In this document: in pieces, positions 1 through 64,000 of the stretch | Layout: every line of letters starts with the position of its first letter | How positions within the stretch are numbered: the stretch's first letter is position 1 | DNA from: a virus | Reading direction: 5' to 3' (one strand) | Length of the DNA stretch: 64,000 bases | IMG/VR virus record: IMGVR_UViG_3300009081_000012 | Location: 1 to 64,000 of that record | The notes under the pieces: generated by a model | Seen by the model: only the letters and a program-made list of their open reading frames with translations | Told to the model about the DNA's origin: nothing | Databases searched by the model: none | Made by a program: the position numbers and the translations under genes

Positions 1-116
1 AAAGGAAACAATAACAGTTTATACCACGCAAGCACTAACTGTTCATAAGAGTTTTCCACGTCATATATGTAAGCTACTATGTTATGCATTTCAAGGTCTC
101 CTCTCCATAAGTTTCC

Positions 117-335
117 TTATTTCTTGGTCCACGTGATAAAGAAACCACCAAATTTATCTGATTTAGTTCTCCCTATCTCGACATCTTTTATGATCACCAG
201 CATGGCAAAAACGCCTGTAATACAGCCTATTAGCCAATATAAATACGACAAAGACACCTCAAAATACATGTCCAAAACCGCACTTATTGCTATACTTGCG
301 ATTAATATTAAAAGGCTCAAACTGCTATTTTTCAC
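117..335 (-). CDS. small membrane protein (2 TM), hypothetical
   Basis: ORF with two hydrophobic segments; AGGAGG SD upstream. Confidence 0.6.
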   Translation of the reverse strand: MKNSSLSLLILIASIAISAVLDMYFEVSLSYLYWLIGCITGVFAMLVIIKDVEIGRTKSDKFGGFFITWTKK

Positions 336-530
336 GTTCTACACCCTCCTTATTTAATATATAAATTATTGTATTTGTTATTTTTTCCCGCGGGCTCAAA
401 GAATAGCCCCCGATGTCCCCTATAAGAGTACAACTACAAGGTCTTTTACCCCGGTTTTCTGCTTTCCGGTTTCCTGCTTTCCACTTTTTTTCTTTTTCTC
501 TTTTTCCCTCCTTTTTCCCTTTTTAGACTT

Positions 531-640
531 TTTTCGGTATACTAATCGTCTTTTGTTTTTTCGGTATACAGTTCATTCGGTATACTGAATTGCACCATTC
601 GGTATACACTATTTTACGGTATACCGTATACCGAAAAATA
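531..640. repeat. cluster of (TT)CGGTATAC motifs, inverse orientation of the 1902-2103 repeat core
   Basis: ttttcggtatac, tttcggtatac, ttcggtatac, ttcggtatac, acggtataccgtataccgaaa seen directly. Confidence 0.65.
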
Positions 641-1159
641 TACTTTTCAGATATCATGGTTAAGTGAACATTATACAAAATTATTACAGTAGTTTATTCT
701 ATGTTATCAATGGGATACTGACCACCAACAATACGGCTTTCTAATACACTACATTTATTATATTATTACGGTAGGTTATGGATAGGTGGATACCTGGATA
801 CCGGCATGGTAGGATGAGGGATACGAAGGAATGAAGGACAGTTTACTAGTACATCGTATTTATACTATATGATTACAGCAGTTTAGATATGTGATACTGC
901 CACCTGAAGGATGGAATACTGGAGACTATAAAGTGGTTTACTGGTACACACAATACGGGATACTGGTATATCTTCTATTATTATACTATTATTGTATAAC
1001 ATAGCTACCAGGTGTCGATCGATCGTAATTTCGACATCGATTTTGGAATCGATCGACCGCGATGGTAAATATATAGCATAATGGTAGTATAACCATCATC
1101 CAGTACCCCGTCCTCAACCAGTTCTAACCTCTTGTATCGATTTGTAAATCTATCGATAG

Positions 1160-1426
1160 CTAAATCGACGATGAAGGAGTTCCCATATGTATAAGGGCTC
1201 CTGTTTCTTTTAGATACTCTTTAACCTCTGTATAATCAGGCATTGGCGGGAACTCACCGTCGTGAACCACCGCCCATGCTGGGATGAGCCGGTCCTTACC
1301 ATCAGAACATTTACCCAAAAATATACCTGGATCACCGGTCCATTCGACAAATTCCACTGTATAAGGAGCGTTTCCTGGTAGTGCTCTACCTGATATACCG
1401 TTATATTCGAAGTTCTTTATTATCAT
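1160..1426 (-). CDS. hypothetical protein
   Basis: 88-aa ORF, GGAGG SD. Confidence 0.65.
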   Translation of the reverse strand: MIIKNFEYNGISGRALPGNAPYTVEFVEWTGDPGIFLGKCSDGKDRLIPAWAVVHDGEFPPMPDYTEVKEYLKETGALIHMGTPSSSI

Positions 1427-1467
1427 GTTTCCTCCGCGGGAAAATTAAATAAATTCGGTCTGTTAAA

Positions 1468-1689
1468 TCATTTATTGTTAAGGATGTCTCTCAAATCAAT
1501 CGTGCCTATTTCAATTCCTTCGGGATAACCTGGAGTATTCTTATCCACTATCTTATCTATCATCTCCTGAAGTCTCTTTCTGCCGGCTAACTCCCTTAAT
1601 TCGTTGAAATATTCCATTACCATTAGTTGTCCTTCCATAGCAGAACAACGGTGTGCTCCTGCTAGGGGTTTTTTGACGGTTTCTGGCAT
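1468..1689 (-). CDS. hypothetical protein
   Basis: 73-aa ORF, AAGGAG SD. Confidence 0.65.
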   Translation of the reverse strand: MPETVKKPLAGAHRCSAMEGQLMVMEYFNELRELAGRKRLQEMIDKIVDKNTPGYPEGIEIGTIDLRDILNNK

Positions 1690-1871
1690 GACTTTTCTCC
1701 TTTCTTTTGTTGATGGTTTGTTAGTAATAGTAGTAAGTAATTGTATATATTAACATTTTTGTACCAGTATACCACACCCTATACCCACAAACATACCAGT
1801 TTGCTGTGAGTTAGTGGACGGTTTACTGGTATTATACCATAAAATAATATCATTATTATACTAAAATACCC

Positions 1872-1899
1872 TTGACAACCAGGAAATCGTGCTTATATT
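1872..1899 (+). promoter_or_regulatory. sigma70-like promoter
   Basis: TTGACA-16 nt-TATATT; same layout as five other promoters in the window. Confidence 0.7.
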
Positions 1900-1901
1900 A
1901 A

Positions 1902-2103
1902 CATTATACCGAAATAACTATAATGAACATTATACCGAAATAATAATCATTACACCGAAATAATAATGAACATTATACTGAAATAATCATTATACTGAAA
2001 TAATCATTATACCGAAATAATGACGAACATTATACCGAAATAATCATTATACCGAAATAATGATTGTTATACCGAAATAACTTTGAACATTATACCGAAA
2101 TAA
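1902..2103 (+). repeat. 10 direct repeats of CATTATACCGAAATAA (iteron/centromere-like)
   Basis: copies at about 1902, 1928, 1948, 1971, 1988, 2005, 2028, 2045, 2065 and 2088, separated by 1-10 nt linkers. Confidence 0.92.
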
Positions 2104-2115
2104 TTTGGAGGATGT

Positions 2116-2352
2116 ATGGCAGGACAAGGAAGGAAGAAAACGATATTCTTTAACGGAAGCAGATCGGTTCCTATGAGGATTGGAATTATGGAAGATATGG
2201 CGTTGGAAGACCTGGCAAAAAGAAGCGGTAAATCAAAAGCATATTTATGTAATTGTGCTATTGATTATCTATATAATAGTATAGAAGGATATGAAGTGTT
2301 GACAGATTTTCCACTGGTGTCAGAGAACGTTACCACGCAGGAGCAAATGTAA
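2116..2352 (+). CDS. ribbon-helix-helix DNA-binding protein
   Basis: SVPMRI strand, LEDLAKRSG helix and KSKAYLCNCAIDYL helix match the CopG/ParG RHH pattern; GGAGG SD. Confidence 0.75.
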   Translation: MAGQGRKKTIFFNGSRSVPMRIGIMEDMALEDLAKRSGKSKAYLCNCAIDYLYNSIEGYEVLTDFPLVSENVTTQEQM

Positions 2353-2686
2353 TCTTCTTGGTAACATAGTCATAACAATATGTTGTCTCTATTTCATACA
2401 CACGTTTGTCATTGACAATACGGGGTTGTAATTTAAGTGTTCTGTGGTCAAGATCATCTATACTATGAGTGAAAATTCTCAATTCTTCCGGGCGGACAAT
2501 AACAGCTCCTTTGAAAACGCAAGTAGGATTTCTTACCATTTCATAATGAGTTAAACACATATCTTCTATATGTATATGACTCCTCTTTATTTTATTTTTC
2601 ACACAATGTTTGGTAAAGGCTTCACTCACCTCTATTGATAATTCTCTTTGTAATTCTAAAAACCTGTATACTGGTTTTCTGCTCAT
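2330..2686 (-). CDS. hypothetical protein
   Basis: 118-aa ORF, AAGGAG SD. Confidence 0.65.
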   Translation of the reverse strand: MSRKPVYRFLELQRELSIEVSEAFTKHCVKNKIKRSHIHIEDMCLTHYEMVRNPTCVFKGAVIVRPEELRIFTHSIDDLDHRTLKLQPRIVNDKRVYEIETTYCYDYVTKKITFAPAW

Positions 2687-2760
2687 TGTTTTCTCCTTTC
2701 AAAATAGATCGGTTTACTGGTATATGTAATTGTAATTATTATACTATACAATATTATTTT

Positions 2761-2917
2761 TGGAGTGTGGAGCGAGATAGGATTTGAACCTACAAAGGGC
2801 CTTCAGTATGATGATAACAGCCCTACGTTGAAACCTTTTGGCACCGCGCCAGAATACAAACTACAAGTTTATACCCCTCATCATTTAACGGTAGCTTCCA
2901 CGCTACGTTCTCGCTCC
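2761..2917 (-). ncRNA. tRNA-like RNA (~150 nt) with 13-bp acceptor/T helix and expanded anticodon domain
   Basis: GGAGCGAG/CTCGCTCC acceptor; GTAGG-TTCAAAT-CCTAT T-arm; GTAGC/GCTAC D-arm; AGGGC/GCCCT variable arm; 3' end ...CCACACTCCA. Confidence 0.7.
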
Positions 2918-3164
2918 ATAAATTTCACTAGATATTTTTAACATGCGGTTCCGAACACCAAAAAACCACCCCCGTCCAGGAAATAGCTTCCTATGAAAAT
3001 AAATTCGGTTTTAAAACAAACAAACCCGGTCCACAACAAACAACATCTACTTTACCCAGAACTAATCTAATTAAGGCAAACAAATTCAGTACAACACTAC
3101 ATTCAAGCAAACAAATTCTGTATTCCATATCTATCTCCAGCAAACAAATTCGGTTATATACATG

Positions 3165-3211
3165 AAAGAAACCCTGTAATACCCCTCAACAGGAGAGATA
3201 TTACAGGATTA
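3165..3211 (-). terminator. intrinsic terminator after ssb
   Basis: AATCCTGTAATATCTCT...AGGGGTATTACAGGGTT hairpin followed by TCTTTC. Confidence 0.6.
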
Positions 3212-3231
3212 TTATGCCAATTGTTCTCCGA

Positions 3232-3999
3232 TTAGAACACCGGCACGTTGCTTACTCCGGCATTGTTTGCAACGGGCTGTTTCGGAACAAACCCGCCATT
3301 ACCGAAGATATCACCTGCCATATTCAACGGCGCTGGTGCCATGGGTGCCTGTGGCGGTGTAAATGCCTGTTGCACCATATTTGGCAGACTTGCCATATTC
3401 GGCAGAGTGTTCATACCGGGGATGTTTGCGACCCCAGCTTGTACGTTCGGCAGTACTACGTTCGCATAGCCGAATTTCTGACTTCCGGGAATATATGTTG
3501 CGGACTTCCGCGTTGCAATAATCTGCGCCCATATATTGTTATCCGGATGATTTTTGACATTCCAGTACTGAGGCCGTCTGCCCGCTCTGATTTCTTCATC
3601 TACGAGCTCCTGCGCCTCTTCGCCAATCCTGAACTGTGTGATGGTGAACGCAACCCTGTCAATCAGGATGGGCTGACCGTTAGCACCCACAAGAGGAACG
3701 TTGTTCTGGAAATATCTGCTCTGGAAGGTGTGCGGTACGACTGTTGCGTCGAACGCTCTTCCTTTGTTGAGGGTTTTGGCACAGAAATCAGCCAATTTGC
3801 CCCACGCTACGAACTGGAAGAAGTCAGTTCCGGCAACGCCGGTTTTCTGGTTCTTCAATCCGTTGATAGCGCAAGGGATTTTCACCCTCTGGTTAATCTG
3901 AACACCATCTGCCCGAACGTAGCCGGGCGTATAGCTCAACGGTGCACTTACTCTGAAATTCGACCCAAATCCCATAAAAATACCTGCGTTTCTACCCAT
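3232..3999 (-). CDS. ssb: single-stranded DNA-binding protein (divergent)
   Basis: TDFFQFVAWGKLADFCAKTLNKG SSB motif; P/N/M-rich tail ending VPVF; start chosen from the GAAAGGAG SD. Confidence 0.75.
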   Translation of the reverse strand: MGRNAGIFMGFGSNFRVSAPLSYTPGYVRADGVQINQRVKIPCAINGLKNQKTGVAGTDFFQFVAWGKLADFCAKTLNKGRAFDATVVPHTFQSRYFQNNVPLVGANGQPILIDRVAFTITQFRIGEEAQELVDEEIRAGRRPQYWNVKNHPDNNIWAQIIATRKSATYIPGSQKFGYANVVLPNVQAGVANIPGMNTLPNMASLPNMVQQAFTPPQAPMAPAPLNMAGDIFGNGGFVPKQPVANNAGVSNVPVF

Positions 4000-4165
4000 G
4001 GTACAACTCCTTTCGCCTTTCGGCATCAAAAATAATAAATAATGAAACGTCGTGATATACCCATCATAGGGCATATATTACCAGACGCCATAACTATTAA
4101 CTATGACTAATAGCGACTATACGCTGTCATAGTTTACTTTGGGAGACATGGACCACCCACATCCC

Positions 4166-4270
4166 CCAGAACACCTGTCCCCAGACGACCCCAGAGCCAG
4201 AACCAGTATACCAGAACTATCTCCAGCACCTTCCAGAACACCTGTCCCCAGACGACCCAAGAACCAGAAC
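4166..4270. repeat. duplicated CCAGAACACCTGTCCCCAGACGACCC unit; third partial copy at ~6229-6258
   Basis: direct repeats read from the sequence. Confidence 0.7.
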
Positions 4271-4596
4271 TATTCGTCAACATCGACGATACAACAATCA
4301 TTATCAAGGTCGTTGTAGAAGGTGTTTAAAAGACTTAATCCGTCTGCCGGATTATGGTCTTCTGTTTCGATTTCATCTTCCTCAACTTCCCTGAGTTTAT
4401 CGAGGTCTTCTGTGTCGGGATGTACTTTGTTTTCTACAACATCCCTAATGCAACCTCTGGTATAATCATAATATACCAGAACAGAGACATAAAGCGGAAG
4501 TACGTCGTTTTCTGCGACTAACTCAACTCCAGCCTCTGTTCTGATAGTCAATTGTCTACCCACCCGTTTTGTTGTTATTCCTTGGATGGGTTTCAT
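4270..4596 (-). CDS. hypothetical protein, acidic C-terminus
   Basis: 108-aa ORF directly after the upstream gene. Confidence 0.65.
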   Translation of the reverse strand: MKPIQGITTKRVGRQLTIRTEAGVELVAENDVLPLYVSVLVYYDYTRGCIRDVVENKVHPDTEDLDKLREVEEDEIETEDHNPADGLSLLNTFYNDLDNDCCIVDVDE

Positions 4597-4597
4597 G

Positions 4598-6154
4598 TCA
4601 GCACGCTTCCCATTGTGTTAACTGAGAACCTGGAGCTACTACAGCTTTACAGATATACTGTTTTGCTCCGTTGGCTTTGGCGTTGTCGTCTCCTTCCATT
4701 ACGTAGACGATTTTGGCGCCACCGCGTGCCATGATGGCGGTCTTGGTATACTGACCGTTGCCATCTAATTTGCCGGGATTTTGGGGCAGAACCAGTCGAC
4801 ACATCTCAACGCCGTCATTGTTGATAAACAGCTTATATGTCGGCAGTGCCTTGAACTTCCCGATGTACCCTATCAGACCGTTCGTAGTGGGTGCTTTAAC
4901 CCATCTGCCATTATGGAAGAAATTCATGGCAACTACGACCTGTTTCTCCTGCTCTGTTAACGCAATGGTGTTCTGCGCGACCAGTTCAGGATTTGAGAAT
5001 GCCTTGTCTGAATTGGTTAACTGCCCACAGGCAAAGATAGCATGGAAGCATTTTGTATAAACGCCTCTTGCTATGTCGCTGGTCTGTTGTGCTGATAACC
5101 CTGTTTTTGGCAGAGTTACCTTTACTCCAGTATGCTGGTCTGCCGTCATGGTTGAGAATGTTGCCTGAGCCATGGGTATGGGTGCAGGTTGAGGAGTGGC
5201 GACAGCTATCGGTTGAGGAGGTGCCATGGTAGCTTTGGCGAATTCAACCATACCACCAGAGCCAGCATAATTCTCATCGAAGTCATCGTCAGTTGCGGTG
5301 GCAAATTCACCATAGATGCCAGGCTCGTTGTCGAACCCGTCGTCCCAGCCATCATCTGCGAACTGAACAGGAGCATTCATAGAAGTTGTTGCCGAAGCCA
5401 TGGCGGGTGCGACAGCTGTTTGAACCGGTGCTGAGACTGTTTGTACCGGTACCTGGATAGGAGGAGCTTCAGCTGTCAGAGACGGAGCAATTGAGACAAC
5501 GGCCATCTTTGGTAAAGATGTCCATCTGATGTCGTTGTCTTCAGCCCCTGAAGCGAAGTGCATGTACGCTCTGAATGTACTCAGCTTCAGTTCGAGTGTA
5601 CTTTCCGTGGGCTTATACCAAACCCACAAACCTTCATCGAACATCCGCTTCTGAGTGTCAAAGAAGTCTCCTTCTTTTGCACCCTGAGCCAGCTCGTTCA
5701 TCTGCTCCCGGATGAATTCACAACTTCCGGGTTCAAGGGCATAATCCCTCGCTATCTCGAACGCCATCACTTTTGCTGAAGCTGAAACATCTTCTTCAGA
5801 CAGTTCCGGGTCATAAAGATGCAACGCCTCATGAATGATTGAGACGTACATATTATGCCAGAAGAGCGCGTTGATAGAAATCCCCTGCATCTCTGTTTCG
5901 TCTATGATTTTGTCATATGACTTGCAGAAGGTGTGCATGAGATTGATGACTACAGCCCCGCTGTCAGGGGCGCAGTTCGCCAATTCACCCTTCGGAGCTG
6001 TGAGGCTGAACACCACCAGTTTTATCGGACAGGAGCGTTCCGTTCTTCTGGCCATCTCCTGGAAAATGGTGTCCATGTTTCTGATTGCTTTGGTACCACC
6101 GACTAAGCTGGCACCGATAACCGCGGTTTCATTGTTCGTTAGACTATAAATCAT
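4598..6154 (-). CDS. large protein with HExxH metallopeptidase-like N-domain, A/P/D-rich linker and unknown C-domain
   Basis: IIHEALHL motif; start at MIYSL from the GAAAGGAG SD. Confidence 0.65.
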   Translation of the reverse strand: MIYSLTNNETAVIGASLVGGTKAIRNMDTIFQEMARRTERSCPIKLVVFSLTAPKGELANCAPDSGAVVINLMHTFCKSYDKIIDETEMQGISINALFWHNMYVSIIHEALHLYDPELSEEDVSASAKVMAFEIARDYALEPGSCEFIREQMNELAQGAKEGDFFDTQKRMFDEGLWVWYKPTESTLELKLSTFRAYMHFASGAEDNDIRWTSLPKMAVVSIAPSLTAEAPPIQVPVQTVSAPVQTAVAPAMASATTSMNAPVQFADDGWDDGFDNEPGIYGEFATATDDDFDENYAGSGGMVEFAKATMAPPQPIAVATPQPAPIPMAQATFSTMTADQHTGVKVTLPKTGLSAQQTSDIARGVYTKCFHAIFACGQLTNSDKAFSNPELVAQNTIALTEQEKQVVVAMNFFHNGRWVKAPTTNGLIGYIGKFKALPTYKLFINNDGVEMCRLVLPQNPGKLDGNGQYTKTAIMARGGAKIVYVMEGDDNAKANGAKQYICKAVVAPGSQLTQWEAC

Positions 6155-6169
6155 AATAAATCTCCTTTC

Positions 6170-6790
6170 GGGGTAAATACCCCAGTAGCGACGCGTAATT
6201 GCGTCTGTTTCAATTAAACTCTCAAAAAACCAGTCCCCAGACGAACCCAGAACCAGTTCTTCGAGAGTTACTAAATGGTGGTACATCCACCATCAAAAAA
6301 ACGGTAAAACGAAAAAGCGAACCCCGGTAGACTGTGGGAACTGCTGTACGGGGCTCTGGTAGGAACGGTGTCCGAAAAGCCGGAGGCTTACTGGAGCGAC
6401 GAAGTTGCGGAAGTAAGCCGGAGGCGCCAAGCGAACCGGCGACTGTGTAGAGAGCGGTTTGCTGGTATCTGCTTCTCGGTAAGCTGTAGGTTGGTCGAGC
6501 CCGACCTTCAGGTCGTTGGCGAGAGCAGGCTGAGCGGTTTGCTGTTTAAACCGCGAAGAGCTGTAAAATCTTAAAGACGCCCACGCCTGCTCCCGGTTGT
6601 TTGGGAGCGGGCGGGGGCATCCTGTTAGAACAAGAAACAGTTTGATGAGCGAAGATTGATGGATAGGCGGCGCGCTAGCGCCGCCGCACTGGGTCGCGTT
6701 ATCCACGAAGTGGCATCGGAAGCATTGTAGTAGCCCCCAGCACTGTAAATGTAAAATATGATTTTGTGACATTGCATTTTGCACCCCGCT
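6170..6790. other. GC-rich non-coding hairpin field (structured RNA or ssDNA element)
   Basis: at least 9 hairpins, e.g. GGCTTACT..AGTAAGCC, CGCCTGCTCCC..GGGAGCGGGCG, GGCGGCGC-GCTA-GCGCCGCC, CCAC-GAA-GTGG. Confidence 0.6.
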
Positions 6791-6811
6791 AAACTGTCTC
6801 TTGTCATTACA

Positions 6812-7165
6812 TCAGTATCTGACGACATGTACCACCAGGTTCTTACTGTTAGCGATGGCAATCATGTTAGCTGTACCACGACTTTGACCATCCCAGAAAG
6901 CAACTAAGCCGTCAGCGATTTTAGCCATATCCTCATTACGTATATAGCCAGCACTTTTCTTATATTTGTTCCAGTCTGCTGGCATCTTGATAACAGGAAT
7001 ACCCATTTCACTGGCGTATCTCAGAGCTAATGTGTCAGCTCCGCGCGCCATACCAGAAATAATTACCAATTCATTCTTTGGAATATTCTGGAATAAATAA
7101 TCAAGACGTTCTTTCATAAGAGGATAATTACTAAAATCTCTTCCACCAGCTACTATGATTTTCAC
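6812..7165 (-). CDS. SLOG family protein (YspA/DUF2493-like)
   Basis: IIVAGGRDF, IISGMARGAD, AGYIRNEDM, AFWDGQSRGT motifs. Confidence 0.85.
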   Translation of the reverse strand: MKIIVAGGRDFSNYPLMKERLDYLFQNIPKNELVIISGMARGADTLALRYASEMGIPVIKMPADWNKYKKSAGYIRNEDMAKIADGLVAFWDGQSRGTANMIAIANSKNLVVHVVRY

Positions 7166-7202
7166 TAAATCACCTCCCTTCATATGAAATCAATAATTTA
7201 AT

Positions 7203-7679
7203 TCAAAATGGAATATCATCATCAACGAAACCGTTAAGTACACCAGGAGTATAAGGTTCCGGAGATTTGGCTACAGGAGCAACAGGTGCAAAGACATTAC
7301 GCTGTCTAAAGAACTCTTCTGCCCCTTTACGCACAAACAAGTCAAGTCCTCTTTGTTGAAACAGATGAAACATAGCTATTCTCTGTTCGCGGTTTATTAT
7401 AGGTTCCAGTCTTTTCATTTCTTCAGTGGCATACTGCCACATAAACCATATACCATCGTCTTCAGCAACGATTACATTTAACGGGGGTAGTACTTCAGCC
7501 AAAGAAAACTTGAAGTTTGAGGTATCACCATAATCATCATTTTTTGTGAAAGCAACATCTTTCTTTTCTAAGAGCTCCAATAATTTAAGAGCATCTTCTT
7601 TTTCCATCACAATATCTATATCACTGTTTTCTGTGATGGGTCCATAAACACGGCTTCCAGTTAACAAAATTTTACTCAT
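7203..7679 (-). CDS. minimal nucleotidyltransferase (Pol-beta fold) with SSB-like DDDIPF tail
   Basis: LTGSRVYG...SDIDIV (GS...DxD); C-terminus DDDIPF. Confidence 0.7.
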   Translation of the reverse strand: MSKILLTGSRVYGPITENSDIDIVMEKEDALKLLELLEKKDVAFTKNDDYGDTSNFKFSLAEVLPPLNVIVAEDDGIWFMWQYATEEMKRLEPIINREQRIAMFHLFQQRGLDLFVRKGAEEFFRQRNVFAPVAPVAKSPEPYTPGVLNGFVDDDIPF

Positions 7680-7707
7680 AATAATTTCTCCTTTTTAGTT
7701 TTATTGT

Positions 7708-8148
7708 TTAAACATGTTTCCAACATACTGGACCAAACCCACGTTCTACTGATTTGTCATCAGTCAAATGATGTCCACAACGTCCGCAGAAATCATTGTG
7801 TGTAACCCTGACTATTGATAAATGTTCATATATACCAAGAGCCACACCAAGTAACCAAACAAACACAAACCACTCTTTATCAAATTGAGCAAACTTAGAG
7901 TTTTTGGTGGTTACTAATGCAAAATGGTTGTGGTCAGGAACATATCCTACATAAAGCCACCTAGTTTTTGGAAGTTCTTCGGCGTTGATGCTTACAAACC
8001 ACATTTTTTTATTGTTTTTTGATGAGCTTATTACTCTATATACCATTTTGAAATCATATTCAGTAGAAAACATGGTTATTGATGCCTTACCTGCAAAAAT
8101 AAAACGTTTAATTTCTTCCTTGTTCATACATTTTCTTGTATTAGGCAT
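7708..8148 (-). CDS. DUF6011-like zinc-finger phage protein
   Basis: CGRCGHHLTDDKSVERGFGPVC C-terminal motif. Confidence 0.75.
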   Translation of the reverse strand: MPNTRKCMNKEEIKRFIFAGKASITMFSTEYDFKMVYRVISSSKNNKKMWFVSINAEELPKTRWLYVGYVPDHNHFALVTTKNSKFAQFDKEWFVFVWLLGVALGIYEHLSIVRVTHNDFCGRCGHHLTDDKSVERGFGPVCWKHV

Positions 8149-8175
8149 TATAAATCACCTCCTTTCATGTGAATG

Positions 8176-8619
8176 TTATTTTTCCAATGATGTCATTTTT
8201 ACACATCTGCTTGGACATTTCTTATTTTGGCATTCGAAGTCAATATCAAGGCAACTGAGCTCTCCACCTGTCCACTCTCCACAGTCCGGGCAGTAATACT
8301 CTTCATGCTCTTCGTACCAGTCTATGAAGTCCAGATTAACGGAGAAATTAGCATCAACCAGTTCCATATCCTCCTCTGATATCCAAGCAACTTTGTTGTC
8401 TACGACATTCTTTCCACCCTGTGTTAAGGGCACGTTCTCTCCAGAGACCAGCAACAGTACAGAAAATTCTCCTCCTGAACTGCGCTCTATTAGGAGAACC
8501 TCACGATTAGGATAATTCTCACGCCAGCTTCTCTCAAAGTGTCGCCTGTCTTTCTTATTTTTTGGAGCGGGCGGAAGAATACGAGCCCGACAACCAACAG
8601 TAAGACGTTTCTTTTCCAT
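8176..8619 (-). CDS. hypothetical protein with C-terminal Zn ribbon
   Basis: CPDCG...CQNKKC; GGAGG SD. Confidence 0.6.
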   Translation of the reverse strand: MEKKRLTVGCRARILPPAPKNKKDRRHFERSWRENYPNREVLLIERSSGGEFSVLLLVSGENVPLTQGGKNVVDNKVAWISEEDMELVDANFSVNLDFIDWYEEHEEYYCPDCGEWTGGELSCLDIDFECQNKKCPSRCVKMTSLEK

Positions 8620-8638
8620 AACAATTCCTCCTTCTTTC

Positions 8639-9064
8639 TTATTTTAATAATTCTCTGACATCCATTAAAATAATTCCCAGATGATTTGCCCCGGTGCCGT
8701 TACAGACACCCCAGAACCTGTCGTTCCAGTAATTACCTTCAATCAGAACAGCATCGCCTGTCTTTATAAGTAATTCACGCAGACCGGTATTTCTTTCGAA
8801 TTTATCAAGAACAATCTCACACATTATTTTTATCCTTACACTGTTCCAATCTTCCCGAAGCTTGAGTGTTTTGCCAAGCTTTTTTGATTGTGGGCCGTTC
8901 AATGCCACGAACTTTAGTCTATCATTCAAGTCCATGCTTTTGGCGGCTTGATAAGCACCCTCTGAACACTGGTACAGCAACCCTTCATATACAACTGGGG
9001 CTGGAGTGTAGAAGTTGCTTAAAAATGAATAATAGTTTTTGAATGAGCTTATAATATCCGACAT
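8639..9064 (-). CDS. NADAR family protein (ADP-ribosyl/N-glycoside hydrolase, YbiA-like)
   Basis: FLSNFY, EGAYQAAK, LREDWNSVR, LIEGNYWNDRFWGV, GANHLGIILM. Confidence 0.9.
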   Translation of the reverse strand: MSDIISSFKNYYSFLSNFYTPAPVVYEGLLYQCSEGAYQAAKSMDLNDRLKFVALNGPQSKKLGKTLKLREDWNSVRIKIMCEIVLDKFERNTGLRELLIKTGDAVLIEGNYWNDRFWGVCNGTGANHLGIILMDVRELLK

Positions 9065-9070
9065 TGATAA

Positions 9071-9445
9071 TCACCTCCTTTCTGTATTCACTGTTACTTC
9101 ACCAGTGAAATCGTTACGCAACCAGTGACAAGTTTTCTTAATTTCATTAACAGCTGAAAATGGACGTTTACCATGCAGGATTGCAATCCATTTTGGAATT
9201 CTTGCACTGTCCACTCTGTAGGAGTAGTCAACACCATCAATAGTTAACATAATCATTCCATCACTTGAGAACCCACTGTAAAATAGCTTAACTTTGTTTT
9301 TGTATTTGATAAGTAATTCACGTCCAGCACAAAGAGGACAGTGATAAGCATCGTGTTCGTTATAGATATAATGCTCTTCTTTATCATTTTTCTCAACAAA
9401 TTCCACCAATTCTTTAAGCACTCTAAGCTCATCCATATTCATCAT
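9071..9445 (-). CDS. hypothetical protein
   Basis: ORF with AAGGAG SD. Confidence 0.55.
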   Translation of the reverse strand: MMNMDELRVLKELVEFVEKNDKEEHYIYNEHDAYHCPLCAGRELLIKYKNKVKLFYSGFSSDGMIMLTIDGVDYSYRVDSARIPKWIAILHGKRPFSAVNEIKKTCHWLRNDFTGEVTVNTERR

Positions 9446-9525
9446 AGTGGCATCTCCTTTCATAAATGTAAAAAGACACCATCATTGGGCAGAATGAGAG
9501 GGTGTCTGTTTGGTTTGCTGCTCCG

Positions 9526-9882
9526 CTAAACAATTTCCCATATTTCAGCAGTGACATAATTAATTCGTACACGTTTGCCAGTATCACGAAATAAGCCTGA
9601 TGCTTTAGCTGCTGCGGCACTTTCCTCATTCTCCTCCCAGGTTTTGACGATGATTTCGTTTGGAAGTATGAACGCTTCAGGAATGTTAACAGTGAGAACG
9701 CTATAGGGCATTCCGGCATCCTCACCTTCAGCACACGTAAGTTCAATCTGAAGCCTGTTTCCCTGAGCGTAGCGATTGGTTTCTATTACAACTAATTCAT
9801 CGCCGATTTTGAATGTTTTACCTTCGATTTTTGCTGCATCAACATCGAAGCCCTCTGCCGGAATTCGTTTTCTTCTTTTCAT
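9526..9882 (-). CDS. DUF4313-like phage protein
   Basis: RYAQGNRLQIEL..PYSVLTVNIP..GLFRDTGKRV pattern. Confidence 0.6.
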   Translation of the reverse strand: MKRRKRIPAEGFDVDAAKIEGKTFKIGDELVVIETNRYAQGNRLQIELTCAEGEDAGMPYSVLTVNIPEAFILPNEIIVKTWEENEESAAAAKASGLFRDTGKRVRINYVTAEIWEIV

Positions 9883-9928
9883 TAGTAGTTTCTCCTTATC
9901 TCAGTAGTTTCTTCTTTGACTAATCTGG

Positions 9929-10369
9929 TTATATGTAATAGATTAATCCTTTGAAATTATCACACCTTTTTTCTTCAAAATCATGAATATCCAAATCAAA
10001 TACTATACTAAGGGTAGAAAGTATAGCATTTAGAGTATCTATTGTAGCATTGCAACACATAATACAATCATCATGAAAATATAACGGATTTTCTGGAAAA
10101 CCGTTTCTTCTCTTAACTCTTATTTCTTTTATATCATCGTTGTAAATAATTTTAAACCTCCAGCCCCTAACAAAACAGTTATATTCATTAATATCTGCGT
10201 AACCATTTCTCACTAGCCGATAGCATATCTGTGAAACTGTGTTCTTCTTAACGTTGGGAATGATTTGTTTTACCTCTGTAAATATCATATCCAAAGTTTT
10301 TGGATGTAGTGTAAAACAACTCTTAACAATCTGTGAAATGTTCATGTGTTTAATGTTGATGATATTCAT
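9929..10369 (-). CDS. winged-helix-like hypothetical protein
   Basis: KKNTVSQICYRLVRNGYA resembles a wHTH recognition helix and wing. Confidence 0.5.
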   Translation of the reverse strand: MNIINIKHMNISQIVKSCFTLHPKTLDMIFTEVKQIIPNVKKNTVSQICYRLVRNGYADINEYNCFVRGWRFKIIYNDDIKEIRVKRRNGFPENPLYFHDDCIMCCNATIDTLNAILSTLSIVFDLDIHDFEEKRCDNFKGLIYYI

Positions 10370-10408
10370 GTAAATCCTCCTTTTGTTGTTTGGTTGTTGT
10401 TGTTAAAA

Positions 10409-10471
10409 TCTTCTCAACCCATCAGTTAGACTGATAGGTTCAGAAGACGCCAGGAAGCCGAGCCTCCTGGC
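10409..10471 (-). ncRNA. double-hairpin intergenic RNA element, copy A
   Basis: GCCAGGAGGC-TCG-GCTTCCTGGC, G, TCTTCT-G-AACCTATCAG-loop-CTGATGGGTT-G-AGAAGA, TTTT. Confidence 0.7.
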
Positions 10472-10480
10472 TTGTGTGTA

Positions 10481-10720
10481 CTAATCCCAGAAAATAAGTA
10501 TCTGAGATTTGATAGATACGTGGACTTTTCTACCACGTGCTATCCCAAGGTAGAAATTATGGACCGGGTGTTTCTTCAATCCATACGTACCCGTTTTTGT
10601 TTTCAACAAACCACCTTTTTTATCGTCAACGACAAAGATGGCTGCGCCGTGTTCTGTGGATAATCCTTCCGGCGTGATATGCAGTTTACGAACCTTTTTT
10701 GTTTTAACAGCCTTGTTCAT
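10481..10720 (-). CDS. small basic hypothetical protein
   Basis: 79-aa ORF, AAGGAGG SD. Confidence 0.6.
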   Translation of the reverse strand: MNKAVKTKKVRKLHITPEGLSTEHGAAIFVVDDKKGGLLKTKTGTYGLKKHPVHNFYLGIARGRKVHVSIKSQILIFWD

Positions 10721-10968
10721 AATTACCTCCTTATGTTTTTTGGTTTAATATTTATATATAATGCAGTCCTCAAGGACCGAAAATTTCCAGTATGAATCCT
10801 GTGCCTTTACGGATGTTCTCCGAATTGGTGTATCTTGTCGCAATATGTAATGCTCATACGAGACTGTCTGCCATGCCCAACTCATGGTAACACAATAGCT
10901 TCTACCATAGACAACCTCCTTTCCTGTGGAGCTAACTGTAAATAAAGAACTGCTTTTTGAGGAAGCAT

Positions 10969-11040
10969 AACCTATTAAGCCTACGAACTTTCGCTCGCTG
11001 GCTTAATAGATTAGCCACTACGTCCTCAACATAGTGGCTA
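10969..11040 (-). ncRNA. double-hairpin intergenic RNA element, copy B
   Basis: TAGCCACTATGT..ACGTAGTGGCTA, then ATCTATTAAGCC..GAAA..GGCTTAATAGGT. Confidence 0.65.
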
Positions 11041-11048
11041 TATTGTAA

Positions 11049-11231
11049 TTAATGAACACTTACACCTGTATTCTCCAGCTCCCATGAGGCTGATGCTAAA
11101 GAAAGCATCTTGCCATTAGGCATCTTAACCTTGTATTTGTCATCAAGATTAAGTATGGTTGCCTGTACTACTTCGGGGGCTGAAGTTGACAGAAACACAT
11201 TACCAGTTAATGTATTCACTACTTCGTACAT
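11049..11231 (-). CDS. hypothetical protein
   Basis: 60-aa ORF, GGAGG SD. Confidence 0.6.
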   Translation of the reverse strand: MYEVVNTLTGNVFLSTSAPEVVQATILNLDDKYKVKMPNGKMLSLASASWELENTGVSVH

Positions 11232-11234
11232 GTT

Positions 11235-12119
11235 TTATATACCTCCTTTGTTTTCTGTATTATTAACCACCAAATAATCTTTTACAACAACACCATTTTC
11301 AACATTACCACGTTCATGATCAGGAATGAAAAACAAACCATGTCTACCTTTTATTCCAAACAAAGGATTTTCTTCTGTATAATATCTAAAATGTCCAGCT
11401 ACAGTATGAAAAGCCCTTGTTGTTTCAGTTACGTTATTATTAAGTTTTTTGTTCTTGTATTTTTTCACTACATTAGTTATTACCAGTGTTTTGTACGTGA
11501 ATGGTGGACGTTTATTTTTATTAGTAATTCTTGTGAGTAAATGAGAAGGGCGATTGTCAATAGTTGTTATGTTCTTACAATTAAGATAAAGTAATATTAA
11601 GTATGCTGAATGTACTGAATTAACAGCGTGTTCAAACAGGACGTTATCAACGTCATAAGGATAGTTAGAATTGTTCTTATCTATGTTCAAACTTTCTTTA
11701 ACAATTTCATCATTCATAATAACTGTACCGTGATATGGATTGAATGTCCATCCTGTATTTGGGCATTGTGCCCCATGTATACTTAATACGCCATCCTTCA
11801 AGTTTAATAATATACCCTTCTTTAACGACCTTGTTTCGTCTGTATAAAAATCAATCCACATGGTTGGATAGGGAAGTCTAATATACTTTTGTAATGTAAT
11901 GAATGCCTGTATGTGTTTGTTTGATTTATTAAGTACACCATCTATCAAAGAGAACATATGTTTCATTATATCTTTCGTATATACACCCATGTGGTATTTA
12001 ACTGCCTTTTCCACTAACGACATGCGATATACTAACATATCACGATATTCCTGATTAATTGGTTCGTTGTTGTTCATAAAATATTTTTTTATTGTGTTAA
12101 TAAGCTCGTGTGCAAACAT
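11235..12119 (-). CDS. conserved phage hypothetical protein (HxVxGHFR...HERG C-terminal motif)
   Basis: RAFHTVAGHFRYY...FIPDHERG. Confidence 0.65.
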   Translation of the reverse strand: MFAHELINTIKKYFMNNNEPINQEYRDMLVYRMSLVEKAVKYHMGVYTKDIMKHMFSLIDGVLNKSNKHIQAFITLQKYIRLPYPTMWIDFYTDETRSLKKGILLNLKDGVLSIHGAQCPNTGWTFNPYHGTVIMNDEIVKESLNIDKNNSNYPYDVDNVLFEHAVNSVHSAYLILLYLNCKNITTIDNRPSHLLTRITNKNKRPPFTYKTLVITNVVKKYKNKKLNNNVTETTRAFHTVAGHFRYYTEENPLFGIKGRHGLFFIPDHERGNVENGVVVKDYLVVNNTENKGGI

Positions 12120-12169
12120 AGTTCACCTCCTGTAATTTGATTGTTTTTAAGTTATGTGTATGATATTTA

Positions 12170-12246
12170 AACTATTAAGCCCAAGAACACAGGCTCATAG
12201 GCTTAAGAGATTAGCCAGGATACCTAACACGCAGATATCCTGGCTA
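12170..12246 (-). ncRNA. double-hairpin intergenic RNA element, copy C
   Basis: TAGCCAGGATATCT..AGGTATCCTGGCTA, then ATCTCTTAAGCCTA..TGGGCTTAATAG. Confidence 0.65.
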
Positions 12247-12250
12247 TGGT

Positions 12251-12382
12251 TTATCGATGTTTTTTGGATGGACTGAATATGAGTATTACAACTCCTATAA
12301 CCCAGAACAATGCGCCAATTATTAAATCCAAAAGCCACAATCCAACGAATACGAGAAATATAATCCAAAGTATGTGTAGCAT
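12251..12382 (-). CDS. small membrane protein (43 aa, below ORF track cutoff)
   Basis: MLHILWIIFLVFVGLWLLDLIIGALFWVIGVVILIFSPSKKHR; GGAGGTG SD. Confidence 0.55.
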   Translation of the reverse strand: MLHILWIIFLVFVGLWLLDLIIGALFWVIGVVILIFSPSKKHR

Positions 12383-12604
12383 TTATATTCCACCTCCCAT
12401 AGTGTTGTTGGTACTACAATTGTTTGTTTTTGGTTTATCCTCCGCCGTGAATAAATTTGCTATATATACAGCCAATACGATGAGAAATACCCACCAAAAG
12501 TTTATCAACAGAAATCCCATACCAAACAGTATGCCAAATACAGCTGTTGTCAATAACAAGAATTTTACACAAGGCACTAACATAATAATCACCTCCTTTA
12601 CCAA
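12383..12604 (-). CDS. small membrane protein
   Basis: two hydrophobic segments. Confidence 0.55.
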   Translation of the reverse strand: MVKEVIIMLVPCVKFLLLTTAVFGILFGMGFLLINFWWVFLIVLAVYIANLFTAEDKPKTNNCSTNNTMGGGI

Positions 12605-12653
12605 TTTTGTAATTTATGTTTGTTGGTCCAATATACCAAAAAATCACGCTCTA

Positions 12654-12941
12654 TTACTTCTTGACGTTGTTGTCCACCTTCTTCTTCCGGTTCAGCATCT
12701 CACTAAAGCCTATGCTGACACGGCAGTAATAACATAGTCTGCGTTTGTGTTCTTTGTCCCACTCTAAATCCTTCTCGAATGAGACAATACCACATTTCTC
12801 ACAATGAGCCTTTTCGGGCTCGGCTAAACATTCATCACATTCACCATATACCAAACTGACGTGCTTCTCGCAATAAAACGAACCATCAAACTTACTGCGT
12901 GCTGGTAGTGTCGGTATAGGTGGTTTGTTATAGAACTCCAT
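12654..12941 (-). CDS. Cys-rich zinc-finger hypothetical protein
   Basis: CEKH, CDEC, CEKC, CYYC pairs. Confidence 0.6.
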   Translation of the reverse strand: MEFYNKPPIPTLPARSKFDGSFYCEKHVSLVYGECDECLAEPEKAHCEKCGIVSFEKDLEWDKEHKRRLCYYCRVSIGFSEMLNRKKKVDNNVKK

Positions 12942-12956
12942 TTATACCACCTCCTT

Positions 12957-13238
12957 TTATACTTTTTCACCAGTTTTTTGAAAATACAAATCCTCCATAT
13001 CCATATAGCCTTGATAGGTACCTGCTAATATTTGCCTATCCTTTTCCTCTTGCCCAGCAAATCTATTTGAAATCATTTGTCTACCAGTCACAGGCTCTGT
13101 ATAACGACATAGAGGATATCGTGGACAAGCCCACCAATAATAATTCTTTTGGCTCCACTTAATTACTAACTTAGTGTCCAGCTGGTCACGGCTCTTACAA
13201 TCAGGACACATGACGTTTTTAGCATCTTTGTGTGCCAT
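12957..13238 (-). CDS. topoisomerase C4-type zinc-finger protein
   Basis: CPDC...WACPRYPLCRYTEP. Confidence 0.65.
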   Translation of the reverse strand: MAHKDAKNVMCPDCKSRDQLDTKLVIKWSQKNYYWWACPRYPLCRYTEPVTGRQMISNRFAGQEEKDRQILAGTYQGYMDMEDLYFQKTGEKV

Positions 13239-13239
13239 T

Positions 13240-13407
13240 CTATACCACCTCCTTTGTGTTTGGAAGTATCACACGGTCATCACACTCTATTCGTATTAGT
13301 TTACAATCATCAGAATACTTATACTTTTCAATTGTATAACCCAATGAACAAGTGAAGAACTCTCCTCCCAATAATGGACAATCAGAACAATATTTTCTTT
13401 TAGGCAT
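13240..13407 (-). CDS. small Cys-rich protein (55 aa, below track cutoff)
   Basis: MPKRKYCSDCPLL...; AAGGAGG SD. Confidence 0.55.
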   Translation of the reverse strand: MPKRKYCSDCPLLGGEFFTCSLGYTIEKYKYSDDCKLIRIECDDRVILPNTKEVV

Positions 13408-13449
13408 TACTATTTACCTCCTTTCATTGATTGTTGTTATTTGAAAAAA

Positions 13450-13516
13450 TCTTCTAAACCTACCATAACTGATAGGCTTAGAAGACGCCACTGTTTCTGT
13501 TGCCAAGCACAGTGAC
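13450..13516 (-). ncRNA. double-hairpin intergenic RNA element, copy D
   Basis: GTCACTGT..ACAGTGGC, G, TCTTCTAAGCCTATCA..TGGTAGGTTTAGAAGA, TTTTTT. Confidence 0.7.
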
Positions 13517-13566
13517 CAAGCTTCTCCGCGCCTTTACGCGGTAGCGGGCTCGATTAGATCACGTTC

Positions 13567-13866
13567 CTAACTGAAGATGAGATCTTCTTCACCTTCTATA
13601 GGAAACGCCACCCAATTGAACAGGAGGGCCAAGACAGACGCATCTTTGGCCAGTCTGTAAATAGACTGTCCTTGGATGTTCTCTCCATCCCCAAGCCTCC
13701 GACCCTTTTCGATGCTACGAGCCATCGATGTAAGGACCATAGCGGCCTGTTGCCTGGATATGGTTATCGAGGAGTTTATTTCCTCAATACCACACTCATG
13801 GCACGCCTCGGCCAAGAGACCGCAGTACTTGATCTCCTGACCGCCGATTGTTTCGTACATCCCCAT
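13567..13866 (-). CDS. hypothetical protein
   Basis: 99-aa ORF, GGAGGTG SD. Confidence 0.6.
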   Translation of the reverse strand: MGMYETIGGQEIKYCGLLAEACHECGIEEINSSITISRQQAAMVLTSMARSIEKGRRLGDGENIQGQSIYRLAKDASVLALLFNWVAFPIEGEEDLIFS

Positions 13867-13937
13867 ATATCACCTCCTTTGTGATGGTTATGGGGTCGCT
13901 TATCTGGGGTCAAGCGACTGACCCATACGGCAACATA

Positions 13938-14141
13938 CTACCTGTTGTATGTTCTATTGAATGACGCGTCAGACATACACAGATAATGTATGCCTTCCAG
14001 TAATCCGATAATTCCAGGAATGAACGTCCAACAGAATACCAAATATAGTAATCCCTGGAAACACCTGCCAAGATAAAACTTATGAACGCCTATTCCACCC
14101 AAAATTAATGCAAAAATACCAGCTACGAGTTTGTTCTTCAT
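13938..14141 (-). CDS. TM2-domain (NINE) membrane protein
   Basis: KNKLVAGIFALILGGIGVHKFYLG...GLLYLVFCWTFIP. Confidence 0.88.
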   Translation of the reverse strand: MKNKLVAGIFALILGGIGVHKFYLGRCFQGLLYLVFCWTFIPGIIGLLEGIHYLCMSDASFNRTYNR

Positions 14142-14179
14142 GATAATACTCCTTTCTATTTGATTGTTGTTGTTTAAAA

Positions 14180-14240
14180 TCCTCTCAGCCTACCAGTATT
14201 GATAGGCTCAGAGGACGCCAGGAAGTCGAAGCCTCCTGGC
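14180..14240 (-). ncRNA. double-hairpin intergenic RNA element, copy E
   Basis: GCCAGGAGG-CTTCGA-CTTCCTGGC, G, TCCTCT-G-AGCCTATCA..TGGTAGGCT-G-AGAGGA, TTTT. Confidence 0.7.
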
Positions 14241-14254
14241 TGGTAAAAACACAA

Positions 14255-14482
14255 CTAACGTCTAATAGACACCCTACCGTCTGTTATTTCAACGGCGTCC
14301 GGGTCTCTCCAGTAAGCAGTAGCACGAAGGCTACTATTAGCTTCACGTTCAACTATTATTACTTTTGTTAATGGGTCCATTAATATCTCCCCCATCAGCT
14401 TTCCTTCATTTGGAAGACCACTAAATTGATTGTTGACAAACCCTTTCTCAATACCCTCTTTTACGAAATCTTCTCTAGTCAT
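14255..14482 (-). CDS. hypothetical protein
   Basis: 75-aa ORF, AAGGAG SD. Confidence 0.6.
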   Translation of the reverse strand: MTREDFVKEGIEKGFVNNQFSGLPNEGKLMGEILMDPLTKVIIVEREANSSLRATAYWRDPDAVEITDGRVSIRR

Positions 14483-14510
14483 TTGTTTGCTCCTTTCTTG
14501 ATTGTTGTTA

Positions 14511-14682
14511 TTGGCAAGTCCATACTTGAGGATTGTCCAGAGAGAGTAACGGTACGGGCAATGCGGTTTCTCTGACCTCTCACCATTTTTGGTAGCCTGT
14601 GCCTCCTACTAGTCCCAGAGGTCTAATTTGCTACTCGGCGTATATGGATATATTTTGGGGCTTTCACCCATAGGCTTGCCAA
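14511..14682 (-). ncRNA. candidate multi-stem structured RNA (~170 nt)
   Basis: closing TTGGCAAG/CTTGCCAA; TCCATAT/GTATGGA; GAGTAGC/GTTACTC; GACCTCT/AGAGGTC; CAGAGA/TCTCTG. Confidence 0.5.
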
Positions 14683-14694
14683 ACTTGTTTTTGG

Positions 14695-15264
14695 TTAAAT
14701 TGTTGTAATACGTCTGTTTGGTCTTGGCTTATTATTGTTTATTCGGCCGAGCAGGAAGCCGCCGAATAGCACTGCTAATATAATTACACCTAACCCAACA
14801 AACATCTTCCATTCTTCTGGGTTGTTGCTAGGATATATGAAGCGTGTATTCTGAACAACATAGAACATATCCACTACTTCGAATAGTTCTACACCATCAA
14901 CACCTCTTTTGAAGTCAACTACAACTTCAATGGTGGTTCTCTCCCCATACTTGAATGGTTTGGTGACATCAGTAAATCTAAAGATATCGCCTACATTATT
15001 TACAAACTCAACGTTATAAGAGATATACCCTGCTGGAGCACCGTCTATATCTACTACGCTAACGACACTCTTTACCGTAACATCCATGTAAAGTGATGTA
15101 TGTTTGTCTGATGCAGCAGTTAACGATGTCCATAACAGTATTAACATAATAATAACTACTACTATTATAAGCTTGTTGTTGCTCTGCTTTTCAATAACAT
15201 ACTCTTTTGCCAAGTTGTTCTGTTCCATCGCAAGTGCGATGAGTTCCTTAGTTGATAGATACAT
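14695..15264 (-). CDS. membrane-anchored hypothetical protein
   Basis: N- and C-terminal TM segments. Confidence 0.6.
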   Translation of the reverse strand: MYLSTKELIALAMEQNNLAKEYVIEKQSNNKLIIVVVIIMLILLWTSLTAASDKHTSLYMDVTVKSVVSVVDIDGAPAGYISYNVEFVNNVGDIFRFTDVTKPFKYGERTTIEVVVDFKRGVDGVELFEVVDMFYVVQNTRFIYPSNNPEEWKMFVGLGVIILAVLFGGFLLGRINNNKPRPNRRITTI

Positions 15265-15312
15265 TGTACACCTCTTTCCTGCGTATTGGATGCGCAGCCC
15301 CCGTATGTTTAG

Positions 15313-15534
15313 TTATTGTATTTTCTGCACCTTCCAATTACGTAAGCCTACCCAGCACATAGACAGGTTAAAAGTGAATAGTGCTGCCTGTGGATACGCC
15401 TTTGTTGCGATGTTTATAACAATGAACCCTATATTAGATATCACCCAAAGGTAAAAACACAAACGATTGCCTTTAGCATTAACATAGGTGCCTATTACCG
15501 CAACTACAGTAAACAACCAACCTATATATTCCAT
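15313..15534 (-). CDS. small PnuC-like membrane protein
   Basis: GWLFTVVAVIGTYVNA..CFYLWVISN..QAALF pattern. Confidence 0.55.
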   Translation of the reverse strand: MEYIGWLFTVVAVIGTYVNAKGNRLCFYLWVISNIGFIVINIATKAYPQAALFTFNLSMCWVGLRNWKVQKIQ

Positions 15535-15545
15535 GATAACCTCCT

Positions 15546-15755
15546 TTATTTTATTAAAAGATTTGGCGAGCAAAATTGACCGTTTGGTCCTTTAATATAT
15601 AAACCAGACGCATTTACCTGATTAGCAAGAAACCGCTCATGTTCAAGAACAGTAAGTAATTCTAATGAACTGTTACCCACTGTAGAAGATGTGAGTGGTT
15701 TATATGCACAGATGTGCTGTCTTGCGAATAGCCATACAAACGCGTAGTTGTTCAT
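15546..15755 (-). CDS. hypothetical protein
   Basis: 69-aa ORF, GGGAG SD. Confidence 0.55.
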   Translation of the reverse strand: MNNYAFVWLFARQHICAYKPLTSSTVGNSSLELLTVLEHERFLANQVNASGLYIKGPNGQFCSPNLLIK

Positions 15756-15793
15756 TATGGTATCTCCCTTTGTTAAATGGTTATTTTGTTACT

Positions 15794-15852
15794 GACGTTT
15801 CGGCCCTCCATAGGCCTTATTCATCAGGGATGCGGTAACAGCACCCGACGCC
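15794..15852 (-). ncRNA. hammerhead ribozyme, type III, with a 4-nt core insertion
   Basis: GGCGUC^ GGGUGC-loop-GCAUCC CUGAUGA AUAA GGCC-loop-GGCC GAAA CGUC: all core nucleotides and three stems present. Confidence 0.8.
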
Positions 15853-15881
15853 AAGCAGTTTAACGTCATGCTTAGGACATT
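15851..15881 (-). ncRNA. small H-type pseudoknot abutting the hammerhead
   Basis: AAUGUC/GACGUU stem; loop CUAAGCA pairs with downstream UGCUUGG. Confidence 0.5.
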
Positions 15882-15889
15882 TATTGTAT

Positions 15890-16321
15890 TTATTGGTGGT
15901 GAACACAACCACACATATCAGGCTCATCAGGAACCCATCCATAAAGCTTATATGGTATGAATGTTGCGTTATCCTTTAAGGTGTTCCTAAATCTATCAGG
16001 GATAATTCCTTGATACCATAAGTTATTGGTGGTTATTGTTCTACCATCATTGTAATGAATGATGAACTTTCTTCCACCATGTCCTTTTAAGCGATTACTA
16101 TCATCGCCAAGTCTATAATGAGCGCCATCCACTATAACTATGGCTGGGTCACCACTCAAAAATAGCACGATGTGTTGTGTCCAGAAAGCACACGTATGGC
16201 AGTGTGTATCTAACAAGTCTCCATCTTCCCTCTCTAAATCTGAGTTGTCGAATGGTTTGCCACATACTACGCACGCCACCTGCTCAAAAACCTGCTCAAA
16301 AATTTGTAATAAATTGTTCAT
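15890..16321 (-). CDS. conserved phage hypothetical protein with Zn finger
   Basis: CVVC..CHTCAFW..GHGGRKFII..TNNLWYQGIIP. Confidence 0.7.
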   Translation of the reverse strand: MNNLLQIFEQVFEQVACVVCGKPFDNSDLEREDGDLLDTHCHTCAFWTQHIVLFLSGDPAIVIVDGAHYRLGDDSNRLKGHGGRKFIIHYNDGRTITTNNLWYQGIIPDRFRNTLKDNATFIPYKLYGWVPDEPDMCGCVHHQ

Positions 16322-16845
16322 AAAGACCTCCTTTGTTATTGTGTGGTTGTTGATTGTATCATTAAACTGTTGAACGAAATTCTTTTAGCACTTCGTAACA
16401 CAGTAGAAGTCGAACCAGGGTAGGGGGTATAAAAAATGTAAAGCGTTTACTCACCCTATCGAAGCCTCGGTCTCCTGCTCACACAAAATGGGGAGGTTTT
16501 GAGGCAGTCAACCATTATGTATAACATAGTGTAATAATAGTATAATGGTATATAGTATAATAACCTAACCATCATACCAGTATCCCGTTCTCCTACCAGT
16601 ATACCCTCCTCCAGTAACCCCTCTCTACCAGCATCCAATCCTACTAGCATCCCCATCTACCAGTTATGGTATCCCGTTGTCCTCCCCTCCCTATCCTCTC
16701 CTCTCTCTCTTTTCTTTATGTTTTTGTGTTACCATCGATATGCTGGAACAGAGAATACCAATACACTAGTATAGAATACCGTTATACCACTACACCGTGG
16801 TTGTTTCCGCCCGCCCGAAATTTTTAATTATTTTCTGTTAAAGTC

Positions 16846-16873
16846 TTGACAAAGTAGTTTTAGTGATTATATT
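16846..16873 (+). promoter_or_regulatory. sigma70-like promoter starting the rightward arm
   Basis: TTGACA-16-TATATT with TGAT before the -10. Confidence 0.7.
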
Positions 16874-16901
16874 GTTATTAACCAATAAAAGGAGAAATAT
16901 T

Positions 16902-17165
16902 ATGAGACCTCAAATAACTACTAAGGAAATAGATTCTACATTAAAACGGGTTGTAAACTGGTTAGACAAACGTATTAAAGAAAAGGGGTATGGTTCTTTC
17001 TCATCAATACATGAAATTAGAGGTGTTATAGATGAAGAAATTATAGAACTTAAAGACGCTATGCATGAAAAAGATTATGCGGCGATGGAACATGAATTGA
17101 AGGATGTAATAGTTGCTGGTATTTTTGGTTTAGCTTGTTTGAAGTCAGGGAAGATGGACTGGTAA
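16902..17165 (+). CDS. MazG-like nucleotide pyrophosphohydrolase
   Basis: IDEEIIELKDA...HELKDV (EExxE...ExxD). Confidence 0.6.
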   Translation: MRPQITTKEIDSTLKRVVNWLDKRIKEKGYGSFSSIHEIRGVIDEEIIELKDAMHEKDYAAMEHELKDVIVAGIFGLACLKSGKMDW

Positions 17166-17327
17166 AAATGTTTAGTAGGAGAATTAAATGTTAAAAAGGT
17201 TATGGTGTATTTGTTTTCATAAAAAATATCATACTAAATATATAGATAAAGGTACATTTAGTATGTATTTTACTATTGTAAATTGTTCAAAGTGTAGAAA
17301 ATCCAGAATATTGTAAAGGGGATTAAT

Positions 17328-17657
17328 ATGTTAGATTTTATATTGAAGAAGCTCATAAATAAATATGGGGCTGTGTATTTAATAGACAAAATAGTGGCTT
17401 ATCAAAAGGAGTGTGATCCTAGGGAACTATTCAATACTTTGATAAACAAAAAAATTACGGAGCTAGAATTACTGTCCGACCATTATAGACAGCAGAAATT
17501 GGATCCAAAGTTATTAATGGAATATATGGTTTCAATGATGTTACCAGGGTACCACATACAAAGGTCAAAACACAGCGAGACTAAAAACGATAAGGATGAC
17601 AATTTCGGTTATAAAAAAATAGATGGATTTTTTGGAGAAGTTTTTCCAAAACCATAG
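17328..17657 (+). CDS. hypothetical protein
   Basis: ORF with SD. Confidence 0.55.
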   Translation: MLDFILKKLINKYGAVYLIDKIVAYQKECDPRELFNTLINKKITELELLSDHYRQQKLDPKLLMEYMVSMMLPGYHIQRSKHSETKNDKDDNFGYKKIDGFFGEVFPKP

Positions 17658-17666
17658 GAGATTAAA

Positions 17667-18047
17667 TTGATAAAAGATAATATTTTTGCTTATACAAGTG
17701 TCGGTGATGCCTATTATCCTGCTTTTGTGTCTATTAATAGATATACTATTACTGATGAGGTTAGTATTACAGTCAGATCAGAGCACGAAACAAGCCCTAT
17801 AGAAGTTGAAGTTGTAATACCAAACGATAAACTAATAGAGATGGCAAGAAGTATACTGGGTCAAGAAAAGACTGATATAGCGATGCCACATTTTATAGCG
17901 CTTATGGAAGCACTGGAGATACCACATCCTGGATGGTGGTTAACCAGGCCTCCTGAGATGCTGGGACTTGTTGGTAAAGCTTTGGCTAAACAGGCAAAAG
18001 AAGTTTATGATGCGGAGCAGAAAAACGAACAAAAACAAGAGGAATGA
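17667..18047 (+). CDS. hypothetical protein
   Basis: ORF with AGGAG SD. Confidence 0.55.
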   Translation: MIKDNIFAYTSVGDAYYPAFVSINRYTITDEVSITVRSEHETSPIEVEVVIPNDKLIEMARSILGQEKTDIAMPHFIALMEALEIPHPGWWLTRPPEMLGLVGKALAKQAKEVYDAEQKNEQKQEE

Positions 18048-18555
18048 ATATCAGTTTATGGAAATATTATATAATTATTTAGATAAAAAGATTTATGAAT
18101 TAAAAGGCGAATGGATTTCTAAACCAAGATATTATGAAGAAGAAGCATGTATGAATCTTGATTTTAATTATAAATCAGGACGTTATTGTGATTGTGAATA
18201 TAATGGTACATATATTGAACTGAAAAAAGGAAACAGCTCTGCTTGGTTCAACGAAATACGATATGCTGAAATATTAATGTATAAATGGTTAAAAGAAACA
18301 GTTACCATGTTTATGATTCCATCAGAAAACAAAGCTAAAATTTATTATATATATTTAATTGATACAAAAGATATAATAAAGGCTTTGTGTATTACTCCAG
18401 AATGGGCGATTGAGGTGATTAAACGTAACAAAGAAATACAAAGAAGTTTACAGTACCAACATAATCTGACAAAAAAAGATTTAAGAGATATGGCAAAGTA
18501 TGTGGTTAATTATAATCATAATAGTTATACTTATTATAGGTTAAATTGGAAATGA
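17968..18555 (+). CDS. putative PD-(D/E)XK nuclease-like protein (start uncertain)
   Basis: YCDCEYNGTYIELKK resembles D...ExK. Confidence 0.4.
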   Translation: MLVKLWLNRQKKFMMRSRKTNKNKRNEYQFMEILYNYLDKKIYELKGEWISKPRYYEEEACMNLDFNYKSGRYCDCEYNGTYIELKKGNSSAWFNEIRYAEILMYKWLKETVTMFMIPSENKAKIYYIYLIDTKDIIKALCITPEWAIEVIKRNKEIQRSLQYQHNLTKKDLRDMAKYVVNYNHNSYTYYRLNWK

Positions 18556-19148
18556 ATAAAAATAAATGGAATAAAGAATATAAGCTTAGTTGTGACGATA
18601 ATCGTGATGGGCATTGTGTAGCTATGAACACCGGGTGTGCTTACACCGTATGTCCTTTGATTGTTGGTGTTGTCAAGAGTAAGGTGATTACTGGTATGGA
18701 ATTCAGAAATTACAAATTAAGATTTTATCACACCGAGAAAAAACAGATGTTTCCTCCATCGAGTATATGGAAACTGGATTTATATCACTATGAGGATTCA
18801 CATTGTTTAGTACCAATGATGTATACTGGAAAGAAAGACATAAATCGTAAGGAAATATACCAGGATGATTTTCTGCTATATGGGGACATTTGTTCAGATG
18901 ACTGGATGCTAAATAAAGGTAAAGTAGTTGGTATAGTTAGATTTTTTGAAGACGGTGCCAGATTTGAAGCTCAGGATTTAACTATGAATTACAGGGGAGG
19001 TCATTATAGATCCTTTTGGGAGTGGATGGTTGATATAGAGGTTATAGGTAATCGGTTTACTGGAATACATAATGATTATTTATATTTATTAGAAGATAAG
19101 AAGATTAAACGAGGAATAATGAAGGAGTTGAAAAAATATGAAGGGTAA
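18546..19148 (+). CDS. YopX family protein
   Basis: MMYTGKKDINRKEIYQDD...IEVIGN. Confidence 0.8.
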   Translation: MEMNKNKWNKEYKLSCDDNRDGHCVAMNTGCAYTVCPLIVGVVKSKVITGMEFRNYKLRFYHTEKKQMFPPSSIWKLDLYHYEDSHCLVPMMYTGKKDINRKEIYQDDFLLYGDICSDDWMLNKGKVVGIVRFFEDGARFEAQDLTMNYRGGHYRSFWEWMVDIEVIGNRFTGIHNDYLYLLEDKKIKRGIMKELKKYEG

Positions 19149-19374
19149 AACCACTAAGGAGGCTTTTGATTATATCAACAGCCTTATACCATATTTTATA
19201 GTAACATGGAAAATACCACATCAAGGAAGTCTTAGAGCTTGTTATAATATTTATGATGATATAGAATCTGCCATTGAATTTGTAAAAACATTAAAGAATA
19301 CGAAAGACGTTAACCCACAACATATAGATATGTATGAATCATTTGAGTTAGATATGGAGGAATATGGTCTCTAA
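19138..19374 (+). CDS. hypothetical protein
   Basis: ORF overlapping the previous stop. Confidence 0.5.
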   Translation: MKGKTTKEAFDYINSLIPYFIVTWKIPHQGSLRACYNIYDDIESAIEFVKTLKNTKDVNPQHIDMYESFELDMEEYGL

Positions 19375-19500
19375 AATAAAAAATAAAAGAAAATGTAACG
19401 ACTGCCCACCAGATGAGTGTTGTAATTGTAAGAACAACATCAATTCTGTGAAAGGAAACAAAAAATTATTAAAAAAGAGAACAACAAAGAGGAAAGCAAA

Positions 19501-19884
19501 ATGAATAAAAAAAATACAGAATATTTATTAGAAAAATATCCAAACTTATATCGTCAGTATTATCTATCAATGCGAGACACTTGCATGTGCTGGGGATTTG
19601 AATGTAGAGATGGATGGTTTAATATTATAGATGACTTAAGTAAAAAAATAACTGAGACAGATCCAGACGTTCAAGCAGCTCAAGTTAAAGAAAAATTTGG
19701 AGGTCTTAGATTTTATATAGACGGTGGTTCTGAAGAAGTTCGTAAGTTAATAGACGAGGCTGAAGAAGAATCATATAAGACTTGTGAAAAGTGTGGAACA
19801 AAAGAAAATGTTTCTCAAACAAAAACGGGCTGGATTTTTACTCTATGTGCTAAATGTGAAGAAGAAAGAAATAGAAAGCAATAG
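19501..19884 (+). CDS. conserved phage hypothetical protein
   Basis: GFECRDGWF..QVKEKFGGLRFY..TCEKCG. Confidence 0.75.
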   Translation: MNKKNTEYLLEKYPNLYRQYYLSMRDTCMCWGFECRDGWFNIIDDLSKKITETDPDVQAAQVKEKFGGLRFYIDGGSEEVRKLIDEAEEESYKTCEKCGTKENVSQTKTGWIFTLCAKCEEERNRKQ

Positions 19885-19895
19885 GAGAAATCATT

Positions 19896-20153
19896 ATGAT
19901 AGAAAAATGTGATAAATGCCCGTATAAATATAGTCAAGCACCATGCGAGTTTGCTAATGATATTAATTCATACTATAAACCAATTCCACACGATTGTCCT
20001 ATGCGTGGTAAAAAACTTGAGTGGCCGGCTGTTATAAATATCAGTAAGAAGTCTAAAACACATTCTACTGAGGGTCAAGTTGTCGACAGTCAAATTGAAA
20101 TAAAAAAACTAAAGAAAATTACTAAATTGGGAGAAACAATTAAAATAGTATGA
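19896..20153 (+). CDS. hypothetical protein
   Basis: ORF with SD. Confidence 0.5.
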   Translation: MIEKCDKCPYKYSQAPCEFANDINSYYKPIPHDCPMRGKKLEWPAVINISKKSKTHSTEGQVVDSQIEIKKLKKITKLGETIKIV

Positions 20154-20186
20154 AAAATAAGAAATATGTAAAAAGGAGGAAAGAAT

Positions 20187-20570
20187 ATGTTTAAAGATTT
20201 AATAGAGTGGCTTTTAAAAAGCGGAACACTTGTTAAAACAATTGCCGGAGCCATGGCAATTATTATAGGTATATTTGTGTGGGATGCACGTTATGCTAAA
20301 ACAGTTCAGGTGGCTAACGATTTACACGCTGCCGAACAGAAAACAGTACAGACCATACAATCATTAAAAGGTACCATAGAGTTAGATCAAGATATTACCA
20401 GGCTTCAAAATAATATGGATATGATAATTAAAATGAAGATGCTTATAAGGTCTTATCCTAATGACAAGGAGCTCAAAGAAGATTATGAAAGTCTTGTAAA
20501 AGAAAAAGAGGCGTTACAGAAAAAAATAAAATCTTGCCCGCCTGTAGTAATAATACAGCCTAACAAGTAA
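20187..20570 (+). CDS. membrane-anchored coiled-coil protein
   Basis: N-terminal TM plus heptad-rich C-terminus. Confidence 0.55.
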   Translation: MFKDLIEWLLKSGTLVKTIAGAMAIIIGIFVWDARYAKTVQVANDLHAAEQKTVQTIQSLKGTIELDQDITRLQNNMDMIIKMKMLIRSYPNDKELKEDYESLVKEKEALQKKIKSCPPVVIIQPNK

Positions 20571-20578
20571 GGAAAAAT

Positions 20579-21109
20579 ATGAATAAACAGGATGTGTTGG
20601 ACAGAATAAACGACGCGGATAGAGCTATAGATCGATTTTTTAGACGAACTGTAAACAGCATCAAAAATTTGATTTACTGGTTTCCAGTTATTTGGTCGGA
20701 CAGGCAGTGGGATTTTGTTTATTTTCTTGAAATAATTAAATTCAAATTAAAACAGATGGTTAAGTTTTATGAGACAGAAGCCCATCAAATAAAAGCTGAA
20801 AAGCATGTTGACAAAATGAATTTATGTATTAATATTATAGACAGGATAATAAAAGATGATTATCACGAAATAGTTTTTAAGAATTATTATGAAAAATGGG
20901 GACAACCAGAAATAAAATTTATTAAAGATGGGGATGCTGGTAGAAACAAAGTAGAAATAACACACTCAAAAGTTATAACGGAACAAGACAGAATTAGATC
21001 GTTGGGAGAATATAGATTATTGTTGGATAAAGAAGAATATATGGTTAAGCAAGATATAGAATTGTTATTTGATATTTTAACTAAACATTTAAGATCGTGG
21101 TGGGATTAA
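20579..21109 (+). CDS. conserved phage hypothetical protein
   Basis: WFPVIWSDRQWD...RSWWD. Confidence 0.7.
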   Translation: MNKQDVLDRINDADRAIDRFFRRTVNSIKNLIYWFPVIWSDRQWDFVYFLEIIKFKLKQMVKFYETEAHQIKAEKHVDKMNLCINIIDRIIKDDYHEIVFKNYYEKWGQPEIKFIKDGDAGRNKVEITHSKVITEQDRIRSLGEYRLLLDKEEYMVKQDIELLFDILTKHLRSWWD

Positions 21110-21110
21110 A

Positions 21111-21350
21111 ATGACTATAGAACACGTATCTCAGGTAGGAATAGCTGTTCTAACAGTGTGGTCTCTATTTTCCTTAGCTCATAAACAATATAGGTTAGGG
21201 TTTATTCTTGGTTTGTTGTCTGAACCATTTTGGTTATATTCAACATATACCGGTGCACTGTGGGGTATGTTTATAGTGGTAGTATGTACAACTGGCAGTA
21301 ATATATATGGATTATTAAATCATGGAAAGAAAAACACAATTAAAGGATAG
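21111..21350 (+). CDS. small membrane protein
   Basis: GFILGLLSEPFWLY..WGMF. Confidence 0.55.
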   Translation: MTIEHVSQVGIAVLTVWSLFSLAHKQYRLGFILGLLSEPFWLYSTYTGALWGMFIVVVCTTGSNIYGLLNHGKKNTIKG

Positions 21351-21426
21351 ACGGTTCTGACAGAGCTCATCAGACTGGAACGATTCGTGAAATCCCTTTC
21401 CAGTATGCAATAAACGAGGTATAAAA

Positions 21427-22389
21427 ATGAATATTATAGTTAAAACAGTTTTTGGATCGCGGCTTTATGGTACCTCTGGTTTTGGTAGCGATGAGGATTA
21501 TAAAGGTGTATATATGCCATCTAAAGAGTTTATATATCTTAATAGAATACAAAAATCGATTCGTTATAACACTAAACAAGACGATACACGTAGAAACGAT
21601 GCTGGAGATGTTGAATTAGAATTCTATTCTCTACATTATTTTTTAACGCTCGCGGGCAAAGGAGAGACAGTCGCTTTGGATATGCTCCATGCTCCCGAAG
21701 ATATGGTTCTAGTTTCTTCGGATTTATGGAGAAGAATGGTAGCCGAAAGACACAGATTCTATACAAAGAATTTGACTGCCTTAGTAGGATTTGCCAGAAC
21801 TCAGGCGACCAGATATGGTGTTAAAGGTGATCGTTTAAATGCAGCTAAAACAGTTTTAGATTATTGTAAAAACATTCCACTAAACACCAGGTTGCGAGAC
21901 GTGTGGGACACATTACCTTCTGGAGAACACATAGTGAAACATTCTAAAAATGAAGATGGTATTAGAATGTATGAAGTGTGTGATAGAAAAATCCATGAAA
22001 CAGCAGCGGTTAGTTATTTACACGACATGGTCGAAAAAATATATACAGATTATGGTGTACGAGCAACTAAAGCTTCAAGGAATGAAGGTATAGACTGGAA
22101 GGCTGTTTCTCATGCACTGAAAGCTGCATACCAGGTGAAGGAAATACTGGTAGATAGGAATTTAACATTTCCACTTAAAGAAGCAGAATTCATTAAAAAA
22201 GTTAAGAATGGTAAACTTCATTTCGAAGACGAGGTTAAACCTGTACTGAATAGTTTAATGGACGAAATAGAATTAATGACAAAAAACAGCGATTTACCAG
22301 ACCAAGTAGATACCAGGTTTTGGGATGATTTTTTAATTGATGCTGTTGGTTCATACTTAGAGTGCGATATGAGGAGTGTTAATAGATGA
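21427..22389 (+). CDS. nucleotidyltransferase, T4 NrdC.11/RlaP-like
   Basis: FGSRLYGT..SDEDYKGVYMP; DWKAVSHALK; LTFPL. Confidence 0.85.
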   Translation: MNIIVKTVFGSRLYGTSGFGSDEDYKGVYMPSKEFIYLNRIQKSIRYNTKQDDTRRNDAGDVELEFYSLHYFLTLAGKGETVALDMLHAPEDMVLVSSDLWRRMVAERHRFYTKNLTALVGFARTQATRYGVKGDRLNAAKTVLDYCKNIPLNTRLRDVWDTLPSGEHIVKHSKNEDGIRMYEVCDRKIHETAAVSYLHDMVEKIYTDYGVRATKASRNEGIDWKAVSHALKAAYQVKEILVDRNLTFPLKEAEFIKKVKNGKLHFEDEVKPVLNSLMDEIELMTKNSDLPDQVDTRFWDDFLIDAVGSYLECDMRSVNR

Positions 22390-22536
22390 GTACTGTTACT
22401 ATTTCAGAAATAGCATTAGTGTTTTTATTAACTAATCTGCTTTCGTTTTTTGTTGGTTATCTTGTCCGTAAAAGGAAATGTAAAATTGAGATGAGAGAAC
22501 TATCTGAGAAATTAAGAGCAGATTTCATAGAAGAAT

Positions 22537-22809
22537 ATGACAACGACGGTGGATGGTAAAATGGAAATATTAAAAACAGAAAAACGCGATATAATAGTAA
22601 TAGAAGCCTATGTGTGTAATAGTTGTAAAAAACGCATAGATGATCTAATAGAAATGCAAGAGATGATGAGGTGGAGAACAGTGTGTGGTTATGGTTCTAT
22701 ATTTGGAGATGGTGTAAAATTAAGCATGGATTTATGTCAGAACTGCATAAATAAACATTTAGGTGATTTTATAACCATAGAGGAAGAAACAACACTTTAT
22801 ACGTTATAG
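22537..22809 (+). CDS. Zn-finger hypothetical protein
   Basis: CNSC..GYGSIFGDG..DLCQNC. Confidence 0.65.
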   Translation: MTTTVDGKMEILKTEKRDIIVIEAYVCNSCKKRIDDLIEMQEMMRWRTVCGYGSIFGDGVKLSMDLCQNCINKHLGDFITIEEETTLYTL

Positions 22810-22818
22810 GAGAATAAA

Positions 22819-23283
22819 ATGATGGAAGAATTTAAATCAAAATTTGGAAATAAGGTTACACACATGAACGGATGGGATTCTCCCGGAATCGACACCTCTA
22901 TATGGTACAACATTATGTGTGATTGTTGTGACGATAGTCACGATACGGCAATAGAATTTGAATACGATAAAGAATGTAATATGTTGTTTCTTAATTTTTA
23001 TAGAAAAATTAACTATTCAAAACAATTCGGATTTAGGTGTGATGACGATACACTGGTAGATTTAATAAAAGACAGAATAAAAATAATATGGAACAGATTC
23101 AAAGATGCTACTAAGTTGTTGTTTACTGGTTATATTGAAATGCACAGTGAATTTATTTTAAAAGACAAACAACATATACAGGATTTTATAGATGCTCTGA
23201 TAGAGGGAAGAGATTATTGTTTACGTACAAGAGATTTACCAACCGAAGATAAATCAACAATAGATGATGAACCAGGATGTTAA
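22819..23283 (+). CDS. hypothetical protein
   Basis: ORF with AGGAG SD. Confidence 0.6.
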   Translation: MMEEFKSKFGNKVTHMNGWDSPGIDTSIWYNIMCDCCDDSHDTAIEFEYDKECNMLFLNFYRKINYSKQFGFRCDDDTLVDLIKDRIKIIWNRFKDATKLLFTGYIEMHSEFILKDKQHIQDFIDALIEGRDYCLRTRDLPTEDKSTIDDEPGC

Positions 23284-23293
23284 GGAGGTTATT

Positions 23294-23716
23294 ATGAGCA
23301 GTTATGGAAACGTAACAGAGTTTATGCATGAACATGTACAACAGCTTGATATAGCTGGTGTGTGTTATGAAGCATTACGTCAGTATATGAAAACACAAGG
23401 ATTAACAGAGGTTGTGGTTCCATGGGAAAACGCCTCAGCCCATACAAAAGCAACCATGGTTAAAATGATTAATGATCGTAACGAGGCAAGAACTATGACA
23501 GATGCAAAAAAAATAACATTTGAACAAGCACATAATGATCGTGTCATTAAGCGCGCGGGGGATGGCTGGGTATATGGTCCTGTTTATGATGCTGAAAAAT
23601 TAACAGATCCAAACATGTGTTCTTATGACGAACTGCCGGTACACATGAAGGTTGCTGATGCACTAGTCGGGGCTATTTTAGATGTGTTGACAGACCCAAA
23701 ATACAAAACTGTATAA
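23294..23716 (+). CDS. RyR-domain phage protein
   Basis: AHNDRV...DGWVYGPVYDAEKLTDPNMCSYDELP. Confidence 0.75.
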   Translation: MSSYGNVTEFMHEHVQQLDIAGVCYEALRQYMKTQGLTEVVVPWENASAHTKATMVKMINDRNEARTMTDAKKITFEQAHNDRVIKRAGDGWVYGPVYDAEKLTDPNMCSYDELPVHMKVADALVGAILDVLTDPKYKTV

Positions 23717-23732
23717 TAGGAGGTATATTACT

Positions 23733-23966
23733 GTGTATTTTTCAATTGGCAAAAAAGTTAGAAGACAGTTTGGTGGGGAAGTTGAAATAATATATTTAGT
23801 AAAAAACGGTATAATACAAAAATGCCCTGAAGGTGGAAGTGAAGGATGTTCAGATGTTTGTCCATTTTTTACGTTTGACAATCAAACAAAAAAATTAAGA
23901 ATTTCATGCAGACCAAAAACTATGGATATTAAAATAGATAATTTCTATGAAGCTAATGAGTGTTGA
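23733..23966 (+). CDS. hypothetical protein
   Basis: ORF with GGAGG SD. Confidence 0.5.
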   Translation: MYFSIGKKVRRQFGGEVEIIYLVKNGIIQKCPEGGSEGCSDVCPFFTFDNQTKKLRISCRPKTMDIKIDNFYEANEC

Positions 23967-23977
23967 TGGAGAATAAT

Positions 23978-24419
23978 ATGAAAATAGTTATAGTTAGCGG
24001 TTATTTTAATCCACTACATAGGACATATTGAGATGTTGAAATCAGCCAAAGCTATGGGTGGCTTGGTTTGTGTGATTGTTAACAACGATATTCAACAAAT
24101 TCTAAAAAAAGGCAAAATAATAATGAATGAAGAAGAACGTGTTAATATAGTTAAAGCTATAAAATACGTAGACATGGTGTATCTATCTAAGGATGAGGAC
24201 AGGACTGTCTGTAAAACAGTAACAAAAATAGCAGAACAGTTTTCTAACAACGGGTATGAATTAATATTTGCAAACGGCGGTGATAGAAATTGTTCAACGA
24301 GAGTTCCAGAAACAAATATATGTGAACGTTATGGTGTGAAAATGATCTTTGATTGTGGTGGTACCGAAAAGTTAAATTCAAGTTCTAACATTAATAAGCT
24401 ATTAGGTAAAGAGGAGTGA
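23978..24419 (+). pseudogene. cytidylyltransferase-like (HxGH) gene, frameshifted at the HIGH motif
   Basis: MKIVIVSGYFNPLH is in one frame and IGHIEML...FANGGDR in another; CATA stands where CATATA is expected. Confidence 0.75.
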
Positions 24420-24640
24420 TTAATAATTATGCAAAACTTTGTACAGGATATAGTGTTTAGATGTTGTTTTACTTGCACATATTCACGTCTAACATTAAGT
24501 AAAATAGAAGACGTTCGTTATGGTGAGTGTGATAATTGGTCACCAGTAGATAGACCCGACAATGTAATATATAATATGTTTACATCAGCATGTGATGATT
24601 ATATAGCTAAATCGCAAGAATAAACAAGGAGTTATATTTT

Positions 24641-25297
24641 ATGTTAAATCCTATGACGATAACAGCACGAGATTTACCTGATGCCTGGTTTCAATGTCTT
24701 TATGCAGTTTTAACTTATGGTGGTAAATATGTAATAGATAGGGGCAGCTTTGAAGGACAACAAAGGCTTGAGTTTGATTACGTTACTGTTCACATCAGAT
24801 ATCCAGGAACCCGTCCACTACTGCCTGACATTCCAGCACATTTTAATATACCAAATCCTGTTGCTGAAGGATATCTTGAAGAGTATTTACCATATCTGAT
24901 GACCTCCGCAAAAAGCCCTAATGAAGATTATACCTACGGGCAGTACCTGGAAAGTCAGATTGCCGAGGTTATAAGGATGTATAAGGAAGATGGGTACGGA
25001 ACAAACCAGGCCTATATGACCGTTGGAGATCCATCAACCATTTATCTTGGAGATCCACCGTGTTTAAGAGGTATAGATACCAGAATAAGAGATGGAAAAT
25101 TACATTTTATGGTATATTTTAGATCTTGGGATTTATATAATGGATTTCCTGCAAATCTAGGTGCAATACAAATGTTAAAGGAATATATGGCCGCTGAGAT
25201 AGGTGTTGAGGATGGAGAAATAATAGCTGCAAGCAAAGGCCTTCATTTGTATGATTATGTTTGGGAGTTGGCTAAAATAAGAACACAGTTAATATAA
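24641..25297 (+). CDS. thyA: thymidylate synthase (short type)
   Basis: DPPCL, YFRSWD, GFPAN, GLHLY motifs. Confidence 0.85.
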   Translation: MLNPMTITARDLPDAWFQCLYAVLTYGGKYVIDRGSFEGQQRLEFDYVTVHIRYPGTRPLLPDIPAHFNIPNPVAEGYLEEYLPYLMTSAKSPNEDYTYGQYLESQIAEVIRMYKEDGYGTNQAYMTVGDPSTIYLGDPPCLRGIDTRIRDGKLHFMVYFRSWDLYNGFPANLGAIQMLKEYMAAEIGVEDGEIIAASKGLHLYDYVWELAKIRTQLI

Positions 25298-25725
25298 GGA
25301 GTAAATTTAGTGGAAAACAATATACAAGATTTAATAACTGGATTTAAAGAACCAATGGTGCTGTTTTATAATATATGTTCAAACATTAATTATAAATTTA
25401 TAGGTGAATTTTTATTTATGGCGAGTTGTATTGCTTTGTTCTATTTGTTTTGTTACTGTTGGGTTTTGTTCTGTATAAAAATAACACCTAATACAATAAA
25501 TGAGGAGAAAAAAATAAACAAATGGATAGCACGGAAATAAAAAATTTAAAATACAGAAGTCAAGCCGAAATACTTAACATATTAAGAAACTTTGAAAAGT
25601 TAACTGACTGTTCAGTATACGATGTAAACATATTAGTAGAAACATCACTTGGCAATGAAAACGGCACTGTTGTAGATGTGTCTTTAAAGGTTCAAATTTA
25701 ATTATTAATATAATACGGAGTTAAA

Positions 25726-26244
25726 ATGGCAACGATAACAATAATTTTATATACGTTGGTTATGTTAGCTATAGGTTTAGTAGCAGGGGCTAAATTATAT
25801 AAACGAAATGAAATAAAAAACAATGTAACAAATAATGTGGTAAAAAAACCGTGGGGAGGATACACAGTAGTTGATTATGGAAAATCATACAAAATTAAAT
25901 TATTAGGAATAATCAAAGGACATCGTTTATCACTACAATATCATCATCAACGTGAAGAACTTTGGGTTGTGCTAAAAGGTACTGCTACGATACGGCTTGG
26001 TGAAAAAATGTATACGCTGAAACCTAAAAATTCATTTTTCGTGGCAAAAAGAGCATTACACAGAATAGAGAACAGACACGATGAGCTGTTGATTATATTA
26101 GAAATTCAAATAGGTGATTATTTAGAGGAAGACGATATAGTAAGAGTACAGGACGATTATGAAAGAGATAGTAAAACAAATGAAGAGAAGACATCAACAA
26201 AAAAGGAAAAACTGAATACCGTAGTACCAATCGATTTAATTTAA
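25726..26244 (+). CDS. mannose-6-phosphate isomerase type II cupin domain with N-terminal TM
   Basis: KPWGGY, LSLQYHHQREELW, HRIEN, EIQIGDYLEEDDIVR. Confidence 0.85.
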   Translation: MATITIILYTLVMLAIGLVAGAKLYKRNEIKNNVTNNVVKKPWGGYTVVDYGKSYKIKLLGIIKGHRLSLQYHHQREELWVVLKGTATIRLGEKMYTLKPKNSFFVAKRALHRIENRHDELLIILEIQIGDYLEEDDIVRVQDDYERDSKTNEEKTSTKKEKLNTVVPIDLI

Positions 26245-26419
26245 AGCAACCTATTGTTAAAGAAATCACTGAGTGGTGGTGGTGTATATCATGGTTGCTT
26301 TATGTTTTTATTTGTAATTAAAAAAAAGATTCTTAACTTTAACATTTAACCGGTTTTGCGCGCAATTAAAGTAACCTACTAATAATAAGATGGGTTTAAT
26401 AAAAACAGGAGTTTAATAT

Positions 26420-26740
26420 ATGAGTGTTGATAAGCACATAAAGGATTTTGCAGAAATAGAGCACCAAAAAACTTTAGTTTATCAAATTATTAGAGATATT
26501 TTTGTGGCTTTTGAAGTTACAGATCCTGAAGATATGAGCAATATAACGAATGCTATATTAGAAAGCTTAGATAATCTAATAAATTTTAAGACATATCTAA
26601 CCCACGAAAAAAGTACTTTTATAAATAACACAGCTGAAGAGTTTAATTGGAATAGGGAACATGTAATTAATCTATATTTAATGTGTATGTTAATCTATAA
26701 AAATTTAATGTTGCAACGAGAGATAAATAATTTAAAGTGA
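26420..26740 (+). CDS. hypothetical protein
   Basis: ORF with AGGAG SD. Confidence 0.6.
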   Translation: MSVDKHIKDFAEIEHQKTLVYQIIRDIFVAFEVTDPEDMSNITNAILESLDNLINFKTYLTHEKSTFINNTAEEFNWNREHVINLYLMCMLIYKNLMLQREINNLK

Positions 26741-26946
26741 GAGAGGGTTGTGTATATGGAACTTCCAGTAACCAAAAAACAACTGAAAACTATTTTAAAG
26801 TTATTGTTGAAGTCAAGAAGAACTTTTGAATCTTTAGCAAAAGAAACTGGTATAGACGACAGTATACGATTTCCTTCACAATTAAATTATGATCAAGCCG
26901 AACTTTTAATAAAAACACATAGTGGTTTTCTTATTTAAAAAAAAAT

Positions 26947-27022
26947 GCTAGAGTAACTCAGTTGGAAGAGTACCTCACTTGTAATGAGGACGTCGCGGGT
27001 TCAATTCCTGCCTCTAGCTCCA
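26947..27022 (+). tRNA. tRNA-Thr(UGU)
   Basis: GCTAGAG/CTCTAGC acceptor; CCTCA-CTTGTAA-TGAGG anticodon arm; GGTTCAATTCC T-arm; encoded CCA. Confidence 0.95.
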
Positions 27023-27108
27023 AACGTAGATAGATAGTAGATAGAAAGACAGGAGGAACATAGATATGATATTAAAGGTAAAGAGATATACAACAAAGTA
27101 CAACGAAC

Positions 27109-27441
27109 AGAAATGGTATAGATGAATTTATGTGCGGTTATTATGATCATATGAACATGTCACCTGAAACATATAAATTTTATCTTAGTAGGCTATATCC
27201 AGATCATTTAGTGCCTTTGAATAAAAACTCCGCCGGAGTAGAAGTATATCTACCTTATTTAAATGATTCATTAATAGATGTTTATAAACAAATTCCACTA
27301 TTTAAAAAAGTATCTAAAATAGATAGAAAAATAATCATGAAGGAATTAGGCAGAAAACTTAAAATACCAAACGAAATTATTGATCGAAATAAATATGGTT
27401 TTTGTGATGCGTTTTTAGACAAAAACAAGGAATCTGTATGA
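27109..27441 (+). pseudogene. asparagine synthase-like C-terminal fragment
   Basis: NGIDEFMCGYY (GxDExxxGY), VYLPYLN, KIIMKE..IPNEIIDRNKYGF; N-terminal part absent. Confidence 0.6.
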
Positions 27442-27641
27442 GTAAAAAATTAGGTAGATTAAATTTAGCAAGACAAACAGCAACCGCTTCTGGCTGGTTA
27501 TTACATTATGATTTAGTAAAGACAAGAGAAGAAGGTATTAAATATGTCAATAGAGGTAGAGTTAGAATTAATGATATGATAGCTAGACCAAATGTGGGTT
27601 ATTGTAAAGTAAAAAAGGAGGATATAAAGATTATAAATTAA
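27438..27641 (+). CDS. S4-like RNA-binding domain protein
   Basis: LVKTREEGIKYVNRGRVRINDMIARP..VKKEDIKI fits the S4 pattern. Confidence 0.45.
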   Translation: MSKKLGRLNLARQTATASGWLLHYDLVKTREEGIKYVNRGRVRINDMIARPNVGYCKVKKEDIKIIN

Positions 27642-27909
27642 TTTTGTTTTCTTATAACATCATCATTTAGATTGATCTTTTTAAAATACTGTACGTGGGG
27701 GAGTTTAAGAATGGTGAGAAAGATGTGTCTAAAACAGTGGATACGACCAACTATGTATACACCACCAGTACCAGGAGAAGGGGATTGTACAACATGTGTG
27801 GCGGATGAGGAAAACAAAAAATGTATAGGATATTGTGAAATAACAGTAACGGAATTCGAGGTGGTCAACTAGTTGTATTTTAAATTCTAACAAAAGGAGA
27901 ATTAATACA

Positions 27910-28548
27910 ATGAGTGACGAAGAAGATGAGAAAAAAAGAGAGCTTTTGTGGCGTTCTAAATTTACAATTCATCCGATAATCTATAAAGCACAAGATAATT
28001 GTAGAAGAGATGTAAGAACATTTATTTTTGATAAGAGTTACATTTTAGAAAGATATATAGATCATTTTCATTTAAGAGCGTACACCGATACAGATATAAT
28101 GTATAAAATATTGATGTGGGTTATAGATAGCTTACAATACGTAGGTGACGAGAAAACAAGAAGACAACACGAATATTGGCAAAATCCAGAGGAAACTTTA
28201 TGTACGCTGCTTGGTGATTGTGAAGATGGAAGTTTATTAATAAAATCATTATCTTTAATAGCAGGAGTTCCTGACTGGAAAGTAAAAATAGTAGCTGGAA
28301 AAGTTGCAGAGGGAGGTCACGCTTATTGTACGTACATTAGGGATGATGATACACAAGTTATTTTAGATTGGTGCTATTGGGCAAACCGTTTGCCTATAAA
28401 CGAGAGACTTCCAATTGAAAAAGAAACTAACTATAAAGAAATTTGGTTTTCATTTGACAAAGAAAACGGATATGCATCAAAACCAACAGAATACGGTGCA
28501 GGAAAAGTAGGGACTACTGGTGTTGAGGTTAAAGAATTTTTTGACTAA
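27910..28548 (+). CDS. transglutaminase-like cysteine protease
   Basis: YWQNPEETL..GDCED..GHAY..ILD catalytic C/H/D. Confidence 0.85.
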   Translation: MSDEEDEKKRELLWRSKFTIHPIIYKAQDNCRRDVRTFIFDKSYILERYIDHFHLRAYTDTDIMYKILMWVIDSLQYVGDEKTRRQHEYWQNPEETLCTLLGDCEDGSLLIKSLSLIAGVPDWKVKIVAGKVAEGGHAYCTYIRDDDTQVILDWCYWANRLPINERLPIEKETNYKEIWFSFDKENGYASKPTEYGAGKVGTTGVEVKEFFD

Positions 28549-28563
28549 ATTGATGAGTTTATA

Positions 28564-28591
28564 TTGACAATTTCAAAAAAGTGCTTATTAT
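28564..28591 (+). promoter_or_regulatory. sigma70-like promoter of the glycosylation cluster
   Basis: TTGACA-16-TATTAT. Confidence 0.65.
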
Positions 28592-28623
28592 AAAATGTAT
28601 AATAACAGTATAGGAGATAACAC

Positions 28624-29127
28624 TTGAACAAATTATGTTTAAATGTAGGATGTGGGGAAAAAACATATGCTTTTTATCCTAACGAAGAATACAAATGTAT
28701 TAATCTAGACAACAGGGCTCTTTCTAATGTTCAGATTGTAGGGGATGTTAGAAAGTTGGATTTTCCAAACGAACATTTTGATTATATTTTAGCAAGCGAT
28801 ATAATCGAACATTTTCCAATTAGTAAAACAGAAAGTTTGCTTAATGAATGGGCAAGGGTTTTAAAGGTTGGTGGTATTATGGAAATAAGAACACCTAACA
28901 TTGAGTGGATGGTTGTACATTATGCTCAAACAAGAGACTGTAAGTTTGTATCGTGGCATATTTTTGGCGGGCAAGATTATCCAGGAAATTACCACTATGT
29001 TATATTTGATAGATCTTTATTAAATGAGTTTTGTAATAAAGTAGGTTTGTATGAAGTTGAGTATGAAAATCTTGATTCTAACTTCACACTAAAAGTAATT
29101 AAACAAGGTTATTTAAACGAGGCGTAG
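28624..29127 (+). CDS. class I SAM methyltransferase (type 11-like)
   Basis: LNVGCG, DIIEHF, RVLKVGG. Confidence 0.8.
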   Translation: MNKLCLNVGCGEKTYAFYPNEEYKCINLDNRALSNVQIVGDVRKLDFPNEHFDYILASDIIEHFPISKTESLLNEWARVLKVGGIMEIRTPNIEWMVVHYAQTRDCKFVSWHIFGGQDYPGNYHYVIFDRSLLNEFCNKVGLYEVEYENLDSNFTLKVIKQGYLNEA

Positions 29128-29130
29128 AAA

Positions 29131-30009
29131 ATGAATGTTATAGTTAGACCGGTATTCAACAGACCTGAAATGCTTTATCTTGCTCTTAAATATGAACAAA
29201 AAGCCAGAGAACATTTTGATGATGATTATTATACTATATTTGCAATTGATCATGGGACTTGTGATAAATGTTTTGATATAATAAAAGATTACAAATACAA
29301 GCATGTTGTTGTAGCCCGCCCAACAAGATACAAAGTATGTGCTAATATTATGGAGGCTTTAAAACAAGCATGCACGATGGACACAGAGTATGTTATAAAC
29401 ATGGAGGACGATCTTGTTTTACATAAATCATATTTTGAATTTGTTAATAAAGCGCATAACTTAGTAAAAGATAGAAAGTATTCAGTTATCACCACGTGGG
29501 GTTATAAAGATTTTGGGGATCCAACTATACTTAAACAAACTGATTTTTCATGTGGTCCTGGTACTGTAATAAGCAAAGAGTTTTTTATAAAACACATGCT
29601 ACAGTATGCTAATGCTGGATATTATAACAATTGGGTATCAACAATACAGAAAGTTAACGCGTTAAATAAAAATAACCCCAATGCAAAATATACTGAAAAA
29701 AATGCTTTTACTCACTTAGATTGGGATGGTCTAATGAATAGAATGGTTGACTATGCCTCATACAGTAATGAGATATATGGTTATTCGTCTTTATGTTATA
29801 GATTGTTACATGTAGGATTTTATGGATTTAATAGACAGGGTGGAAAATTTCCGCCCGAATTAAAAACATTTGAAGAAAGAGTTGATTTTCTTGAACAAGG
29901 TATTTATAATCCAGATGTTTTAGCTCAATTAGATGGTGTTTATAAAGACTATTCTATATTTGATCCAAAATTAGATACTTGGGATGGTAATTTAATTTTA
30001 GAAAATTAA
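29131..30009 (+). CDS. GT-A fold glycosyltransferase
   Basis: PVFNRPEML, INMEDD, HVGFYG. Confidence 0.65.
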   Translation: MNVIVRPVFNRPEMLYLALKYEQKAREHFDDDYYTIFAIDHGTCDKCFDIIKDYKYKHVVVARPTRYKVCANIMEALKQACTMDTEYVINMEDDLVLHKSYFEFVNKAHNLVKDRKYSVITTWGYKDFGDPTILKQTDFSCGPGTVISKEFFIKHMLQYANAGYYNNWVSTIQKVNALNKNNPNAKYTEKNAFTHLDWDGLMNRMVDYASYSNEIYGYSSLCYRLLHVGFYGFNRQGGKFPPELKTFEERVDFLEQGIYNPDVLAQLDGVYKDYSIFDPKLDTWDGNLILEN

Positions 30010-30021
30010 AGAAGGAGAAGG

Positions 30022-30855
30022 ATGCCGAAAATATCTATAGTTTCGTCCTATTTTAATCGTAAAAACGAATTATGGCGAACATTAAAAGTAATGGACAAAT
30101 CTTCATTTAAAGACTTTGAATATGTGATAGTTGATGATGGTAGTGATTATAGGCAGAGGATAGAAGATTTGGCTGAAGAATTTAAATTTGTAAAACTAAA
30201 AAGAATCGAGCCGGCCGATAAACACCACATAAACCCTTGTATACCTTTCAACATGGGTATAGCTATGGCTGAAGGGGACATAATAATACTACAAAGCCCA
30301 GAATGTATGCACATGGGAGATGTATTAAACTTCGTAGCAAACAATTCAAAAGACAATCAATATTTAGTATTCTCGTGTTACTCATTAAGTCGCACATCGT
30401 CTAACAATCTGGAAAACATTAACTTTAATTTAACTTTACAAGATATAGAGAACAACACAACAAAAGCCATAGGTGGTTTTTCAAACAAGAGTTGTGATAG
30501 TGGTGGACGTTATGATACGTGGTTTGCTCACCCAACATATCGGCGTTGTTTAAATAATTTTTTGGTATCCATGCCAATGAAGGACATGCGCGACTTAGGA
30601 GGTTTCGATGAGCGGTTTGCTGATGGTTTTGCGTTTGATGATACTGATTTTGCGGTGAGAATCATGAAAAAGAAAATGGAAGTTAAATTTATAGAAAAGC
30701 CGTTTTGTTTACACCAATTTCATGAATCGGTACTAGAACATATATCTGATTTAAGAGTAAAAGAAGCTAAAAATAAAAAATTATATGAGAAACTTTGTAC
30801 ATTACCTAATTATAAGATTAAAAACAGCTTTATACCCATCAAGGATAATTTATAA
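30022..30855 (+). CDS. glycosyltransferase family 2
   Basis: ISIV..YFNR, IVDDGS, GGFDERF..DDTDF. Confidence 0.88.
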   Translation: MPKISIVSSYFNRKNELWRTLKVMDKSSFKDFEYVIVDDGSDYRQRIEDLAEEFKFVKLKRIEPADKHHINPCIPFNMGIAMAEGDIIILQSPECMHMGDVLNFVANNSKDNQYLVFSCYSLSRTSSNNLENINFNLTLQDIENNTTKAIGGFSNKSCDSGGRYDTWFAHPTYRRCLNNFLVSMPMKDMRDLGGFDERFADGFAFDDTDFAVRIMKKKMEVKFIEKPFCLHQFHESVLEHISDLRVKEAKNKKLYEKLCTLPNYKIKNSFIPIKDNL

Positions 30856-31710
30856 ATGATACCTAAACGGATGTATTTCTTTTGGAGCGGATCAGTATTA
30901 TCATGGATGCGCTATATGACGTTATACTCATTTAGAAAACTCAATCCAGATTGGGAGATGGTCTTATGTTTATCTAAAAATACGATTACAGAGAAAAGCT
31001 GGGCCACTCCAGAAGTACAGGATTTTTTTAATTACAGTGGAAACAATTATTTAGACAAAATTTCAGAACTGTCTATACAAACAGAGACGGTGGAATTCCC
31101 TGTTGATTTTAAAGCAAACATAGTTTCTCCTATCCATGAAAGCGATCTTTATAGATATTATAAATTATATAACGATGGTGGTTTTTACTCTGATATGGAC
31201 ATTCTATATTTTAGACCGATTAACGATTTTTATAGTTCGTTGTGTGATAACAATACCAACACTGTATTATACCATTGTGGTGGTTATGCGGCTATAGGAT
31301 TTTTAGGAGCAGAAAAAGATAATATATTTTACAAAGATTTATTTAATTATGCTACAAACCTAACAGCAGTAAGTTCTTATCAGGCTTTTGGTGTTGGGCT
31401 TATTTATCAATTTTGTGAAATAGAAAAGAACAAAAAATCTATAAATAGCATAAGTGAGATATTAAAAAGTAAATACACCAATTTAAATATTTGCTCAATA
31501 CCAAGTTTTCTGGTTTATCAATACGACTGGAATAATATTAAAAATACCTTCGAACATGGGTACGCTGTTGATAGTTTTAATTCAAAATCAATAGGCTATC
31601 ATTGGTATGCCGGTTCTGCTATAGCACAAAAATACAACAATTTATTAAATGAAGGTAATTATACTAAGTATAAAACTACTTTTTCTGAACTGGTGAAAAG
31701 TGTTATATGA
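30856..31710 (+). CDS. glycosyltransferase family 32 (DxD, OCH1-like)
   Basis: MIPK..FFW, SDLYRY..GGFYSDMD. Confidence 0.8.
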   Translation: MIPKRMYFFWSGSVLSWMRYMTLYSFRKLNPDWEMVLCLSKNTITEKSWATPEVQDFFNYSGNNYLDKISELSIQTETVEFPVDFKANIVSPIHESDLYRYYKLYNDGGFYSDMDILYFRPINDFYSSLCDNNTNTVLYHCGGYAAIGFLGAEKDNIFYKDLFNYATNLTAVSSYQAFGVGLIYQFCEIEKNKKSINSISEILKSKYTNLNICSIPSFLVYQYDWNNIKNTFEHGYAVDSFNSKSIGYHWYAGSAIAQKYNNLLNEGNYTKYKTTFSELVKSVI

Positions 31711-32777
31711 AAATAATGACTGTTGTTGGCACACGCCCGGAATTAATTCGTCTTTGTATTATAATAGACAAACTTGACAAACTTGTAGATCACAAACTTA
31801 TATATACAAATCAGAACTATGATTATAATTTGAGTGGTAAATTTTTTGACGAACTAAAAATAAGAAAACCAGATTACACATTTGAAATGGCCGGGAGCTC
31901 ATTTGGTAATTTTCTTGGTAACGCTTTAATTGAATTTGAAAAAATATTGATGACAGAAAAACCAGACAAGGTCTTAATATTAGGCGATACTAATTCTGGA
32001 TTGGTTTCCATCATAGCGGAACGGTATAAAATTCATGTGTATCATATGGAGGCTGGAAATAGATGTTATGATAAGAGAGTACCGGAAGAAACCAATCGTC
32101 GTGTTATTGATCATCTTTCTACTTATAATCTTCCTTATACGGAGAACAGTAAATATAATCTTTTGAGCGAAGGTTTTCACAAGAATAATGTTTTTAAAAC
32201 AGGTAATCCTATTTACGAGGTTTTAAAGTTTTATGAACACAACATAAACGAAAGTAATATTTTAAATGCATTGGGTTTAATAGAAAAAGAATTCGTGTTA
32301 GTAACTGCACACAGGGCGGAGAATGTTGATAATTTAGATTCATTGTCTGATATAATAAAAGCTATAAATGAGATATCAAAACAATTTAAAGTTGTATTTT
32401 CTTTACACCCGCGCACTAAAGACAAGTTAATTAAATTTAATGTAGATATGTCAGATGATATTATGTTTAGTGAGCCTTTTGGATTCTTCGATTTTGTTAA
32501 ACTTGAAAAAAACGCTAAACTTATTATTAGTGATAGTGGTACCGTGACAGAGGAATCCTGTATTTTTGGGGTTCCGGTCATAACCATCAGAAACACAACC
32601 GAAAGACAGGAAACTATAGAGTGTGGATCTAACATATTGTCAGGCATTAAGTGTGAGAATATTATGGGTGCGTTTAACGTAATGTTAAAAAGAAATAACA
32701 CGTGGACACCACCAAACGATTATATGGTAGATGGTGTGTCAGATGTAGTTATAAATATATTGTTAGGAACAAATTAA
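31707..32777 (+). CDS. UDP-N-acetylhexosamine 2-epimerase, non-hydrolysing (FnlC/WbjD/WbvD-like)
   Basis: VGTRPELIRL, HMEAGNRCYDKRVPEETNR, SDSGTVTEE. Confidence 0.9.
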   Translation: MKIMTVVGTRPELIRLCIIIDKLDKLVDHKLIYTNQNYDYNLSGKFFDELKIRKPDYTFEMAGSSFGNFLGNALIEFEKILMTEKPDKVLILGDTNSGLVSIIAERYKIHVYHMEAGNRCYDKRVPEETNRRVIDHLSTYNLPYTENSKYNLLSEGFHKNNVFKTGNPIYEVLKFYEHNINESNILNALGLIEKEFVLVTAHRAENVDNLDSLSDIIKAINEISKQFKVVFSLHPRTKDKLIKFNVDMSDDIMFSEPFGFFDFVKLEKNAKLIISDSGTVTEESCIFGVPVITIRNTTERQETIECGSNILSGIKCENIMGAFNVMLKRNNTWTPPNDYMVDGVSDVVINILLGTN

Positions 32778-32779
32778 TT

Positions 32780-33634
32780 ATGATACCAAAAAGAATATTT
32801 TTCTATTGGGACAGACCTTATATGTCTTGGATGCGTTTTATGACATTATATTCATTTAGGAAAATGAATCCAGATTGGGAAATGATTTTATGTGTGTCAT
32901 CTAATAAAGAATGGGATATTCAAAAAGACGACCAACGAGATTTTGCAAGCTATAAAGGGTATAACTATTTCGATAGAATAGTGGAACTAAATGTTTCAAT
33001 TGAGAACGTTGGATACATGGATGGTATTGAATCTAAAGTTAGCGCAATTACTCCTATCCATGAAAGCGATCTTTATAGATATTATAAATTATATAACGAT
33101 GGTGGTTTTTACTCTGATATGGACATTCTATATTTTAGACCGATAGATAATTTTTATAGTCAAATAACACAAAGTGGGGCTGGAACTATTATATACGCCT
33201 GCAAAAAATACGCAGCTGTTGGATTTTTGGGGGCTGAAAAAGGCAATCCATTCTATATAGATTTATTAAAATCCGTGATTGGTTGGAATCATAATAATGA
33301 ATGGGAAGCTTATGGTGAAATGCTACTTTATAGTTTCTTTGGTATAAAAAACAACCCGCTTGCGCTCATTGAAAATATAAATAAAAAATACAAAGAAGCA
33401 AAAGCATATAACATACCAAAAGAATTAGTATATTGCTACGATTGTTTTGATATACAATCAGTTTACGATACACCGGTTGGCATAAACAAATTTGATCCTG
33501 TGTCTATAGGCTACCATTGGTATGGCGGTCATCAACTTTCCAAAAAGCATAATAATGTTTTGGATGAAAATAATTATAGAAATTACAAAATAACTTTTTC
33601 TGAAATAGTTAAAGAATTACAGGAGATGAACTAG
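32780..33634 (+). CDS. glycosyltransferase family 32, paralog of 30856
   Basis: same motifs; shares an identical 94-bp tract. Confidence 0.8.
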   Translation: MIPKRIFFYWDRPYMSWMRFMTLYSFRKMNPDWEMILCVSSNKEWDIQKDDQRDFASYKGYNYFDRIVELNVSIENVGYMDGIESKVSAITPIHESDLYRYYKLYNDGGFYSDMDILYFRPIDNFYSQITQSGAGTIIYACKKYAAVGFLGAEKGNPFYIDLLKSVIGWNHNNEWEAYGEMLLYSFFGIKNNPLALIENINKKYKEAKAYNIPKELVYCYDCFDIQSVYDTPVGINKFDPVSIGYHWYGGHQLSKKHNNVLDENNYRNYKITFSEIVKELQEMN

Positions 33635-34377
33635 TGGATAATAGATTTATAGTAGTGGTTCCGGTATTTAATTCAGAAAAATATATTAAAAAATGTATAG
33701 AGTCGATTCTTTTTCAAAATTATTCTAATTATAAATTGGTTGTAATGGACGATTGTTCCACCGACAACACATATAATAATATAAATAACATTCAGGATAC
33801 AAATAACTATAATTTTGTTGTTTGTAAAAACCATTATCGTGTTGGCTCGGCTTTAGCCAACATAGTTAAAGGAATAGAGCTTTTTTCCCACAACCCAGAA
33901 GACGTCATAGTAACTGTTGATGGTGATGATTTTTTATACAACAATACAGTGTTAACATATTTAAATGGTGTATACCAAGATGAAAATATTTATATGACAT
34001 ATGGCCAGTTCATACCACTAAGCGGCTCTTATGGTAAGTTTTGTAGACCTATTGCTGACACACGCAAATACAGAAAGGCAGAATGGTGTGCCAGTCATTT
34101 AAGGACCTTTAAAAATAAATTATGGTATAGAATTAATGACGCTGACTTAAGAGATAAAAATGGAGAATATTTTAAAGTTACAGGAGACGCCGCCTATTTA
34201 TATCCGTTGTTGGAAATGTGTGGGGCAAAGCATCATAAATTTGTAGATGAGATATTATACGTCTATAACGACATAAATCCGGCCAACGATATGAAGATTA
34301 ACGTAACAGAACAAAAAAGAACTGCAACACACATCATAAACAAGACTCCGTATAATGAAATAGAGGGTGTTATATAA
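33634..34377 (+). CDS. glycosyltransferase family 2
   Basis: VVPVFN, MDDCSTD, VDGDD. Confidence 0.88.
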   Translation: MDNRFIVVVPVFNSEKYIKKCIESILFQNYSNYKLVVMDDCSTDNTYNNINNIQDTNNYNFVVCKNHYRVGSALANIVKGIELFSHNPEDVIVTVDGDDFLYNNTVLTYLNGVYQDENIYMTYGQFIPLSGSYGKFCRPIADTRKYRKAEWCASHLRTFKNKLWYRINDADLRDKNGEYFKVTGDAAYLYPLLEMCGAKHHKFVDEILYVYNDINPANDMKINVTEQKRTATHIINKTPYNEIEGVI

Positions 34378-35279
34378 TGATAATCAACAGAGGTGTAGAA
34401 AATATAGATCTGCGTTGTAAAGATGAATTTGGTTATCTTTCACGGAAATATTCAAACGTGGCTTTTAATGTTGTTGACTGGAATAACAATAGCAACGATC
34501 GAAGGCGTGGTAAGAATATATTATTTACTACTGAGGGGGTTATAACAATACCAAAGAATTATGATCCTGAATATATAAAAAAATATGATGCTATGATTAC
34601 TTTTAATTCTAAATTTAAAAAACTGCATCCTGAATTGAATGTTTATTTAATTAAAGGGGTGACTAATTGGTGTGATTATTTTTGGTTGGAATCTTTTCTT
34701 TCTTATGAAGAAAAAATAAAAGGAATATGCTCAATACAAACAGTGTATAATATGAAAATGCAGCATTATGGTGAAATTAATCATTTGAAACACGACGTGA
34801 TGTGTGGATTAACAACAGAACCGTTTTTAATTTTACACACCTATAGTAAAACAACCCCATTTGGTAAACCAAAATCTCGTCAAACACCTTTATCATTTAA
34901 TCCAGGACATTATGAAAATTTAAAGAAAATCAATGAATATTTGTTCTGTTGGTGTCCTGAAAGTACGTATCATGAATTATGGAGCTATGATCATATTACA
35001 GAAAGATTATTTAATTGTTTTAAAGCTAAAACAGTAGCTATTTATTATGGATGTTACAATATAGAGGAACTTGTACCAAAAGAACTATTTATTGATTTTA
35101 GAGATTTTAATAACGATTTAAAGAATTTGTCAGCTTTTCTTATAGAATTGTCAAACGACAAAGAAAGATATAATTCCATGATTAACTCTGCCTACAAATG
35201 GAATTTAACTAACGAAATAGGCGATATTGGAAAAGCTGAAGAAGTTATTAAGCATTGTGTAGAAAAATATAAATTTTAA
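34377..35279 (+). CDS. glycosyltransferase family 10 (fucosyltransferase-like)
   Basis: ESTY..DHITERLFNCF..VAIYYG..FIDFRDF. Confidence 0.7.
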   Translation: MIINRGVENIDLRCKDEFGYLSRKYSNVAFNVVDWNNNSNDRRRGKNILFTTEGVITIPKNYDPEYIKKYDAMITFNSKFKKLHPELNVYLIKGVTNWCDYFWLESFLSYEEKIKGICSIQTVYNMKMQHYGEINHLKHDVMCGLTTEPFLILHTYSKTTPFGKPKSRQTPLSFNPGHYENLKKINEYLFCWCPESTYHELWSYDHITERLFNCFKAKTVAIYYGCYNIEELVPKELFIDFRDFNNDLKNLSAFLIELSNDKERYNSMINSAYKWNLTNEIGDIGKAEEVIKHCVEKYKF

Positions 35280-35296
35280 TTTAATGGGGTGTTATT

Positions 35297-35887
35297 GTGA
35301 AAATTTATATACAGATAGGTGCAAATATAGGAAATGATTCCTTTCAAAAAATGGTTGAACATATAGATGAAAAAATAAAAATATTATTAATAGAACCAAA
35401 TGCTGAGTTATTAGAAGAACTTTCAAACAATTATGAAAAATTAAGAAATAATCACGAAGTAATAATTGTTCCACATGGTATATCATTAATTAACGGAGAC
35501 GCTGTTATGTACTTGTATCCAGAATCTGGACACTCTACACTGATAAATAGAAAAACAAGACCTTCTGAAGATAAGGCTTTTAAAAAAGTATCAATTACGA
35601 CATTCAATACTTTGTGCGAAAAATTTTTTATAACCGATATAGAATATTTGTACATAGATACGGAAGGTTTGGATTATGAAATATTGAATTCTATAGATTT
35701 ATCAAAAATAAATATTAAAACCATAGTTTTTGAGAAATGGCCAATTGAGGATGACGACTTGTCTCAAAATTATAGAACTGGTACTATGTTTTTAAATAAT
35801 TTTATTAAGCCTAAATTTAAAGATTATAGATTCGACGATATAGTAGTGGATGGTATGCCTAGTTATAAACTTACTAAAATGAAATGA
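35297..35887 (+). CDS. FkbM family methyltransferase
   Basis: QIGANIG, IEPN, IDTEGLDYEIL. Confidence 0.85.
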   Translation: MKIYIQIGANIGNDSFQKMVEHIDEKIKILLIEPNAELLEELSNNYEKLRNNHEVIIVPHGISLINGDAVMYLYPESGHSTLINRKTRPSEDKAFKKVSITTFNTLCEKFFITDIEYLYIDTEGLDYEILNSIDLSKINIKTIVFEKWPIEDDDLSQNYRTGTMFLNNFIKPKFKDYRFDDIVVDGMPSYKLTKMK

Positions 35888-35905
35888 TATAGGAGTAATA
35901 ACATT

Positions 35906-36745
35906 ATGTACAATGAACTTACTGATGTTATAATTTATACTAAAGATAGGGCCTGTCAGTTGGATTTACTTTTAAGAAGTATAAAGGATAATTTTATGAA
36001 TACTCATAAAATATCCATACTAGAGGACTGGTCTAATGAAGAATTTAAACATGGGTACGATAAAATAAAAAGTACAGAGTATGGTTTGGAACTAGAATTT
36101 ATAAAACAGGATAGAGGTATTTTCTACAATGTTTTAAAACAAACCGCTGAGGCAAGTACAACAGAACATATACTGCCTCTCTGTGATGACGACGTCTTCA
36201 TAAGACATACAGACATTACAGATGTTTCCAAATATGTGGATGCTGATGTAGTAGGCATTCATTTTAGATTTTCAAGTGATCTTACCATCAGTTATCATCA
36301 TGGGGTTGTTTTACCTCAGCCCGATTTTATTTATATCGGTGATTATTTAAAATGGAATTGGACTACTTATAACATACCTGGTCGCTGGGGTTATCCATAC
36401 CAAGCCGGTGGAATGGTTTATAAAACAGAATTTTTAAGACATATGATACATAATATTAAATTCGATTTACCAAATTATCTTGAATCTGCAATGATGACTA
36501 ATAGGTATAAATGGAACAAACAACACATTGTAGCGTTTAAACATTCACCGATAGTTAATATTTCAATTAACAGAGTCCAGCAGGATGTCCCAAATCGAGG
36601 AGGCCGTGATGTTAATTATACACCTGTCGAACTAAATAATATTTTTCTAAGTGAAAAAATTATAGACACTGCTGATTTATATGGTATGGTTAATAACTGT
36701 GAATTTATTGAAGTACCGCTTAAGTTTATGGAGGACACAAGATGA
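35906..36745 (+). CDS. GT-A fold glycosyltransferase
   Basis: IYTKDRACQLDLLLRS, LCDDDVF. Confidence 0.65.
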   Translation: MYNELTDVIIYTKDRACQLDLLLRSIKDNFMNTHKISILEDWSNEEFKHGYDKIKSTEYGLELEFIKQDRGIFYNVLKQTAEASTTEHILPLCDDDVFIRHTDITDVSKYVDADVVGIHFRFSSDLTISYHHGVVLPQPDFIYIGDYLKWNWTTYNIPGRWGYPYQAGGMVYKTEFLRHMIHNIKFDLPNYLESAMMTNRYKWNKQHIVAFKHSPIVNISINRVQQDVPNRGGRDVNYTPVELNNIFLSEKIIDTADLYGMVNNCEFIEVPLKFMEDTR

Positions 36746-37443
36746 AAGTAGGTGTATTGGGTGCGAATGGTTTTCTTGGAAGTGAGATGGTCAGAGTACT
36801 TGGTGAAGATCATACGGTGGTTTCTTTAACCAGGGATAATTATTTACAATATAAAGGAACTTCATTTGATGTGTTTATTAATATGGCCGGCAACAATAAG
36901 AATTATTGGGCAAATAAATTTCCCCAAGAAGACTTTAAAGGTTCGGCCTTGTTGGTTTATGACAATCTTTTCGATTTTAAAATAGATAAATATGTTTTTA
37001 TGTCATCCATTGCAACATATGACATAAACAGTCATTATGGTTTTAATAAAACTTTAGCGGAAGAAATAATAAGAAGACATTCAAACAATTATTTAATTTT
37101 TAGATGTTCTGCCACTATTGACAGATGTATGAAAATAGGCATTTTAAATGATATTTTAAAAGGCATCCCTCTTTTTATATCTGGTGATAGTCAAATTCAA
37201 TTCATAACCAGAAATGCCGTAGCTAACATAATAAAAGACCTGATGTCTACAGATGTGTACAATAGAACATTTAATATGGGTGGAGTTGGTGCAGTTACAA
37301 TTAGTAGTATCGAATCCATTGTTGGGCATTCTATTATCTACGACAGTGCAGCAAAAAAAAGACATTATGAGATGGATGTATGTGAATTAAATGAATTGTT
37401 CAAATTGAAAACATCTTATGAATATGTTGAGGATATAGTATGA
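36742..37443 (+). CDS. NAD-dependent epimerase/dehydratase
   Basis: GANGFLG, YGFNK. Confidence 0.85.
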   Translation: MKVGVLGANGFLGSEMVRVLGEDHTVVSLTRDNYLQYKGTSFDVFINMAGNNKNYWANKFPQEDFKGSALLVYDNLFDFKIDKYVFMSSIATYDINSHYGFNKTLAEEIIRRHSNNYLIFRCSATIDRCMKIGILNDILKGIPLFISGDSQIQFITRNAVANIIKDLMSTDVYNRTFNMGGVGAVTISSIESIVGHSIIYDSAAKKRHYEMDVCELNELFKLKTSYEYVEDIV

Positions 37444-37970
37444 TTTATGGCTCACTTGCTGAATTTGTGCAACTAAATGCTGATAGAAACGACAGTGCTT
37501 TAGATATAGGCTGTGGTATTGGGGCATACTCAAATGTTCTTAAAGAATACGTTAGATGTAAAAAGGTTGTTACTATAGATGCTTGGGATAAAGTCAATCC
37601 GGATATTTTGATAGATTTAGAAAAAGAAGACATACCTTTCGAAGACAATACCTTTGATATTATATTGATGATGGATTTTATAGAACATTTAACTAAAGAC
37701 CGAGGCATTAAAATATTAAAACAGGCTATGGGGATAGTAAAAAAAAGAATTTTGTTATTAACACCTTTATGGTGGACAGACAATTCTGACAATGTCAATG
37801 ATCCTACTTTATGGTGTTACACAAATGTGTATGATTTACATAAATCGTTGTGGTTGCTGGATGATTTTGTGGAATGGTCCAGAGTAACTATCAATGATTT
37901 CGATGTGTCTGGTGTTTCAAATGATTATTTTGTTGGTATTTGGACAAAAAATCATAATTATAAACAGTAA
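37440..37970 (+). CDS. class I SAM methyltransferase
   Basis: LDIGCGIG, FDIILMMDFIEHL. Confidence 0.8.
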   Translation: MIYGSLAEFVQLNADRNDSALDIGCGIGAYSNVLKEYVRCKKVVTIDAWDKVNPDILIDLEKEDIPFEDNTFDIILMMDFIEHLTKDRGIKILKQAMGIVKKRILLLTPLWWTDNSDNVNDPTLWCYTNVYDLHKSLWLLDDFVEWSRVTINDFDVSGVSNDYFVGIWTKNHNYKQ

Positions 37971-37973
37971 CAT

Positions 37974-38990
37974 ATGGAGGAGTTTGTGGAAGAAATGATG
38001 TTCAAAAATAAATCAATTTTAATTACTGGAGCAACTGGGTCTTGGGGGCAGGAACTTACAAAACAGCTCATTACTATGGAGCCAAAGAAAATTATCCTAT
38101 TTTCCAGAGGAGAGCTGGCTCAGGTAAATATGGAAAGAAAGTTTATGAGCGATAAGTTAGAGTTCGTTATAGGAGACGTGCGGGACACCAACGCGGTAGA
38201 TAGATTATTTAACAATAAACAAATCGACTGTGTCTTCCATTTGGCAGCCCTAAAACACGTACCAGTGTGTGAAAATCAACCACAGGAAGCTATAAAAACA
38301 AACATTATAGGAACAACCAACCTGGTCAACTCAGCGGTGAAATACAAGGTAAAGAAGTTTGTAGATGTATCCACCGATAAAGCAGTATCCCCCACTAACC
38401 TGTATGGGTTCACCAAAGCAGTAGGTGAGAAGATAGTTATTCAAGCCAACAATCTAACAAACCGTACAGACTTTGTTTGTGTAAGGGGAGGAAATGTTTT
38501 AGGTTCTAATGGTAGCGTTGTTCCTTTGTTCATTGACCAGATAAAGAAATTTAATAAGATTACACTTACATGTGGAGAAATGACTAGATTTTTCTTAACG
38601 CTTTCGGAAGCCATCTCATTACTTTTCCAGGCTGCTGAATTTAGTGTGGGCGGGGAAACGTTTGTTATGAATATGCCATCGTTTAATATATCTGATGTAG
38701 CAGAAGCACTTATAGATCACTATGGAGACGCAGATACAACTATAGAAGAAATTGGTATAAGAGAAGGAGAGAAGATACATGAGGTGTTAGTGTCTGAACA
38801 TGAGTCTTCAAGATCTTATGTTTTCAACAATGATTATTATGTCATTATGCCCGAACTAAAAATTTCAAGAGATTATAGTCATATAAAGAATATGAACAAG
38901 GTTTCCTTCGATAGATTTTCGTCAGACACTAATATTAAAGATCAGGAATATTTAACAGGGCTTCTTAATAAGGGAGGATTTTTGGTATGA
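37974..38990 (+). CDS. UDP-GlcNAc 4,6-dehydratase/5-epimerase (FnlA/WbvB/PseB-like)
   Basis: GATGSWG, AALKHVP, STDKAV, YGFTK, GNVLGS, MTRF. Confidence 0.9.
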   Translation: MEEFVEEMMFKNKSILITGATGSWGQELTKQLITMEPKKIILFSRGELAQVNMERKFMSDKLEFVIGDVRDTNAVDRLFNNKQIDCVFHLAALKHVPVCENQPQEAIKTNIIGTTNLVNSAVKYKVKKFVDVSTDKAVSPTNLYGFTKAVGEKIVIQANNLTNRTDFVCVRGGNVLGSNGSVVPLFIDQIKKFNKITLTCGEMTRFFLTLSEAISLLFQAAEFSVGGETFVMNMPSFNISDVAEALIDHYGDADTTIEEIGIREGEKIHEVLVSEHESSRSYVFNNDYYVIMPELKISRDYSHIKNMNKVSFDRFSSDTNIKDQEYLTGLLNKGGFLV

Positions 38991-39805
38991 AAGTTTTTGT
39001 ATTAGGTCACAAAGGAATGCTAGGTAGGTATGTTTATACCTATTTGAAATCAAAAAACTATGATGTTGTAGGATTATCTCGTTCTGAAATAGATGCCTCA
39101 TGTATTTCCAGTGTCGAATTAAAATCTAAATTATTAGATGTAGATTTTAATGAAGGAGATGTGGTTATAAATTGTATAGGCATAATCAAAAGAAACGATG
39201 TTCCAAAAAAAGACTTCACTGCGGTTAACACTGTTTTTCCACACACACTTGCTTATGTTTGTGAACGTGTTGGAGCAGAACTTATACACGTTAGTACAGA
39301 TTGTGTTTATGATGGTCTTGAAGGAAATTATAATGAGAATCATGTACATACTGCAAAAGATTTGTATGGTATAAGTAAATCAGAAGGAGAAATAGGTAAT
39401 ATCACAATAATACGAACATCTCTTATTGGTGAGGAGCTTGATCAACAACGTTCTTTAATAGAATGGATTAAATCCAACAAAAACAACACAGTTTCTGGTT
39501 ATACTAATCATGTGTGGAACGGTATTACATGTTTACAGTTTGCCAAACTGTGTGATGAGATTATGGAAGAAGAACTTTTTTGGCGCGGAGTAAAACACAT
39601 TACATCTCCATCTAAAATAACCAAACACGATTTGGTTAAACTTGTATCAGAGATTTATGAATTAAATGTCACTGTTATTCCTCATGAAACTGAAACAAAA
39701 TGTGATAGGTCTTTATCCAGTGTTCGCGGAGAAATAGTGTTCAAGATTCCTGAGTTACGAGAACAACTAATAGAAATGAAATCTTTTACACTTGACAAAT
39801 ACTAA
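38987..39805 (+). CDS. NDP-4-keto-6-deoxysugar reductase (RmlD/WbvR-like)
   Basis: GHKGMLG, STDCVY, YGISK, IRTS. Confidence 0.88.
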   Translation: MKVFVLGHKGMLGRYVYTYLKSKNYDVVGLSRSEIDASCISSVELKSKLLDVDFNEGDVVINCIGIIKRNDVPKKDFTAVNTVFPHTLAYVCERVGAELIHVSTDCVYDGLEGNYNENHVHTAKDLYGISKSEGEIGNITIIRTSLIGEELDQQRSLIEWIKSNKNNTVSGYTNHVWNGITCLQFAKLCDEIMEEELFWRGVKHITSPSKITKHDLVKLVSEIYELNVTVIPHETETKCDRSLSSVRGEIVFKIPELREQLIEMKSFTLDKY

Positions 39806-39819
39806 AAAGGTATTATAAT
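39792..39819 (+). promoter_or_regulatory. sigma70-like promoter for dam
   Basis: TTGACA-16-TATAAT. Confidence 0.65.
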
Positions 39820-39825
39820 TAGTAA

Positions 39826-40644
39826 ATGATAAAATCATTTTTAAAATGGGCTGGCGGAAAAAGTAAAAGCGCTCCGCTAATAAGCGAAACCATTGGTGTT
39901 TTGAATGGAAGACTAATAGAACCATTTGTTGGGTCTGGTGTGGTATTTGTAAATATACCAGCACTCAGTTATATTATAGGGGATTGTAATAGTCATCTAA
40001 TTAACGTATTTAAAGAGCTTAAAAATAATGGCGACTATTTTGTAAAAAAAACGGAAGAGCTATTCAAACCAGAATTCAACAACAAGGAAACTTTTTACAA
40101 ATTTAGAGAACAGTTCAATAAAACTGACGACGCTTTTGAAAAAGCATGTCTGTTTGTTTATTTGAACAAACATTGTTTTAATGGTCTCTGTAGATATAAT
40201 AAAAAAGACGAATTCAATGTTCCGTTTGGAAAATATAATTCTATACAATTTCCAAAAAAAGAAATGTTAATTTTTATAGAGAAACTTAAAGTTTGTGATA
40301 TTTATTGTCAGGATTTCGAACAAACTATACAAATGGCAAAACCCGGTGATGTTATATATGCAGATCCTCCATACACACCGTTAACAGCTACAGCCCAATT
40401 TACAGATTATAGTGCCGAAGGATTTGGAGCGGAGCAACACATTAGATTAACAAAACTGGCGGAAGAAAGCTGTTGTAGGTTTCTGATATCAAATCATGAT
40501 ACAAAAGAAACTAGGGAATTATATAATAACGCAGACAGAATAATAACTAAAAATGTTAATAGATTTATTAGTGGAAAAGGAGAAGGTCGCAAACCAGTAG
40601 TTGAGTTGTTAGCTATTTATGAAAAAGGAAAAGGGAGAGTTTAG
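39826..40644 (+). CDS. dam: DNA adenine methyltransferase
   Basis: LKWAGGK, EPFVGSG, FNGLCRYN, DPPY. Confidence 0.93.
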   Translation: MIKSFLKWAGGKSKSAPLISETIGVLNGRLIEPFVGSGVVFVNIPALSYIIGDCNSHLINVFKELKNNGDYFVKKTEELFKPEFNNKETFYKFREQFNKTDDAFEKACLFVYLNKHCFNGLCRYNKKDEFNVPFGKYNSIQFPKKEMLIFIEKLKVCDIYCQDFEQTIQMAKPGDVIYADPPYTPLTATAQFTDYSAEGFGAEQHIRLTKLAEESCCRFLISNHDTKETRELYNNADRIITKNVNRFISGKGEGRKPVVELLAIYEKGKGRV

Positions 40645-40645
40645 A

Positions 40646-41200
40646 ATGAGTTATGCATGCACCATTTTTGGTAATATTTTTGAACATAAAACAACACAAG
40701 GCGGTAATGCTAATTTATCCGGTAAGAAGTTGGAGGATGATGTTGAACAACTGATTTTAGAAAAAAATATAAAAGTCATGGATGATTGTGGCCGTGAAGA
40801 CTATTCCGATTATTGTGTAAATGGTGGTTATGAAGGGCTTCTTGTGAGACAGGTTACGAAAAAAAGATGGCATGGTGGAAATGGAAAATATGATTTCTGG
40901 TTTTGTATTAATGGTAGAGAACCTATAAGAATAGAGTGTAGAAGACAAAACGTTTCTGGATCTGTTGATGATAAACTACTGGCTCTGTTTTATGATTCGT
41001 TGGTCGGGAAGGAAAAATATATTATCATTATCATAGATGGAAACGGTTGTAATCCTGACGCACTTGACTGTCTTAAAGAGCTGTGTGAAAAAACTACGGA
41101 TAAGATAATCAAAGTGATGACGTTACCTGAATTTAAGAACTGGTTAGATTCTGAATTTATGGAGGTATTTAAAGAGGTGTCAATAAATGAAAGTTATTAA
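40646..41200 (+). CDS. PD-(D/E)XK nuclease (restriction endonuclease-like)
   Basis: QGGNANLSGKKLE..KYDF..IECRRQNVSGSVDDKL; directly follows dam. Confidence 0.65.
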   Translation: MSYACTIFGNIFEHKTTQGGNANLSGKKLEDDVEQLILEKNIKVMDDCGREDYSDYCVNGGYEGLLVRQVTKKRWHGGNGKYDFWFCINGREPIRIECRRQNVSGSVDDKLLALFYDSLVGKEKYIIIIIDGNGCNPDALDCLKELCEKTTDKIIKVMTLPEFKNWLDSEFMEVFKEVSINESY

Positions 41201-41741
41201 TTTATTTGGAGCCCCAGGCGCCGGTAAGTCGACAACCGCAGCCGGATTATTTTTTTTAATGAAACTACATAGCGATATAATAGATAGTGTAGAAATTGTG
41301 ACCGAGTTTGCCAAAGATCTTGTGTATGCTGGGCGCACAAAAGAATTGGCAGGGGATAATCAAATATACATATCATCTAAACAATATGGAAGATTACATA
41401 GATTAAGAGGACAGGTAGATTATGCCGTAACAGATTCCCCAATTCTCCTTAGTTCAATATACGCTTCAGATGATTATTTTCCATCCTTTAAGCAACTGAT
41501 TAAAGAAATGTTCGATTCGTTTGAAAATATTAATTTTTATATACACAGGACAAAACCATATCATGGATACGGCAGAGTACAAACTGAAGATGAAGCGTCT
41601 GTAATAAACAGCAGGATCTTAGACATATTAAAAGAATACAACATCAATTATACAAACGTGGATGGTGATACCGAAGCCCCAAAGAAAATTTTTAATACAA
41701 TTAAAGAGATGGGAGGTTTTAATGATTGTAGAAAAAAATAG
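41187..41741 (+). CDS. P-loop kinase/ATPase (NadR/AAA_28-like)
   Basis: GAPGAGKST, TDSPILL. Confidence 0.8.
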   Translation: MKVINLFGAPGAGKSTTAAGLFFLMKLHSDIIDSVEIVTEFAKDLVYAGRTKELAGDNQIYISSKQYGRLHRLRGQVDYAVTDSPILLSSIYASDDYFPSFKQLIKEMFDSFENINFYIHRTKPYHGYGRVQTEDEASVINSRILDILKEYNINYTNVDGDTEAPKKIFNTIKEMGGFNDCRKK

Positions 41742-41952
41742 TAGTCTATTGAATTGCTTTAACGGTGATCATAATTTAATAGAAATTTATAGACAGGTTA
41801 TAGACGATAGTGAAGAAAATGTGATTAGATGGTGTAATATATGTGGGTCTGTTGTAGTGGATGGTGAATATGATGGAATAACCCATCCAGGAAAAATTCT
41901 TAAGATGTTAAGCCCACAAACAATAAATATGTTAAAACCATCAGACTATTAA
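41722..41952 (+). CDS. hypothetical protein
   Basis: GGAGG SD; WCNICG. Confidence 0.5.
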   Translation: MIVEKNSSLLNCFNGDHNLIEIYRQVIDDSEENVIRWCNICGSVVVDGEYDGITHPGKILKMLSPQTINMLKPSDY

Positions 41953-41996
41953 TCTAACCGCCTATTAGATAGAACACTATACAAAATTTAATAAAG

Positions 41997-42581
41997 GTGA
42001 TTATTATGAAAAATAAACTACATTTAGCGCATGAGTTTGTGCTTAAAAAGCATGCTAATCAAACAAGACGTTTTACTGGTGAACCATATGTAAAACATTT
42101 GGAGGAAACTGCCCAGTTGTTATGGGAGGCATCTCCAAATTCAACAGAGGACGACTTTATAGCCGCTGTTTTGCATGACACGGTTGAGGACACAGATACA
42201 AGTATAGACGAAATAGGGCAGTTGTTTGGTTGTTATGTTATGAAAATTGTTGCTGAACTTACAAGTAATAGTTCTGAAAAAGACAAGTTCGGCGCAGATA
42301 TTTATATGACCAATAAAATAAACAACATGTCAAACAAAGCATTTAGTATAAAATTGTGCGATAGATTAAGTAATGTAATAGGATTGAAGCATCCAAAAGT
42401 TCCAGATTCTTTTGTTAAATATTATTGGAACAACTCTAATTTTATCATTAGCAACATAGAGAGAGAATTGGATGATACACAAAAACAGCTTATTGACAGA
42501 ATTAGTAGCATGTTGATTTATTTAAAGATGACTCGAAACATATCGTTATACGATATGGATATTTCAGTAAATTCTAATTAG
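41997..42581 (+). CDS. small alarmone hydrolase (RelA/SpoT HD domain, Mesh1-like)
   Basis: HANQTRR..EPYVKH..LHDTVEDT..IKLCDRLSN. Confidence 0.88.
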   Translation: MIIMKNKLHLAHEFVLKKHANQTRRFTGEPYVKHLEETAQLLWEASPNSTEDDFIAAVLHDTVEDTDTSIDEIGQLFGCYVMKIVAELTSNSSEKDKFGADIYMTNKINNMSNKAFSIKLCDRLSNVIGLKHPKVPDSFVKYYWNNSNFIISNIERELDDTQKQLIDRISSMLIYLKMTRNISLYDMDISVNSN

Positions 42582-42595
42582 GAGGTGCATATAAT

Positions 42596-42730
42596 ATGAT
42601 ATATTCTATTATATTTTTTATAGTAGGTCTTTTAGTAGGCTGGAATCTTTTCCCCCAGCCGGTGTTTGTTAAAAATCTATGGGACAAGATTAAAGCTAAA
42701 CTTACTAAAAAAGACACAAAGACTGTTTAA
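42596..42730 (+). CDS. small membrane protein (44 aa)
   Basis: MIYSIIFFIVGLLVGWNLFPQP; GGAGG SD. Confidence 0.55.
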   Translation: MIYSIIFFIVGLLVGWNLFPQPVFVKNLWDKIKAKLTKKDTKTV

Positions 42731-42757
42731 TAAAAACACAACATTGGGGGATTACAC

Positions 42758-43015
42758 ATGGCACAACAACATAGAGTGGTTTTCTTAACAAAAGGGCAAA
42801 TGGCTCCTGAAAATTCAACAGGTATTGCGTTGGCTAATGGTAGTATTGTTTGGATAGGTGAAGAAGGTACATTCCCTGTTACGGCTTCGTTGGGAACACA
42901 TTTGGAAACAGATCCTGAATTTCTAACAACATATGATAATAGAGAAGCAACTGTTGAAGAAATAGCAGAGTATGATTATATACTCGCTAATCCATCACAA
43001 CCACCAAATCCATAA
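42758..43015 (+). CDS. hypothetical protein
   Basis: 85-aa ORF. Confidence 0.6.
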   Translation: MAQQHRVVFLTKGQMAPENSTGIALANGSIVWIGEEGTFPVTASLGTHLETDPEFLTTYDNREATVEEIAEYDYILANPSQPPNP

Positions 43016-43064
43016 AATAAAATAACTACAATTAAAATAAAAGAAGGAAAAGGAGATTTATATA

Positions 43065-44120
43065 ATGGATCAAGATAATAGTCTGGATTTAATTATTAGG
43101 AATGGTTTAGATCTTACTGATAAAGCTAATACACATTTAACATCGTTACTTGATAAAACAAATGTGTTTAATCAGATAACAACGAGAGCTGTAGAGGGAA
43201 TGGATCTGATACCAAAATTTCATGTTTTTGATGAAGGTAAATTAGCAATCATAGCCGAAAGAATGCCAGAAATCAACAGAGCCACGCGCGCATTAGGTAG
43301 GAAAAACACACAAACAACAAACAGATTAATGACTCTTACTATGTTGAACGGTATTTCACCTATGAGAATAGTGCGTCAGTGTTTGTCAGAAATAGAAAAT
43401 CGTAGACAGGCTATAAAAGAAAATAGATTTAAAATAGCAGAAAACTATGTTAAACTTAACAAAATAAAATATGAAATAAATAAAGTAGAAAACAAACTTA
43501 ATGTGGTAGCCACATCTATATTAGAAGCCGAACAAAACAACAAAACACAGGAATTGGTTGAGTTTAAAGATACACAAACTAACTTGTTGTTTGATTTGGA
43601 TCTTAAAAAAATAAAAATGGAAAAGCTTATTACCACGATACACGATTCAATGTTGTATCTAGAAGGAGCTCTGAAAGATGTTGCTTCTTTTCAAGCATCT
43701 TATTTACAGATATGCAAGAATAAAAATATACCTGAAAACTGGGATGAAAGAGATTTAGAAGAGGCAGAAGTTAGGCATCATGTACAAATGGGTTTTCTGC
43801 TTCTACTAAGAGATTTGTTGACCGGCGGGCGAATAGGAATGGCTACTGCCGAATATTTACAACAGTTTGGAATTCATCCAATGATGGCAAGTGATTTAAC
43901 AGCTGAATATATTCAAAAATGTTCAGGAAAATTAGCAGAATTAAGAAGTAAAGAGGAAGTTTATTTAGATGAGTTATTAAGTATAGACAGCCTTCATGAG
44001 TTTTTGGAAGATATAAGTGATAAGTTTAAAGATGAATATAAAAAGGTATTGAAACAGATAGGTATAGAAGATTTACACGAAGACTGGTATATGTATAAAG
44101 ATCACTATAAAGGGGACTGA
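43065..44120 (+). CDS. coiled-coil protein of the propeller module
   Basis: long heptad region; NTQTT..LMTLTML..SPMR..RQ motif. Confidence 0.7.
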   Translation: MDQDNSLDLIIRNGLDLTDKANTHLTSLLDKTNVFNQITTRAVEGMDLIPKFHVFDEGKLAIIAERMPEINRATRALGRKNTQTTNRLMTLTMLNGISPMRIVRQCLSEIENRRQAIKENRFKIAENYVKLNKIKYEINKVENKLNVVATSILEAEQNNKTQELVEFKDTQTNLLFDLDLKKIKMEKLITTIHDSMLYLEGALKDVASFQASYLQICKNKNIPENWDERDLEEAEVRHHVQMGFLLLLRDLLTGGRIGMATAEYLQQFGIHPMMASDLTAEYIQKCSGKLAELRSKEEVYLDELLSIDSLHEFLEDISDKFKDEYKKVLKQIGIEDLHEDWYMYKDHYKGD

Positions 44121-44124
44121 TTAA

Positions 44125-45204
44125 ATGCCTTATAAAATTTCTGGAACAAAAAATGACACAGCTACACTTTATGTAATTAATGAGGCTGATGACATATTAG
44201 AAAAATACGTTGTAATAAGTGGAACTGGTGCTTATGAAATAGATTCACTATCAGAAGGAAAAAAGTTAATTATCGCTAAAAAATCAGATGGAGAGACTCT
44301 CGCGTTTGGATATGTGGATCCAATTAGCTATTCTTTTTCAGTTGATAGGGGTGTTTTTGCTGGTGGTTATGATGGGATGGGTGCTGGTACTGTTGTAAAT
44401 ACTGTAGATTATATAACTATCTCAACTACAGGAAACGCGTCTGATTTTGGTGATACACTTGCTCTAAAAGTCGCAACCGGGGCTTGTGCTAGTGATACCC
44501 GTGGTCTTTTCGGTGGTGGCGCTGATTTTGAATGGATGGCCACAAATGTAATTGAGTGTATAACAATAGCCACAGTTGGAAATACGACTGATTTTGGTGA
44601 TTTGACTATTGGTAGATATTATTTAGGATCCTGTTCAAATAATACAAGGGGTCTTTTTGCAGGCGGTGATACAGACTCTGATGTAGTAGACACAATTGAT
44701 TATGTGACAATAGCTTCATTAGGTAACGCTACTACGTTTGGATCATTACTTACAACTAAAACAGGCGTTGGAGCATGTGCTAGTAGTGTTAGAGGCGTTT
44801 TTGCTGGTGGTTCTGCAGGTGTTATAGAATATGTGACCATAGACACAACTGGTAATTCTGTGGATTTTGGTGACTTAGTTGGGGCAAGACAGTATGTAGC
44901 AGCATGCGCTAGTTCAACTAGAGGCGTGTTTGGTGGTAATGGTCCAACAACATCTAACGTTATAGACTACATAACAATAGCTACACTTGGAAATGCTATT
45001 GATTTTGGAGATTTAACTACTAGTAGAGCGTTTGTTGGTGCGTGTTCTAATAGTGTTCGAGGTGTTTTTGCCGGTAGCGATCTTAGTAATGTCATTGACT
45101 ATATAACCATTGCCACTGTTGGTAATGCGGTTGGTTTTGGAGATTTAACACTAGCAAGGGATGAGATAGCCGGATGTTCAGACTGTCATGGAGGTTTAGT
45201 ATAA
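44125..45204 (+). CDS. six-repeat Kelch-like beta-propeller protein
   Basis: 6x RGxFxG..IDYITIAT.GNA.DFGDL; C-terminus GCSDCHGGL. Confidence 0.75.
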   Translation: MPYKISGTKNDTATLYVINEADDILEKYVVISGTGAYEIDSLSEGKKLIIAKKSDGETLAFGYVDPISYSFSVDRGVFAGGYDGMGAGTVVNTVDYITISTTGNASDFGDTLALKVATGACASDTRGLFGGGADFEWMATNVIECITIATVGNTTDFGDLTIGRYYLGSCSNNTRGLFAGGDTDSDVVDTIDYVTIASLGNATTFGSLLTTKTGVGACASSVRGVFAGGSAGVIEYVTIDTTGNSVDFGDLVGARQYVAACASSTRGVFGGNGPTTSNVIDYITIATLGNAIDFGDLTTSRAFVGACSNSVRGVFAGSDLSNVIDYITIATVGNAVGFGDLTLARDEIAGCSDCHGGLV

Positions 45205-45235
45205 TTCTTTAAAATAGGAAAAGGAGATTTTTATA

Positions 45236-45988
45236 ATGGAATTAAATTTAATGATAGCTACACCAGCTTATGGGGGCATGGTACATATAGATTATTTGGA
45301 TTCAATGATAGCTCTTGTAAGAGGTGGAATGGAGCACGGTGTAGGAGTTGAAATAGTAACTATAGGGAATAACTCGTTGGTACCGAAAGCAAGGGACACT
45401 TTAATTTCTTATTTTAATGAAAACAAGTCGTACACACATTTAATTTATATAGATGCTGATATCAAATTATCAAACGATACTATTCCAGCACTATTAAAAA
45501 GAAATGTGGATGTTATAGGTTGTCCAGTACCTCTTAAAGGATACGACGAACAAGGACTTCCGGTCTTAAATGTTGGTAAAGTTTTTTCATTTGACGAAAC
45601 CGGTTTGGCTGATGTTGAACATATAGGTAATGCTGTTTTAATGTTATCTAGAAAAGCCGTTACAGATATAATTTCTGTCTCAGAAAAATATGAGCACAAT
45701 CCTCGTTTTTCGCGGGGAGAAAAATTAGTACAGACTAATTATGAGGTTTTTAAAATAGGTGTTGTAAATGGTAATTACTTACCAGAAGATTATTATCTGT
45801 GTTATCGATTAAGACAGCTTGGTTACAAGATATATGCCGACTATTCAAAAATACCAAGACATAACGGTATGTATGGTTTTGAAGTTAATAATAATCAATT
45901 AAATGGTTTATTTAATAAATACCTCAATAAACCAATTGTTCCAAAAGTGGTGTCGTTACTAGATAAACTAAATAAAGTTAAAAAATAA
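45236..45988 (+). CDS. GT-A fold glycosyltransferase (phage type)
   Basis: IATPAYGG, SLVPKARD, IDADI, LPEDYYLC. Confidence 0.75.
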   Translation: MELNLMIATPAYGGMVHIDYLDSMIALVRGGMEHGVGVEIVTIGNNSLVPKARDTLISYFNENKSYTHLIYIDADIKLSNDTIPALLKRNVDVIGCPVPLKGYDEQGLPVLNVGKVFSFDETGLADVEHIGNAVLMLSRKAVTDIISVSEKYEHNPRFSRGEKLVQTNYEVFKIGVVNGNYLPEDYYLCYRLRQLGYKIYADYSKIPRHNGMYGFEVNNNQLNGLFNKYLNKPIVPKVVSLLDKLNKVKK

Positions 45989-46028
45989 AGCGTGTGTGTA
46001 AAGACTTGAATAAGGGAGATCAAAACAA

Positions 46029-47420
46029 ATGCCTTATAAAATTTCTGGAACAAAAAATCAGACAGCAATACTTTATGTAATTGACGAACTTAATAACACA
46101 TTAGAGAAACATACTACAATAAGTGGAGCAGGGTCGTACGAAGTAAATGATCTTTCAGGAGGAAGAAAGTTAATTTTAGCTAGAAAAATAGACGGCGAAA
46201 CTCTTGGTTATGGATATGTAGATCCAATTAGTTATGTTGTGTTATCAACAGTAACTACTCAGGCAGTTTCATCTATAACTAGTTCCAGTTTTATTGGTAA
46301 TGGTAATATAACAGATACGGGCGGCGCCAACTGTACCAGACGTGGTTTCTGTTATATGCTTGGTACTTCAGGTGATCCAACCACAGCAAACTCAACGGCT
46401 TACGATGATGGTAGTTTTGGAACAGGCCCTTACACAAAAACAGTAGAGGGTTTATTAAGTTCAACTAGTTATAGAGTTAGGGCTTATGCGGTTAACACCA
46501 TTGGAACTTCCTATGGAACAACCGTTCAGGCCGAAACTGCTGCCGAAGAAGCAGCAGGAATAGATAGGGGAGTGTTTGCTGGAGGATGGACCGGATCAAA
46601 TCAAAACTATATAGATTATATAACAATATCTACCACAGCAAATGCCACAGATTTTGGGGATCTGTCACTAACAAGGTATGGTCAGGCAGGATGTGCTTCT
46701 TCTACAAGAGGAATATTTGGCGGAGGTTGGACAACAGCATCTGTTAATACTATAGATTATATAACAATTGCTACGATTGGAAATGCTATAGATTTTAGTG
46801 ATTTAAGTGTTAAAAGAAACTATATCGCGGCTTGTTCAAATAATACCATAGGGGTGTTTGGTGGTGGTACACTAACCGCCAACGTTAATACTATTGATTA
46901 CATTACAATAGCCTCTCCATCAAACGCAACCGATTTTGGAGATCTAACTGCTACAACAAGAGCTATGGCTGGATGTGCTTCACCAACAAGAGGATTGTTT
47001 GGAGGAGGTACTGTTATTGGTGTTACTGATAAAGTGGAGTATATTACTATATCCACCCCAGGCAATGCTTCAGTATTTGGTTATTTAACTGCAGCCAGAA
47101 CTGCCATATGCTCATGTTCCTCATCAACAAGAGGCGTTTTCGCTGGTGGAAGCTCGACATCTAATATCATAGACTATGTAACCATAAATTCAACAGGAAA
47201 TGCTGCTGATTTTGGTGATTTAACAATAGCACGATATAACGGAGCTGCTTGCACAAATAGCACTAGAGGGGTGTTTGGTGGAGGATATAATTCGTCTAAT
47301 AATAACACTATTGATTATATCACTATTGCAACCGTTGGAAATGCTACAGACTTTGGTGATATGTCATTCCTCAGATCACGATATGGTGGTTGTTCAGATT
47401 GCCATGGTGGTTTATCTTAA
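46029..47420 (+). CDS. beta-propeller protein with FN3-like insert, paralog of 44125
   Basis: shared N-domain MPYKISGTK; YRVRAYAVN FN3 motif; 6 repeats. Confidence 0.75.
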   Translation: MPYKISGTKNQTAILYVIDELNNTLEKHTTISGAGSYEVNDLSGGRKLILARKIDGETLGYGYVDPISYVVLSTVTTQAVSSITSSSFIGNGNITDTGGANCTRRGFCYMLGTSGDPTTANSTAYDDGSFGTGPYTKTVEGLLSSTSYRVRAYAVNTIGTSYGTTVQAETAAEEAAGIDRGVFAGGWTGSNQNYIDYITISTTANATDFGDLSLTRYGQAGCASSTRGIFGGGWTTASVNTIDYITIATIGNAIDFSDLSVKRNYIAACSNNTIGVFGGGTLTANVNTIDYITIASPSNATDFGDLTATTRAMAGCASPTRGLFGGGTVIGVTDKVEYITISTPGNASVFGYLTAARTAICSCSSSTRGVFAGGSSTSNIIDYVTINSTGNAADFGDLTIARYNGAACTNSTRGVFGGGYNSSNNNTIDYITIATVGNATDFGDMSFLRSRYGGCSDCHGGLS

Positions 47421-47474
47421 ATTTTTTAGATGATGTGTTAATTAAAAAAAATTAAATAAAGGGAGAAAATAAAA

Positions 47475-48737
47475 ATGGCAGATATTTCAAAAATCATGTC
47501 TCTGCTTATAGACAACGTAAATAAAGTATTGGCTATTAACATAGACTTTATAGATACTATGGTACGTATAAAACGTTATGTACATAGTTTCATGTATTAT
47601 TCTCCGCCTGCTGGAAATGCTGTAAGTTTTGCTTTTGCCGGTGGTTATTCACCACCATCTGGTGATGCTATTGATTACCCTTTTATATATGATTTACCAC
47701 CAGAAGAACAGGCGTCTTTACATACTGCTCGTTTCTTTAGCAATCCTAGTAATGATAGCCAAATTTGGAACAATGCTGCAACTTTTTCAGCTGCGCGTGA
47801 TGCCACCACAGGCACTGAGTTATTTAGTTCACAAGCCAATGGTATAGCACAGGCTTCATATACTGGATATGGTGGAGATAATGAATATGGTGTTGCTCGT
47901 ACTTTTTCTGAATTTGATTTATCATCTTTTACAACGGAAGGTAGAACTGTTCAATCGGTTACACTTGGTGTTGGAGGATATGGATATTCAGACACCTCTG
48001 TAGCTTTATTTACTGGTACCCAAAGCAGCCCACCCACCATGAGTGATTTTGATTCCTATGGATCTTCTTTATCAAATGATACTCTTGCCTGGGTACAGTT
48101 TGATGGTGATGGATCGGTACATATAAACACATTTACATTTAATAGTGGTGGTATTTCTTATCTAATTAGTAAAATGGGAGATGTGCCTAAAGTGTGCTTC
48201 AGAGAAGCAGCTTATGATGTAGCAAACGCAACACCAACAACAACTAGAAGAGACGGTATGTACTTTGGTAATGCCCAAATAATGTCTAACAATACAACCG
48301 GTGAATACTATAATGTAGGACCAATGTTGTTTGTAAATTATCTGAAAATACCAGTATGGACATCTGTGTTAAATGATACCAAATGGATGCCAGCAAATAG
48401 TAATCCAGCTAATGCTGTTTGGACTGGATCTGCTTGGACTGCTGGAACATCTGGGGATTTGTTCTTATCAGTAAAAACCGGCTCAACGTGGGCAAATGGA
48501 TATAGACCATCTAAAATGAGAATAACATTTACTGGTACTATTAATACTCTTTTTTGGTTATATCTCACCACACAAATAGGCAGTCATGCGTTTATTGGAG
48601 ATATATCTGGAATTACAATAACTTCTGGACAAGTAATAGATTTACCATGGTATTATCCAGAAAGTGTTACTTTTAAAGAAATGTTTTTTAATAATACTTC
48701 TATAGTTGTTACTAACATTGAGTTTTTAGAAAGATAG
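47475..48737 (+). CDS. S/T/G-rich putative virion/tail-associated protein
   Basis: beta-rich composition; YSPP.G.A duplicated motif. Confidence 0.45.
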   Translation: MADISKIMSLLIDNVNKVLAINIDFIDTMVRIKRYVHSFMYYSPPAGNAVSFAFAGGYSPPSGDAIDYPFIYDLPPEEQASLHTARFFSNPSNDSQIWNNAATFSAARDATTGTELFSSQANGIAQASYTGYGGDNEYGVARTFSEFDLSSFTTEGRTVQSVTLGVGGYGYSDTSVALFTGTQSSPPTMSDFDSYGSSLSNDTLAWVQFDGDGSVHINTFTFNSGGISYLISKMGDVPKVCFREAAYDVANATPTTTRRDGMYFGNAQIMSNNTTGEYYNVGPMLFVNYLKIPVWTSVLNDTKWMPANSNPANAVWTGSAWTAGTSGDLFLSVKTGSTWANGYRPSKMRITFTGTINTLFWLYLTTQIGSHAFIGDISGITITSGQVIDLPWYYPESVTFKEMFFNNTSIVVTNIEFLER

Positions 48738-48765
48738 TTCTAATTGTCATTGGAGGTAATAAATT

Positions 48766-49197
48766 ATGACGAATATAGTTTGGAACGATTCCTGGAATTC
48801 TAATTACGAACTTATAGATGAGCAACATCACAGATTAATAGATATAGTTAATAGTATAAATACAGATAGTAGTGTATTGACAATTTTGGAATCACTGATA
48901 GATTATTCAGCTACTCATTTTTCTGATGAAGAAGAGCTAATGATGTCCGTTGAATATCCGTTATCAAAATACACAGAACATAAAGAGGAACATAGTTTAC
49001 TTAAACACGCTTTACTTGATTTTAGTTTTCTGTTATCGTATTTTTCCGGAGATTCAAAAAAATTTAAGTTACAAGTAAACGTGTTTAAACAATTCATGAC
49101 ACTTTGGTTTTCAAATCATTTTTTATTGATTGACAAAGAATTTACAGACTGGTTAAACAATAAAAATAACAATGGGGGTGCTAATACAAGTTCTTAA
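48766..49197 (+). CDS. bacteriohemerythrin
   Basis: IDEQH, HFSDEE, HKEEH, WFSNHFLLID. Confidence 0.88.
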   Translation: MTNIVWNDSWNSNYELIDEQHHRLIDIVNSINTDSSVLTILESLIDYSATHFSDEEELMMSVEYPLSKYTEHKEEHSLLKHALLDFSFLLSYFSGDSKKFKLQVNVFKQFMTLWFSNHFLLIDKEFTDWLNNKNNNGGANTSS

Positions 49198-49248
49198 AAA
49201 TAAAATATATACATTAAATCATTCTACATTCTATAAGGAGAGATAATT

Positions 49249-50559
49249 ATGGACAAAACAGTCCTTATTGATACAAATTTGTATTTGGATGATGCCGAAA
49301 TAATTTATAAGTTGTCTAGAAGTTATGATAAAATTTTAATACCAATAACCGTTTTAAAAGAACTTGATAAGCACAAATTTAATAGGGATTTAGCATATAG
49401 TGCCAGAAATGCAATACGCTCAATTCTTAAATTTTTAGAAGAACACCCTAAAAAGGTTTTATTTGATACTGACGAGAATAGGCTTAAGCCGAACGATGAA
49501 GCAATACTTGATATAGCAACCAAGCATAACGCAACAGTTATGACCAAAGACGTATCTATGTCTATTATCGGTCATTCAAGAGGCATAAACACCAAACTTC
49601 ACGACGTCGTTTTAAATAATCTGTTTAAACCTTATGTATACATTCACATGGATGATCTTCAAACCAAATCGTCTGATGATGTCTTCGCATACAATCAGAC
49701 ATATGATGAAGATGCATATGAAGATGTATTAACACTATTTTCAAAGTTTGCCGGTAGAGAACTACATGAAGATTCTTGGTTCTTTGTTATTATTGATATT
49801 AATAAAATCAAACCTGTGATTTATGCTAATAATCCTATGACACATGTATGTGAGAGAATAGACAATTGTAAGCAATATAGGGAAATTAATGTAGATAACA
49901 CTATAATAAAAGCACGTGATTGTTATCAAGTGTGTGCTCTATATTCACTATCAAACGCACCACACACATTGATTACAGGAAGGTGGGGATCAGGTAAAAC
50001 ATTGCTAGCAACTGCACACGCTCTGGCAAACAACAGAAAGAAAATTTTTATCACGCGCGCCCCAATAGGTATAAGTGATAAATATGATATAGGCCTGTTG
50101 CCTGGTGATACCAGAGAAAAAATGCTAAACTGGCTACAAGGTTTTATGAGTTCGTTGTATTACATTTATGCCAACACGAGGAATAGTGGTGAGAAAGACG
50201 GAAGTTCATACGATTTTGTTAAAGAAGAAGTATTTCCAACAAAATTTGAAACACTGGCTTTAAATTCAATACAAGGATTATCGTTATTAGATAACGATGT
50301 TATGATAATAGACGAAGTTCAGTTGATTAATGTTTCATATATGAGTATGTTGTTAAGTAGACCAAGCGAAAGCGGAAAACTAATATTGTTGGGCGATATT
50401 AAACAAACTTATGATGTAGTAAAACCATCAGAATCTGGTTTATTAAAACTATTAAGAGTGTTACCACATAAATATTTGGCGTATGTTGAATTACAAAATT
50501 CATATAGAAGTCCACTTCTGGAGGTGGCGGATAAGCTACAGGATTCTACCATTTTTTAA
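49249..50559 (+). CDS. phoH: PIN-PhoH family protein
   Basis: IDTN..ELD PIN; GRWGSGKT; LLPGD..EK; IDEVQ; LGDIKQ. Confidence 0.88.
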   Translation: MDKTVLIDTNLYLDDAEIIYKLSRSYDKILIPITVLKELDKHKFNRDLAYSARNAIRSILKFLEEHPKKVLFDTDENRLKPNDEAILDIATKHNATVMTKDVSMSIIGHSRGINTKLHDVVLNNLFKPYVYIHMDDLQTKSSDDVFAYNQTYDEDAYEDVLTLFSKFAGRELHEDSWFFVIIDINKIKPVIYANNPMTHVCERIDNCKQYREINVDNTIIKARDCYQVCALYSLSNAPHTLITGRWGSGKTLLATAHALANNRKKIFITRAPIGISDKYDIGLLPGDTREKMLNWLQGFMSSLYYIYANTRNSGEKDGSSYDFVKEEVFPTKFETLALNSIQGLSLLDNDVMIIDEVQLINVSYMSMLLSRPSESGKLILLGDIKQTYDVVKPSESGLLKLLRVLPHKYLAYVELQNSYRSPLLEVADKLQDSTIF

Positions 50560-50577
50560 TTTGCGGGGTAAAAAGTT

Positions 50578-50949
50578 ATGGACACATATGTTTCATCGGA
50601 AGATTTAAATTTTATATTAGAACATGCTGAATTAGAAAACGAAACATGCCATCTAAAACATAGTAAAGAAGATCCAGCAGAAAACCACGAAGCGGTTGAA
50701 TATTTATGTCAACATTTAGGAGATAAAAACACGGACGCAGTATACCAAGAAATAAGGGTTCCAGTGTGCCTAGAATGCGCTGAGGCGCTACTTAATCCAA
50801 AATGGATACTGATGTACTGTGTTTTTTGTTTTAGGTCTCAGTGGGTCTACAGACCGTTAGCTAAATATAATTATCCGCCAGGCAATTTGGTATACTGGCT
50901 AGACGTATGCCCGTTTTGTGCTGAAATTGTAAACGAAGCCAAGGAATAG
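50578..50949 (+). CDS. Cys-rich hypothetical protein
   Basis: CLEC, CVFC, CPFC. Confidence 0.55.
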   Translation: MDTYVSSEDLNFILEHAELENETCHLKHSKEDPAENHEAVEYLCQHLGDKNTDAVYQEIRVPVCLECAEALLNPKWILMYCVFCFRSQWVYRPLAKYNYPPGNLVYWLDVCPFCAEIVNEAKE

Positions 50950-51131
50950 GAGTGAAAGGAACCGTATGGACACTATTAGTATGTGGAATGAACTAAAGAA
51001 TGAAATTGAAACAAATTTGAAAAGTTTAATAGAAGACGAAAACAAAGGAAAAGAGTTAAAGGAAGTATTCACTTTGATGTTATCTATGTTGAATACAATT
51101 AAAATAAAACAACCGAATAATGAGGTGATTT

Positions 51132-51371
51132 ATGACAGGAAAACGAGTTTGGAAACACAGTGAAGAAAAAATATTAATAGATCAATATGATACTAAAACA
51201 ATAAAAGAACTAATGATTATACTTGGAAAGAGTCAAGAAAGTATTAATTGCAAAATAAAGAGACTTAAATCCGCCGGAAAAATAAAAGGCGGGAAAGAAG
51301 AAGATACAATAAAAAGAGCATATATACAAAGGGGTGATGGTGATAAGTTAAAGACAAATGTGGATGAATAG
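51132..51371 (+). CDS. Myb/HTH-like small DNA-binding protein
   Basis: WKHSEEKIL..TIKELMIILGKSQESINCKIKRL. Confidence 0.55.
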   Translation: MTGKRVWKHSEEKILIDQYDTKTIKELMIILGKSQESINCKIKRLKSAGKIKGGKEEDTIKRAYIQRGDGDKLKTNVDE

Positions 51372-51379
51372 GAGGTATT

Positions 51380-51670
51380 ATGGCACACGATGGAGACAGA
51401 ATAATACACGCAGACGAATTCCCTATAGAGGACACCTTATGTAAAGATTGTGAGCACAGAATGTCAAAACTTGTGGTACCCATAGATCTTGAAACTTTCG
51501 GCATTGAAGAAGACGAATATGATTTGGAAGAGGACGAAGAACTACAGGTTGAAATTCATACTTGTTTAGTACTTGGACAAGATATGGACTTTGTTGTAAG
51601 AGACTGTAGTCATTATAAATCTATAGAAGACGGTAATGTGTTTTTTATGAGCAATCCGTATCAAGTATAA
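51380..51670 (+). CDS. acidic Cys-containing hypothetical protein
   Basis: ORF with GGAGG SD. Confidence 0.55.
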   Translation: MAHDGDRIIHADEFPIEDTLCKDCEHRMSKLVVPIDLETFGIEEDEYDLEEDEELQVEIHTCLVLGQDMDFVVRDCSHYKSIEDGNVFFMSNPYQV

Positions 51671-51675
51671 CCTTT

Positions 51676-52422
51676 ATGATTATATTAAAAACATCTGATC
51701 AGATAAAGAGAATTGGAGATAGTTGTAAAATAGTTAGCAGTGTTTTATCACACTTATACAACATTTCAGAAATAGGCATCTCTACACACGAGTTAAACAA
51801 AGAAGCCGAAGAAATAGTTAAAAAACATAAAGCAACCCCTGTTTTTAACGGTTATAAGGGATTTCCATATTCTATTTGTGCATCAATCAATGATTATATT
51901 GTTCATGGTTTTCCTAATGATATTAAACTTAAAGATGGAGATGTGTTAAGTATTGATTTTGGCGTTTTATACAAAGGATGGTGTGGAGATTCTGCATTTA
52001 CAAAGATTATAGGAAATGCTTCTGAGGATATAAAAACACTGGTTAGAGTGACGGAGGAGTGTTTGTACGCTGGAATAAAGAAAGCCGTGGCTCGTAGCAG
52101 GGTTGGAGATATATCAAACACCATTCAAACACATGCTATGAAATATGGTTTTGGAGTAGTTGAGAAATTTGGTGGTCACGGTATAGGTAGGAATTTACAT
52201 GAAGATCCTTTTATCTCAAATGTCGGCGAAAAAAATAAAGGTTATTTGTTAAAACCAGGAGTGGTAATAGCTATAGAACCGATGTTAACAGCAGGAAAAG
52301 CAGATATAGAAAGAATGAGTAATGGATGGACTATAAAAACAAAAGATGGAAAAGTAGCGGCTCACTTTGAACATACAGTAGCCATAACAAACGAAGGACC
52401 AATAATTTTAACAGGAAGATAA
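51676..52422 (+). CDS. map: methionine aminopeptidase type I
   Basis: VHGFP, SIDFG, GDSA, GHGIG..HEDP, AIEPM, AHFEHT. Confidence 0.95.
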   Translation: MIILKTSDQIKRIGDSCKIVSSVLSHLYNISEIGISTHELNKEAEEIVKKHKATPVFNGYKGFPYSICASINDYIVHGFPNDIKLKDGDVLSIDFGVLYKGWCGDSAFTKIIGNASEDIKTLVRVTEECLYAGIKKAVARSRVGDISNTIQTHAMKYGFGVVEKFGGHGIGRNLHEDPFISNVGEKNKGYLLKPGVVIAIEPMLTAGKADIERMSNGWTIKTKDGKVAAHFEHTVAITNEGPIILTGR

Positions 52423-52446
52423 TAGGTAAAGGAGATTAAAAAATTT

Positions 52447-52974
52447 ATGCAAAAAGTTTATGATTTTGTTGAGGAACGTTCTGAAGAAGATAAGGAATAT
52501 GAAGAATTTATATTGAAAGCTGTACCAATAGAGTATCAAGCGCCATTTTGGAAAGTAACATATCCATTTTTAAGAAGTAATGTGTTTACACAATGGATAA
52601 CACAATCAAAAGCACAAAGTTGGATGAGGCTATTTAGTTGTACTATCAGAGCAGACATGAACAACAAAATAGCTTCATTTTTATATAAAAAATATTATTT
52701 AGGCAAACACAAAATAGTGGCGAGATTTACTCAAGACGGTTTAGCTCAGTCTCTTGGATATAAAGATAGAAGAGGCGTAAATAATCACATAGTTAAACTT
52801 GAAAAGGAAGGCGTAATAAAAGTCATACCAGAAAAATGGAATAATAGATATATAAGGGTGTATGATTTTGGAACCTGGTACGAAGTCGATAATACAAAAA
52901 TAGAACGCTTGTATTTTGACTCGGTAATGAGAAAAAATATAGGTGAATCTGTACTAAAAGAGTTAGAAGGATAG
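52447..52974 (+). CDS. winged-helix protein, possible replication initiator
   Basis: FTQDGLAQSLGYKDRRGVNNHIVKLEKEGVI; followed by tandem palindromic repeats. Confidence 0.55.
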   Translation: MQKVYDFVEERSEEDKEYEEFILKAVPIEYQAPFWKVTYPFLRSNVFTQWITQSKAQSWMRLFSCTIRADMNNKIASFLYKKYYLGKHKIVARFTQDGLAQSLGYKDRRGVNNHIVKLEKEGVIKVIPEKWNNRYIRVYDFGTWYEVDNTKIERLYFDSVMRKNIGESVLKELEG

Positions 52975-52990
52975 GTGTCAAAAATAAGCC

Positions 52991-53035
52991 ATGTCCACAA
53001 AATTTGGACATCGATGTCCACAAAATTTGGACATC
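52991..53035. repeat. tandem pair of palindromic ATGTCCA-CAAAATT-TGGACAT units
   Basis: two 23-bp-period copies seen directly. Confidence 0.85.
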
Positions 53036-53414
53036 CTATATAATAGAATAGATAACACTAGAGAATAGAAAACAGTATACTAAAGTATACAGAAATTTCT
53101 TTTTTAATAAAATAATAAAGAAAGCTTTAACAGAAAAATTTGGAGTGAGAAAAACGATGGTTAGTGATATTGACATTTATGTTGCCAAAAGAAAAATGAG
53201 ACTTAAAAATTCAAACTACTGTTTGAGCTTTATTTCAACCTTATGGAAAGGTGAGGTTGTTATGTGCTCTTTTGACAATTTACAGAACAAAATTAGTAGT
53301 TTATTTAGTATCCAAACATTTGATGAAGAAAGTTTTTTACAATTAGAAAATGTCATAAAAGAATTTATCGATGAATTGTCATATAACAATACACAAAAAA
53401 ATTAATAAAACTAC

Positions 53415-53442
53415 TTGACATAGAAAATAAAATGATTATATT
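53415..53442 (+). promoter_or_regulatory. sigma70-like promoter
   Basis: TTGACA-16-TATATT. Confidence 0.65.
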
Positions 53443-53498
53443 TGTATTTATGAACGAGTAGTGTAGTGTGATTCTATAATAACAACAGGATAAAATGA

Positions 53499-54689
53499 AT
53501 GAAAAAATTTTTTTTACAATTTTATAGAGATGAACCTTATTTATATAGCAATGATATGACTACAAATTTTCTTAATGGTTTGTCATTTGTATGGAATAAA
53601 ATAAAGAACGATGGTGAAATGGTTTGGAAGCATGTAGATGATGAAACACCGTTTACCACTGATGGTATCATATATGCGTCTGTGTGGTATACAAAGAGTT
53701 TAAAGCTTATGCATTCATGGGCAAAACAATTTCCAGAGTTAGAGATAAATGTTGGAGGTCCTGCTGTTTTGCATTATGATCCAACCATAGGTAAAGAGCT
53801 TCCAAATTTCCATTTTACACGCGAAAAGGCTGAAGATTTGTTTTGTGATGGAATAGTTTCAGATTGGAATATAGAGGTTCCAAGTACCACTAAACCGATA
53901 GGGTACAGTGTAGCCATAATAGATGGTTATGGTTGTTATTGGGGAAGATGTCGTTATTGTAAAAGAACAAACAATGTTAAATATAGAAATATAGACAAAG
54001 TTCCAGTAATAAATAATCCAAATATAAAATACATATGGATGCATGCTTACTCTATGTCTCCTAATTTAATAAAGAAACTATATCCAACATTCGAGAACAG
54101 AGATGATGTTAATTACGCCACATATATTAGGGGCGACAAAGAAGTGACTAAAGCCTTGGCAGACACTATACCTAAAATGTCATTGGATACAAAACATTTA
54201 GGTTTTGATGTTGGAATAGAATTTCCGTCTGATAAAATATTACAATATATGGACAAAGGAATAACTGTTAATGAATATTTGGATTTTATAAAACTAGCTT
54301 CCGAAAATAATATAAGACTCCATTTTAATTTTATAGTTGGTTGGAGACATACTGGTGCAGATGATGTAAGAAGTGTGGATTATTTTCTAAATAGCTTGTC
54401 AAAAATTTCTAAACCAAACACCATATCTGCAAATATATATCCATTGTCAATAGTTCAAGGTAGAAAAATAATGGAAGACTATACCACAGACGAATTAGAA
54501 GAGATACAAACCATTTTTAATACATTTGTAGGAATGCCAAAATTTAATAAAGAACAAATTGTTTTAGATCAAGAAATTATAAATTTATACAACTCTTTTC
54601 CATTTTTAAAAGTGTATGACTTTGCTACAACACGTGCCAAATGGCGTGAAAACAATAAGAATGAGCGTCTTTTTGTAGGAGCTATATAA
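53499..54689 (+). CDS. radical SAM protein (B12-binding/radical SAM-like architecture)
   Basis: GCYWGRCRYC (CxxxCxxC); VGGP; GIEFPSDKILQYMDKG. Confidence 0.75.
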   Translation: MKKFFLQFYRDEPYLYSNDMTTNFLNGLSFVWNKIKNDGEMVWKHVDDETPFTTDGIIYASVWYTKSLKLMHSWAKQFPELEINVGGPAVLHYDPTIGKELPNFHFTREKAEDLFCDGIVSDWNIEVPSTTKPIGYSVAIIDGYGCYWGRCRYCKRTNNVKYRNIDKVPVINNPNIKYIWMHAYSMSPNLIKKLYPTFENRDDVNYATYIRGDKEVTKALADTIPKMSLDTKHLGFDVGIEFPSDKILQYMDKGITVNEYLDFIKLASENNIRLHFNFIVGWRHTGADDVRSVDYFLNSLSKISKPNTISANIYPLSIVQGRKIMEDYTTDELEEIQTIFNTFVGMPKFNKEQIVLDQEIINLYNSFPFLKVYDFATTRAKWRENNKNERLFVGAI

Positions 54690-54752
54690 AGCTAACAATA
54701 TAAATAACAGTATTAACACTAATAACAATAAGAAAAGTAAAAGGAGAATTAA

Positions 54753-55337
54753 ATGAGCGTACCGTATGTTATAGAAAAGGGAAAGGATAATCAGGAACGT
54801 GTTTATGATCTTTATTCGAGAATGCTTAAAGATAGAATTATCTTTATTAGAGGTCATTTTGACGCTGATATGGCTGATGCTGTAGTTGCACAGCTTTTAT
54901 TTTTGGAATCCGTTGACAACTCTGCTGATATTTTCATGTATATAAATAGCCCTGGTGGCGAAGTAACTGCCATGTATGCCATCTACGATGTTATGACATA
55001 TATCAAACCTGATGTTGTTACGGTTGGTTTTGGTGTTTGTGCTTCGGCAGGTTCTTTTATTTTAGCTGCCGGCACCAAAGGTAAAAGACATGCATTACCA
55101 AACTGTGAGGTAATGTTGCATGAATTATCCGGAGGTTCTGGTGGTAAATTTAATGATATAAAAGTAGGTTATGAACACACAGTAAAGATTTATGAAAGAA
55201 TGATAAACGATTATTCTAAATTTACAGGACAAGAAGTTGAAAAAGTTAAAAAAGATTTAGAAAGAGATTTTTATATGTCTTCTGAAGAAGCTAAAGCATA
55301 CGGTTTGATTGATGCTGTGCATATAAATAGAGGTTAG
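54753..55337 (+). CDS. clpP: ATP-dependent Clp protease proteolytic subunit
   Basis: YDLYSRMLKDRII, YINSPGG, ASAGS, MLHE, ERDFYMS. Confidence 0.95.
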   Translation: MSVPYVIEKGKDNQERVYDLYSRMLKDRIIFIRGHFDADMADAVVAQLLFLESVDNSADIFMYINSPGGEVTAMYAIYDVMTYIKPDVVTVGFGVCASAGSFILAAGTKGKRHALPNCEVMLHELSGGSGGKFNDIKVGYEHTVKIYERMINDYSKFTGQEVEKVKKDLERDFYMSSEEAKAYGLIDAVHINRG

Positions 55338-55948
55338 TGGTGATATATAATAAAAATATTCCTAATAAAAAGAATAGATTACTAACACCAAACGGTCCTA
55401 GAGATATACAAAGAAGACAGATGCTTGATGCACAGTCTGATATTGTAGAAGGTCTTAAATCGCAAGTAGTTTTATTACAGGAACAAGTTAACAAAAGTTT
55501 ATCATCAGTCAATTCTGATGGACGTTATACTGCGGAACAGGTTAATGAGGCTGTTATTAATGCAGTTAAGTCAGAAGTAGATGCTTTAAAAGCTAAATAC
55601 GAATCAACAATAAGAGAATTAACAAATGAAAATAAAATATTAAAAGAAACAAATCTTAGGCTCACTAGTAATGTAGCTGGTAACAGCAACATAACAGACG
55701 AACAGCTACAAAAAATGTTATCTACGGCTGTAGCTCAGCTTACTGAAAATAAAAAAGCCGATGTTGTTGTTGAAAACAGCAGACCAAAAATAGAAACTGT
55801 TTTTATAGATCCTTCAGATCATAAATCTGCTAACGGAGTAGAAACACACATAATTGTTAAAGAGGATTCATCCGCTAAGGAAAACATGAACAATAAAATT
55901 AATAAACTAAAGGGTATTTTAGGGTCGTTACCCAAACAAAAAATATAA
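55337..55948 (+). CDS. coiled-coil protein preceding the actin-like ATPase
   Basis: heptad-rich ORF. Confidence 0.6.
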   Translation: MVIYNKNIPNKKNRLLTPNGPRDIQRRQMLDAQSDIVEGLKSQVVLLQEQVNKSLSSVNSDGRYTAEQVNEAVINAVKSEVDALKAKYESTIRELTNENKILKETNLRLTSNVAGNSNITDEQLQKMLSTAVAQLTENKKADVVVENSRPKIETVFIDPSDHKSANGVETHIIVKEDSSAKENMNNKINKLKGILGSLPKQKI

Positions 55949-55998
55949 GGCAATAGGAAGATACTATGGATGCTTTGTGGTTCAAAGGAGGAACACAA

Positions 55999-56997
55999 AT
56001 GGGAAAAAGAATAGGAATCGATATAGGTACAAATATGATTGTAGCTGCTTATGCTGATGAAAATGAAACACCAATATTTAAAATGCAAAGGGATGCTTTT
56101 TATAGAATTATCCCAAAGACTGAGGTTAATAGAAACAGTATAAGAATTTCATTGGATAAAAGAGGCGCCAGTTATATTGTAGACACCGATGGTTCGTTTA
56201 TAATTGTAGGCGAGGATGCGCTTGAGATAGCTATAGAAAGAAACGATAAGGCACAAAGACCTATGCAAAGAGGAGTGATTTCACCAAAGGAAAAAGCTTC
56301 TTTACCTATGTTAAAACTCATTATAGAGAATCTTATAGGACTTGGTTCTGAAGGTGATGTGTGTATATATTCAGTTCCAGGAAAACCGATAGATGCCTCA
56401 TTTGATATTTCATATCATACAGAAATGATGGGTTTATATCTTAAACAGATGGGCTATAATGCACAGCCCATAAACGAAGCTTTTGCAATAGCTTTATCAG
56501 AACTTTTAGATGATGGTTTAACAGGGGTGTGTATATCATACGGTGCTGGTATGACAAATGTGGTAGTAGTGCATGAAGGAGATCCGTTGGTTGAATTTAG
56601 TGTCACCAGAGCTGGTGATTTTATAGATTTTTCAGTAGGTAATGCTCTTGATGTATCTCCAAGTTTAGTACAGATGGAGAAAGAAGCCGGTACGGATTTG
56701 TTCAATCCTACTTCTAAAATAATGGAAGCGGTGTCAGTATATTACACGTCTGTGATTAATTACACATTACAGAATATAGCGTATGAACTAAAACAACGTG
56801 AGAAAACACTTCCTATATTTAGAAATCAAGTTCCTATAGTAGTATCGGGCGGATTAACGTTGGCAGAAGGTTTTGTAAAGAAAGTTGAAGAATCATTATT
56901 AAATGTTGAGCTGCCATTTAGGATTAGTAGTGTAAGACGTGCAGCAGAGCCTATGAAAGCTGTGGCTCATGGTTGTCTTCTTGCAGCAAGTATTTAA
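55999..56997 (+). CDS. actin-fold ATPase (MreB/ParM/FtsA superfamily)
   Basis: GIDIGT (phosphate 1), INEAFA, SYGAGMTN (phosphate 2), VSGG (adenosine), AVAHG. Confidence 0.82.
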   Translation: MGKRIGIDIGTNMIVAAYADENETPIFKMQRDAFYRIIPKTEVNRNSIRISLDKRGASYIVDTDGSFIIVGEDALEIAIERNDKAQRPMQRGVISPKEKASLPMLKLIIENLIGLGSEGDVCIYSVPGKPIDASFDISYHTEMMGLYLKQMGYNAQPINEAFAIALSELLDDGLTGVCISYGAGMTNVVVVHEGDPLVEFSVTRAGDFIDFSVGNALDVSPSLVQMEKEAGTDLFNPTSKIMEAVSVYYTSVINYTLQNIAYELKQREKTLPIFRNQVPIVVSGGLTLAEGFVKKVEESLLNVELPFRISSVRRAAEPMKAVAHGCLLAASI

Positions 56998-57038
56998 CTA
57001 ACCTATACAATTATAGAAGTGCTTTTTATGGAGGATTT

Positions 57039-57620
57039 ATGGCAAATTTTACAGAAGCTTACAACATAACAATGAAAAATGAAGGTGGGTGGGTAAATGA
57101 TCCTACTGATGTAGGTGGGGAAACATACAAGGGGATTTCTCGTAGATATCATCCTTCTTGGATTGGTTGGAAAATTGTAGATGAATATAAAACTAAACCA
57201 GACTTTCCAAACACAGCTTATAATGATGATAATTTAAATTCTAAAGTAAAAGAATTCTACAAGTCTACTTTTTGGGATGTGAATCTTCTAGATGAAGTAG
57301 CTTCTCAGAAAATAGCAAATGAGATGTTCGACACAGGCGTTAATATGGGTGTTGGTAGAGCTGGAAAATTTTTACAGCGCGCACTTAATTTATTAAACAA
57401 GAGTGGTACTGTTTATCCTGACATAGTTGAAGATGGTCAGGTAGGACAAAACACACTTAAAGCTTTAAACAGTTATTTAGCTTATAAGGATGAATCGTTT
57501 GTCTATAAACTTATGAATATTTTACAAGGAATGCACTACATAGAATATATGACACAGAGCCCAACACAAGAAAAATTTGCGTTTGGGTGGTTAGAACGTG
57601 TCGAATTCATAAAAAAATAA
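57039..57620 (+). CDS. GH108 endolysin with peptidoglycan-binding domain
   Basis: EGGWVNDPTDVGGETYKGI; FDTGVNMG; DGQVGQNT; FGWLER. Confidence 0.92.
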   Translation: MANFTEAYNITMKNEGGWVNDPTDVGGETYKGISRRYHPSWIGWKIVDEYKTKPDFPNTAYNDDNLNSKVKEFYKSTFWDVNLLDEVASQKIANEMFDTGVNMGVGRAGKFLQRALNLLNKSGTVYPDIVEDGQVGQNTLKALNSYLAYKDESFVYKLMNILQGMHYIEYMTQSPTQEKFAFGWLERVEFIKK

Positions 57621-57694
57621 ATAGAGGTATTAAATCCAGCAGAACTTAAACAAATAGGCCTTTGTTCTGCGGGCCGTAAAAAGGAGATTGAAAA

Positions 57695-58483
57695 ATGATG
57701 TATAAAAACAATTTTGTAGCAGTAATAAAACATGAAGGTAGAATATTAAGAGAACGTGATGGTGGAAGTGTGTATTTACCGTTTGGAAGTGAATACTCAA
57801 TTCTGTTAAAAAACAAAGACTGTAGAAAAGCGTTGGTTGAAATAGAGGTTGATGGTATTAATGTTCTAAATGGTAATAAACTTATTCTTGGTGGTAATGA
57901 AGAACAAGAAATAAATGGTTTTATGCGTGATATGAATAAAACAAACAGATTTAAATTTATTCATAAAACAAAAGAAATACAGAATCATAGGGGTGATAGG
58001 ATAGACGATGGTTTGGTTAGAGTATCTTATCAATTTGAAAGCGTCCAAAAACCGATAATTTATAAAGATCCAAATACATATCAGTATCCTTATCCATGGA
58101 CTTTTACAGCCTATTATAGTGCTCCTAATATAGGAGCCGGTGGTAGTTATAATACCAATTCAATAGCTTGTGGTGATGTGTATGGTGGTGTGTATTCTGA
58201 TTCTGTTTGTGAGTCCAAACTTAACTGCTGTTCTGTACCATGTAAAGATGAAGGGATCACCGTGAAGGGTTCTGAAGTTAATAGTAATTATGTTTATGGT
58301 CATATTGGAACATTGGATTGTGATATTAACACAATAGTTATTCATTTGAGAGGTATGTCTGGTTCAAAGAAAACTATATCAAAACCATTAACGGTTAGAA
58401 CCAAAATTGGATGTTCTACTTGTGGTAGAAAGAACAGATCTTCAAATAAATTTTGTTATAATTGTGGTACATTTTTAAACTAA
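57695..58483 (+). CDS. conserved hypothetical protein with C-terminal zinc ribbon
   Basis: EYSILLKN..IEVDG; CSTCG..FCYNCG. Confidence 0.7.
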   Translation: MMYKNNFVAVIKHEGRILRERDGGSVYLPFGSEYSILLKNKDCRKALVEIEVDGINVLNGNKLILGGNEEQEINGFMRDMNKTNRFKFIHKTKEIQNHRGDRIDDGLVRVSYQFESVQKPIIYKDPNTYQYPYPWTFTAYYSAPNIGAGGSYNTNSIACGDVYGGVYSDSVCESKLNCCSVPCKDEGITVKGSEVNSNYVYGHIGTLDCDINTIVIHLRGMSGSKKTISKPLTVRTKIGCSTCGRKNRSSNKFCYNCGTFLN

Positions 58484-58499
58484 ACTATACGGTTAAAAT

Positions 58500-58889
58500 A
58501 TGCATTTAAAAGAATTGATTTATGAAAAAATAATGTTAGATGAAAAAATAGCCGAATTGGAATCTATTTTACATTATAGTGCTACTGATGTTATAACCAA
58601 AGCATTGTTAGACGCCATAGATTTGAGACAAAACAAATTATTAAGTATACATTCTGTCAACAATAAAAGTAAAATAAATATAGGTGACACTAAAGTAGAT
58701 ATCAATACGGCTATAATCATACGAAATACTATACAGCAGAAGATGGATATTTTAACTAATTTAATAAATGATAACAACTGTGCTTTAGATAAACTTGAAT
58801 TAATGGCTCAAAGAGATTCATATTACGAACAGGTTGTTCTTTTAAACATTGGTATTTTAAAGAATGATTTATCAATAGAGATAGGATAA
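58500..58889 (+). CDS. hypothetical coiled-coil protein
   Basis: ORF in operon. Confidence 0.55.
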   Translation: MHLKELIYEKIMLDEKIAELESILHYSATDVITKALLDAIDLRQNKLLSIHSVNNKSKINIGDTKVDINTAIIIRNTIQQKMDILTNLINDNNCALDKLELMAQRDSYYEQVVLLNIGILKNDLSIEIG

Positions 58890-58902
58890 GGAGATTATAA
58901 AA

Positions 58903-59571
58903 ATGCTTGTAGGCGTGGTAGGTAAGGCCAGATCTGGAAAGGATACTTTTGCTGTAATGTTGGCTGAAGAACTGTATGGTATTTTAAGATCAAAATTTAT
59001 TCTTATGGCCTATGCAACGGATCTTAAGGATAGGGTTCAACAGGATTTTGATTTACATTACGATCAGTTGTGGGGCGATGATAAAGAAGTTGAGGATAAA
59101 AGATACATTAAAAGCAAAAATAGAAAAGGAATTTTGCCATATTGTGCAGGTAATAGAGACGATGGTAAAGGTTTAGAGGTTCTTGAAGAAGTACAGTATT
59201 GGACAGGCAGGGAAATATTACAGGCATATGGTCAGTTTTTTAGAACAATAGATCATGATTATTGGGTGAAGAGTTTATTTAGAACTATAGACTATAAAGA
59301 ATATAAAAATGTTATAATAACAGATATTAGACATCCAAATGAAGCAGATGCTGTTGTAAATAGGGGCGGGTTTTTAATAAAAATAGTACGTAATGTTGAT
59401 AATAATATCCATGGCTCAAATCATATTTCAGAAGTAGCCATGGATAATTATGACAAAATGGACTTTGTTTTGACAAATGATGGTACAGTAGATGATCTTA
59501 GGGTTGTAGCCAAAGATACTGCAAAATTATTGGTTGCTACTCAAAAAATTAAACGAGCTAACGTTAATTAA
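58903..59571 (+). CDS. deoxynucleoside monophosphate kinase (T4 gp1-like)
   Basis: GKARSGKDT, REILQAYG, ITDIRHPNE, HISE. Confidence 0.88.
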   Translation: MLVGVVGKARSGKDTFAVMLAEELYGILRSKFILMAYATDLKDRVQQDFDLHYDQLWGDDKEVEDKRYIKSKNRKGILPYCAGNRDDGKGLEVLEEVQYWTGREILQAYGQFFRTIDHDYWVKSLFRTIDYKEYKNVIITDIRHPNEADAVVNRGGFLIKIVRNVDNNIHGSNHISEVAMDNYDKMDFVLTNDGTVDDLRVVAKDTAKLLVATQKIKRANVN

Positions 59572-59591
59572 AAATAGGAGGAATTATTAAA

Positions 59592-59951
59592 ATGCCTAAA
59601 AACAGTTCAAAAGGTTTTAATGTAGCGATTGATCCAGCTAATGTAATGTATACAAACATTAGTACATCGAAAGATGGCTACAACTCAGCCAACGTTATTG
59701 TCAAAGTTGGAGAAAAAGAATATTTGAGAGTATCGTGTGAGTGGGAAGGAGACAACATTCCAGGTTTTGCAATGGATCTTATGGCTTTTATGAAAAGCAA
59801 TAAAATGGAAAAATCAGGCGTGTGGACCGGTAAAGAAGAAGCTTATGCTGAATTTTCTGCTAAGAAAGCCAAGAAAGAGGACAAGAAGAAAGAAGAAATG
59901 TGTTCAGAGTGTAATAAACCTATGTCTGAATGTACATGTGATGAAGAATAA
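59592..59951 (+). CDS. hypothetical protein with Lys-rich and Cys-rich tail
   Basis: GGAGG SD; CSECNKPMSECTC. Confidence 0.6.
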   Translation: MPKNSSKGFNVAIDPANVMYTNISTSKDGYNSANVIVKVGEKEYLRVSCEWEGDNIPGFAMDLMAFMKSNKMEKSGVWTGKEEAYAEFSAKKAKKEDKKKEEMCSECNKPMSECTCDEE

Positions 59952-59997
59952 TTGTTGTAAGTTATTCTAAAAACTTGAATAAAAGGAGGTGCTTATT

Positions 59998-60054
59998 ATG
60001 GCCAAAAAGGGTAGTAAAGGTGGTAAAGGCGGTAAAGGTGGTTGTGGTAAATAG
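59998..60054 (+). CDS. 18-aa Lys/Gly micropeptide MAKKGSKGGKGGKGGCGK
   Basis: strong AAGGAGGT SD; synonymous variation among Gly codons. Confidence 0.55.
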   Translation: MAKKGSKGGKGGKGGCGK

Positions 60055-60058
60055 TTTA

Positions 60059-60086
60059 TTGACAAATAGTATTTAATGATTATTAT
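60059..60086 (+). promoter_or_regulatory. sigma70-like promoter
   Basis: TTGACA-16-TATTAT. Confidence 0.6.
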
Positions 60087-60145
60087 ATATAATACACCGA
60101 CGTGGTGTTAAGTATTTCATAAATGTTTGCAGGGGGTGACCACAG

Positions 60146-60226
60146 TTGGCCAAAAAGGGCAAAAAGGATAAGAAGGACAAAGAACCTAAGAAAGAGGAAA
60201 AAGACAAAGGTAAGAAAAAGAAGTAA
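60146..60226 (+). CDS. 26-aa Lys-rich micropeptide MAKKGKKDKKDKEPKKEEKDKGKKKK
   Basis: AGGGGGTG SD, TTG start, same MAKKG start as its neighbour. Confidence 0.5.
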   Translation: MAKKGKKDKKDKEPKKEEKDKGKKKK

Positions 60227-60256
60227 AAAGTAGTTGTACATTATGTTTGCTATTAA

Positions 60257-60303
60257 GATAAGAGTTCATCGTAAATTAGATGAACTCTTATCGAAAAGTT
60301 TTT
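60257..60303 (+). terminator. hairpin/terminator
   Basis: GATAAGAGTTCATC-loop-GATGAACTCTTATC, perfect 14-bp stem. Confidence 0.55.
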
Positions 60304-60350
60304 GTTTGTTGTTTTATATTTACAAAAATTAGTACATAGGGGTGATTATC

Positions 60351-60596
60351 ATGCCGATACCAATAGAAGACTTTCAATTACCATCTTTTATAAAATTACA
60401 GGAAAAGTATCCACTTTCTTACGACAAAAATGCCAAGTATAATGAATTTTGTCCACGTGATTTTGTAGGTAGATATAATCACGATGAGGGTTATGAAGGA
60501 GTGTTTAAACAGGCCGGATATAATCCGAATCATCAATCAACAAGGGTTGAAAGAATACAGTTAAGATCTGAAACTATAACATTAAAACCATATTAA
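60351..60596 (+). CDS. hypothetical protein
   Basis: ORF with SD. Confidence 0.5.
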   Translation: MPIPIEDFQLPSFIKLQEKYPLSYDKNAKYNEFCPRDFVGRYNHDEGYEGVFKQAGYNPNHQSTRVERIQLRSETITLKPY

Positions 60597-60608
60597 AGGG
60601 AGAAAATT

Positions 60609-61181
60609 ATGCGTGTTTTGTCGGACGAGGAAAAGGTTGACTTATTCAGTAATGAATTAAAATTGATTTACGATCCAATTATAAAAGAATTTACAAGACT
60701 TTGTTTATTACACTGCCCTGATTATTTTTTTCTTGATTGTCCAGCAAGCTCTAGTGGTAAATATCACAGTATAGACGAACTTTCTGGTGATGGTACTGTA
60801 ATCCATACAAAAAGAGTTTTTACTGTTGCTTATGATTTATGTGTAGGTTTGGGTTGTGATAAAAGCAGAGACTTGATTTTATCAGCATGTATAATACACG
60901 ATCTGGTTAAACAAGGGAGAGTTAAAACAGGGCATACGGTTAAGAATCATCCAGCTCTTGCAGCAGAATTAATAAATCAAATACAAGAGGCTACGCAGCT
61001 TTTAAACGAAAGGGACTATAACATTATTCGTAATTGTGTTGGATACCATTATGGACTGTGGAGTACTTCTCCGTGGTCTAAATCCTTAAACGAATATACA
61101 CAAGAAGAGCTGTGTGTTTATATGTCTGATTATATTGCATCAAAAAAATGTGTTTCAGTAAACTATGTACGAGAGGGTTAA
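60609..61181 (+). CDS. HD-domain phosphohydrolase
   Basis: PASSSGKYH, HTK, IIHDLVK, HYG, SDY. Confidence 0.85.
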   Translation: MRVLSDEEKVDLFSNELKLIYDPIIKEFTRLCLLHCPDYFFLDCPASSSGKYHSIDELSGDGTVIHTKRVFTVAYDLCVGLGCDKSRDLILSACIIHDLVKQGRVKTGHTVKNHPALAAELINQIQEATQLLNERDYNIIRNCVGYHYGLWSTSPWSKSLNEYTQEELCVYMSDYIASKKCVSVNYVREG

Positions 61182-61186
61182 TTTTA

Positions 61187-61510
61187 ATGAATACAGAATT
61201 TGTAAAAAATTTATCAAAAACAATATTGAATACGCCTATTAATCAAGAACTTACACCTGGTTCTGTAGATAGACGGTACGAGCCAGCCAGTGGCATTAAA
61301 AAACACAGAGAAAGAATTCACAACGAAAGTAAAAGTGCTGATAATAAAAATTTACCGTTTACTTTTAGGAAACCAATTAAACCTAGGAGTCGTGCTACTT
61401 ATTTACGTTGTAATAATTGTGGCCACATAGTTTCTGCCTCGTTGAATACTGTTGGTATTATATGTAACAACTGTAAAAAATATTCAAGTGTTACGGAGGT
61501 AGAAAGTTGA
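61187..61510 (+). CDS. Zn-ribbon hypothetical protein
   Basis: CNNCG..CNNC. Confidence 0.55.
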   Translation: MNTEFVKNLSKTILNTPINQELTPGSVDRRYEPASGIKKHRERIHNESKSADNKNLPFTFRKPIKPRSRATYLRCNNCGHIVSASLNTVGIICNNCKKYSSVTEVES

Positions 61511-61929
61511 CTGGTAGTGGAAGTGGTAAAAGGGGTCGTCCATTAGGATTTAAGTTAAGTGAGTTCAGCAGGCGCTCTATTAGTATGTCCAAAAAAGGAC
61601 AAAGACACAAGCCTGAAACAATAGAAAAAATATCAAGATCACTGACAATGTTTTTTAGAAGGCGTGATCCACTATCTGAAGAAATTACAATTAAGTATTG
61701 TAAGTTAGAAGATGATAGAGAATTTGTAGATTGGATGGATGATGCACACGACGAGCTCGATGCTGATGAAGCAATTCTGACAGAGAAATCTATGCGTAAT
61801 AGAGAAAAGACAGAAATAGCGTGTGGACATAATATTGAATATTTTAGTCATAGTATAACGCCTGAATTTTTATTGTTACTAAAGGAAGAGGTTTTAGCTT
61901 GTGGAGAATCCTTATATGATCTATATTAA
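61507..61929 (+). CDS. NUMOD3-like DNA-binding protein
   Basis: KRGRP..LSEFSRRSISMSKKGQRHKPETIEKIS. Confidence 0.55.
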   Translation: MTGSGSGKRGRPLGFKLSEFSRRSISMSKKGQRHKPETIEKISRSLTMFFRRRDPLSEEITIKYCKLEDDREFVDWMDDAHDELDADEAILTEKSMRNREKTEIACGHNIEYFSHSITPEFLLLLKEEVLACGESLYDLY

Positions 61930-61946
61930 CCGGGGGAATAATTAAA

Positions 61947-62486
61947 ATGGGTGGTTCTGGAAGTGGTAGACCAAGAAATGCTCCGTCACCAAAAAAAATG
62001 TTGAAAGAGATATTTCCAATAGGTGATATTTTTGATACTGATGAGATAAGCATGTACAATGATTTAATAGATGTTTATTTATCTGATTTTGATAAAGATG
62101 AACTAACATCAAGTGATATGGACGATATAATGGATTTGGCTAAAAACAGAATTCTTGAATTTAGACTTCTTAAAGAAAGTAAAGGCAGTTCAGATAAACA
62201 AATAGATGTGGCAGCTACCATAGAAAAAATGTCAAAGAAGAATGAAAAAATAAAAGAAAGTTTGTCATCCCGCCGTAAAGATAGAATAAATCCAAACGAA
62301 TTCAAAGGGTTTTCAATAGTTGATTTAGCAGTGGCCTATGATCAATCAAAGAAACAAGATCTTAACGAAAGGGTTTCTAAACTTAGACACGAAGAAACAC
62401 TTTTGTTAGAGAGTAGAAAAGACTACAAAGGCAATAGTGAAGATGCAGACAGATCTTCTATAAAAAGTGAAGACGTTGAACAATAA
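61947..62486 (+). CDS. hypothetical protein, candidate terminase small subunit
   Basis: GRP motif; helical; directly upstream of terL. Confidence 0.45.
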   Translation: MGGSGSGRPRNAPSPKKMLKEIFPIGDIFDTDEISMYNDLIDVYLSDFDKDELTSSDMDDIMDLAKNRILEFRLLKESKGSSDKQIDVAATIEKMSKKNEKIKESLSSRRKDRINPNEFKGFSIVDLAVAYDQSKKQDLNERVSKLRHEETLLLESRKDYKGNSEDADRSSIKSEDVEQ

Positions 62487-64000
62487 CAAAAAATTAAGCA
62501 AAAACTATGATGAAGTATTAAATAATGGTGTTGAACTAATAAAATTTTATCATGACAATCCATGTATAGCCGTCCACGATTTATTAGGAGTTGATCTTGC
62601 ACCAATACAGCGTGTTGTTTTTGAAGATATGTGGTTTAAAAATTTTATTATTACTGTGGCTACTCGTGGATTTGGAAAAACTTTTATGTTAGGTACTTTA
62701 GCCACGCTAAGCTGTTTGCTTAAACCAGGCTATCGTGTTGGATTAATTGGAAAAGTTTTCAGACAAAGTAAAATGATCTTTTCAGAAGTTGAAAAACTAT
62801 ATCAACAGTCGTCAATTTTACGCGAAGCGTGTTCTAAACCACCAACCAGGGGCTCCGATTCTTGTTATCTTAAATTCAAATCAGTGGGTGGTATGACCCC
62901 GTCATACATTGAAGCTTTGCCTTTAGGTGATGATGGTAGCAAAATAAGAGGATCTCGTTTTTATTTGGTGCTTATAGATGAGTTGGCTCAAATTCCAAAT
63001 CAGATATTAGACATGGTTATTAGGCCTATGGGCGCTACATCTTTAGCTCCTATGGAAAGAGTAAGGCGTTTAGAACAGAAAAACAAACTTATAGAAAAAG
63101 GATTAGCCGTAGAATCTGATTTTGATACAGAAACTGTAAATAAGATGGTTATGACGTCGTCAGGTTATTATAAATTTAATCATATGTGGAGACGTATGAA
63201 TGACTATTGGCGTCAGATAGAGATAGCAAAAAAAACTAGCACACAATCACAATTCGCCGTGTGGCAAATACCGCATTGGGATTTACCTGAAGGTTTTCTT
63301 GATAAAAATAATATTGATGAAGCACGTCGTGTTATGTCCCATTCTGAATTTAGAATGGAATACGAAGCGGCTATGGTGTCTGATTCTGAAGGATTTTTTA
63401 AAGCGTCATTATTAGAGGCTTGCACTCTTGGTAATAATTTTGGATTAGAAACATCAGGTGATACCTCTAGTCAATATGTGCTTGGAATAGATCCAAACCA
63501 GGGTGGTAGAGCAAGTTGTGGTTTAGTGGTTGTTAAATTAGGTTTATCAAATAAAATTGTAGTCGTGTCTGAATTAAAAAATCAAACCACACAGCAAATG
63601 ACACAAGCTATACAAGATGTTTGTGAATCGTTTAACATTGTAAGAGTGTTTATGGATAGAGGTGGTGGTGGTAAAGCGATTTGTGATTTACTGGAAGACG
63701 GCTATAACAATAAAACACCATTAATAGACAGAACAAATGAAGAACATAAACATATGCAGGGCAGACATGTTTTGGAGATGGTTAATTTTAATCCAAGTTG
63801 GATAGCTGATGCTAATTTTACGACTAAAGCCATGTTCGAAGAAAAAAAATTATTGTTTCCAGAACTATCATTGAATACTACACAGGACTACGAAGTTTTA
63901 AACTATGAGAGCGTTAATACATTAAAATCTCAATTATTAAATATAATAGTAACACCAACATCTACTGGATTACTACATTTCGACACACCCCAAAAAGGAC
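62467..64000 (+). CDS. terL: terminase large subunit (truncated by window end; not in ORF track)
   Basis: open frame with LAPIQR, ATRGFGKT (Walker A), IRGSR..LIDE (Walker B), YVLGIDP nuclease start. Confidence 0.9.
   Translation, partial: MKTLNNNKKLSKNYDEVLNNGVELIKFYHDNPCIAVHDLLGVDLAPIQRVVFEDMWFKNFIITVATRGFGKTFMLGTLATLSCLLKPGYRVGLIGKVFRQSKMIFSEVEKLYQQSSILREACSKPPTRGSDSCYLKFKSVGGMTPSYIEALPLGDDGSKIRGSRFYLVLIDELAQIPNQILDMVIRPMGATSLAPMERVRRLEQKNKLIEKGLAVESDFDTETVNKMVMTSSGYYKFNHMWRRMNDYWRQIEIAKKTSTQSQFAVWQIPHWDLPEGFLDKNNIDEARRVMSHSEFRMEYEAAMVSDSEGFFKASLLEACTLGNNFGLETSGDTSSQYVLGIDPNQGGRASCGLVVVKLGLSNKIVVVSELKNQTTQQMTQAIQDVCESFNIVRVFMDRGGGGKAICDLLEDGYNNKTPLIDRTNEEHKHMQGRHVLEMVNFNPSWIADANFTTKAMFEEKKLLFPELSLNTTQDYEVLNYESVNTLKSQLLNIIVTPTSTGLLHFDTPQKG

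Follow-up and report, generated by a model that had tools for sequence, protein, structure and literature searches.

In a fragment of a very large uncultured phage, a sigma70-type promoter, ten direct 16-bp repeats, a Shine-Dalgarno sequence and the gene of a small protein with a very probable ribbon-helix-helix (RHH) fold lie next to one another, and a second cluster of the same repeat core is present to the left of them. Our leading reading, which we hold tentatively, is that the protein is a cooperative autorepressor of a small early cassette and would coat its own transcription start, its leader and the second cluster. The fragment is a linear IMG/VR virus record of 76,981 bp, and the window analysed here (64,000 nucleotides) is its first 64 kb. 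Since CheckV rates the completeness of the 77-kb record at 28%, the whole phage genome is probably well over 200 kb. The RHH/array locus is located about 2 kb from the contig end. The coordinates of the features are given in Table 1.

Table 1. Features of the RHH/array locus and of the actin gene in the window.
Feature	Position	Strand	Remarks
Predicted 72-aa membrane protein gene	117..335	-	strong RBS AAGGAGG
Second cluster of GTATACCGAA cores	531..640	-	five minus-strand copies, one or two plus-strand copies
Degenerate unit copy CATTATACAAAATTA, without CG	668..683	+	repeat comparison
88-aa gene, no Pfam/PHROG family	1160..1426	-	enclosed between the clusters
73-aa gene, no Pfam/PHROG family	1468..1689	-	enclosed between the clusters
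Sigma70-type promoter of the RHH gene	1872..1899	+	TTGACA-16-TATATT, 11/12 score
Ten direct 16-bp units CATTATACCGAAATAA	1902..2103	+	spaced 17-26 bp
Shine-Dalgarno GGAGG	2106..2110	+	5 nt ahead of ATG at 2116
78-aa predicted RHH protein gene	2116..2352	+	ORF and fold evidence
Volactin-family actin gene	55966..56997	+	Pfam Volactin PF25216, E 5.7e-64

The promoter of the RHH gene, with TTGACA at 1872-1877 and TATATT at 1894-1899, is the best promoter match in positions 1-3300. Judged by the usual distance from the -10 element, transcription would start at about 1905-1907, within the first repeat core. The CATTATACCGAAATAA units start at 1902, 1928, 1948, 1971, 1988, 2005, 2028, 2045, 2065 and 2088; six of the ten are exact, three carry one mismatch and one carries two. 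The first unit begins 3 bp past the -10 element, and the array occupies the whole 5' leader from the promoter to GGAGG, with all ten units downstream of the promoter. The coordinates of units, promoter and RBS thus bear out the claim of a first-pass annotation of this DNA that ten repeats fill the space between a TTGACA promoter and an RHH gene. The spacings from unit to unit are 26, 20, 23, 17, 17, 23, 17, 20 and 23 bp, each being 17 plus a multiple of 3, and they are irregular and without helical phase. TRF detected a period of 57/60 with 3.0 copies, corresponding to a superunit of three sites in 57-60 bp; the array therefore appears to have grown via triplet duplication. A CRISPR-like array was ruled out by spacers of just 1-10 bp. 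A coding repeat was likewise ruled out by stops in every frame, which arise because each unit contains TAA and the spacings are 2 mod 3.

The core common to both clusters is the 9-mer TATACCGAA, which has 12 exact copies in the 76,981-bp record. Every one of them is in the two clusters, within a 1.6-kb locus, which is why the RHH protein would be a local and not a global factor. When up to one mismatch was allowed in a 10-mer, 21 matches were found against 6.1 +/- 2.6 expected, and none of 100 shuffles reached 21. Within the left cluster (532-636), the core has five minus-strand copies (533, 560, 576, 598 and 615) and one plus-strand copy (627); two further copies, at 581 and 620, carry a single mismatch. 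These five minus-strand copies agree with the earlier count of about five inverted cores at 531-640. The left cluster also contains the near-palindromes TTCGGTATACTGAA and CGGTATACCG; it is inverted relative to the main array, at a separation of 1265 bp. The degenerate copy CATTATACAAAATTA sits in a 34-bp stretch that is 74% like the promoter/first-repeat region.

The two genes enclosed between the clusters are small orphans. The 73-aa gene has its own TATAAT-type promoter motif at 1863-1852, and its protein has relatives in one other cluster only among 5.8e9 proteins. The six clusters related to the 88-aa protein all come from contigs of 0.8-2.6 kb. Also between the clusters is a palindrome-rich non-coding zone of about 520 bp with a TCGA-rich dyad at 1014-1057. 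The first gene leftward (downstream) of the left cluster is that of the 72-aa predicted membrane protein, a possible second regulated target. The neighbours of the locus comprise the 73- and 88-aa proteins and a 118-aa protein, all three without a family match, and an SSB-like gene.

The 78-aa protein had no Pfam match at E <= 0.1, no RHH_1 match at E <= 1 and no PHROG match, and its best sequence match in the PDB was a designed beta-alpha-alpha protein (E = 1). The AF2 monomer model has a pLDDT of 62.6 overall and 78-91 over residues 21-50, with helices at 24-37, 41-54 and 56-63 after a predicted strand PMRIGI and with GKSK at 38-41. Residues 1-17 are disordered (pLDDT < 50), and this tail is basic and conserved (MAGQGRKK..FFNGS). 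The Foldseek matches of the model were individually weak and mostly RHH proteins. A Foldseek-independent structure search (VIA wide) returned RHH domains in about 45 of its best 50 matches; the top one was the PutA RHH (Z 4.7, rmsd 2.3, 44 residues), and CopA, omega, ParG, Arc, NikR, SvtR and antitoxin RHHs were also matched. The domain is tiny and its strand is unformed in the monomer model, which explains the low Z values. The Atlas structure neighbours of the model are RHH_1/RHH_3 clusters. These results suggest that the 78-aa protein is, with high probability, an RHH protein at the level of the fold, as had been proposed for this gene product.

Conservation across the family extends to the N-tail (..KR..F.NGS), to R21 in the strand PMRIGI and to a C-terminal motif, GY..L.DFP, which reads GYEVLTDFP in the protein itself. 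The turn before helix 2 (G38/S40) is GKSK in close relatives, with S40 alone invariant. Conservation of both the disordered, basic N-tail and the C-terminal motif hints at a partner protein. Among 1.84 billion representatives, searched exhaustively with HMMER, only four true relatives were found; with a word-based search added, the family comes to about six 90% clusters among 15 billion proteins. The members are all metagenomic and their contigs are nearly all 0.5-2.6 kb long, those of homologues P0001-P0006 including one of 6.4 kb and one of 12.9 kb; in P0005 the RHH-family domain is fused to an HNH nuclease. The 78-aa protein is a new, very rare sequence family within the RHH superfamily.

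A metagenome scan found just two further loci, L009 and L010, both from one sample. L009 is identical to our locus and contains the array in full. The contig of L010 starts inside the last repeat, encodes a protein variant 79% identical to ours, and keeps the core of that repeat and the distance to the RBS. By this comparison, the site seems to have stayed the same while the protein changed at positions other than those presumed to face the DNA. Arrays seem to break assemblies, and this would explain the short contigs of all RHH relatives. When viral contigs were searched with the RHH protein, P0004, P0005 and P0006, no relative was found, the sole match being to the HNH part of P0005. Viral contigs contained no two adjacent full units, and two cores within 30 nt were found at 111 loci, approximately the number expected by chance. 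Multi-copy core loci in viral contigs were rejected: they are in-frame coding repeats from MAGs of giant viruses, and no RHH relative accompanies them. In the related phage G003, ten copies of an unrelated motif abut a TTGACA-17-TATAAT promoter, and no such RHH gene is present; iterated motifs at early promoters therefore seem typical of regulation in this phage group.

We propose the following course of events for the autorepressor reading. The 78-aa protein most likely dimerises via its RHH fold, and the beta-ribbon of the dimer would read the TATACCGAA core. The host-type promoter of the gene would fire early. The first site would cover the transcription start, and the 205-bp leader would be filled by the nine others. 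Rising amounts of the protein would coat this leader and block initiation, promoter escape and elongation, leading to steep negative autoregulation. The protein would also occupy the six left sites, in the path of leftward transcription to the membrane-protein gene, and the two clusters may be bridged, so that the enclosed two-gene cassette is looped out. This reading is favoured by the contiguity of promoter, array, RBS and gene, by the first core at the predicted start, by the L010 variant with its retained last repeat and RBS distance, by the monocistronic state of the RHH gene, which has a convergent neighbour and lacks an NTPase partner, by the iterated promoter motifs of G003, and by two clusters that both face outward from a cassette of two tiny orphan genes. 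Against it, the 16 sites are far above the known need of an RHH autorepressor, and the tails suggest a partner. The known RHH autorepressors Arc, Mnt, CopG and MetJ use 1-5 sites, and sixteen is a number typical of centromeres. The comparative support is also thin, consisting of two extra loci from one metagenome.

If the autorepressor reading is true, the locus would add to the ways in which large uncultured phages time their early genes, here with an RHH family that is very rare and unannotated and with an operator that, at 16 sites, is unusually large. It would also be an example of iterated-site regulation in huge phages and a useful compact, orthogonal repressor/operator pair.

The genomic setting bears on the other explanations. 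The record has a leftward-transcribed block at 1-16 kb with a GC content of 36-48% and a rightward block with a GC content of 29-38% that contains terminase, PhoH, ClpP, lysozyme and similar genes. The left block (first 21 kb) encodes SSB-like, YspA/SLOG, nucleotidyltransferase, NADAR and DUF6011 proteins and, judged by these families, has an accessory early-gene flavour. ORFs of the first 21 kb have no homologue in the five closest relatives, bar one weak match; the late region is collinear with them. Searches of the 77-kb record (28% complete) gave no match to ParA (AAA_31), tubulin or an integrase, and no other plasmid-prophage sign was found. Because the record is only 28% complete, these absences, like that of RHH_1, are weak evidence.

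A centromere-like site is a less probable alternative. Here the RHH protein and the 10+6 sites would form a partition or positioning complex, with autorepression as a side effect; ParG, omega and ParR are likewise autorepressors as well as centromere binders. The motor would be a host NTPase or a phage NTPase encoded in the remaining 72% of the genome, or the complex would work NTPase-free like StbA/stbS. Ten direct repeats at the promoter of the protein's own gene with a second cluster, as in R1 parC and stbS, the disordered basic N-tail, as in type Ib ParG and omega, and the confinement of the sites to one locus are all consistent with a centromere. However, no NTPase gene is present in the RHH operon, and the lack of ParA, tubulin and integrase matches described above also argues against this alternative. 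Furthermore, the locus belongs to a variable block missing from relatives, the array is a wholly transcribed leader and does not flank the promoter, and its spacing of 17-26 bp lacks helical phase. This last point is not fatal, since the parH centromere tolerates rearranged geometry (PMC3130281). If the centromere-like alternative is true, it would extend partition-type nucleoprotein complexes to huge phages.

We consider a replication origin improbable. In this case, the inverted iteron clusters would flank the 520-bp non-coding zone as parts of the origin, and the RHH protein would be an origin-binding or copy-control factor. In its favour, two iteron clusters do flank a motif-dense non-coding region, and the SSB-like gene and other early DNA-metabolism genes are nearby. 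Phage P1 has iterons on both sides of repA, to which the layout of the array is loosely similar. However, no Rep, helicase or primase gene adjoins the RHH/array locus, and to our knowledge there is no RHH replication initiator. The repeat spacing is out of phase, the region is not conserved in relatives, and the transcription divergence and the skew minimum are both at about 16 kb, away from the array. The first-pass annotation had listed an iteron origin and a simple autorepressor as alternatives to its own proposal, a pairing with a distant actin; in our analysis the autorepressor ranks highest and the actin pairing is not supported.

That proposal was of a split system in which the motor of the RHH/array locus is an actin-fold ATPase encoded at 55999-56997. 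The actin itself is real, with its match to the Volactin family, but its gene starts at 55966, position 55999 being internal. It is located 54 kb from the RHH locus, in the order ClpP, a 203-aa coiled-coil protein, actin and a GH108 lysozyme. Ten viral records encode relatives of the actin with 34-79% identity. In the five closest, the actin gene always has the coiled-coil gene immediately in front of it, and ClpP is seen in four of the five, the L015 locus beginning at the coiled-coil gene. The RHH family was absent at E <= 1 from all ten actin-bearing records, which are mostly fragments but include one complete 427-kb genome with terminal repeats and one 72%-complete 189-kb record; as a positive control, the same search found the window's own gene with E 3e-42. 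Relatives with an actin but without this RHH family are half of what the first-pass annotation had said would refute its proposal. No core sites or array-like repeats were found near the actin, and no other ORF, that of the coiled-coil protein included, shares a docking motif with the RHH tail. By gene content, the actin belongs to a conserved core with its own conserved neighbour and the RHH locus to a variable block, as far as these genomes indicate; the proposed pairing is therefore without comparative support.

The actin block appears to have other associates. A 23-bp palindrome-containing unit is present twice (52991-53035) after a 175-aa gene at 52447-52974, with TATAAT directly behind it. 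At the syntenic spot, the related phages G003 and G005 have two or three copies of different palindromes after a gene of comparable size, and these copies too precede a TATAAT. On this comparison, the putative regulator/palindrome pair covaries and is located 2-3 kb upstream of the actin block, and the conserved companions of the actin would be this pair and the upstream coiled-coil gene.

We regard it as very improbable that the array and the RHH protein form a cargo-attachment site on the huge-phage genome, a split centromere whose adaptor would hook the DNA to the volactin-like filaments or to an unknown or host motor. If true, this would be the first known case of an actin-linked DNA-positioning system in a huge phage. 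No less improbable is a split system of type II: the RHH tail would dock on the volactin-like actin, and filaments would move the array DNA. In its favour, no other cytomotive NTPase was found in the record, and the RHH protein has its conserved C-terminal motif after the fold, at the place of the ParM-binding tail in ParR. However, the two loci are 54 kb apart in different blocks, with the coiled-coil/actin synteny kept in 5/5 relatives and the RHH family in 0/10 actin-bearing records. The RHH family, with about six clusters in 15 billion proteins, is far rarer than the widespread actin, and the covarying regulator/palindrome pair is much closer to the actin operon than any core. That the phage-actin link does not survive comparison with relatives is a negative but useful result.

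A role at the RNA level, in which UAUACCGAA repeats in two outward-reading leaders would bind an RNA factor or fold and thereby control translation or stability, is hardly probable: both clusters have the same orientation relative to the crossing transcription and the leader folds better than shuffles (z -3.4 and -2.4), but two clusters share an orientation by chance in 50% of cases, the ensemble frequency of the MFE structure is 0.0006 and the centroid is nearly empty, positions 1-3500 have no Rfam match, and the inverted and palindromic copies of the left cluster fit recognition of duplex DNA.

The autorepressor reading can be set against known systems, and the earlier likening of the layout to RHH-bound repeat sites (parC, parH and omega sites) is a fair one. 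ParG/parH of TP228 and omega of pSM19035 resemble the present module in their RHH proteins of about 70-76 aa with a disordered N-tail and in their arrays of short boxes with AT-rich spacers at their own promoter, which serve there as both operator and centromere. However, their genes stand directly behind a ParA-type ATPase gene, their boxes are 4 or 7 bp at a pitch of 7-8 bp compared to a 9-bp core at 17-26 bp here, and their proteins have no detectable sequence homology to the 78-aa protein. Of the type Ib features, the flexible RHH N-tail is present; an AAA_31 gene was found neither adjacent to the RHH gene nor elsewhere in the 28%-complete record.

R1 parC consists of ten repeats, and stbS of 2x5 repeats without a plasmid NTPase (PMC5016525; bioRxiv 10.1101/2022.04.29.490116). 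The ParR/parC system of R1, a type II ParMRC system, shares with our locus ten direct repeats at the promoter of an RHH adaptor and the arrangement in two clusters, and the R1 ParR adaptor also autorepresses. A direct-repeat array at the promoter, starting 3 bp past the -10 element, is thus a type II feature found here. However, the R1 iterons are 11 bp long, in helical phase, and placed five on each side of the promoter, whereas the ten units here are irregular and downstream; parM is in the operon of the adaptor, whereas the sole actin here is 54 kb away and is not co-inherited. We tested the operon, the phasing of the repeats and co-inheritance, and because the locus differs from type II in all three, the array module is not a member of type II ParMRC.

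The phage repressors Arc and Mnt (P22) and CopG are similar in their RHH fold and in operators that overlap the regulated promoter, but they have one or two pairs of operator half-sites compared to 16 sites over 1.6 kb here. StbA/stbS of R388 consists of a single small DNA-binding protein and two sets of direct 9-bp repeats, ten in all, at the protein's own promoter, with no element-encoded NTPase, and StbA is both a repressor and a segregation factor. It differs in having an HTH (PadR-like) protein and strictly 11-bp-phased repeats, and in belonging to a plasmid and not a phage. By analogy, the module would work most like ParG, omega and ParR on their repeat arrays and, with no NTPase adjacent, like StbA on stbS.

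The leftward block of the window (1-21000) is variable and of an accessory or early type. GC is higher across it (36-48% vs 29-38%), and its products include SSB-like, YspA/SLOG, NTase, NADAR and DUF6011 proteins. The five closest relatives are collinear with the window in their late regions and carry essentially no homologues of this block. No family match was found for the 562-aa protein listed in the table. A weak relative of this protein lies at the extreme start of contig G005, from a related phage; therefore, assembly breaks tend to fall near there.

Repeats, dyads and other features of the window and its relatives
Feature	Position	Strand	Description
Pyrimidine tract, long	window 451-524		leftward transcript purine-rich there
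TCGA-rich dyad	window 1014-1057		GTCGATCGATCG...CGATCGAC; non-coding zone between the two site clusters
Promoter-like module	window 934-988, 1819-1863, 2710-2746	-	TAGTATAATAAT then ATACCAGTAAACCG
Five-copy repeat	window 2997-3158		(A/G)CAAA(C/T)AAATTC(N)GT
562-aa protein	window 4598-6286	-	HEALH zinc-protease-like motif; long Ala/Pro-rich linker
Gene + palindrome copies	window 52447-53060; L014 3570-4185; L016 1136-1740
Motif array	L026 (G003) 2570-2716		about 10 copies of CTAGTATTATCT / CTAGTACTACCTAAA

The five-copy repeat lies between a tRNA-like element (2761-2917) and a terminator-like hairpin (3170-3210), the latter past the SSB gene, and an additional copy was found at 1447-1463. Three of the five copies read ACCGAATTT on the minus strand, with ACCGAA common to the RHH core, the 9-mer shared by both site clusters. 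At least six more ATCGAT/ATCGAC motifs accompany the dyad within 1014-1170, in the same non-coding zone. The pyrimidine tract, which contains a 15-bp tandem (CCGGTTTCCTGCTTT x2), separates the left cluster from the membrane-protein gene. The promoter-like module sits upstream of small leftward genes and differs from the RHH promoter.

We found that a 175-188-aa gene in the window and in two loci of actin-bearing relatives (L014 and L016) is followed, directly past its stop, by two to three palindrome copies and immediately afterwards by TATAAT. The ClpP/coiled-coil/actin block lies 2-3 kb downstream of this unit. The palindrome sequence varies from phage to phage (ATGTCCA-N7-TGGACAT, GTAGTGAAATTCACTAC and AATCCCAAAAAGTGGGAT). 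The gene and palindromes look like a covarying regulator/operator pair of conserved position.

In the 189-kb relative G003, the motif array stops exactly at a TTGACA-17-TATAAT promoter, at the boundary between a GC-richer leftward block and rightward genes. No RHH protein of the window's family was found in this 189-kb record. A distant metagenomic member of that family, P0005 (149 aa), carries a C-terminally fused HNH nuclease domain. Given this fusion, the RHH-family fold also provides DNA targeting in what is probably a homing endonuclease.

Follow-up and report, generated by a model that had tools for sequence, protein, structure and literature searches.

What do repeated, stably folding RNA elements do between the genes of a long phage operon? 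We address this question in a 64,000-nt stretch of DNA (the window; positions 1 to 64,000 of IMG/VR record IMGVR_UViG_3300009081_000012) from an uncultured giant phage of sediment and soil, in which a sequence-only reading had pointed to a family of double-hairpin elements punctuating a leftward block of small genes. Its gene content suggests that this block may be an early one.

Five such elements, each ~70 nt long, lie on the minus strand, which is both the mRNA strand and the coding strand of the block, at 10404-10473 (A1), 10966-11040 (B1), 12166-12246 (B2, which shares the subtype of B1), 13445-13518 (A2) and 14175-14242 (A3), so that the copies first described from sequence were all borne out, along with their intercistronic position and double-hairpin form. 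A covariance model built from the five copies and searched on the whole 77-kb record scores them at 68-83 bits (A1, 83; B1, 73; B2, 68; A2, 68; A3, 79), with the rest of the record at or below 11 bits except for the copies' own reverse complements. A collapsed sixth copy suggested at 6565-6618 was not significant under the model (9.7 bits, E 0.85); the minus-strand feature there (6564-6620) is a hairpin with a G+C-rich stem of 18 bp, and behind it stands GUCUUUAAGAUUUU, a 3' flank that resembles the base of hairpin 2. The five copies are spaced 0.6-1.3 kb apart, all inside the operon, and each (5/5) lies 4-48 nt behind a stop codon and is followed by an A/C-rich leader with an SD. Behind A1 this leader (10370-10403, minus strand) is unstructured and carries a GGAGG SD; similar minus-strand leaders (AACAACAAUCAA...) stand behind A2 (13408-13444), A3 (14142-14174) and B2 (12120-12165), and also after a 212-nt spacer (14483-14520). 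The placement is thus that of an RNase III signal: on the sense strand, between cistrons of a polycistronic phage mRNA.

All copies fold as a pair of directly adjoining hairpins, with dG between -38 and -44 kcal/mol and z between -7.4 and -9.2, and in all of them the plus-strand RNA folds 10-17 kcal/mol worse than the minus-strand mRNA. The helix geometry is conserved: hairpin 1 has 9-14 bp and hairpin 2 has 17-19 bp, with no more than ~3 nt between them, while loops, junction length and tails vary. In A1, for instance, hairpin 1 is GCCAGGAGGC/GCUUCCUGGC, the junction is a single G, and hairpin 2 is a 17-bp stem with a G.G mismatch followed by UUUU; in B1, hairpin 1 (UAGCCACUAUG.../...UAGUGGCUA) is joined through approximately AU to a hairpin 2 (CUAUUAAGCC.../...GGCUUAAUAG) whose tip is capped by GAAA. 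Hairpin 1 of A2 is a different stem (CACUGU/ACAGUG), followed by a perfect 17-bp hairpin 2 and then UUUUUU, and in A3, which is followed by UUUU, UCCUCU/AGAGGA compensates for the UCUUCU/AGAAGA of A1 and A2. The junction is G in the A copies, UAA or AU in the B copies, and A or AC in two further copies found in a related phage (G003).

To these seven copies from two phages we applied a covariation analysis, which found pairing in 91.5% of alignment cells and double-sided changes in 16 of 27 pairs, a result that none of 500 shuffles reaches. Hairpin 1 covaries as strongly as hairpin 2, with double changes in 8 of its 10 pairs. All invariant bases are Watson-Crick paired, leaving zero conserved unpaired nucleotides among the seven copies, and the middle of hairpin 2 holds an invariant box common to both phages, U(G/A)ANCC/GGNU(G/U)A, whose neighbouring pairs covary. 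In a related strain (run X7), the stems of B1 and B2 together carry five substitutions, and each of these preserves minus-strand pairing: in B1, 11020 A>G with 11032 T>C, a complete compensatory pair, as well as 11021 C>T and 11023 T>C; in B2, 12236 T>C, which yields a U.G pair. For 11023 T>C and 12236 T>C, G.U is the only pairing left, and the same positions read on the opposite strand would be A.C. The compensatory changes and mRNA-strand G-U pairs first noticed from the sequence alone hold up in a larger alignment, and the G.U pairs confined to the mRNA strand, together with the far better folding of that strand, show that selection acts on the RNA. This supports the view that the copies work at the RNA level, are selected for their structure and punctuate a polycistronic block of small genes.

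The family has a narrow distribution. The elements match no Rfam family, either at gathering thresholds across the whole window or at E up to 10 across positions 6000-17000, so that they do not fall into an existing family as they might have. Megablast of 9000-17000 against phage records returned zero matches, and exact-pattern scans for the A-type and B-type arms returned none in viral contigs and metagenome contigs. The element is present in one relative (G003, with two copies) and absent from 49 other related phage records, and is therefore dispensable for this phage group. A neighbouring 294-aa protein has no relatives in viral or metagenome contigs; the neighbours P0002 and P0003, which are 84-87% identical, are encoded on Logan and ENA contigs. 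No RNA run is listed as containing the stretch.

Most likely, in our assessment, the elements serve to cut, cap or insulate the long transcript, a function that intergenic hairpins have in other phages. Stated more specifically, there is a somewhat less than even chance that they are an intercistronic processing or stability signal, serving as an RNase III-type target, a 3' exonuclease barrier, or both. When the leftward block is transcribed, each element would fold as two coaxially abutting hairpins just past a stop codon, and this pair would be cut by a double-strand-specific host endonuclease of the RNase III type, would block 3' exonucleases, or would do both, thereby splitting the operon into messages of separate stability; ribosome loading on the next gene would then be favoured by the strong SD that follows and by the lack of structure in the A/C-rich leader. 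Here we infer the cutting, the exonuclease protection and the identity of the acting enzyme. The elements would also double as homology patches for cassette exchange between related phages, since the same ~70 nt recur between unrelated genes.

Early mRNA of T7 is punctuated by RNase III sites, and in E. coli, REP hairpins confer stability on the mRNA upstream of them. RNase III has weak sequence specificity, prefers about two turns (~20 bp) of helix, and leaves 5'-phosphate ends and a 2-nt 3' overhang where it cuts. The combination seen here of conserved helix geometry with variable loops, junctions and tails would suit a reader of double-stranded RNA. The early mRNA of SP82 is likewise punctuated by RNase III sites (Panganiban and Whiteley 1983, as cited in PMC4838370). 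A poor fit to terminators and the lack of an attached promoter were also counted for a processing role. Several observations point away from RNase III: hairpin 2 by itself has 17-19 bp, slightly below two turns, with one G.G mismatch in 4 of 7 copies, and would need to stack on hairpin 1 to reach ~28-31 bp; the elements consist of two separate hairpins, as opposed to the single interrupted hairpin of T7 sites; and the box that stays invariant across two phages hints at a sequence-specific reader. The family's absence from the 49 related records also counts against a processing role. No phage-encoded RNase III (PF14622, PF00636) was found in G000, G001, G002, G003 or G004. If a processing role is right, the elements would be a known kind of spacer in a new two-hairpin form, and would open no new RNA class.

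The same hairpins might instead be leaky intrinsic terminators or attenuators, with hairpin 2 and a following U run partly stopping the host polymerase, so that expression would fall stepwise from gene to gene. We scored this using the requirement for a stable hairpin followed immediately by a U-rich tract, with a positive d'Aubenton-Carafa score. A2 passes a simple terminator scan (d = +10.8), UUUU follows A1 and A3, and stem-loops of the PeSL type in T4-type phages do terminate transcription (PMC2839356). The scores of the other four copies, however, are negative (A1, -13.7; A3, -6.5; B1, -30.9; B2, -29.5), both G003 copies are without any U tract, and the base of hairpin 2 is A/U-rich. Termination would also leave hairpin 1 without a role, yet it covaries as strongly as its partner. 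With a positive score in one of the five copies, ordinary intrinsic termination, named beforehand as the outcome that would undercut an RNA-processing role, fits poorly, and we consider it unlikely.

The surroundings of the elements raise a further alternative at the level of DNA. Comparison with related strains reveals that similarity is lost within ~20 nt of element edges, at 10406, at 10948 and from 14238 to 14505, with the last interval replaced in a related strain by 317 other nt, so that the gene upstream of A3 is exchanged from 14238. As with the PeSLs, the elements therefore lie where close relatives have gained, lost or replaced genes, with moderate support, as these breaks were read from short assembled contigs. 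Such borders, which fall at element edges or in the leader and include the swap of one gene between A3 and the next upstream leader, would be expected of a linker repeat (PeSL- or REP-like) that spreads with cassettes and is kept for modular exchange, its RNA hairpin being a tolerated by-product. So would the isolated element and leader pieces with unrelated flanks in runs X5 and X8, such as an X8 contig that carries the leader alone (10367-10403), and the restriction of the family to a narrow lineage. A pure DNA linker would nonetheless have no need of RNA selection, and it leaves unexplained both the substitutions that preserve G.U pairs on the mRNA strand only and the far better folding of that strand. 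Nor is there an attached sigma-70 promoter, unlike in PeSLs, with no promoter-like site within or behind any element; perfect TTGACA-16-TATAAT promoters are present elsewhere, on the plus strand. We therefore regard a purely DNA-level role as distinctly unlikely.

Less probable again is a role as an operator. A phage or host protein that binds or cuts RNA sequence-specifically would then recognise the U(G/A)ANCC/GGNU(G/U)A box, including its G.G mismatch, and possibly also the ..CA/UG.. base of hairpin 1. The box positions are invariant in all seven copies while adjoining pairs covary, and four of the seven carry the mismatch, as such recognition would predict; this invariance may simply stem from recent common descent of the copies. 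Moreover, no candidate protein was found, with the small block proteins matching no RNA-binding or nuclease family in Pfam. An extended version, which we hold to be just as doubtful, would make the double hairpin the site of a dedicated sequence-specific factor and combine it with a hammerhead candidate and structured spacers into an RNA-encoded segmentation of the operon that is independent of host RNase III. In this version, the box was read as UGANCC/GGNUGA with the G.G mismatch.

The hammerhead candidate lies outside the element family, on the minus strand at 15792-15854, and is of type III, with its CUGAUGA...GAAA core and GUC site present but a score below threshold (23.6 bits vs. a cut-off of 48.5). 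The sequence-only reading had noted that UGGCGUC at the junction of three copies (A1-A3) equals the 7 nt ending at this GUC site, and had raised the possibility of an undescribed ribozyme. The shared heptamer is indeed present, yet the link drawn from it is not supported: the frequency of UGGCGUC is that of chance, with six hits on that strand of the window vs. an estimated ~4 expected, and a second hammerhead copy (run X8) has CGGCGUC in its place. That the elements are themselves a new self-cleaving ribozyme, for which the lack of an Rfam match would be in keeping, or a substrate for the nearby hammerhead, is extremely improbable. The conserved core of unpaired or tertiary-contact nucleotides typical of ribozymes is missing, as loops are unrelated and the junctions differ in length and sequence; covariance models of known self-cleaving ribozymes (hammerhead, twister, pistol, hatchet, HDV and others) gave no match on the elements at E up to 10; and the hammerhead candidate cannot bind a substrate in trans, as its stem I is closed into a hairpin. 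An apparent joint of 13514 to 15852 in run X7, which would have an element replace the hammerhead, was discounted because its shorter side is 24 nt and both sites share GCCAAGCA and GACGCCA. Finally, a CRISPR-repeat mimic (Racr), a retron and a toxin-antitoxin RNA were judged a poor fit to near-perfect 17-bp palindromes with no arrays and no partner genes.

If a processing or stability role is correct, this phage would manage a long small-gene message by hairpin punctuation, as T7 and SP82 do, with a new arrangement of two hairpins that additionally marks the points at which gene cassettes are swapped. This would add a further case for intergenic regulatory repeats driving the modular evolution of phage accessory regions, and would make the ~70-nt element a compact, portable insulator candidate for synthetic operons.

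Among known systems, the put antiterminator RNA of HK022 is a cis-acting element of ~70 nt in the nascent transcript, whose two stem-loops stand one nucleotide apart. Our elements share its size and its two closely spaced stem-loops, but put occurs once directly behind each early promoter, before the terminators, and has conserved bulges, whereas here five copies with near-perfect stems lie inside one operon with no promoter nearby. REP/BIME repeats are dispersed intergenic palindromes of enterobacterial operons that fold in mRNA and shield upstream RNA from 3' exonucleases; they resemble the elements in their dispersal within operons, and differ in being bacterial chromosomal repeats of unrelated sequence. 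REP/BIME repeats are associated with RAYT transposases and with a GTAG motif. The PeSLs (promoter-early stem-loop cassettes) of T4-type phages (PMC2839356, PMC4122927) are likewise repeated intergenic cassettes with a stable stem-loop, set among ORFan genes in a plastic region and positioned at borders of insertion, deletion and replacement between close relatives; they have, however, a strong sigma-70-like promoter and a single terminating stem-loop with a G/C tract, compared with two hairpins of mostly poor terminator score here. The early T7 sites (R0.3-R1.3) and the Bs-RNase III sites of SP82/SPO1 have no sequence similarity to our elements and, as generally described and in the work cited in PMC4838370, consist of one hairpin with an internal loop rather than two abutting near-perfect ones; cleavage, moreover, is only proposed for the elements. 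What both have in common are repeated, structure-conserved mRNA-strand hairpins between small phage genes, variable loops, and stable helices that would remain at the new RNA ends.

The window covers the first 64 kb of a 76,981-bp IMG/VR virus record to which CheckV assigns 28% completeness, which puts the phage genome at roughly 275 kb. Relatives of its large terminase are numerous (57-73% identity), the records that contain them measuring up to 238 kb, and the window is present in DNA runs from freshwater sediment, soil and wetland. From ~16.4 kb down to 6.8 kb every gene lies on the minus strand, in a block of ~25 ORFs, most of them small, that have strong GGAGG ribosome sites; few of these ORFs match any family. 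Repeat-rich non-coding zones lie at both sides of this leftward block (16510-16800, minus strand, and 1879-2104, plus strand), the one upstream of the operon consisting of CTGGTA/GGTA-rich purine repeats and the other of ~ten CATTATACCGAAATAAT repeats. Behind the last small gene, a zone at 4000-6800 is G+C-rich (0.43-0.48 vs. about 0.32 elsewhere).

Alignment, folding and a covariance model all recovered the five ~70-nt elements that the sequence-only reading had described, its coordinates being plus-strand numbering for elements that are read on the minus strand: A1 (10404-10473), B1 (10966-11040), B2 (12166-12246), A2 (13445-13518) and A3 (14175-14242). Each consists of two abutting hairpins (dG -38 to -44 kcal/mol, z -7.4 to -9.2), with a common base G.CA.../...UG.C in the 5' stem-loop (hairpin 1), a common base and middle UCU..U.A.CC.../...GG.U.A..AGA in the 3' stem-loop (hairpin 2), and a junction no longer than about 3 nt, which separates two subtypes (G in A1, A2 and A3; UAA/AU in B1 and B2). 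All five follow a stop codon and precede an A/C-rich leader of 34-58 nt that carries a Shine-Dalgarno (SD) site. The plus strand folds 10-17 kcal/mol more weakly, several of the minus-strand pairs being G.U. Covariance model scores for the five range from 68 to 83 bits, with nothing else in the whole record above 11 bits bar the elements' own reverse complements; a collapsed sixth copy proposed at 6565-6618 lacks statistical support (9.7 bits, E 0.85). The hairpin at this site is G+C-rich, and its tail GUCUUUAAGAUUUU looks like a hairpin 2 minus its middle.

Other structured or unusual spacers occur in or just behind the same block. Several very stable G+C hairpins, such as GGCGGCGCGCUAGCGCGCCGCC, lie in 6500-6811 (minus strand), where total dG comes to about -123 kcal/mol across 312 nt, and a 212-nt intergenic spacer (14483-14694, minus strand) adopts a multi-stem fold (dG -46.6), matches nothing in Rfam at E up to 10, and ends in a AAUAACAACAAUCAA leader, the same as that behind the elements. 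Behind B1, a good SD (GGAGG) precedes an ATG with an 8-codon frame only (MVEAIVLP; 10886-10910, minus strand), which overlaps the start of a 46-aa ORF (10745-10885) via ATGA and may be either a mini-ORF with a coupling role or a gene that has been frameshifted.

No additional copies turned up when viral and metagenome contigs were scanned for exact patterns, and a model search of 50 related phage records found the element in one only, G003, a 189-kb phage with a ~64% identical terminase. The first spacers of the small-gene block in G003, next to a repeat array, contain its two copies, which have the same architecture with different stems; the array beside this block, TACTAGATAAGATAA, is comparable to the repeat zones flanking the block in the window. 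In the seven-sequence alignment of all copies, which was fitted to the covariance model and is biased toward structure, 91.5% of cells pair and both sides have changed in 16 of 27 pairs; none of 500 shuffles reaches any of five measures, and pairing falls to 33-45% when the partner is shifted by 1-3 columns. Single-sequence folds, independent of the model, agree with this structure.

Related-strain contigs from sequencing run X7 diverge from the window by ~6% of positions in a neighboring gene, and carry at least five stem substitutions within B1 and B2 among the variants listed. In B1, 11020 A>G together with 11032 T>C converts A-U to G-C; 11021 C>T converts G.U to A-U; and 11023 T>C, like 12236 T>C in B2, turns a minus-strand A-U pair into G.U, which would be A.C on the plus strand. 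A further substitution, 10999 T>G, hits a position already mismatched, and the indels among the variants listed fall in loops (10427, 10431, 11028), in the B1 junction (11013) or just 5' of A1, outside the element (10474). As read from this strain variation, these changes are the strongest single evidence for selection on the minus-strand RNA.

Our best reading, held tentatively, is that the elements act as an intercistronic processing or stability signal, based on the selection on RNA helices, the lack of conserved single-stranded bases, the site behind stop codons, the unstructured leader and the poor terminator features. A host double-strand-specific RNase (RNase III type) is predicted to cut the element, or the element to block 3' exonucleases, or both, which would leave the upstream message hairpin-capped and the downstream message translatable. 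No phage-encoded RNase III was found in the five records searched, so a host enzyme would act.

It is unlikely that the elements are instead leaky terminators: A2 passes a simple terminator scan with a d'Aubenton-Carafa score of +10.8, but it alone of the five passes or scores positively (A1 -13.7, A3 -6.5, B1 -30.9, B2 -29.5), the G003 copies have no U run behind them, and hairpin 1, superfluous to a terminator, covaries in 8 of 10 pairs. Partial termination may nonetheless occur at the A copies. A role mainly as DNA linker we judge a little less probable still. Short assembled contigs suggest, without being conclusive, that the elements mark cassette borders. In run X7, the contigs cease to resemble the window at 10406, which is the 3' edge of A1, and at 10948, a point 18 nt behind B1, and 317 other letters take the place of the gene at 14239-14504, which lies between A3 and the upstream leader. 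Between unrelated flanks, runs X5 and X8 contain a stretch of A2 (13474-13519) and one of the A1 leader (10367-10403). An operator for a specific protein appears quite improbable; the invariant box U(G/A)ANCC/GGNU(G/U)A of the seven copies, which includes a G.G mismatch in four, leaves room for a more specific reader. Finally, a ribozyme is very unlikely, since known self-cleaving ribozymes rely on conserved unpaired cores and all invariant positions in the seven copies lie within Watson-Crick pairs, with loops, junction and tails varying in length and sequence.

The UGGCGUC proposed to link the elements to a type III hammerhead-like site outside the family (15792-15854, minus strand) is indeed common to both, but GACGCCA is present six times on that strand across the window, including two occurrences that belong to neither feature. 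This hammerhead has the full CUGAUGA...GAAA core and GUC site, with four extra nt (AUAA) between CUGAUGA and stem II, and is a candidate only, as its score of 23.6 bits falls below the cut-off of 48.5; the closed hairpin formed by its stem I prevents it from acting in trans on element sites. In a run X8 contig, 15796-15852 has unrelated flanks and CGGCGUC in place of UGGCGUC. A perfect 6-bp stem III (CGGCGU/ACGCCG) is restored by these flanks, which suggests a second, functional-looking copy elsewhere.

Near-perfect TTGACA-16-TAT(A/T)AT promoters precede gene groups on the plus strand (16846-16873, 28564-28591, 39792-39819, 53415-53442 and 60059-60086), so much of the phage is probably transcribed by the host main holoenzyme. 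In G003, an identical ~60-nt cassette precedes two genes (sequence L095, 840-905 and 1450-1520, minus strand), with a hairpin GGCACAG...CUGUGCC followed by CCTTATAATGATACATAGGAGATCATTATG; this combination of hairpin, TATAAT box and SD resembles the promoter-early stem-loop (PeSL) cassettes of T4-type phages, and one of the two cassettes immediately follows a double-hairpin copy.

As a kind of element, hairpins that punctuate operons of small phage genes are well known; the present sequence family is new to Rfam, where no family matches even with E allowed up to 10, and it occurs within a narrow lineage only. The defining feature of PeSLs is a strong sigma-70-like promoter coupled to a stem-loop that terminates transcription (PMC2839356, PMC4122927), and a scan in and behind the five elements found no TTGACA-16-TATAAT-type promoter, so we rejected their assignment as PeSLs. 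What the elements appear to have in common with PeSLs is their position at the borders of cassettes.

Follow-up and report, generated by a model that had tools for sequence, protein, structure and literature searches.

In a large uncultured phage, the first two open reading frames that run leftward are separated by a spacer of 134 nt, which was originally predicted to hold a variant hammerhead ribozyme interlocked with an upstream pseudoknot, possibly acting together as a switch. The locus raises the question of whether these two elements are truly there, whether they belong together, and whether the ribozyme would cut the transcript that carries it. The window, that is, the whole stretch of DNA analyzed here, comprises positions 1 to 64,000 of the viral record IMGVR_UViG_3300009081_000012. 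The host contig is a 76,981-bp IMG/VR record with a CheckV completeness estimate of 28%; it contains a PhoH-like gene and one tRNA.

Genomic context of the spacer

Genes in the window lie on the minus strand left of approximately 16,400 and on the plus strand right of approximately 16,860. The spacer is on the minus-strand side, and the minus strand is the coding strand of both flanking open reading frames as well as of all cassette elements described below. The flanking features are:

15890–16321, minus strand: upstream gene, 143 aa, no family match; stop codon UAA at 15892–15890
15546–15755, minus strand: downstream open reading frame, 69 aa, no family match
15770–15764, minus strand: Shine-Dalgarno sequence AAGGGAG of the downstream open reading frame, 21 nt past the hammerhead

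Neither a promoter-like nor a terminator-like site was found in the 134-nt spacer. A close relative of the source phage was found neither among GenBank phages nor in the viral contigs, the protein search or one metagenome scan. The locus had zero BLAST matches among GenBank phages, no loci related to the upstream protein were detected in the viral contigs, and a homology search with this protein returned only the identical protein, on three contigs. The metagenome scan for relatives yielded a single chance match (L376), which had neither the knot nor the hammerhead.

Further downstream, an open reading frame of 86 aa (15313–15573, minus strand) likely has its true start at an ATG near 15534, which would leave 73 aa. 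The 86-aa frame matches the C-terminal half of PF04973 (PnuC/NMN-transporter) alone, covering profile positions 101–174 of 175, and resembles a half-size PnuC-like membrane protein; similarity to the missing PnuC half was absent from the 69-aa frame that precedes it.

A variant type III hammerhead on the minus strand

The type III hammerhead that had been predicted, with a GUC site and the nucleotides AUAA ahead of stem II, is present with all of these parts, on the minus strand (15854–15792):

15792–15854, minus strand: variant type III hammerhead, from the 5′ strand to the 3′ strand of stem III (RF00008 alignment, structural descriptor, homology to contig L076)
15854–15849 with 15797–15792, minus strand: stem III, UUGGCG with CGUCAG, 6 bp
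15849–15847, minus strand: GUC cleavage triplet; U15848 and C15847 are followed by the predicted cut
15846–15847, minus strand: predicted self-cleavage site, C15847 / G15846 (RF00008 alignment; the position matches that in 40 phage type III hammerheads)
15828–15846, minus strand: stem I, GGGUGC (15846–15841) with GCAUCC (15833–15828), 6 bp, with the 7-nt loop I UGUUACC
15821–15827, minus strand: core box CUGAUGA, C3 to A9 (sequence, RF00008 alignment)
15817–15820, minus strand: AUAA insert between A9 and G10.1, the sole departure from the hammerhead consensus
15802–15816, minus strand: stem II, GGCC (15816–15813) with GGCC (15805–15802), with loop II UAUGGAG
15798–15801, minus strand: core box GAAA, G12 to A15.1 (sequence, RF00008 alignment)

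The site has the CUGANGA and GAAA boxes of the type together with an NUH triplet (here GUC), the helix order III-I-II-III, the A15.1–U16.1 and G10.1–C11.1 pairs, and stems of 6, 4–5, and 6 bp. Stem II of a type III hammerhead is expected right at A9 or one nucleotide past it; here it follows after four.

A comparison with the Rfam hammerhead models using Infernal, which had been suggested as a check, gave a result that is weak if taken by itself. RF00008 aligned the window hammerhead end to end (E = 0.0062 for 261 nt, E = 1.5 for the whole window), while the score of 23.6 bits stayed below the gathering score of 48.5 bits. Canonical phage type III hammerheads scored 28.3–36.4 bits, all under the threshold, and several of them missed E = 1; because canonical members also fail it, the gathering score says little for the phage subclass. 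The Rfam type III model misses this subclass (24–36 bits against 48.5), and such cassettes are consequently under-annotated.

We also searched with a structural descriptor built from the core boxes, a UH site, and three stems, in which the insert may be up to 4 nt long. It matched exactly one site in the window. In 300 dinucleotide-preserving shuffles, the number of sites per window was 0.15 at the loose setting, 0.007 at the strict one, and 0 for sites as good as this one. A second hammerhead or a second knot was not found in the 77-kb record.

A homologous spacer is present on the viral contig L076. It is 77% identical to the window spacer over about 160 nt, a stretch that takes in some 40 nt ahead of the ribozyme, and its flanking genes are unrelated to those of the window. 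The hammerhead of L076 is canonical, with a 1-nt U insert, and the differences between the two copies in stems I and III are compensatory. The same contig carries a type II hammerhead at 4860–4930 that exceeds its Rfam gathering score (41.3 bits) and lies 600 nt upstream of the knot–hammerhead cassette; one short gene block of L076 thus has ribozymes on both flanks.

Contacts between the terminal loops were inspected as well. The complement between loop I and loop II amounts to 2 bp in the window copy, which is chance level; it does not have the (U)GCU/AGC(A) complement that about 12 of the 29 examined hammerheads show. Loop I is in addition perfectly complementary, through UGUUAC (15835–15840), to GUAACA (15787–15792, minus strand), a segment that runs from the last part of stem III into the 3′ tail (6 bp, P about 0.02 against shuffles). 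A pseudoknot between loop I and the 3′ tail was rejected, as none of 28 other type III hammerheads has the complement and the active fold places its two segments at opposite ends. This complement is probably due to chance or represents a further misfold.

A pseudoknot shared with many phage gene boundaries

The H-type pseudoknot that had been proposed directly 5′ of the ribozyme, with its second stem running into stem III, was found in that position; S2 ends at 15852 and stem III starts at 15854. Its parts are:

15852–15879, minus strand: 28-nt H-type pseudoknot (consensus match, covariation, placement after a stop codon)
15879–15876 with 15867–15864, minus strand: knot stem S1, UGUC with GACG, 4 bp
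15874–15869 with 15857–15852, minus strand: knot stem S2, UAAGCA with UGCUUG, 6 bp
15863–15858, minus strand: knot loop L3, UUAAAC

The consensus of this knot consists of a variable 4-bp S1 with an invariant C–G closing pair, an 8-nt loop C-UGAGCA-U, the L3 sequence UUAAAC, and a UGCUCA that pairs with the loop. In the window S1 has the C–G closure, and the six middle loop bases pair with the hexamer that follows UUAAAC. The copy differs from the consensus at two positions which compensate each other (loop G to A, partner C to U), at 0.01 expected chance matches.

The knot is mostly solitary. A pattern with 18 specified bases recovered it at a minimum of 119 loci, in 126 distinct instances, with only a few chance matches estimated in the collection. 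Among the matches listed, 123 of the 126 knots with a canonical S2 have no hammerhead behind them, and about 2% of the sampled instances are fused to one. These solitary knots at phage gene boundaries have the same 28-nt layout as the window knot and differ from it in that the window copy is fused to a hammerhead. Across 133 instances, 95% of the cells were paired, against 81% in shuffles, the paired-cell figures being biased at the three inner S1 pairs because instance selection required them; the outer S1 pair and the outer S2 pairs, which were unfiltered, covary too. Double-sided changes numbered 187 in the same set, against 66 in shuffles, the covariation score was 0.375 against 0.117, and partners slid out of register paired in only 22–44%. 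The orientation follows from the G–U pairs, which assign the structure to the strand read here, the minus strand in the window.

The position of the knot is tied to the gene upstream of it. Its distance from the stop codon is 10 nt in the window and has a median of 7 nt (quartiles 5–15) in the 128 of 146 knots that have an upstream open reading frame of at least 50 codons, while the distance to the next start codon led by a Shine-Dalgarno sequence is loose (19–90 nt). Rfam 15 returned no family for the knot, either with the spacer (E up to 10) or with six canonical knots (E up to 5). Judged from these comparisons, the knot is a very widespread phage motif that is uncatalogued in Rfam.

Several known elements were considered for the knot and rejected. 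Drum RNA is placed with 3′ terminators in the paper that describes it, a link to hammerheads is not mentioned there, and an Rfam match is absent. Knots of the preQ1 type did not match: on the spacer, Hammerhead_3 was the one family within E 10, and the six canonical knots were unmatched at E up to 5. The Pistol ribozyme (RF02679; PMC4604425) is likewise phage-associated and has a short P1 hairpin whose loop forms a 6-bp pseudoknot, with an A-rich linker, whereas the knot is without P2, P3, and the GU cleavage junction; RF02679 matched neither the spacer, at E up to 10, nor the six canonical knots. A UUUAAAC frameshift site was also dismissed, as the window copy reads GUUAAAC and the heptamer lies inside the knot and not ahead of it.

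In two contigs the 5′ end of a tRNA lies 3–4 nt past the knot (L271:3991–4098, Val; L317:9318–9425, Leu), so that RNase P would cut directly behind the knot, and in L246, L323, and L324 knots precede tRNA-like sequences that received no ARAGORN call. In L256:675–921, at 40 nt downstream of a knot, the model of the GIR1 branching ribozyme matched weakly, with 28.5 bits and E 0.0025, a score far under its gathering score.

Recurrence of the knot–hammerhead tandem

The arrangement found in the window is recurrent. Tandems of the knot and a type III hammerhead are present in 15 further viral contigs (L076, L150, L154, L173, L199, L204, L206, L210, L216, L233, L364, L365, L367, L368, and L370), and five copies were found on three bacterial or MAG contigs (a gammaproteobacterial MAG, a Polynucleobacter MAG, and a contig of Firmicutes CAG:95). 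Stem III begins −2 to +2 nt from the end of S2 in 10 of the 14 parsed tandems, and the remaining gaps measure 5–15 nt. Of the interlock that had been described, the overlap of knot and stem III is real, but it is not a special feature of this copy: direct abutment is usual in the relatives, without being obligatory. Among type III phage hammerheads that lack the knot, about one third (9–12 of 29) have a GC-rich hairpin ending 0–4 nt before stem III, in the position of the knot; examples are L045, L046, L024, L064, L083, and L107. That both modules, and the cassette that they form, are correctly identified is well supported, and we hold it with high confidence.

The tandem sets the knot 5–9 nt upstream of a defined RNA cut; together with the spacing of 5–7 nt after the stop codon, this makes the function of the knot experimentally addressable.

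Two variants of the arrangement were also observed. In L373:7305–7400 the same knot is followed by a type II hammerhead. The contig of Firmicutes bacterium CAG:95 (L386, approximately 2100–5700) carries three cassettes of knot and type III hammerhead within 4 kb, in which stem I covaries, stem II is identical, and each knot lies 6–7 nt past a stop codon.

The AUAA insert in comparison with related hammerheads

To place the insert among natural hammerheads, IMG/VR was scanned for CUGAUGA-(0–8 nt)-GGCC-loop-GGCC-GAAAC. The scan returned at least 117 loci, nearly all of them obvious type II or type III hammerheads, and 29 non-redundant type III examples among the matches listed resemble the window copy in having a 6-bp stem I and a loop I of 6–7 nt. 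A wider parse comprised 40 type III hammerheads, several of which the search pattern had not supplied. In the matches listed, stem II follows CUGAUGA directly in 68 cases and after one nucleotide, mostly U, in 54. A dedicated scan for inserts of 2–8 nt gave credible hammerheads with UU (L121/L129, L124), CU (L122/L126), and UAU (L123/L128), each of these forms occurring in two or more distinct contigs; above 3 nt, it returned chance-like matches in coding sequence. A scan of IMG/VR for inserts of exactly 4 nt with GNCC/GGNC stems yielded zero credible hammerheads. The 4-nt insert is thus unique to the window copy among the roughly 130 phage hammerheads with this stem II in the matches listed, and among all knot–hammerhead tandems.

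Phage hammerheads flanking genes have been described before (Perreault et al., 2011, PMC3088659). With the phage and prophage type III hammerheads (RF00008, PMC3088659) the window copy shares CUGAUGA, GAAA, GUC, the A15.1–U16.1 and G10.1–C11.1 pairs, the stem order, and a position on the coding strand between phage genes, and its stem I and loop sizes are those of the phage subfamily. It differs from them in having AUAA between A9 and G10.1, where they have 0–1 nt and rarely 2–3.

Insertions at the identical junction are on record. A10 of CChMVd (+) is one extra nucleotide between A9 and G10.1 in an active ribozyme, and a U in this place is even faster (De la Pena and Flores, 2001, as cited in PMC3705267); hammerheads of Penelope elements also carry one extra nucleotide there and are active (PMC4209133). 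These cases differ from the window copy in being one nucleotide long, not four, and in their viroid or retroelement rather than phage origin. The expectation that hammerheads tolerate core insertions is therefore borne out for one nucleotide at this junction (PMC3705267, PMC4209133), and not for four. Core insertions elsewhere in the hammerhead strongly lower activity (PMC3088659). AUAA sits at a tolerant site, yet it is longer than any case found. The insert is specific to this lineage and most likely loops out, slowing the ribozyme rather than conferring a new function. If the window copy is active, a 4-nt bulge at A9/G10.1 would be tolerated in a natural hammerhead; the literature searched has one-nucleotide cases alone.

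Competing folds in the window copy

The pairing on which the switch had been based involves one further segment:

15862–15868, minus strand: UGACGUU, the 3′ strand of knot S1 and the start of L3; complementary to AACGUCA (15793–15799), not conserved in relatives

The 7-bp complement between UGACGUU and AACGUCA is perfect, as had been stated. At the same place, 25 other rows with knot, CUGAUGA, and GAAA, including about 20 true tandems, have a complement of 3–6 bp, which falls to 3–5 bp in the rows accepted by the hammerhead parser; the trivial GUU/AAC contributes to it. By this comparison the 7-bp alternative pairing looks like chance.

We next compared folding energies. Of 13 relatives, 11 have a hammerhead fold that equals the minimum free energy (MFE) fold or lies within about 1.5 kcal/mol of it, and the other two are 3.3 and 4.0 kcal/mol away. 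In the window copy the gap between the hammerhead-enforced fold and the MFE is 8.6 kcal/mol with the upstream hairpin included, and only in this copy do nearest-neighbor energies favor competing folds, by 3–9 kcal/mol. At −31.7 kcal/mol the competing fold is more stable than the hammerhead, which has −20.4 by itself and −21.8 when knot S1, the only part of the knot that is counted, is added. The gap of 8.6 kcal/mol is due to the hairpin GACGUUAA/UUGGCGUC (−8.2) and the helix CUGAUG/CGUCAG. The hairpin competes with the knot, whose full energy lies outside the scope of these programs, while CUGAUG/CGUCAG beats stem III by about 3 kcal/mol whether the knot is formed or not. Taken alone, the hammerhead pays a penalty of 1.9 kcal/mol, similar to that of L233 (1.8). 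The window copy is an outlier twice, by its insert and by its predicted misfolding, and this fits either decay or a lineage-specific conditional fold.

A model for the cassette and its alternatives

The reading that we prefer is a recurrent phage cassette for intercistronic RNA processing, with a ribozyme that works but is probably slowed; our confidence in it is about evenly balanced. It would consist of two independent modules, the knot shortly after the upstream stop codon and the type III hammerhead from the end of the knot. The leftward early transcript would be cut by the hammerhead at C15847/G15846, leaving an upstream message that carries the knot, about 5 nt, and a 2′,3′-cyclic phosphate at its end, and a downstream message that begins with a 5′-OH and the folded ribozyme body, 36 nt ahead of its start codon. 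From its positions relative to stop codons, stem III, and tRNA 5′ ends, the knot appears to belong to the end of the upstream unit, and its position suggests that it could serve as a 3′-end cap or insulator of the upstream message.

A less probable alternative, though one to be taken seriously, is that the window copy is a recently disabled relic, in which AUAA has displaced stem II and abolished catalysis, so that only the knot functions and the cistrons stay on one uncut transcript. The uniqueness of the 4-nt insert among the phage hammerheads with this stem II and all tandems, the outlying predicted misfolding, the 123 of 126 knots listed that do without a hammerhead, and the strong loss of activity from core insertions elsewhere (PMC3088659) would all agree with decay. 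However, the remaining core nucleotides and the three stems are all intact, and the compensatory stem changes relative to L076 indicate selection on the fold over most of the divergence. Inserts of 1–3 nt at the same junction moreover persist in nature, the 2–3 nt forms each in two contigs or more.

It is unlikely, and more so than decay, that the knot acts as a 5′-to-3′ roadblock in the manner of the coremin xrRNA, shielding the downstream RNA against an RNase J-type exonuclease or RNase E scanning, with no role as a 3′ cap. Most knots do precede a gene, and the GUC/GAC stem and the spacer GUUAAACU are common to the knot and to coremin / xrRNA-C of beny- and cucumoviruses (PMC6546385, PMC10520033), where the motif reads GUCCGAAGACGUUAAACUAC (PMC10520033). 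In coremin the loop of the first hairpin (hp1) follows the rule YGAD or YGNNAD, and a second hairpin comes after a spacer of 8–10 nt (PMC10520033). The knot loop CUAAGCAU breaks this rule, and what follows the spacer is an S2 strand, not a second hairpin; the 8-nt loop of the window knot pairs past the spacer, which makes it a true H-type knot, and its host is a DNA phage of bacteria. Position argues against the roadblock as well: the knot is tied to the upstream stop and not to the downstream start, and in the tandems with hammerheads and tRNAs a cut would detach it from the very RNA to be shielded. To our knowledge, bacteria are without Xrn1.

A broader and more speculative proposal, which we consider somewhat less probable still, is that the knot is a dedicated RNA end-cap placed ahead of programmed cuts (hammerheads, and RNase P sites at tRNAs), a counterpart of the nuclease-blocking knots of eukaryotic viruses, and that at this locus knot folding gates an unusually insert-tolerant hammerhead by strand competition.

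The switch of the original prediction fares worse again, and we consider it doubtful. Knot and hammerhead would here compete with UGACGUU/AACGUCA, GACGUUAA/UUGGCGUC, and CUGAUG/CGUCAG, and the cut would depend on the knot folding first, on a factor, or on a ribosome. The 7-bp complement does exist, and the MFE is reached by a fold other than the hammerhead, one that draws on strands of the knot as well as of stem III, at −31.7 kcal/mol against −20.4 or −21.8 in a calculation that leaves the full knot outside. With the knot 10 nt past the stop codon, a terminating ribosome could plausibly disturb it. As a conserved switch, however, the idea does not hold: the full 7-bp pairing occurs in this copy only, and the alternative pairings are unconserved in the approximately 20 other tandems (3–6 nt; 3–5 in parser-accepted copies). 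The relatives have their hammerhead fold at or near the MFE, with 11 of 13 within about 1.5 and the rest within 4.0 kcal/mol. Much of the complement moreover comes free, since GAC and GUU are consensus letters of the knot, and a gap of −2 to 15 nt between knot and stem III argues for independent modules.

That the hammerhead resemblance arose by chance, as the Rfam E-value of 1.5 at whole-window scale might suggest, is scarcely credible, given that 0 of 300 shuffles yield an equally good site, that the site lies exactly behind the knot in an arrangement repeated in about 20 other contigs, and that the spacer is 77% identical to the canonical L076 cassette.
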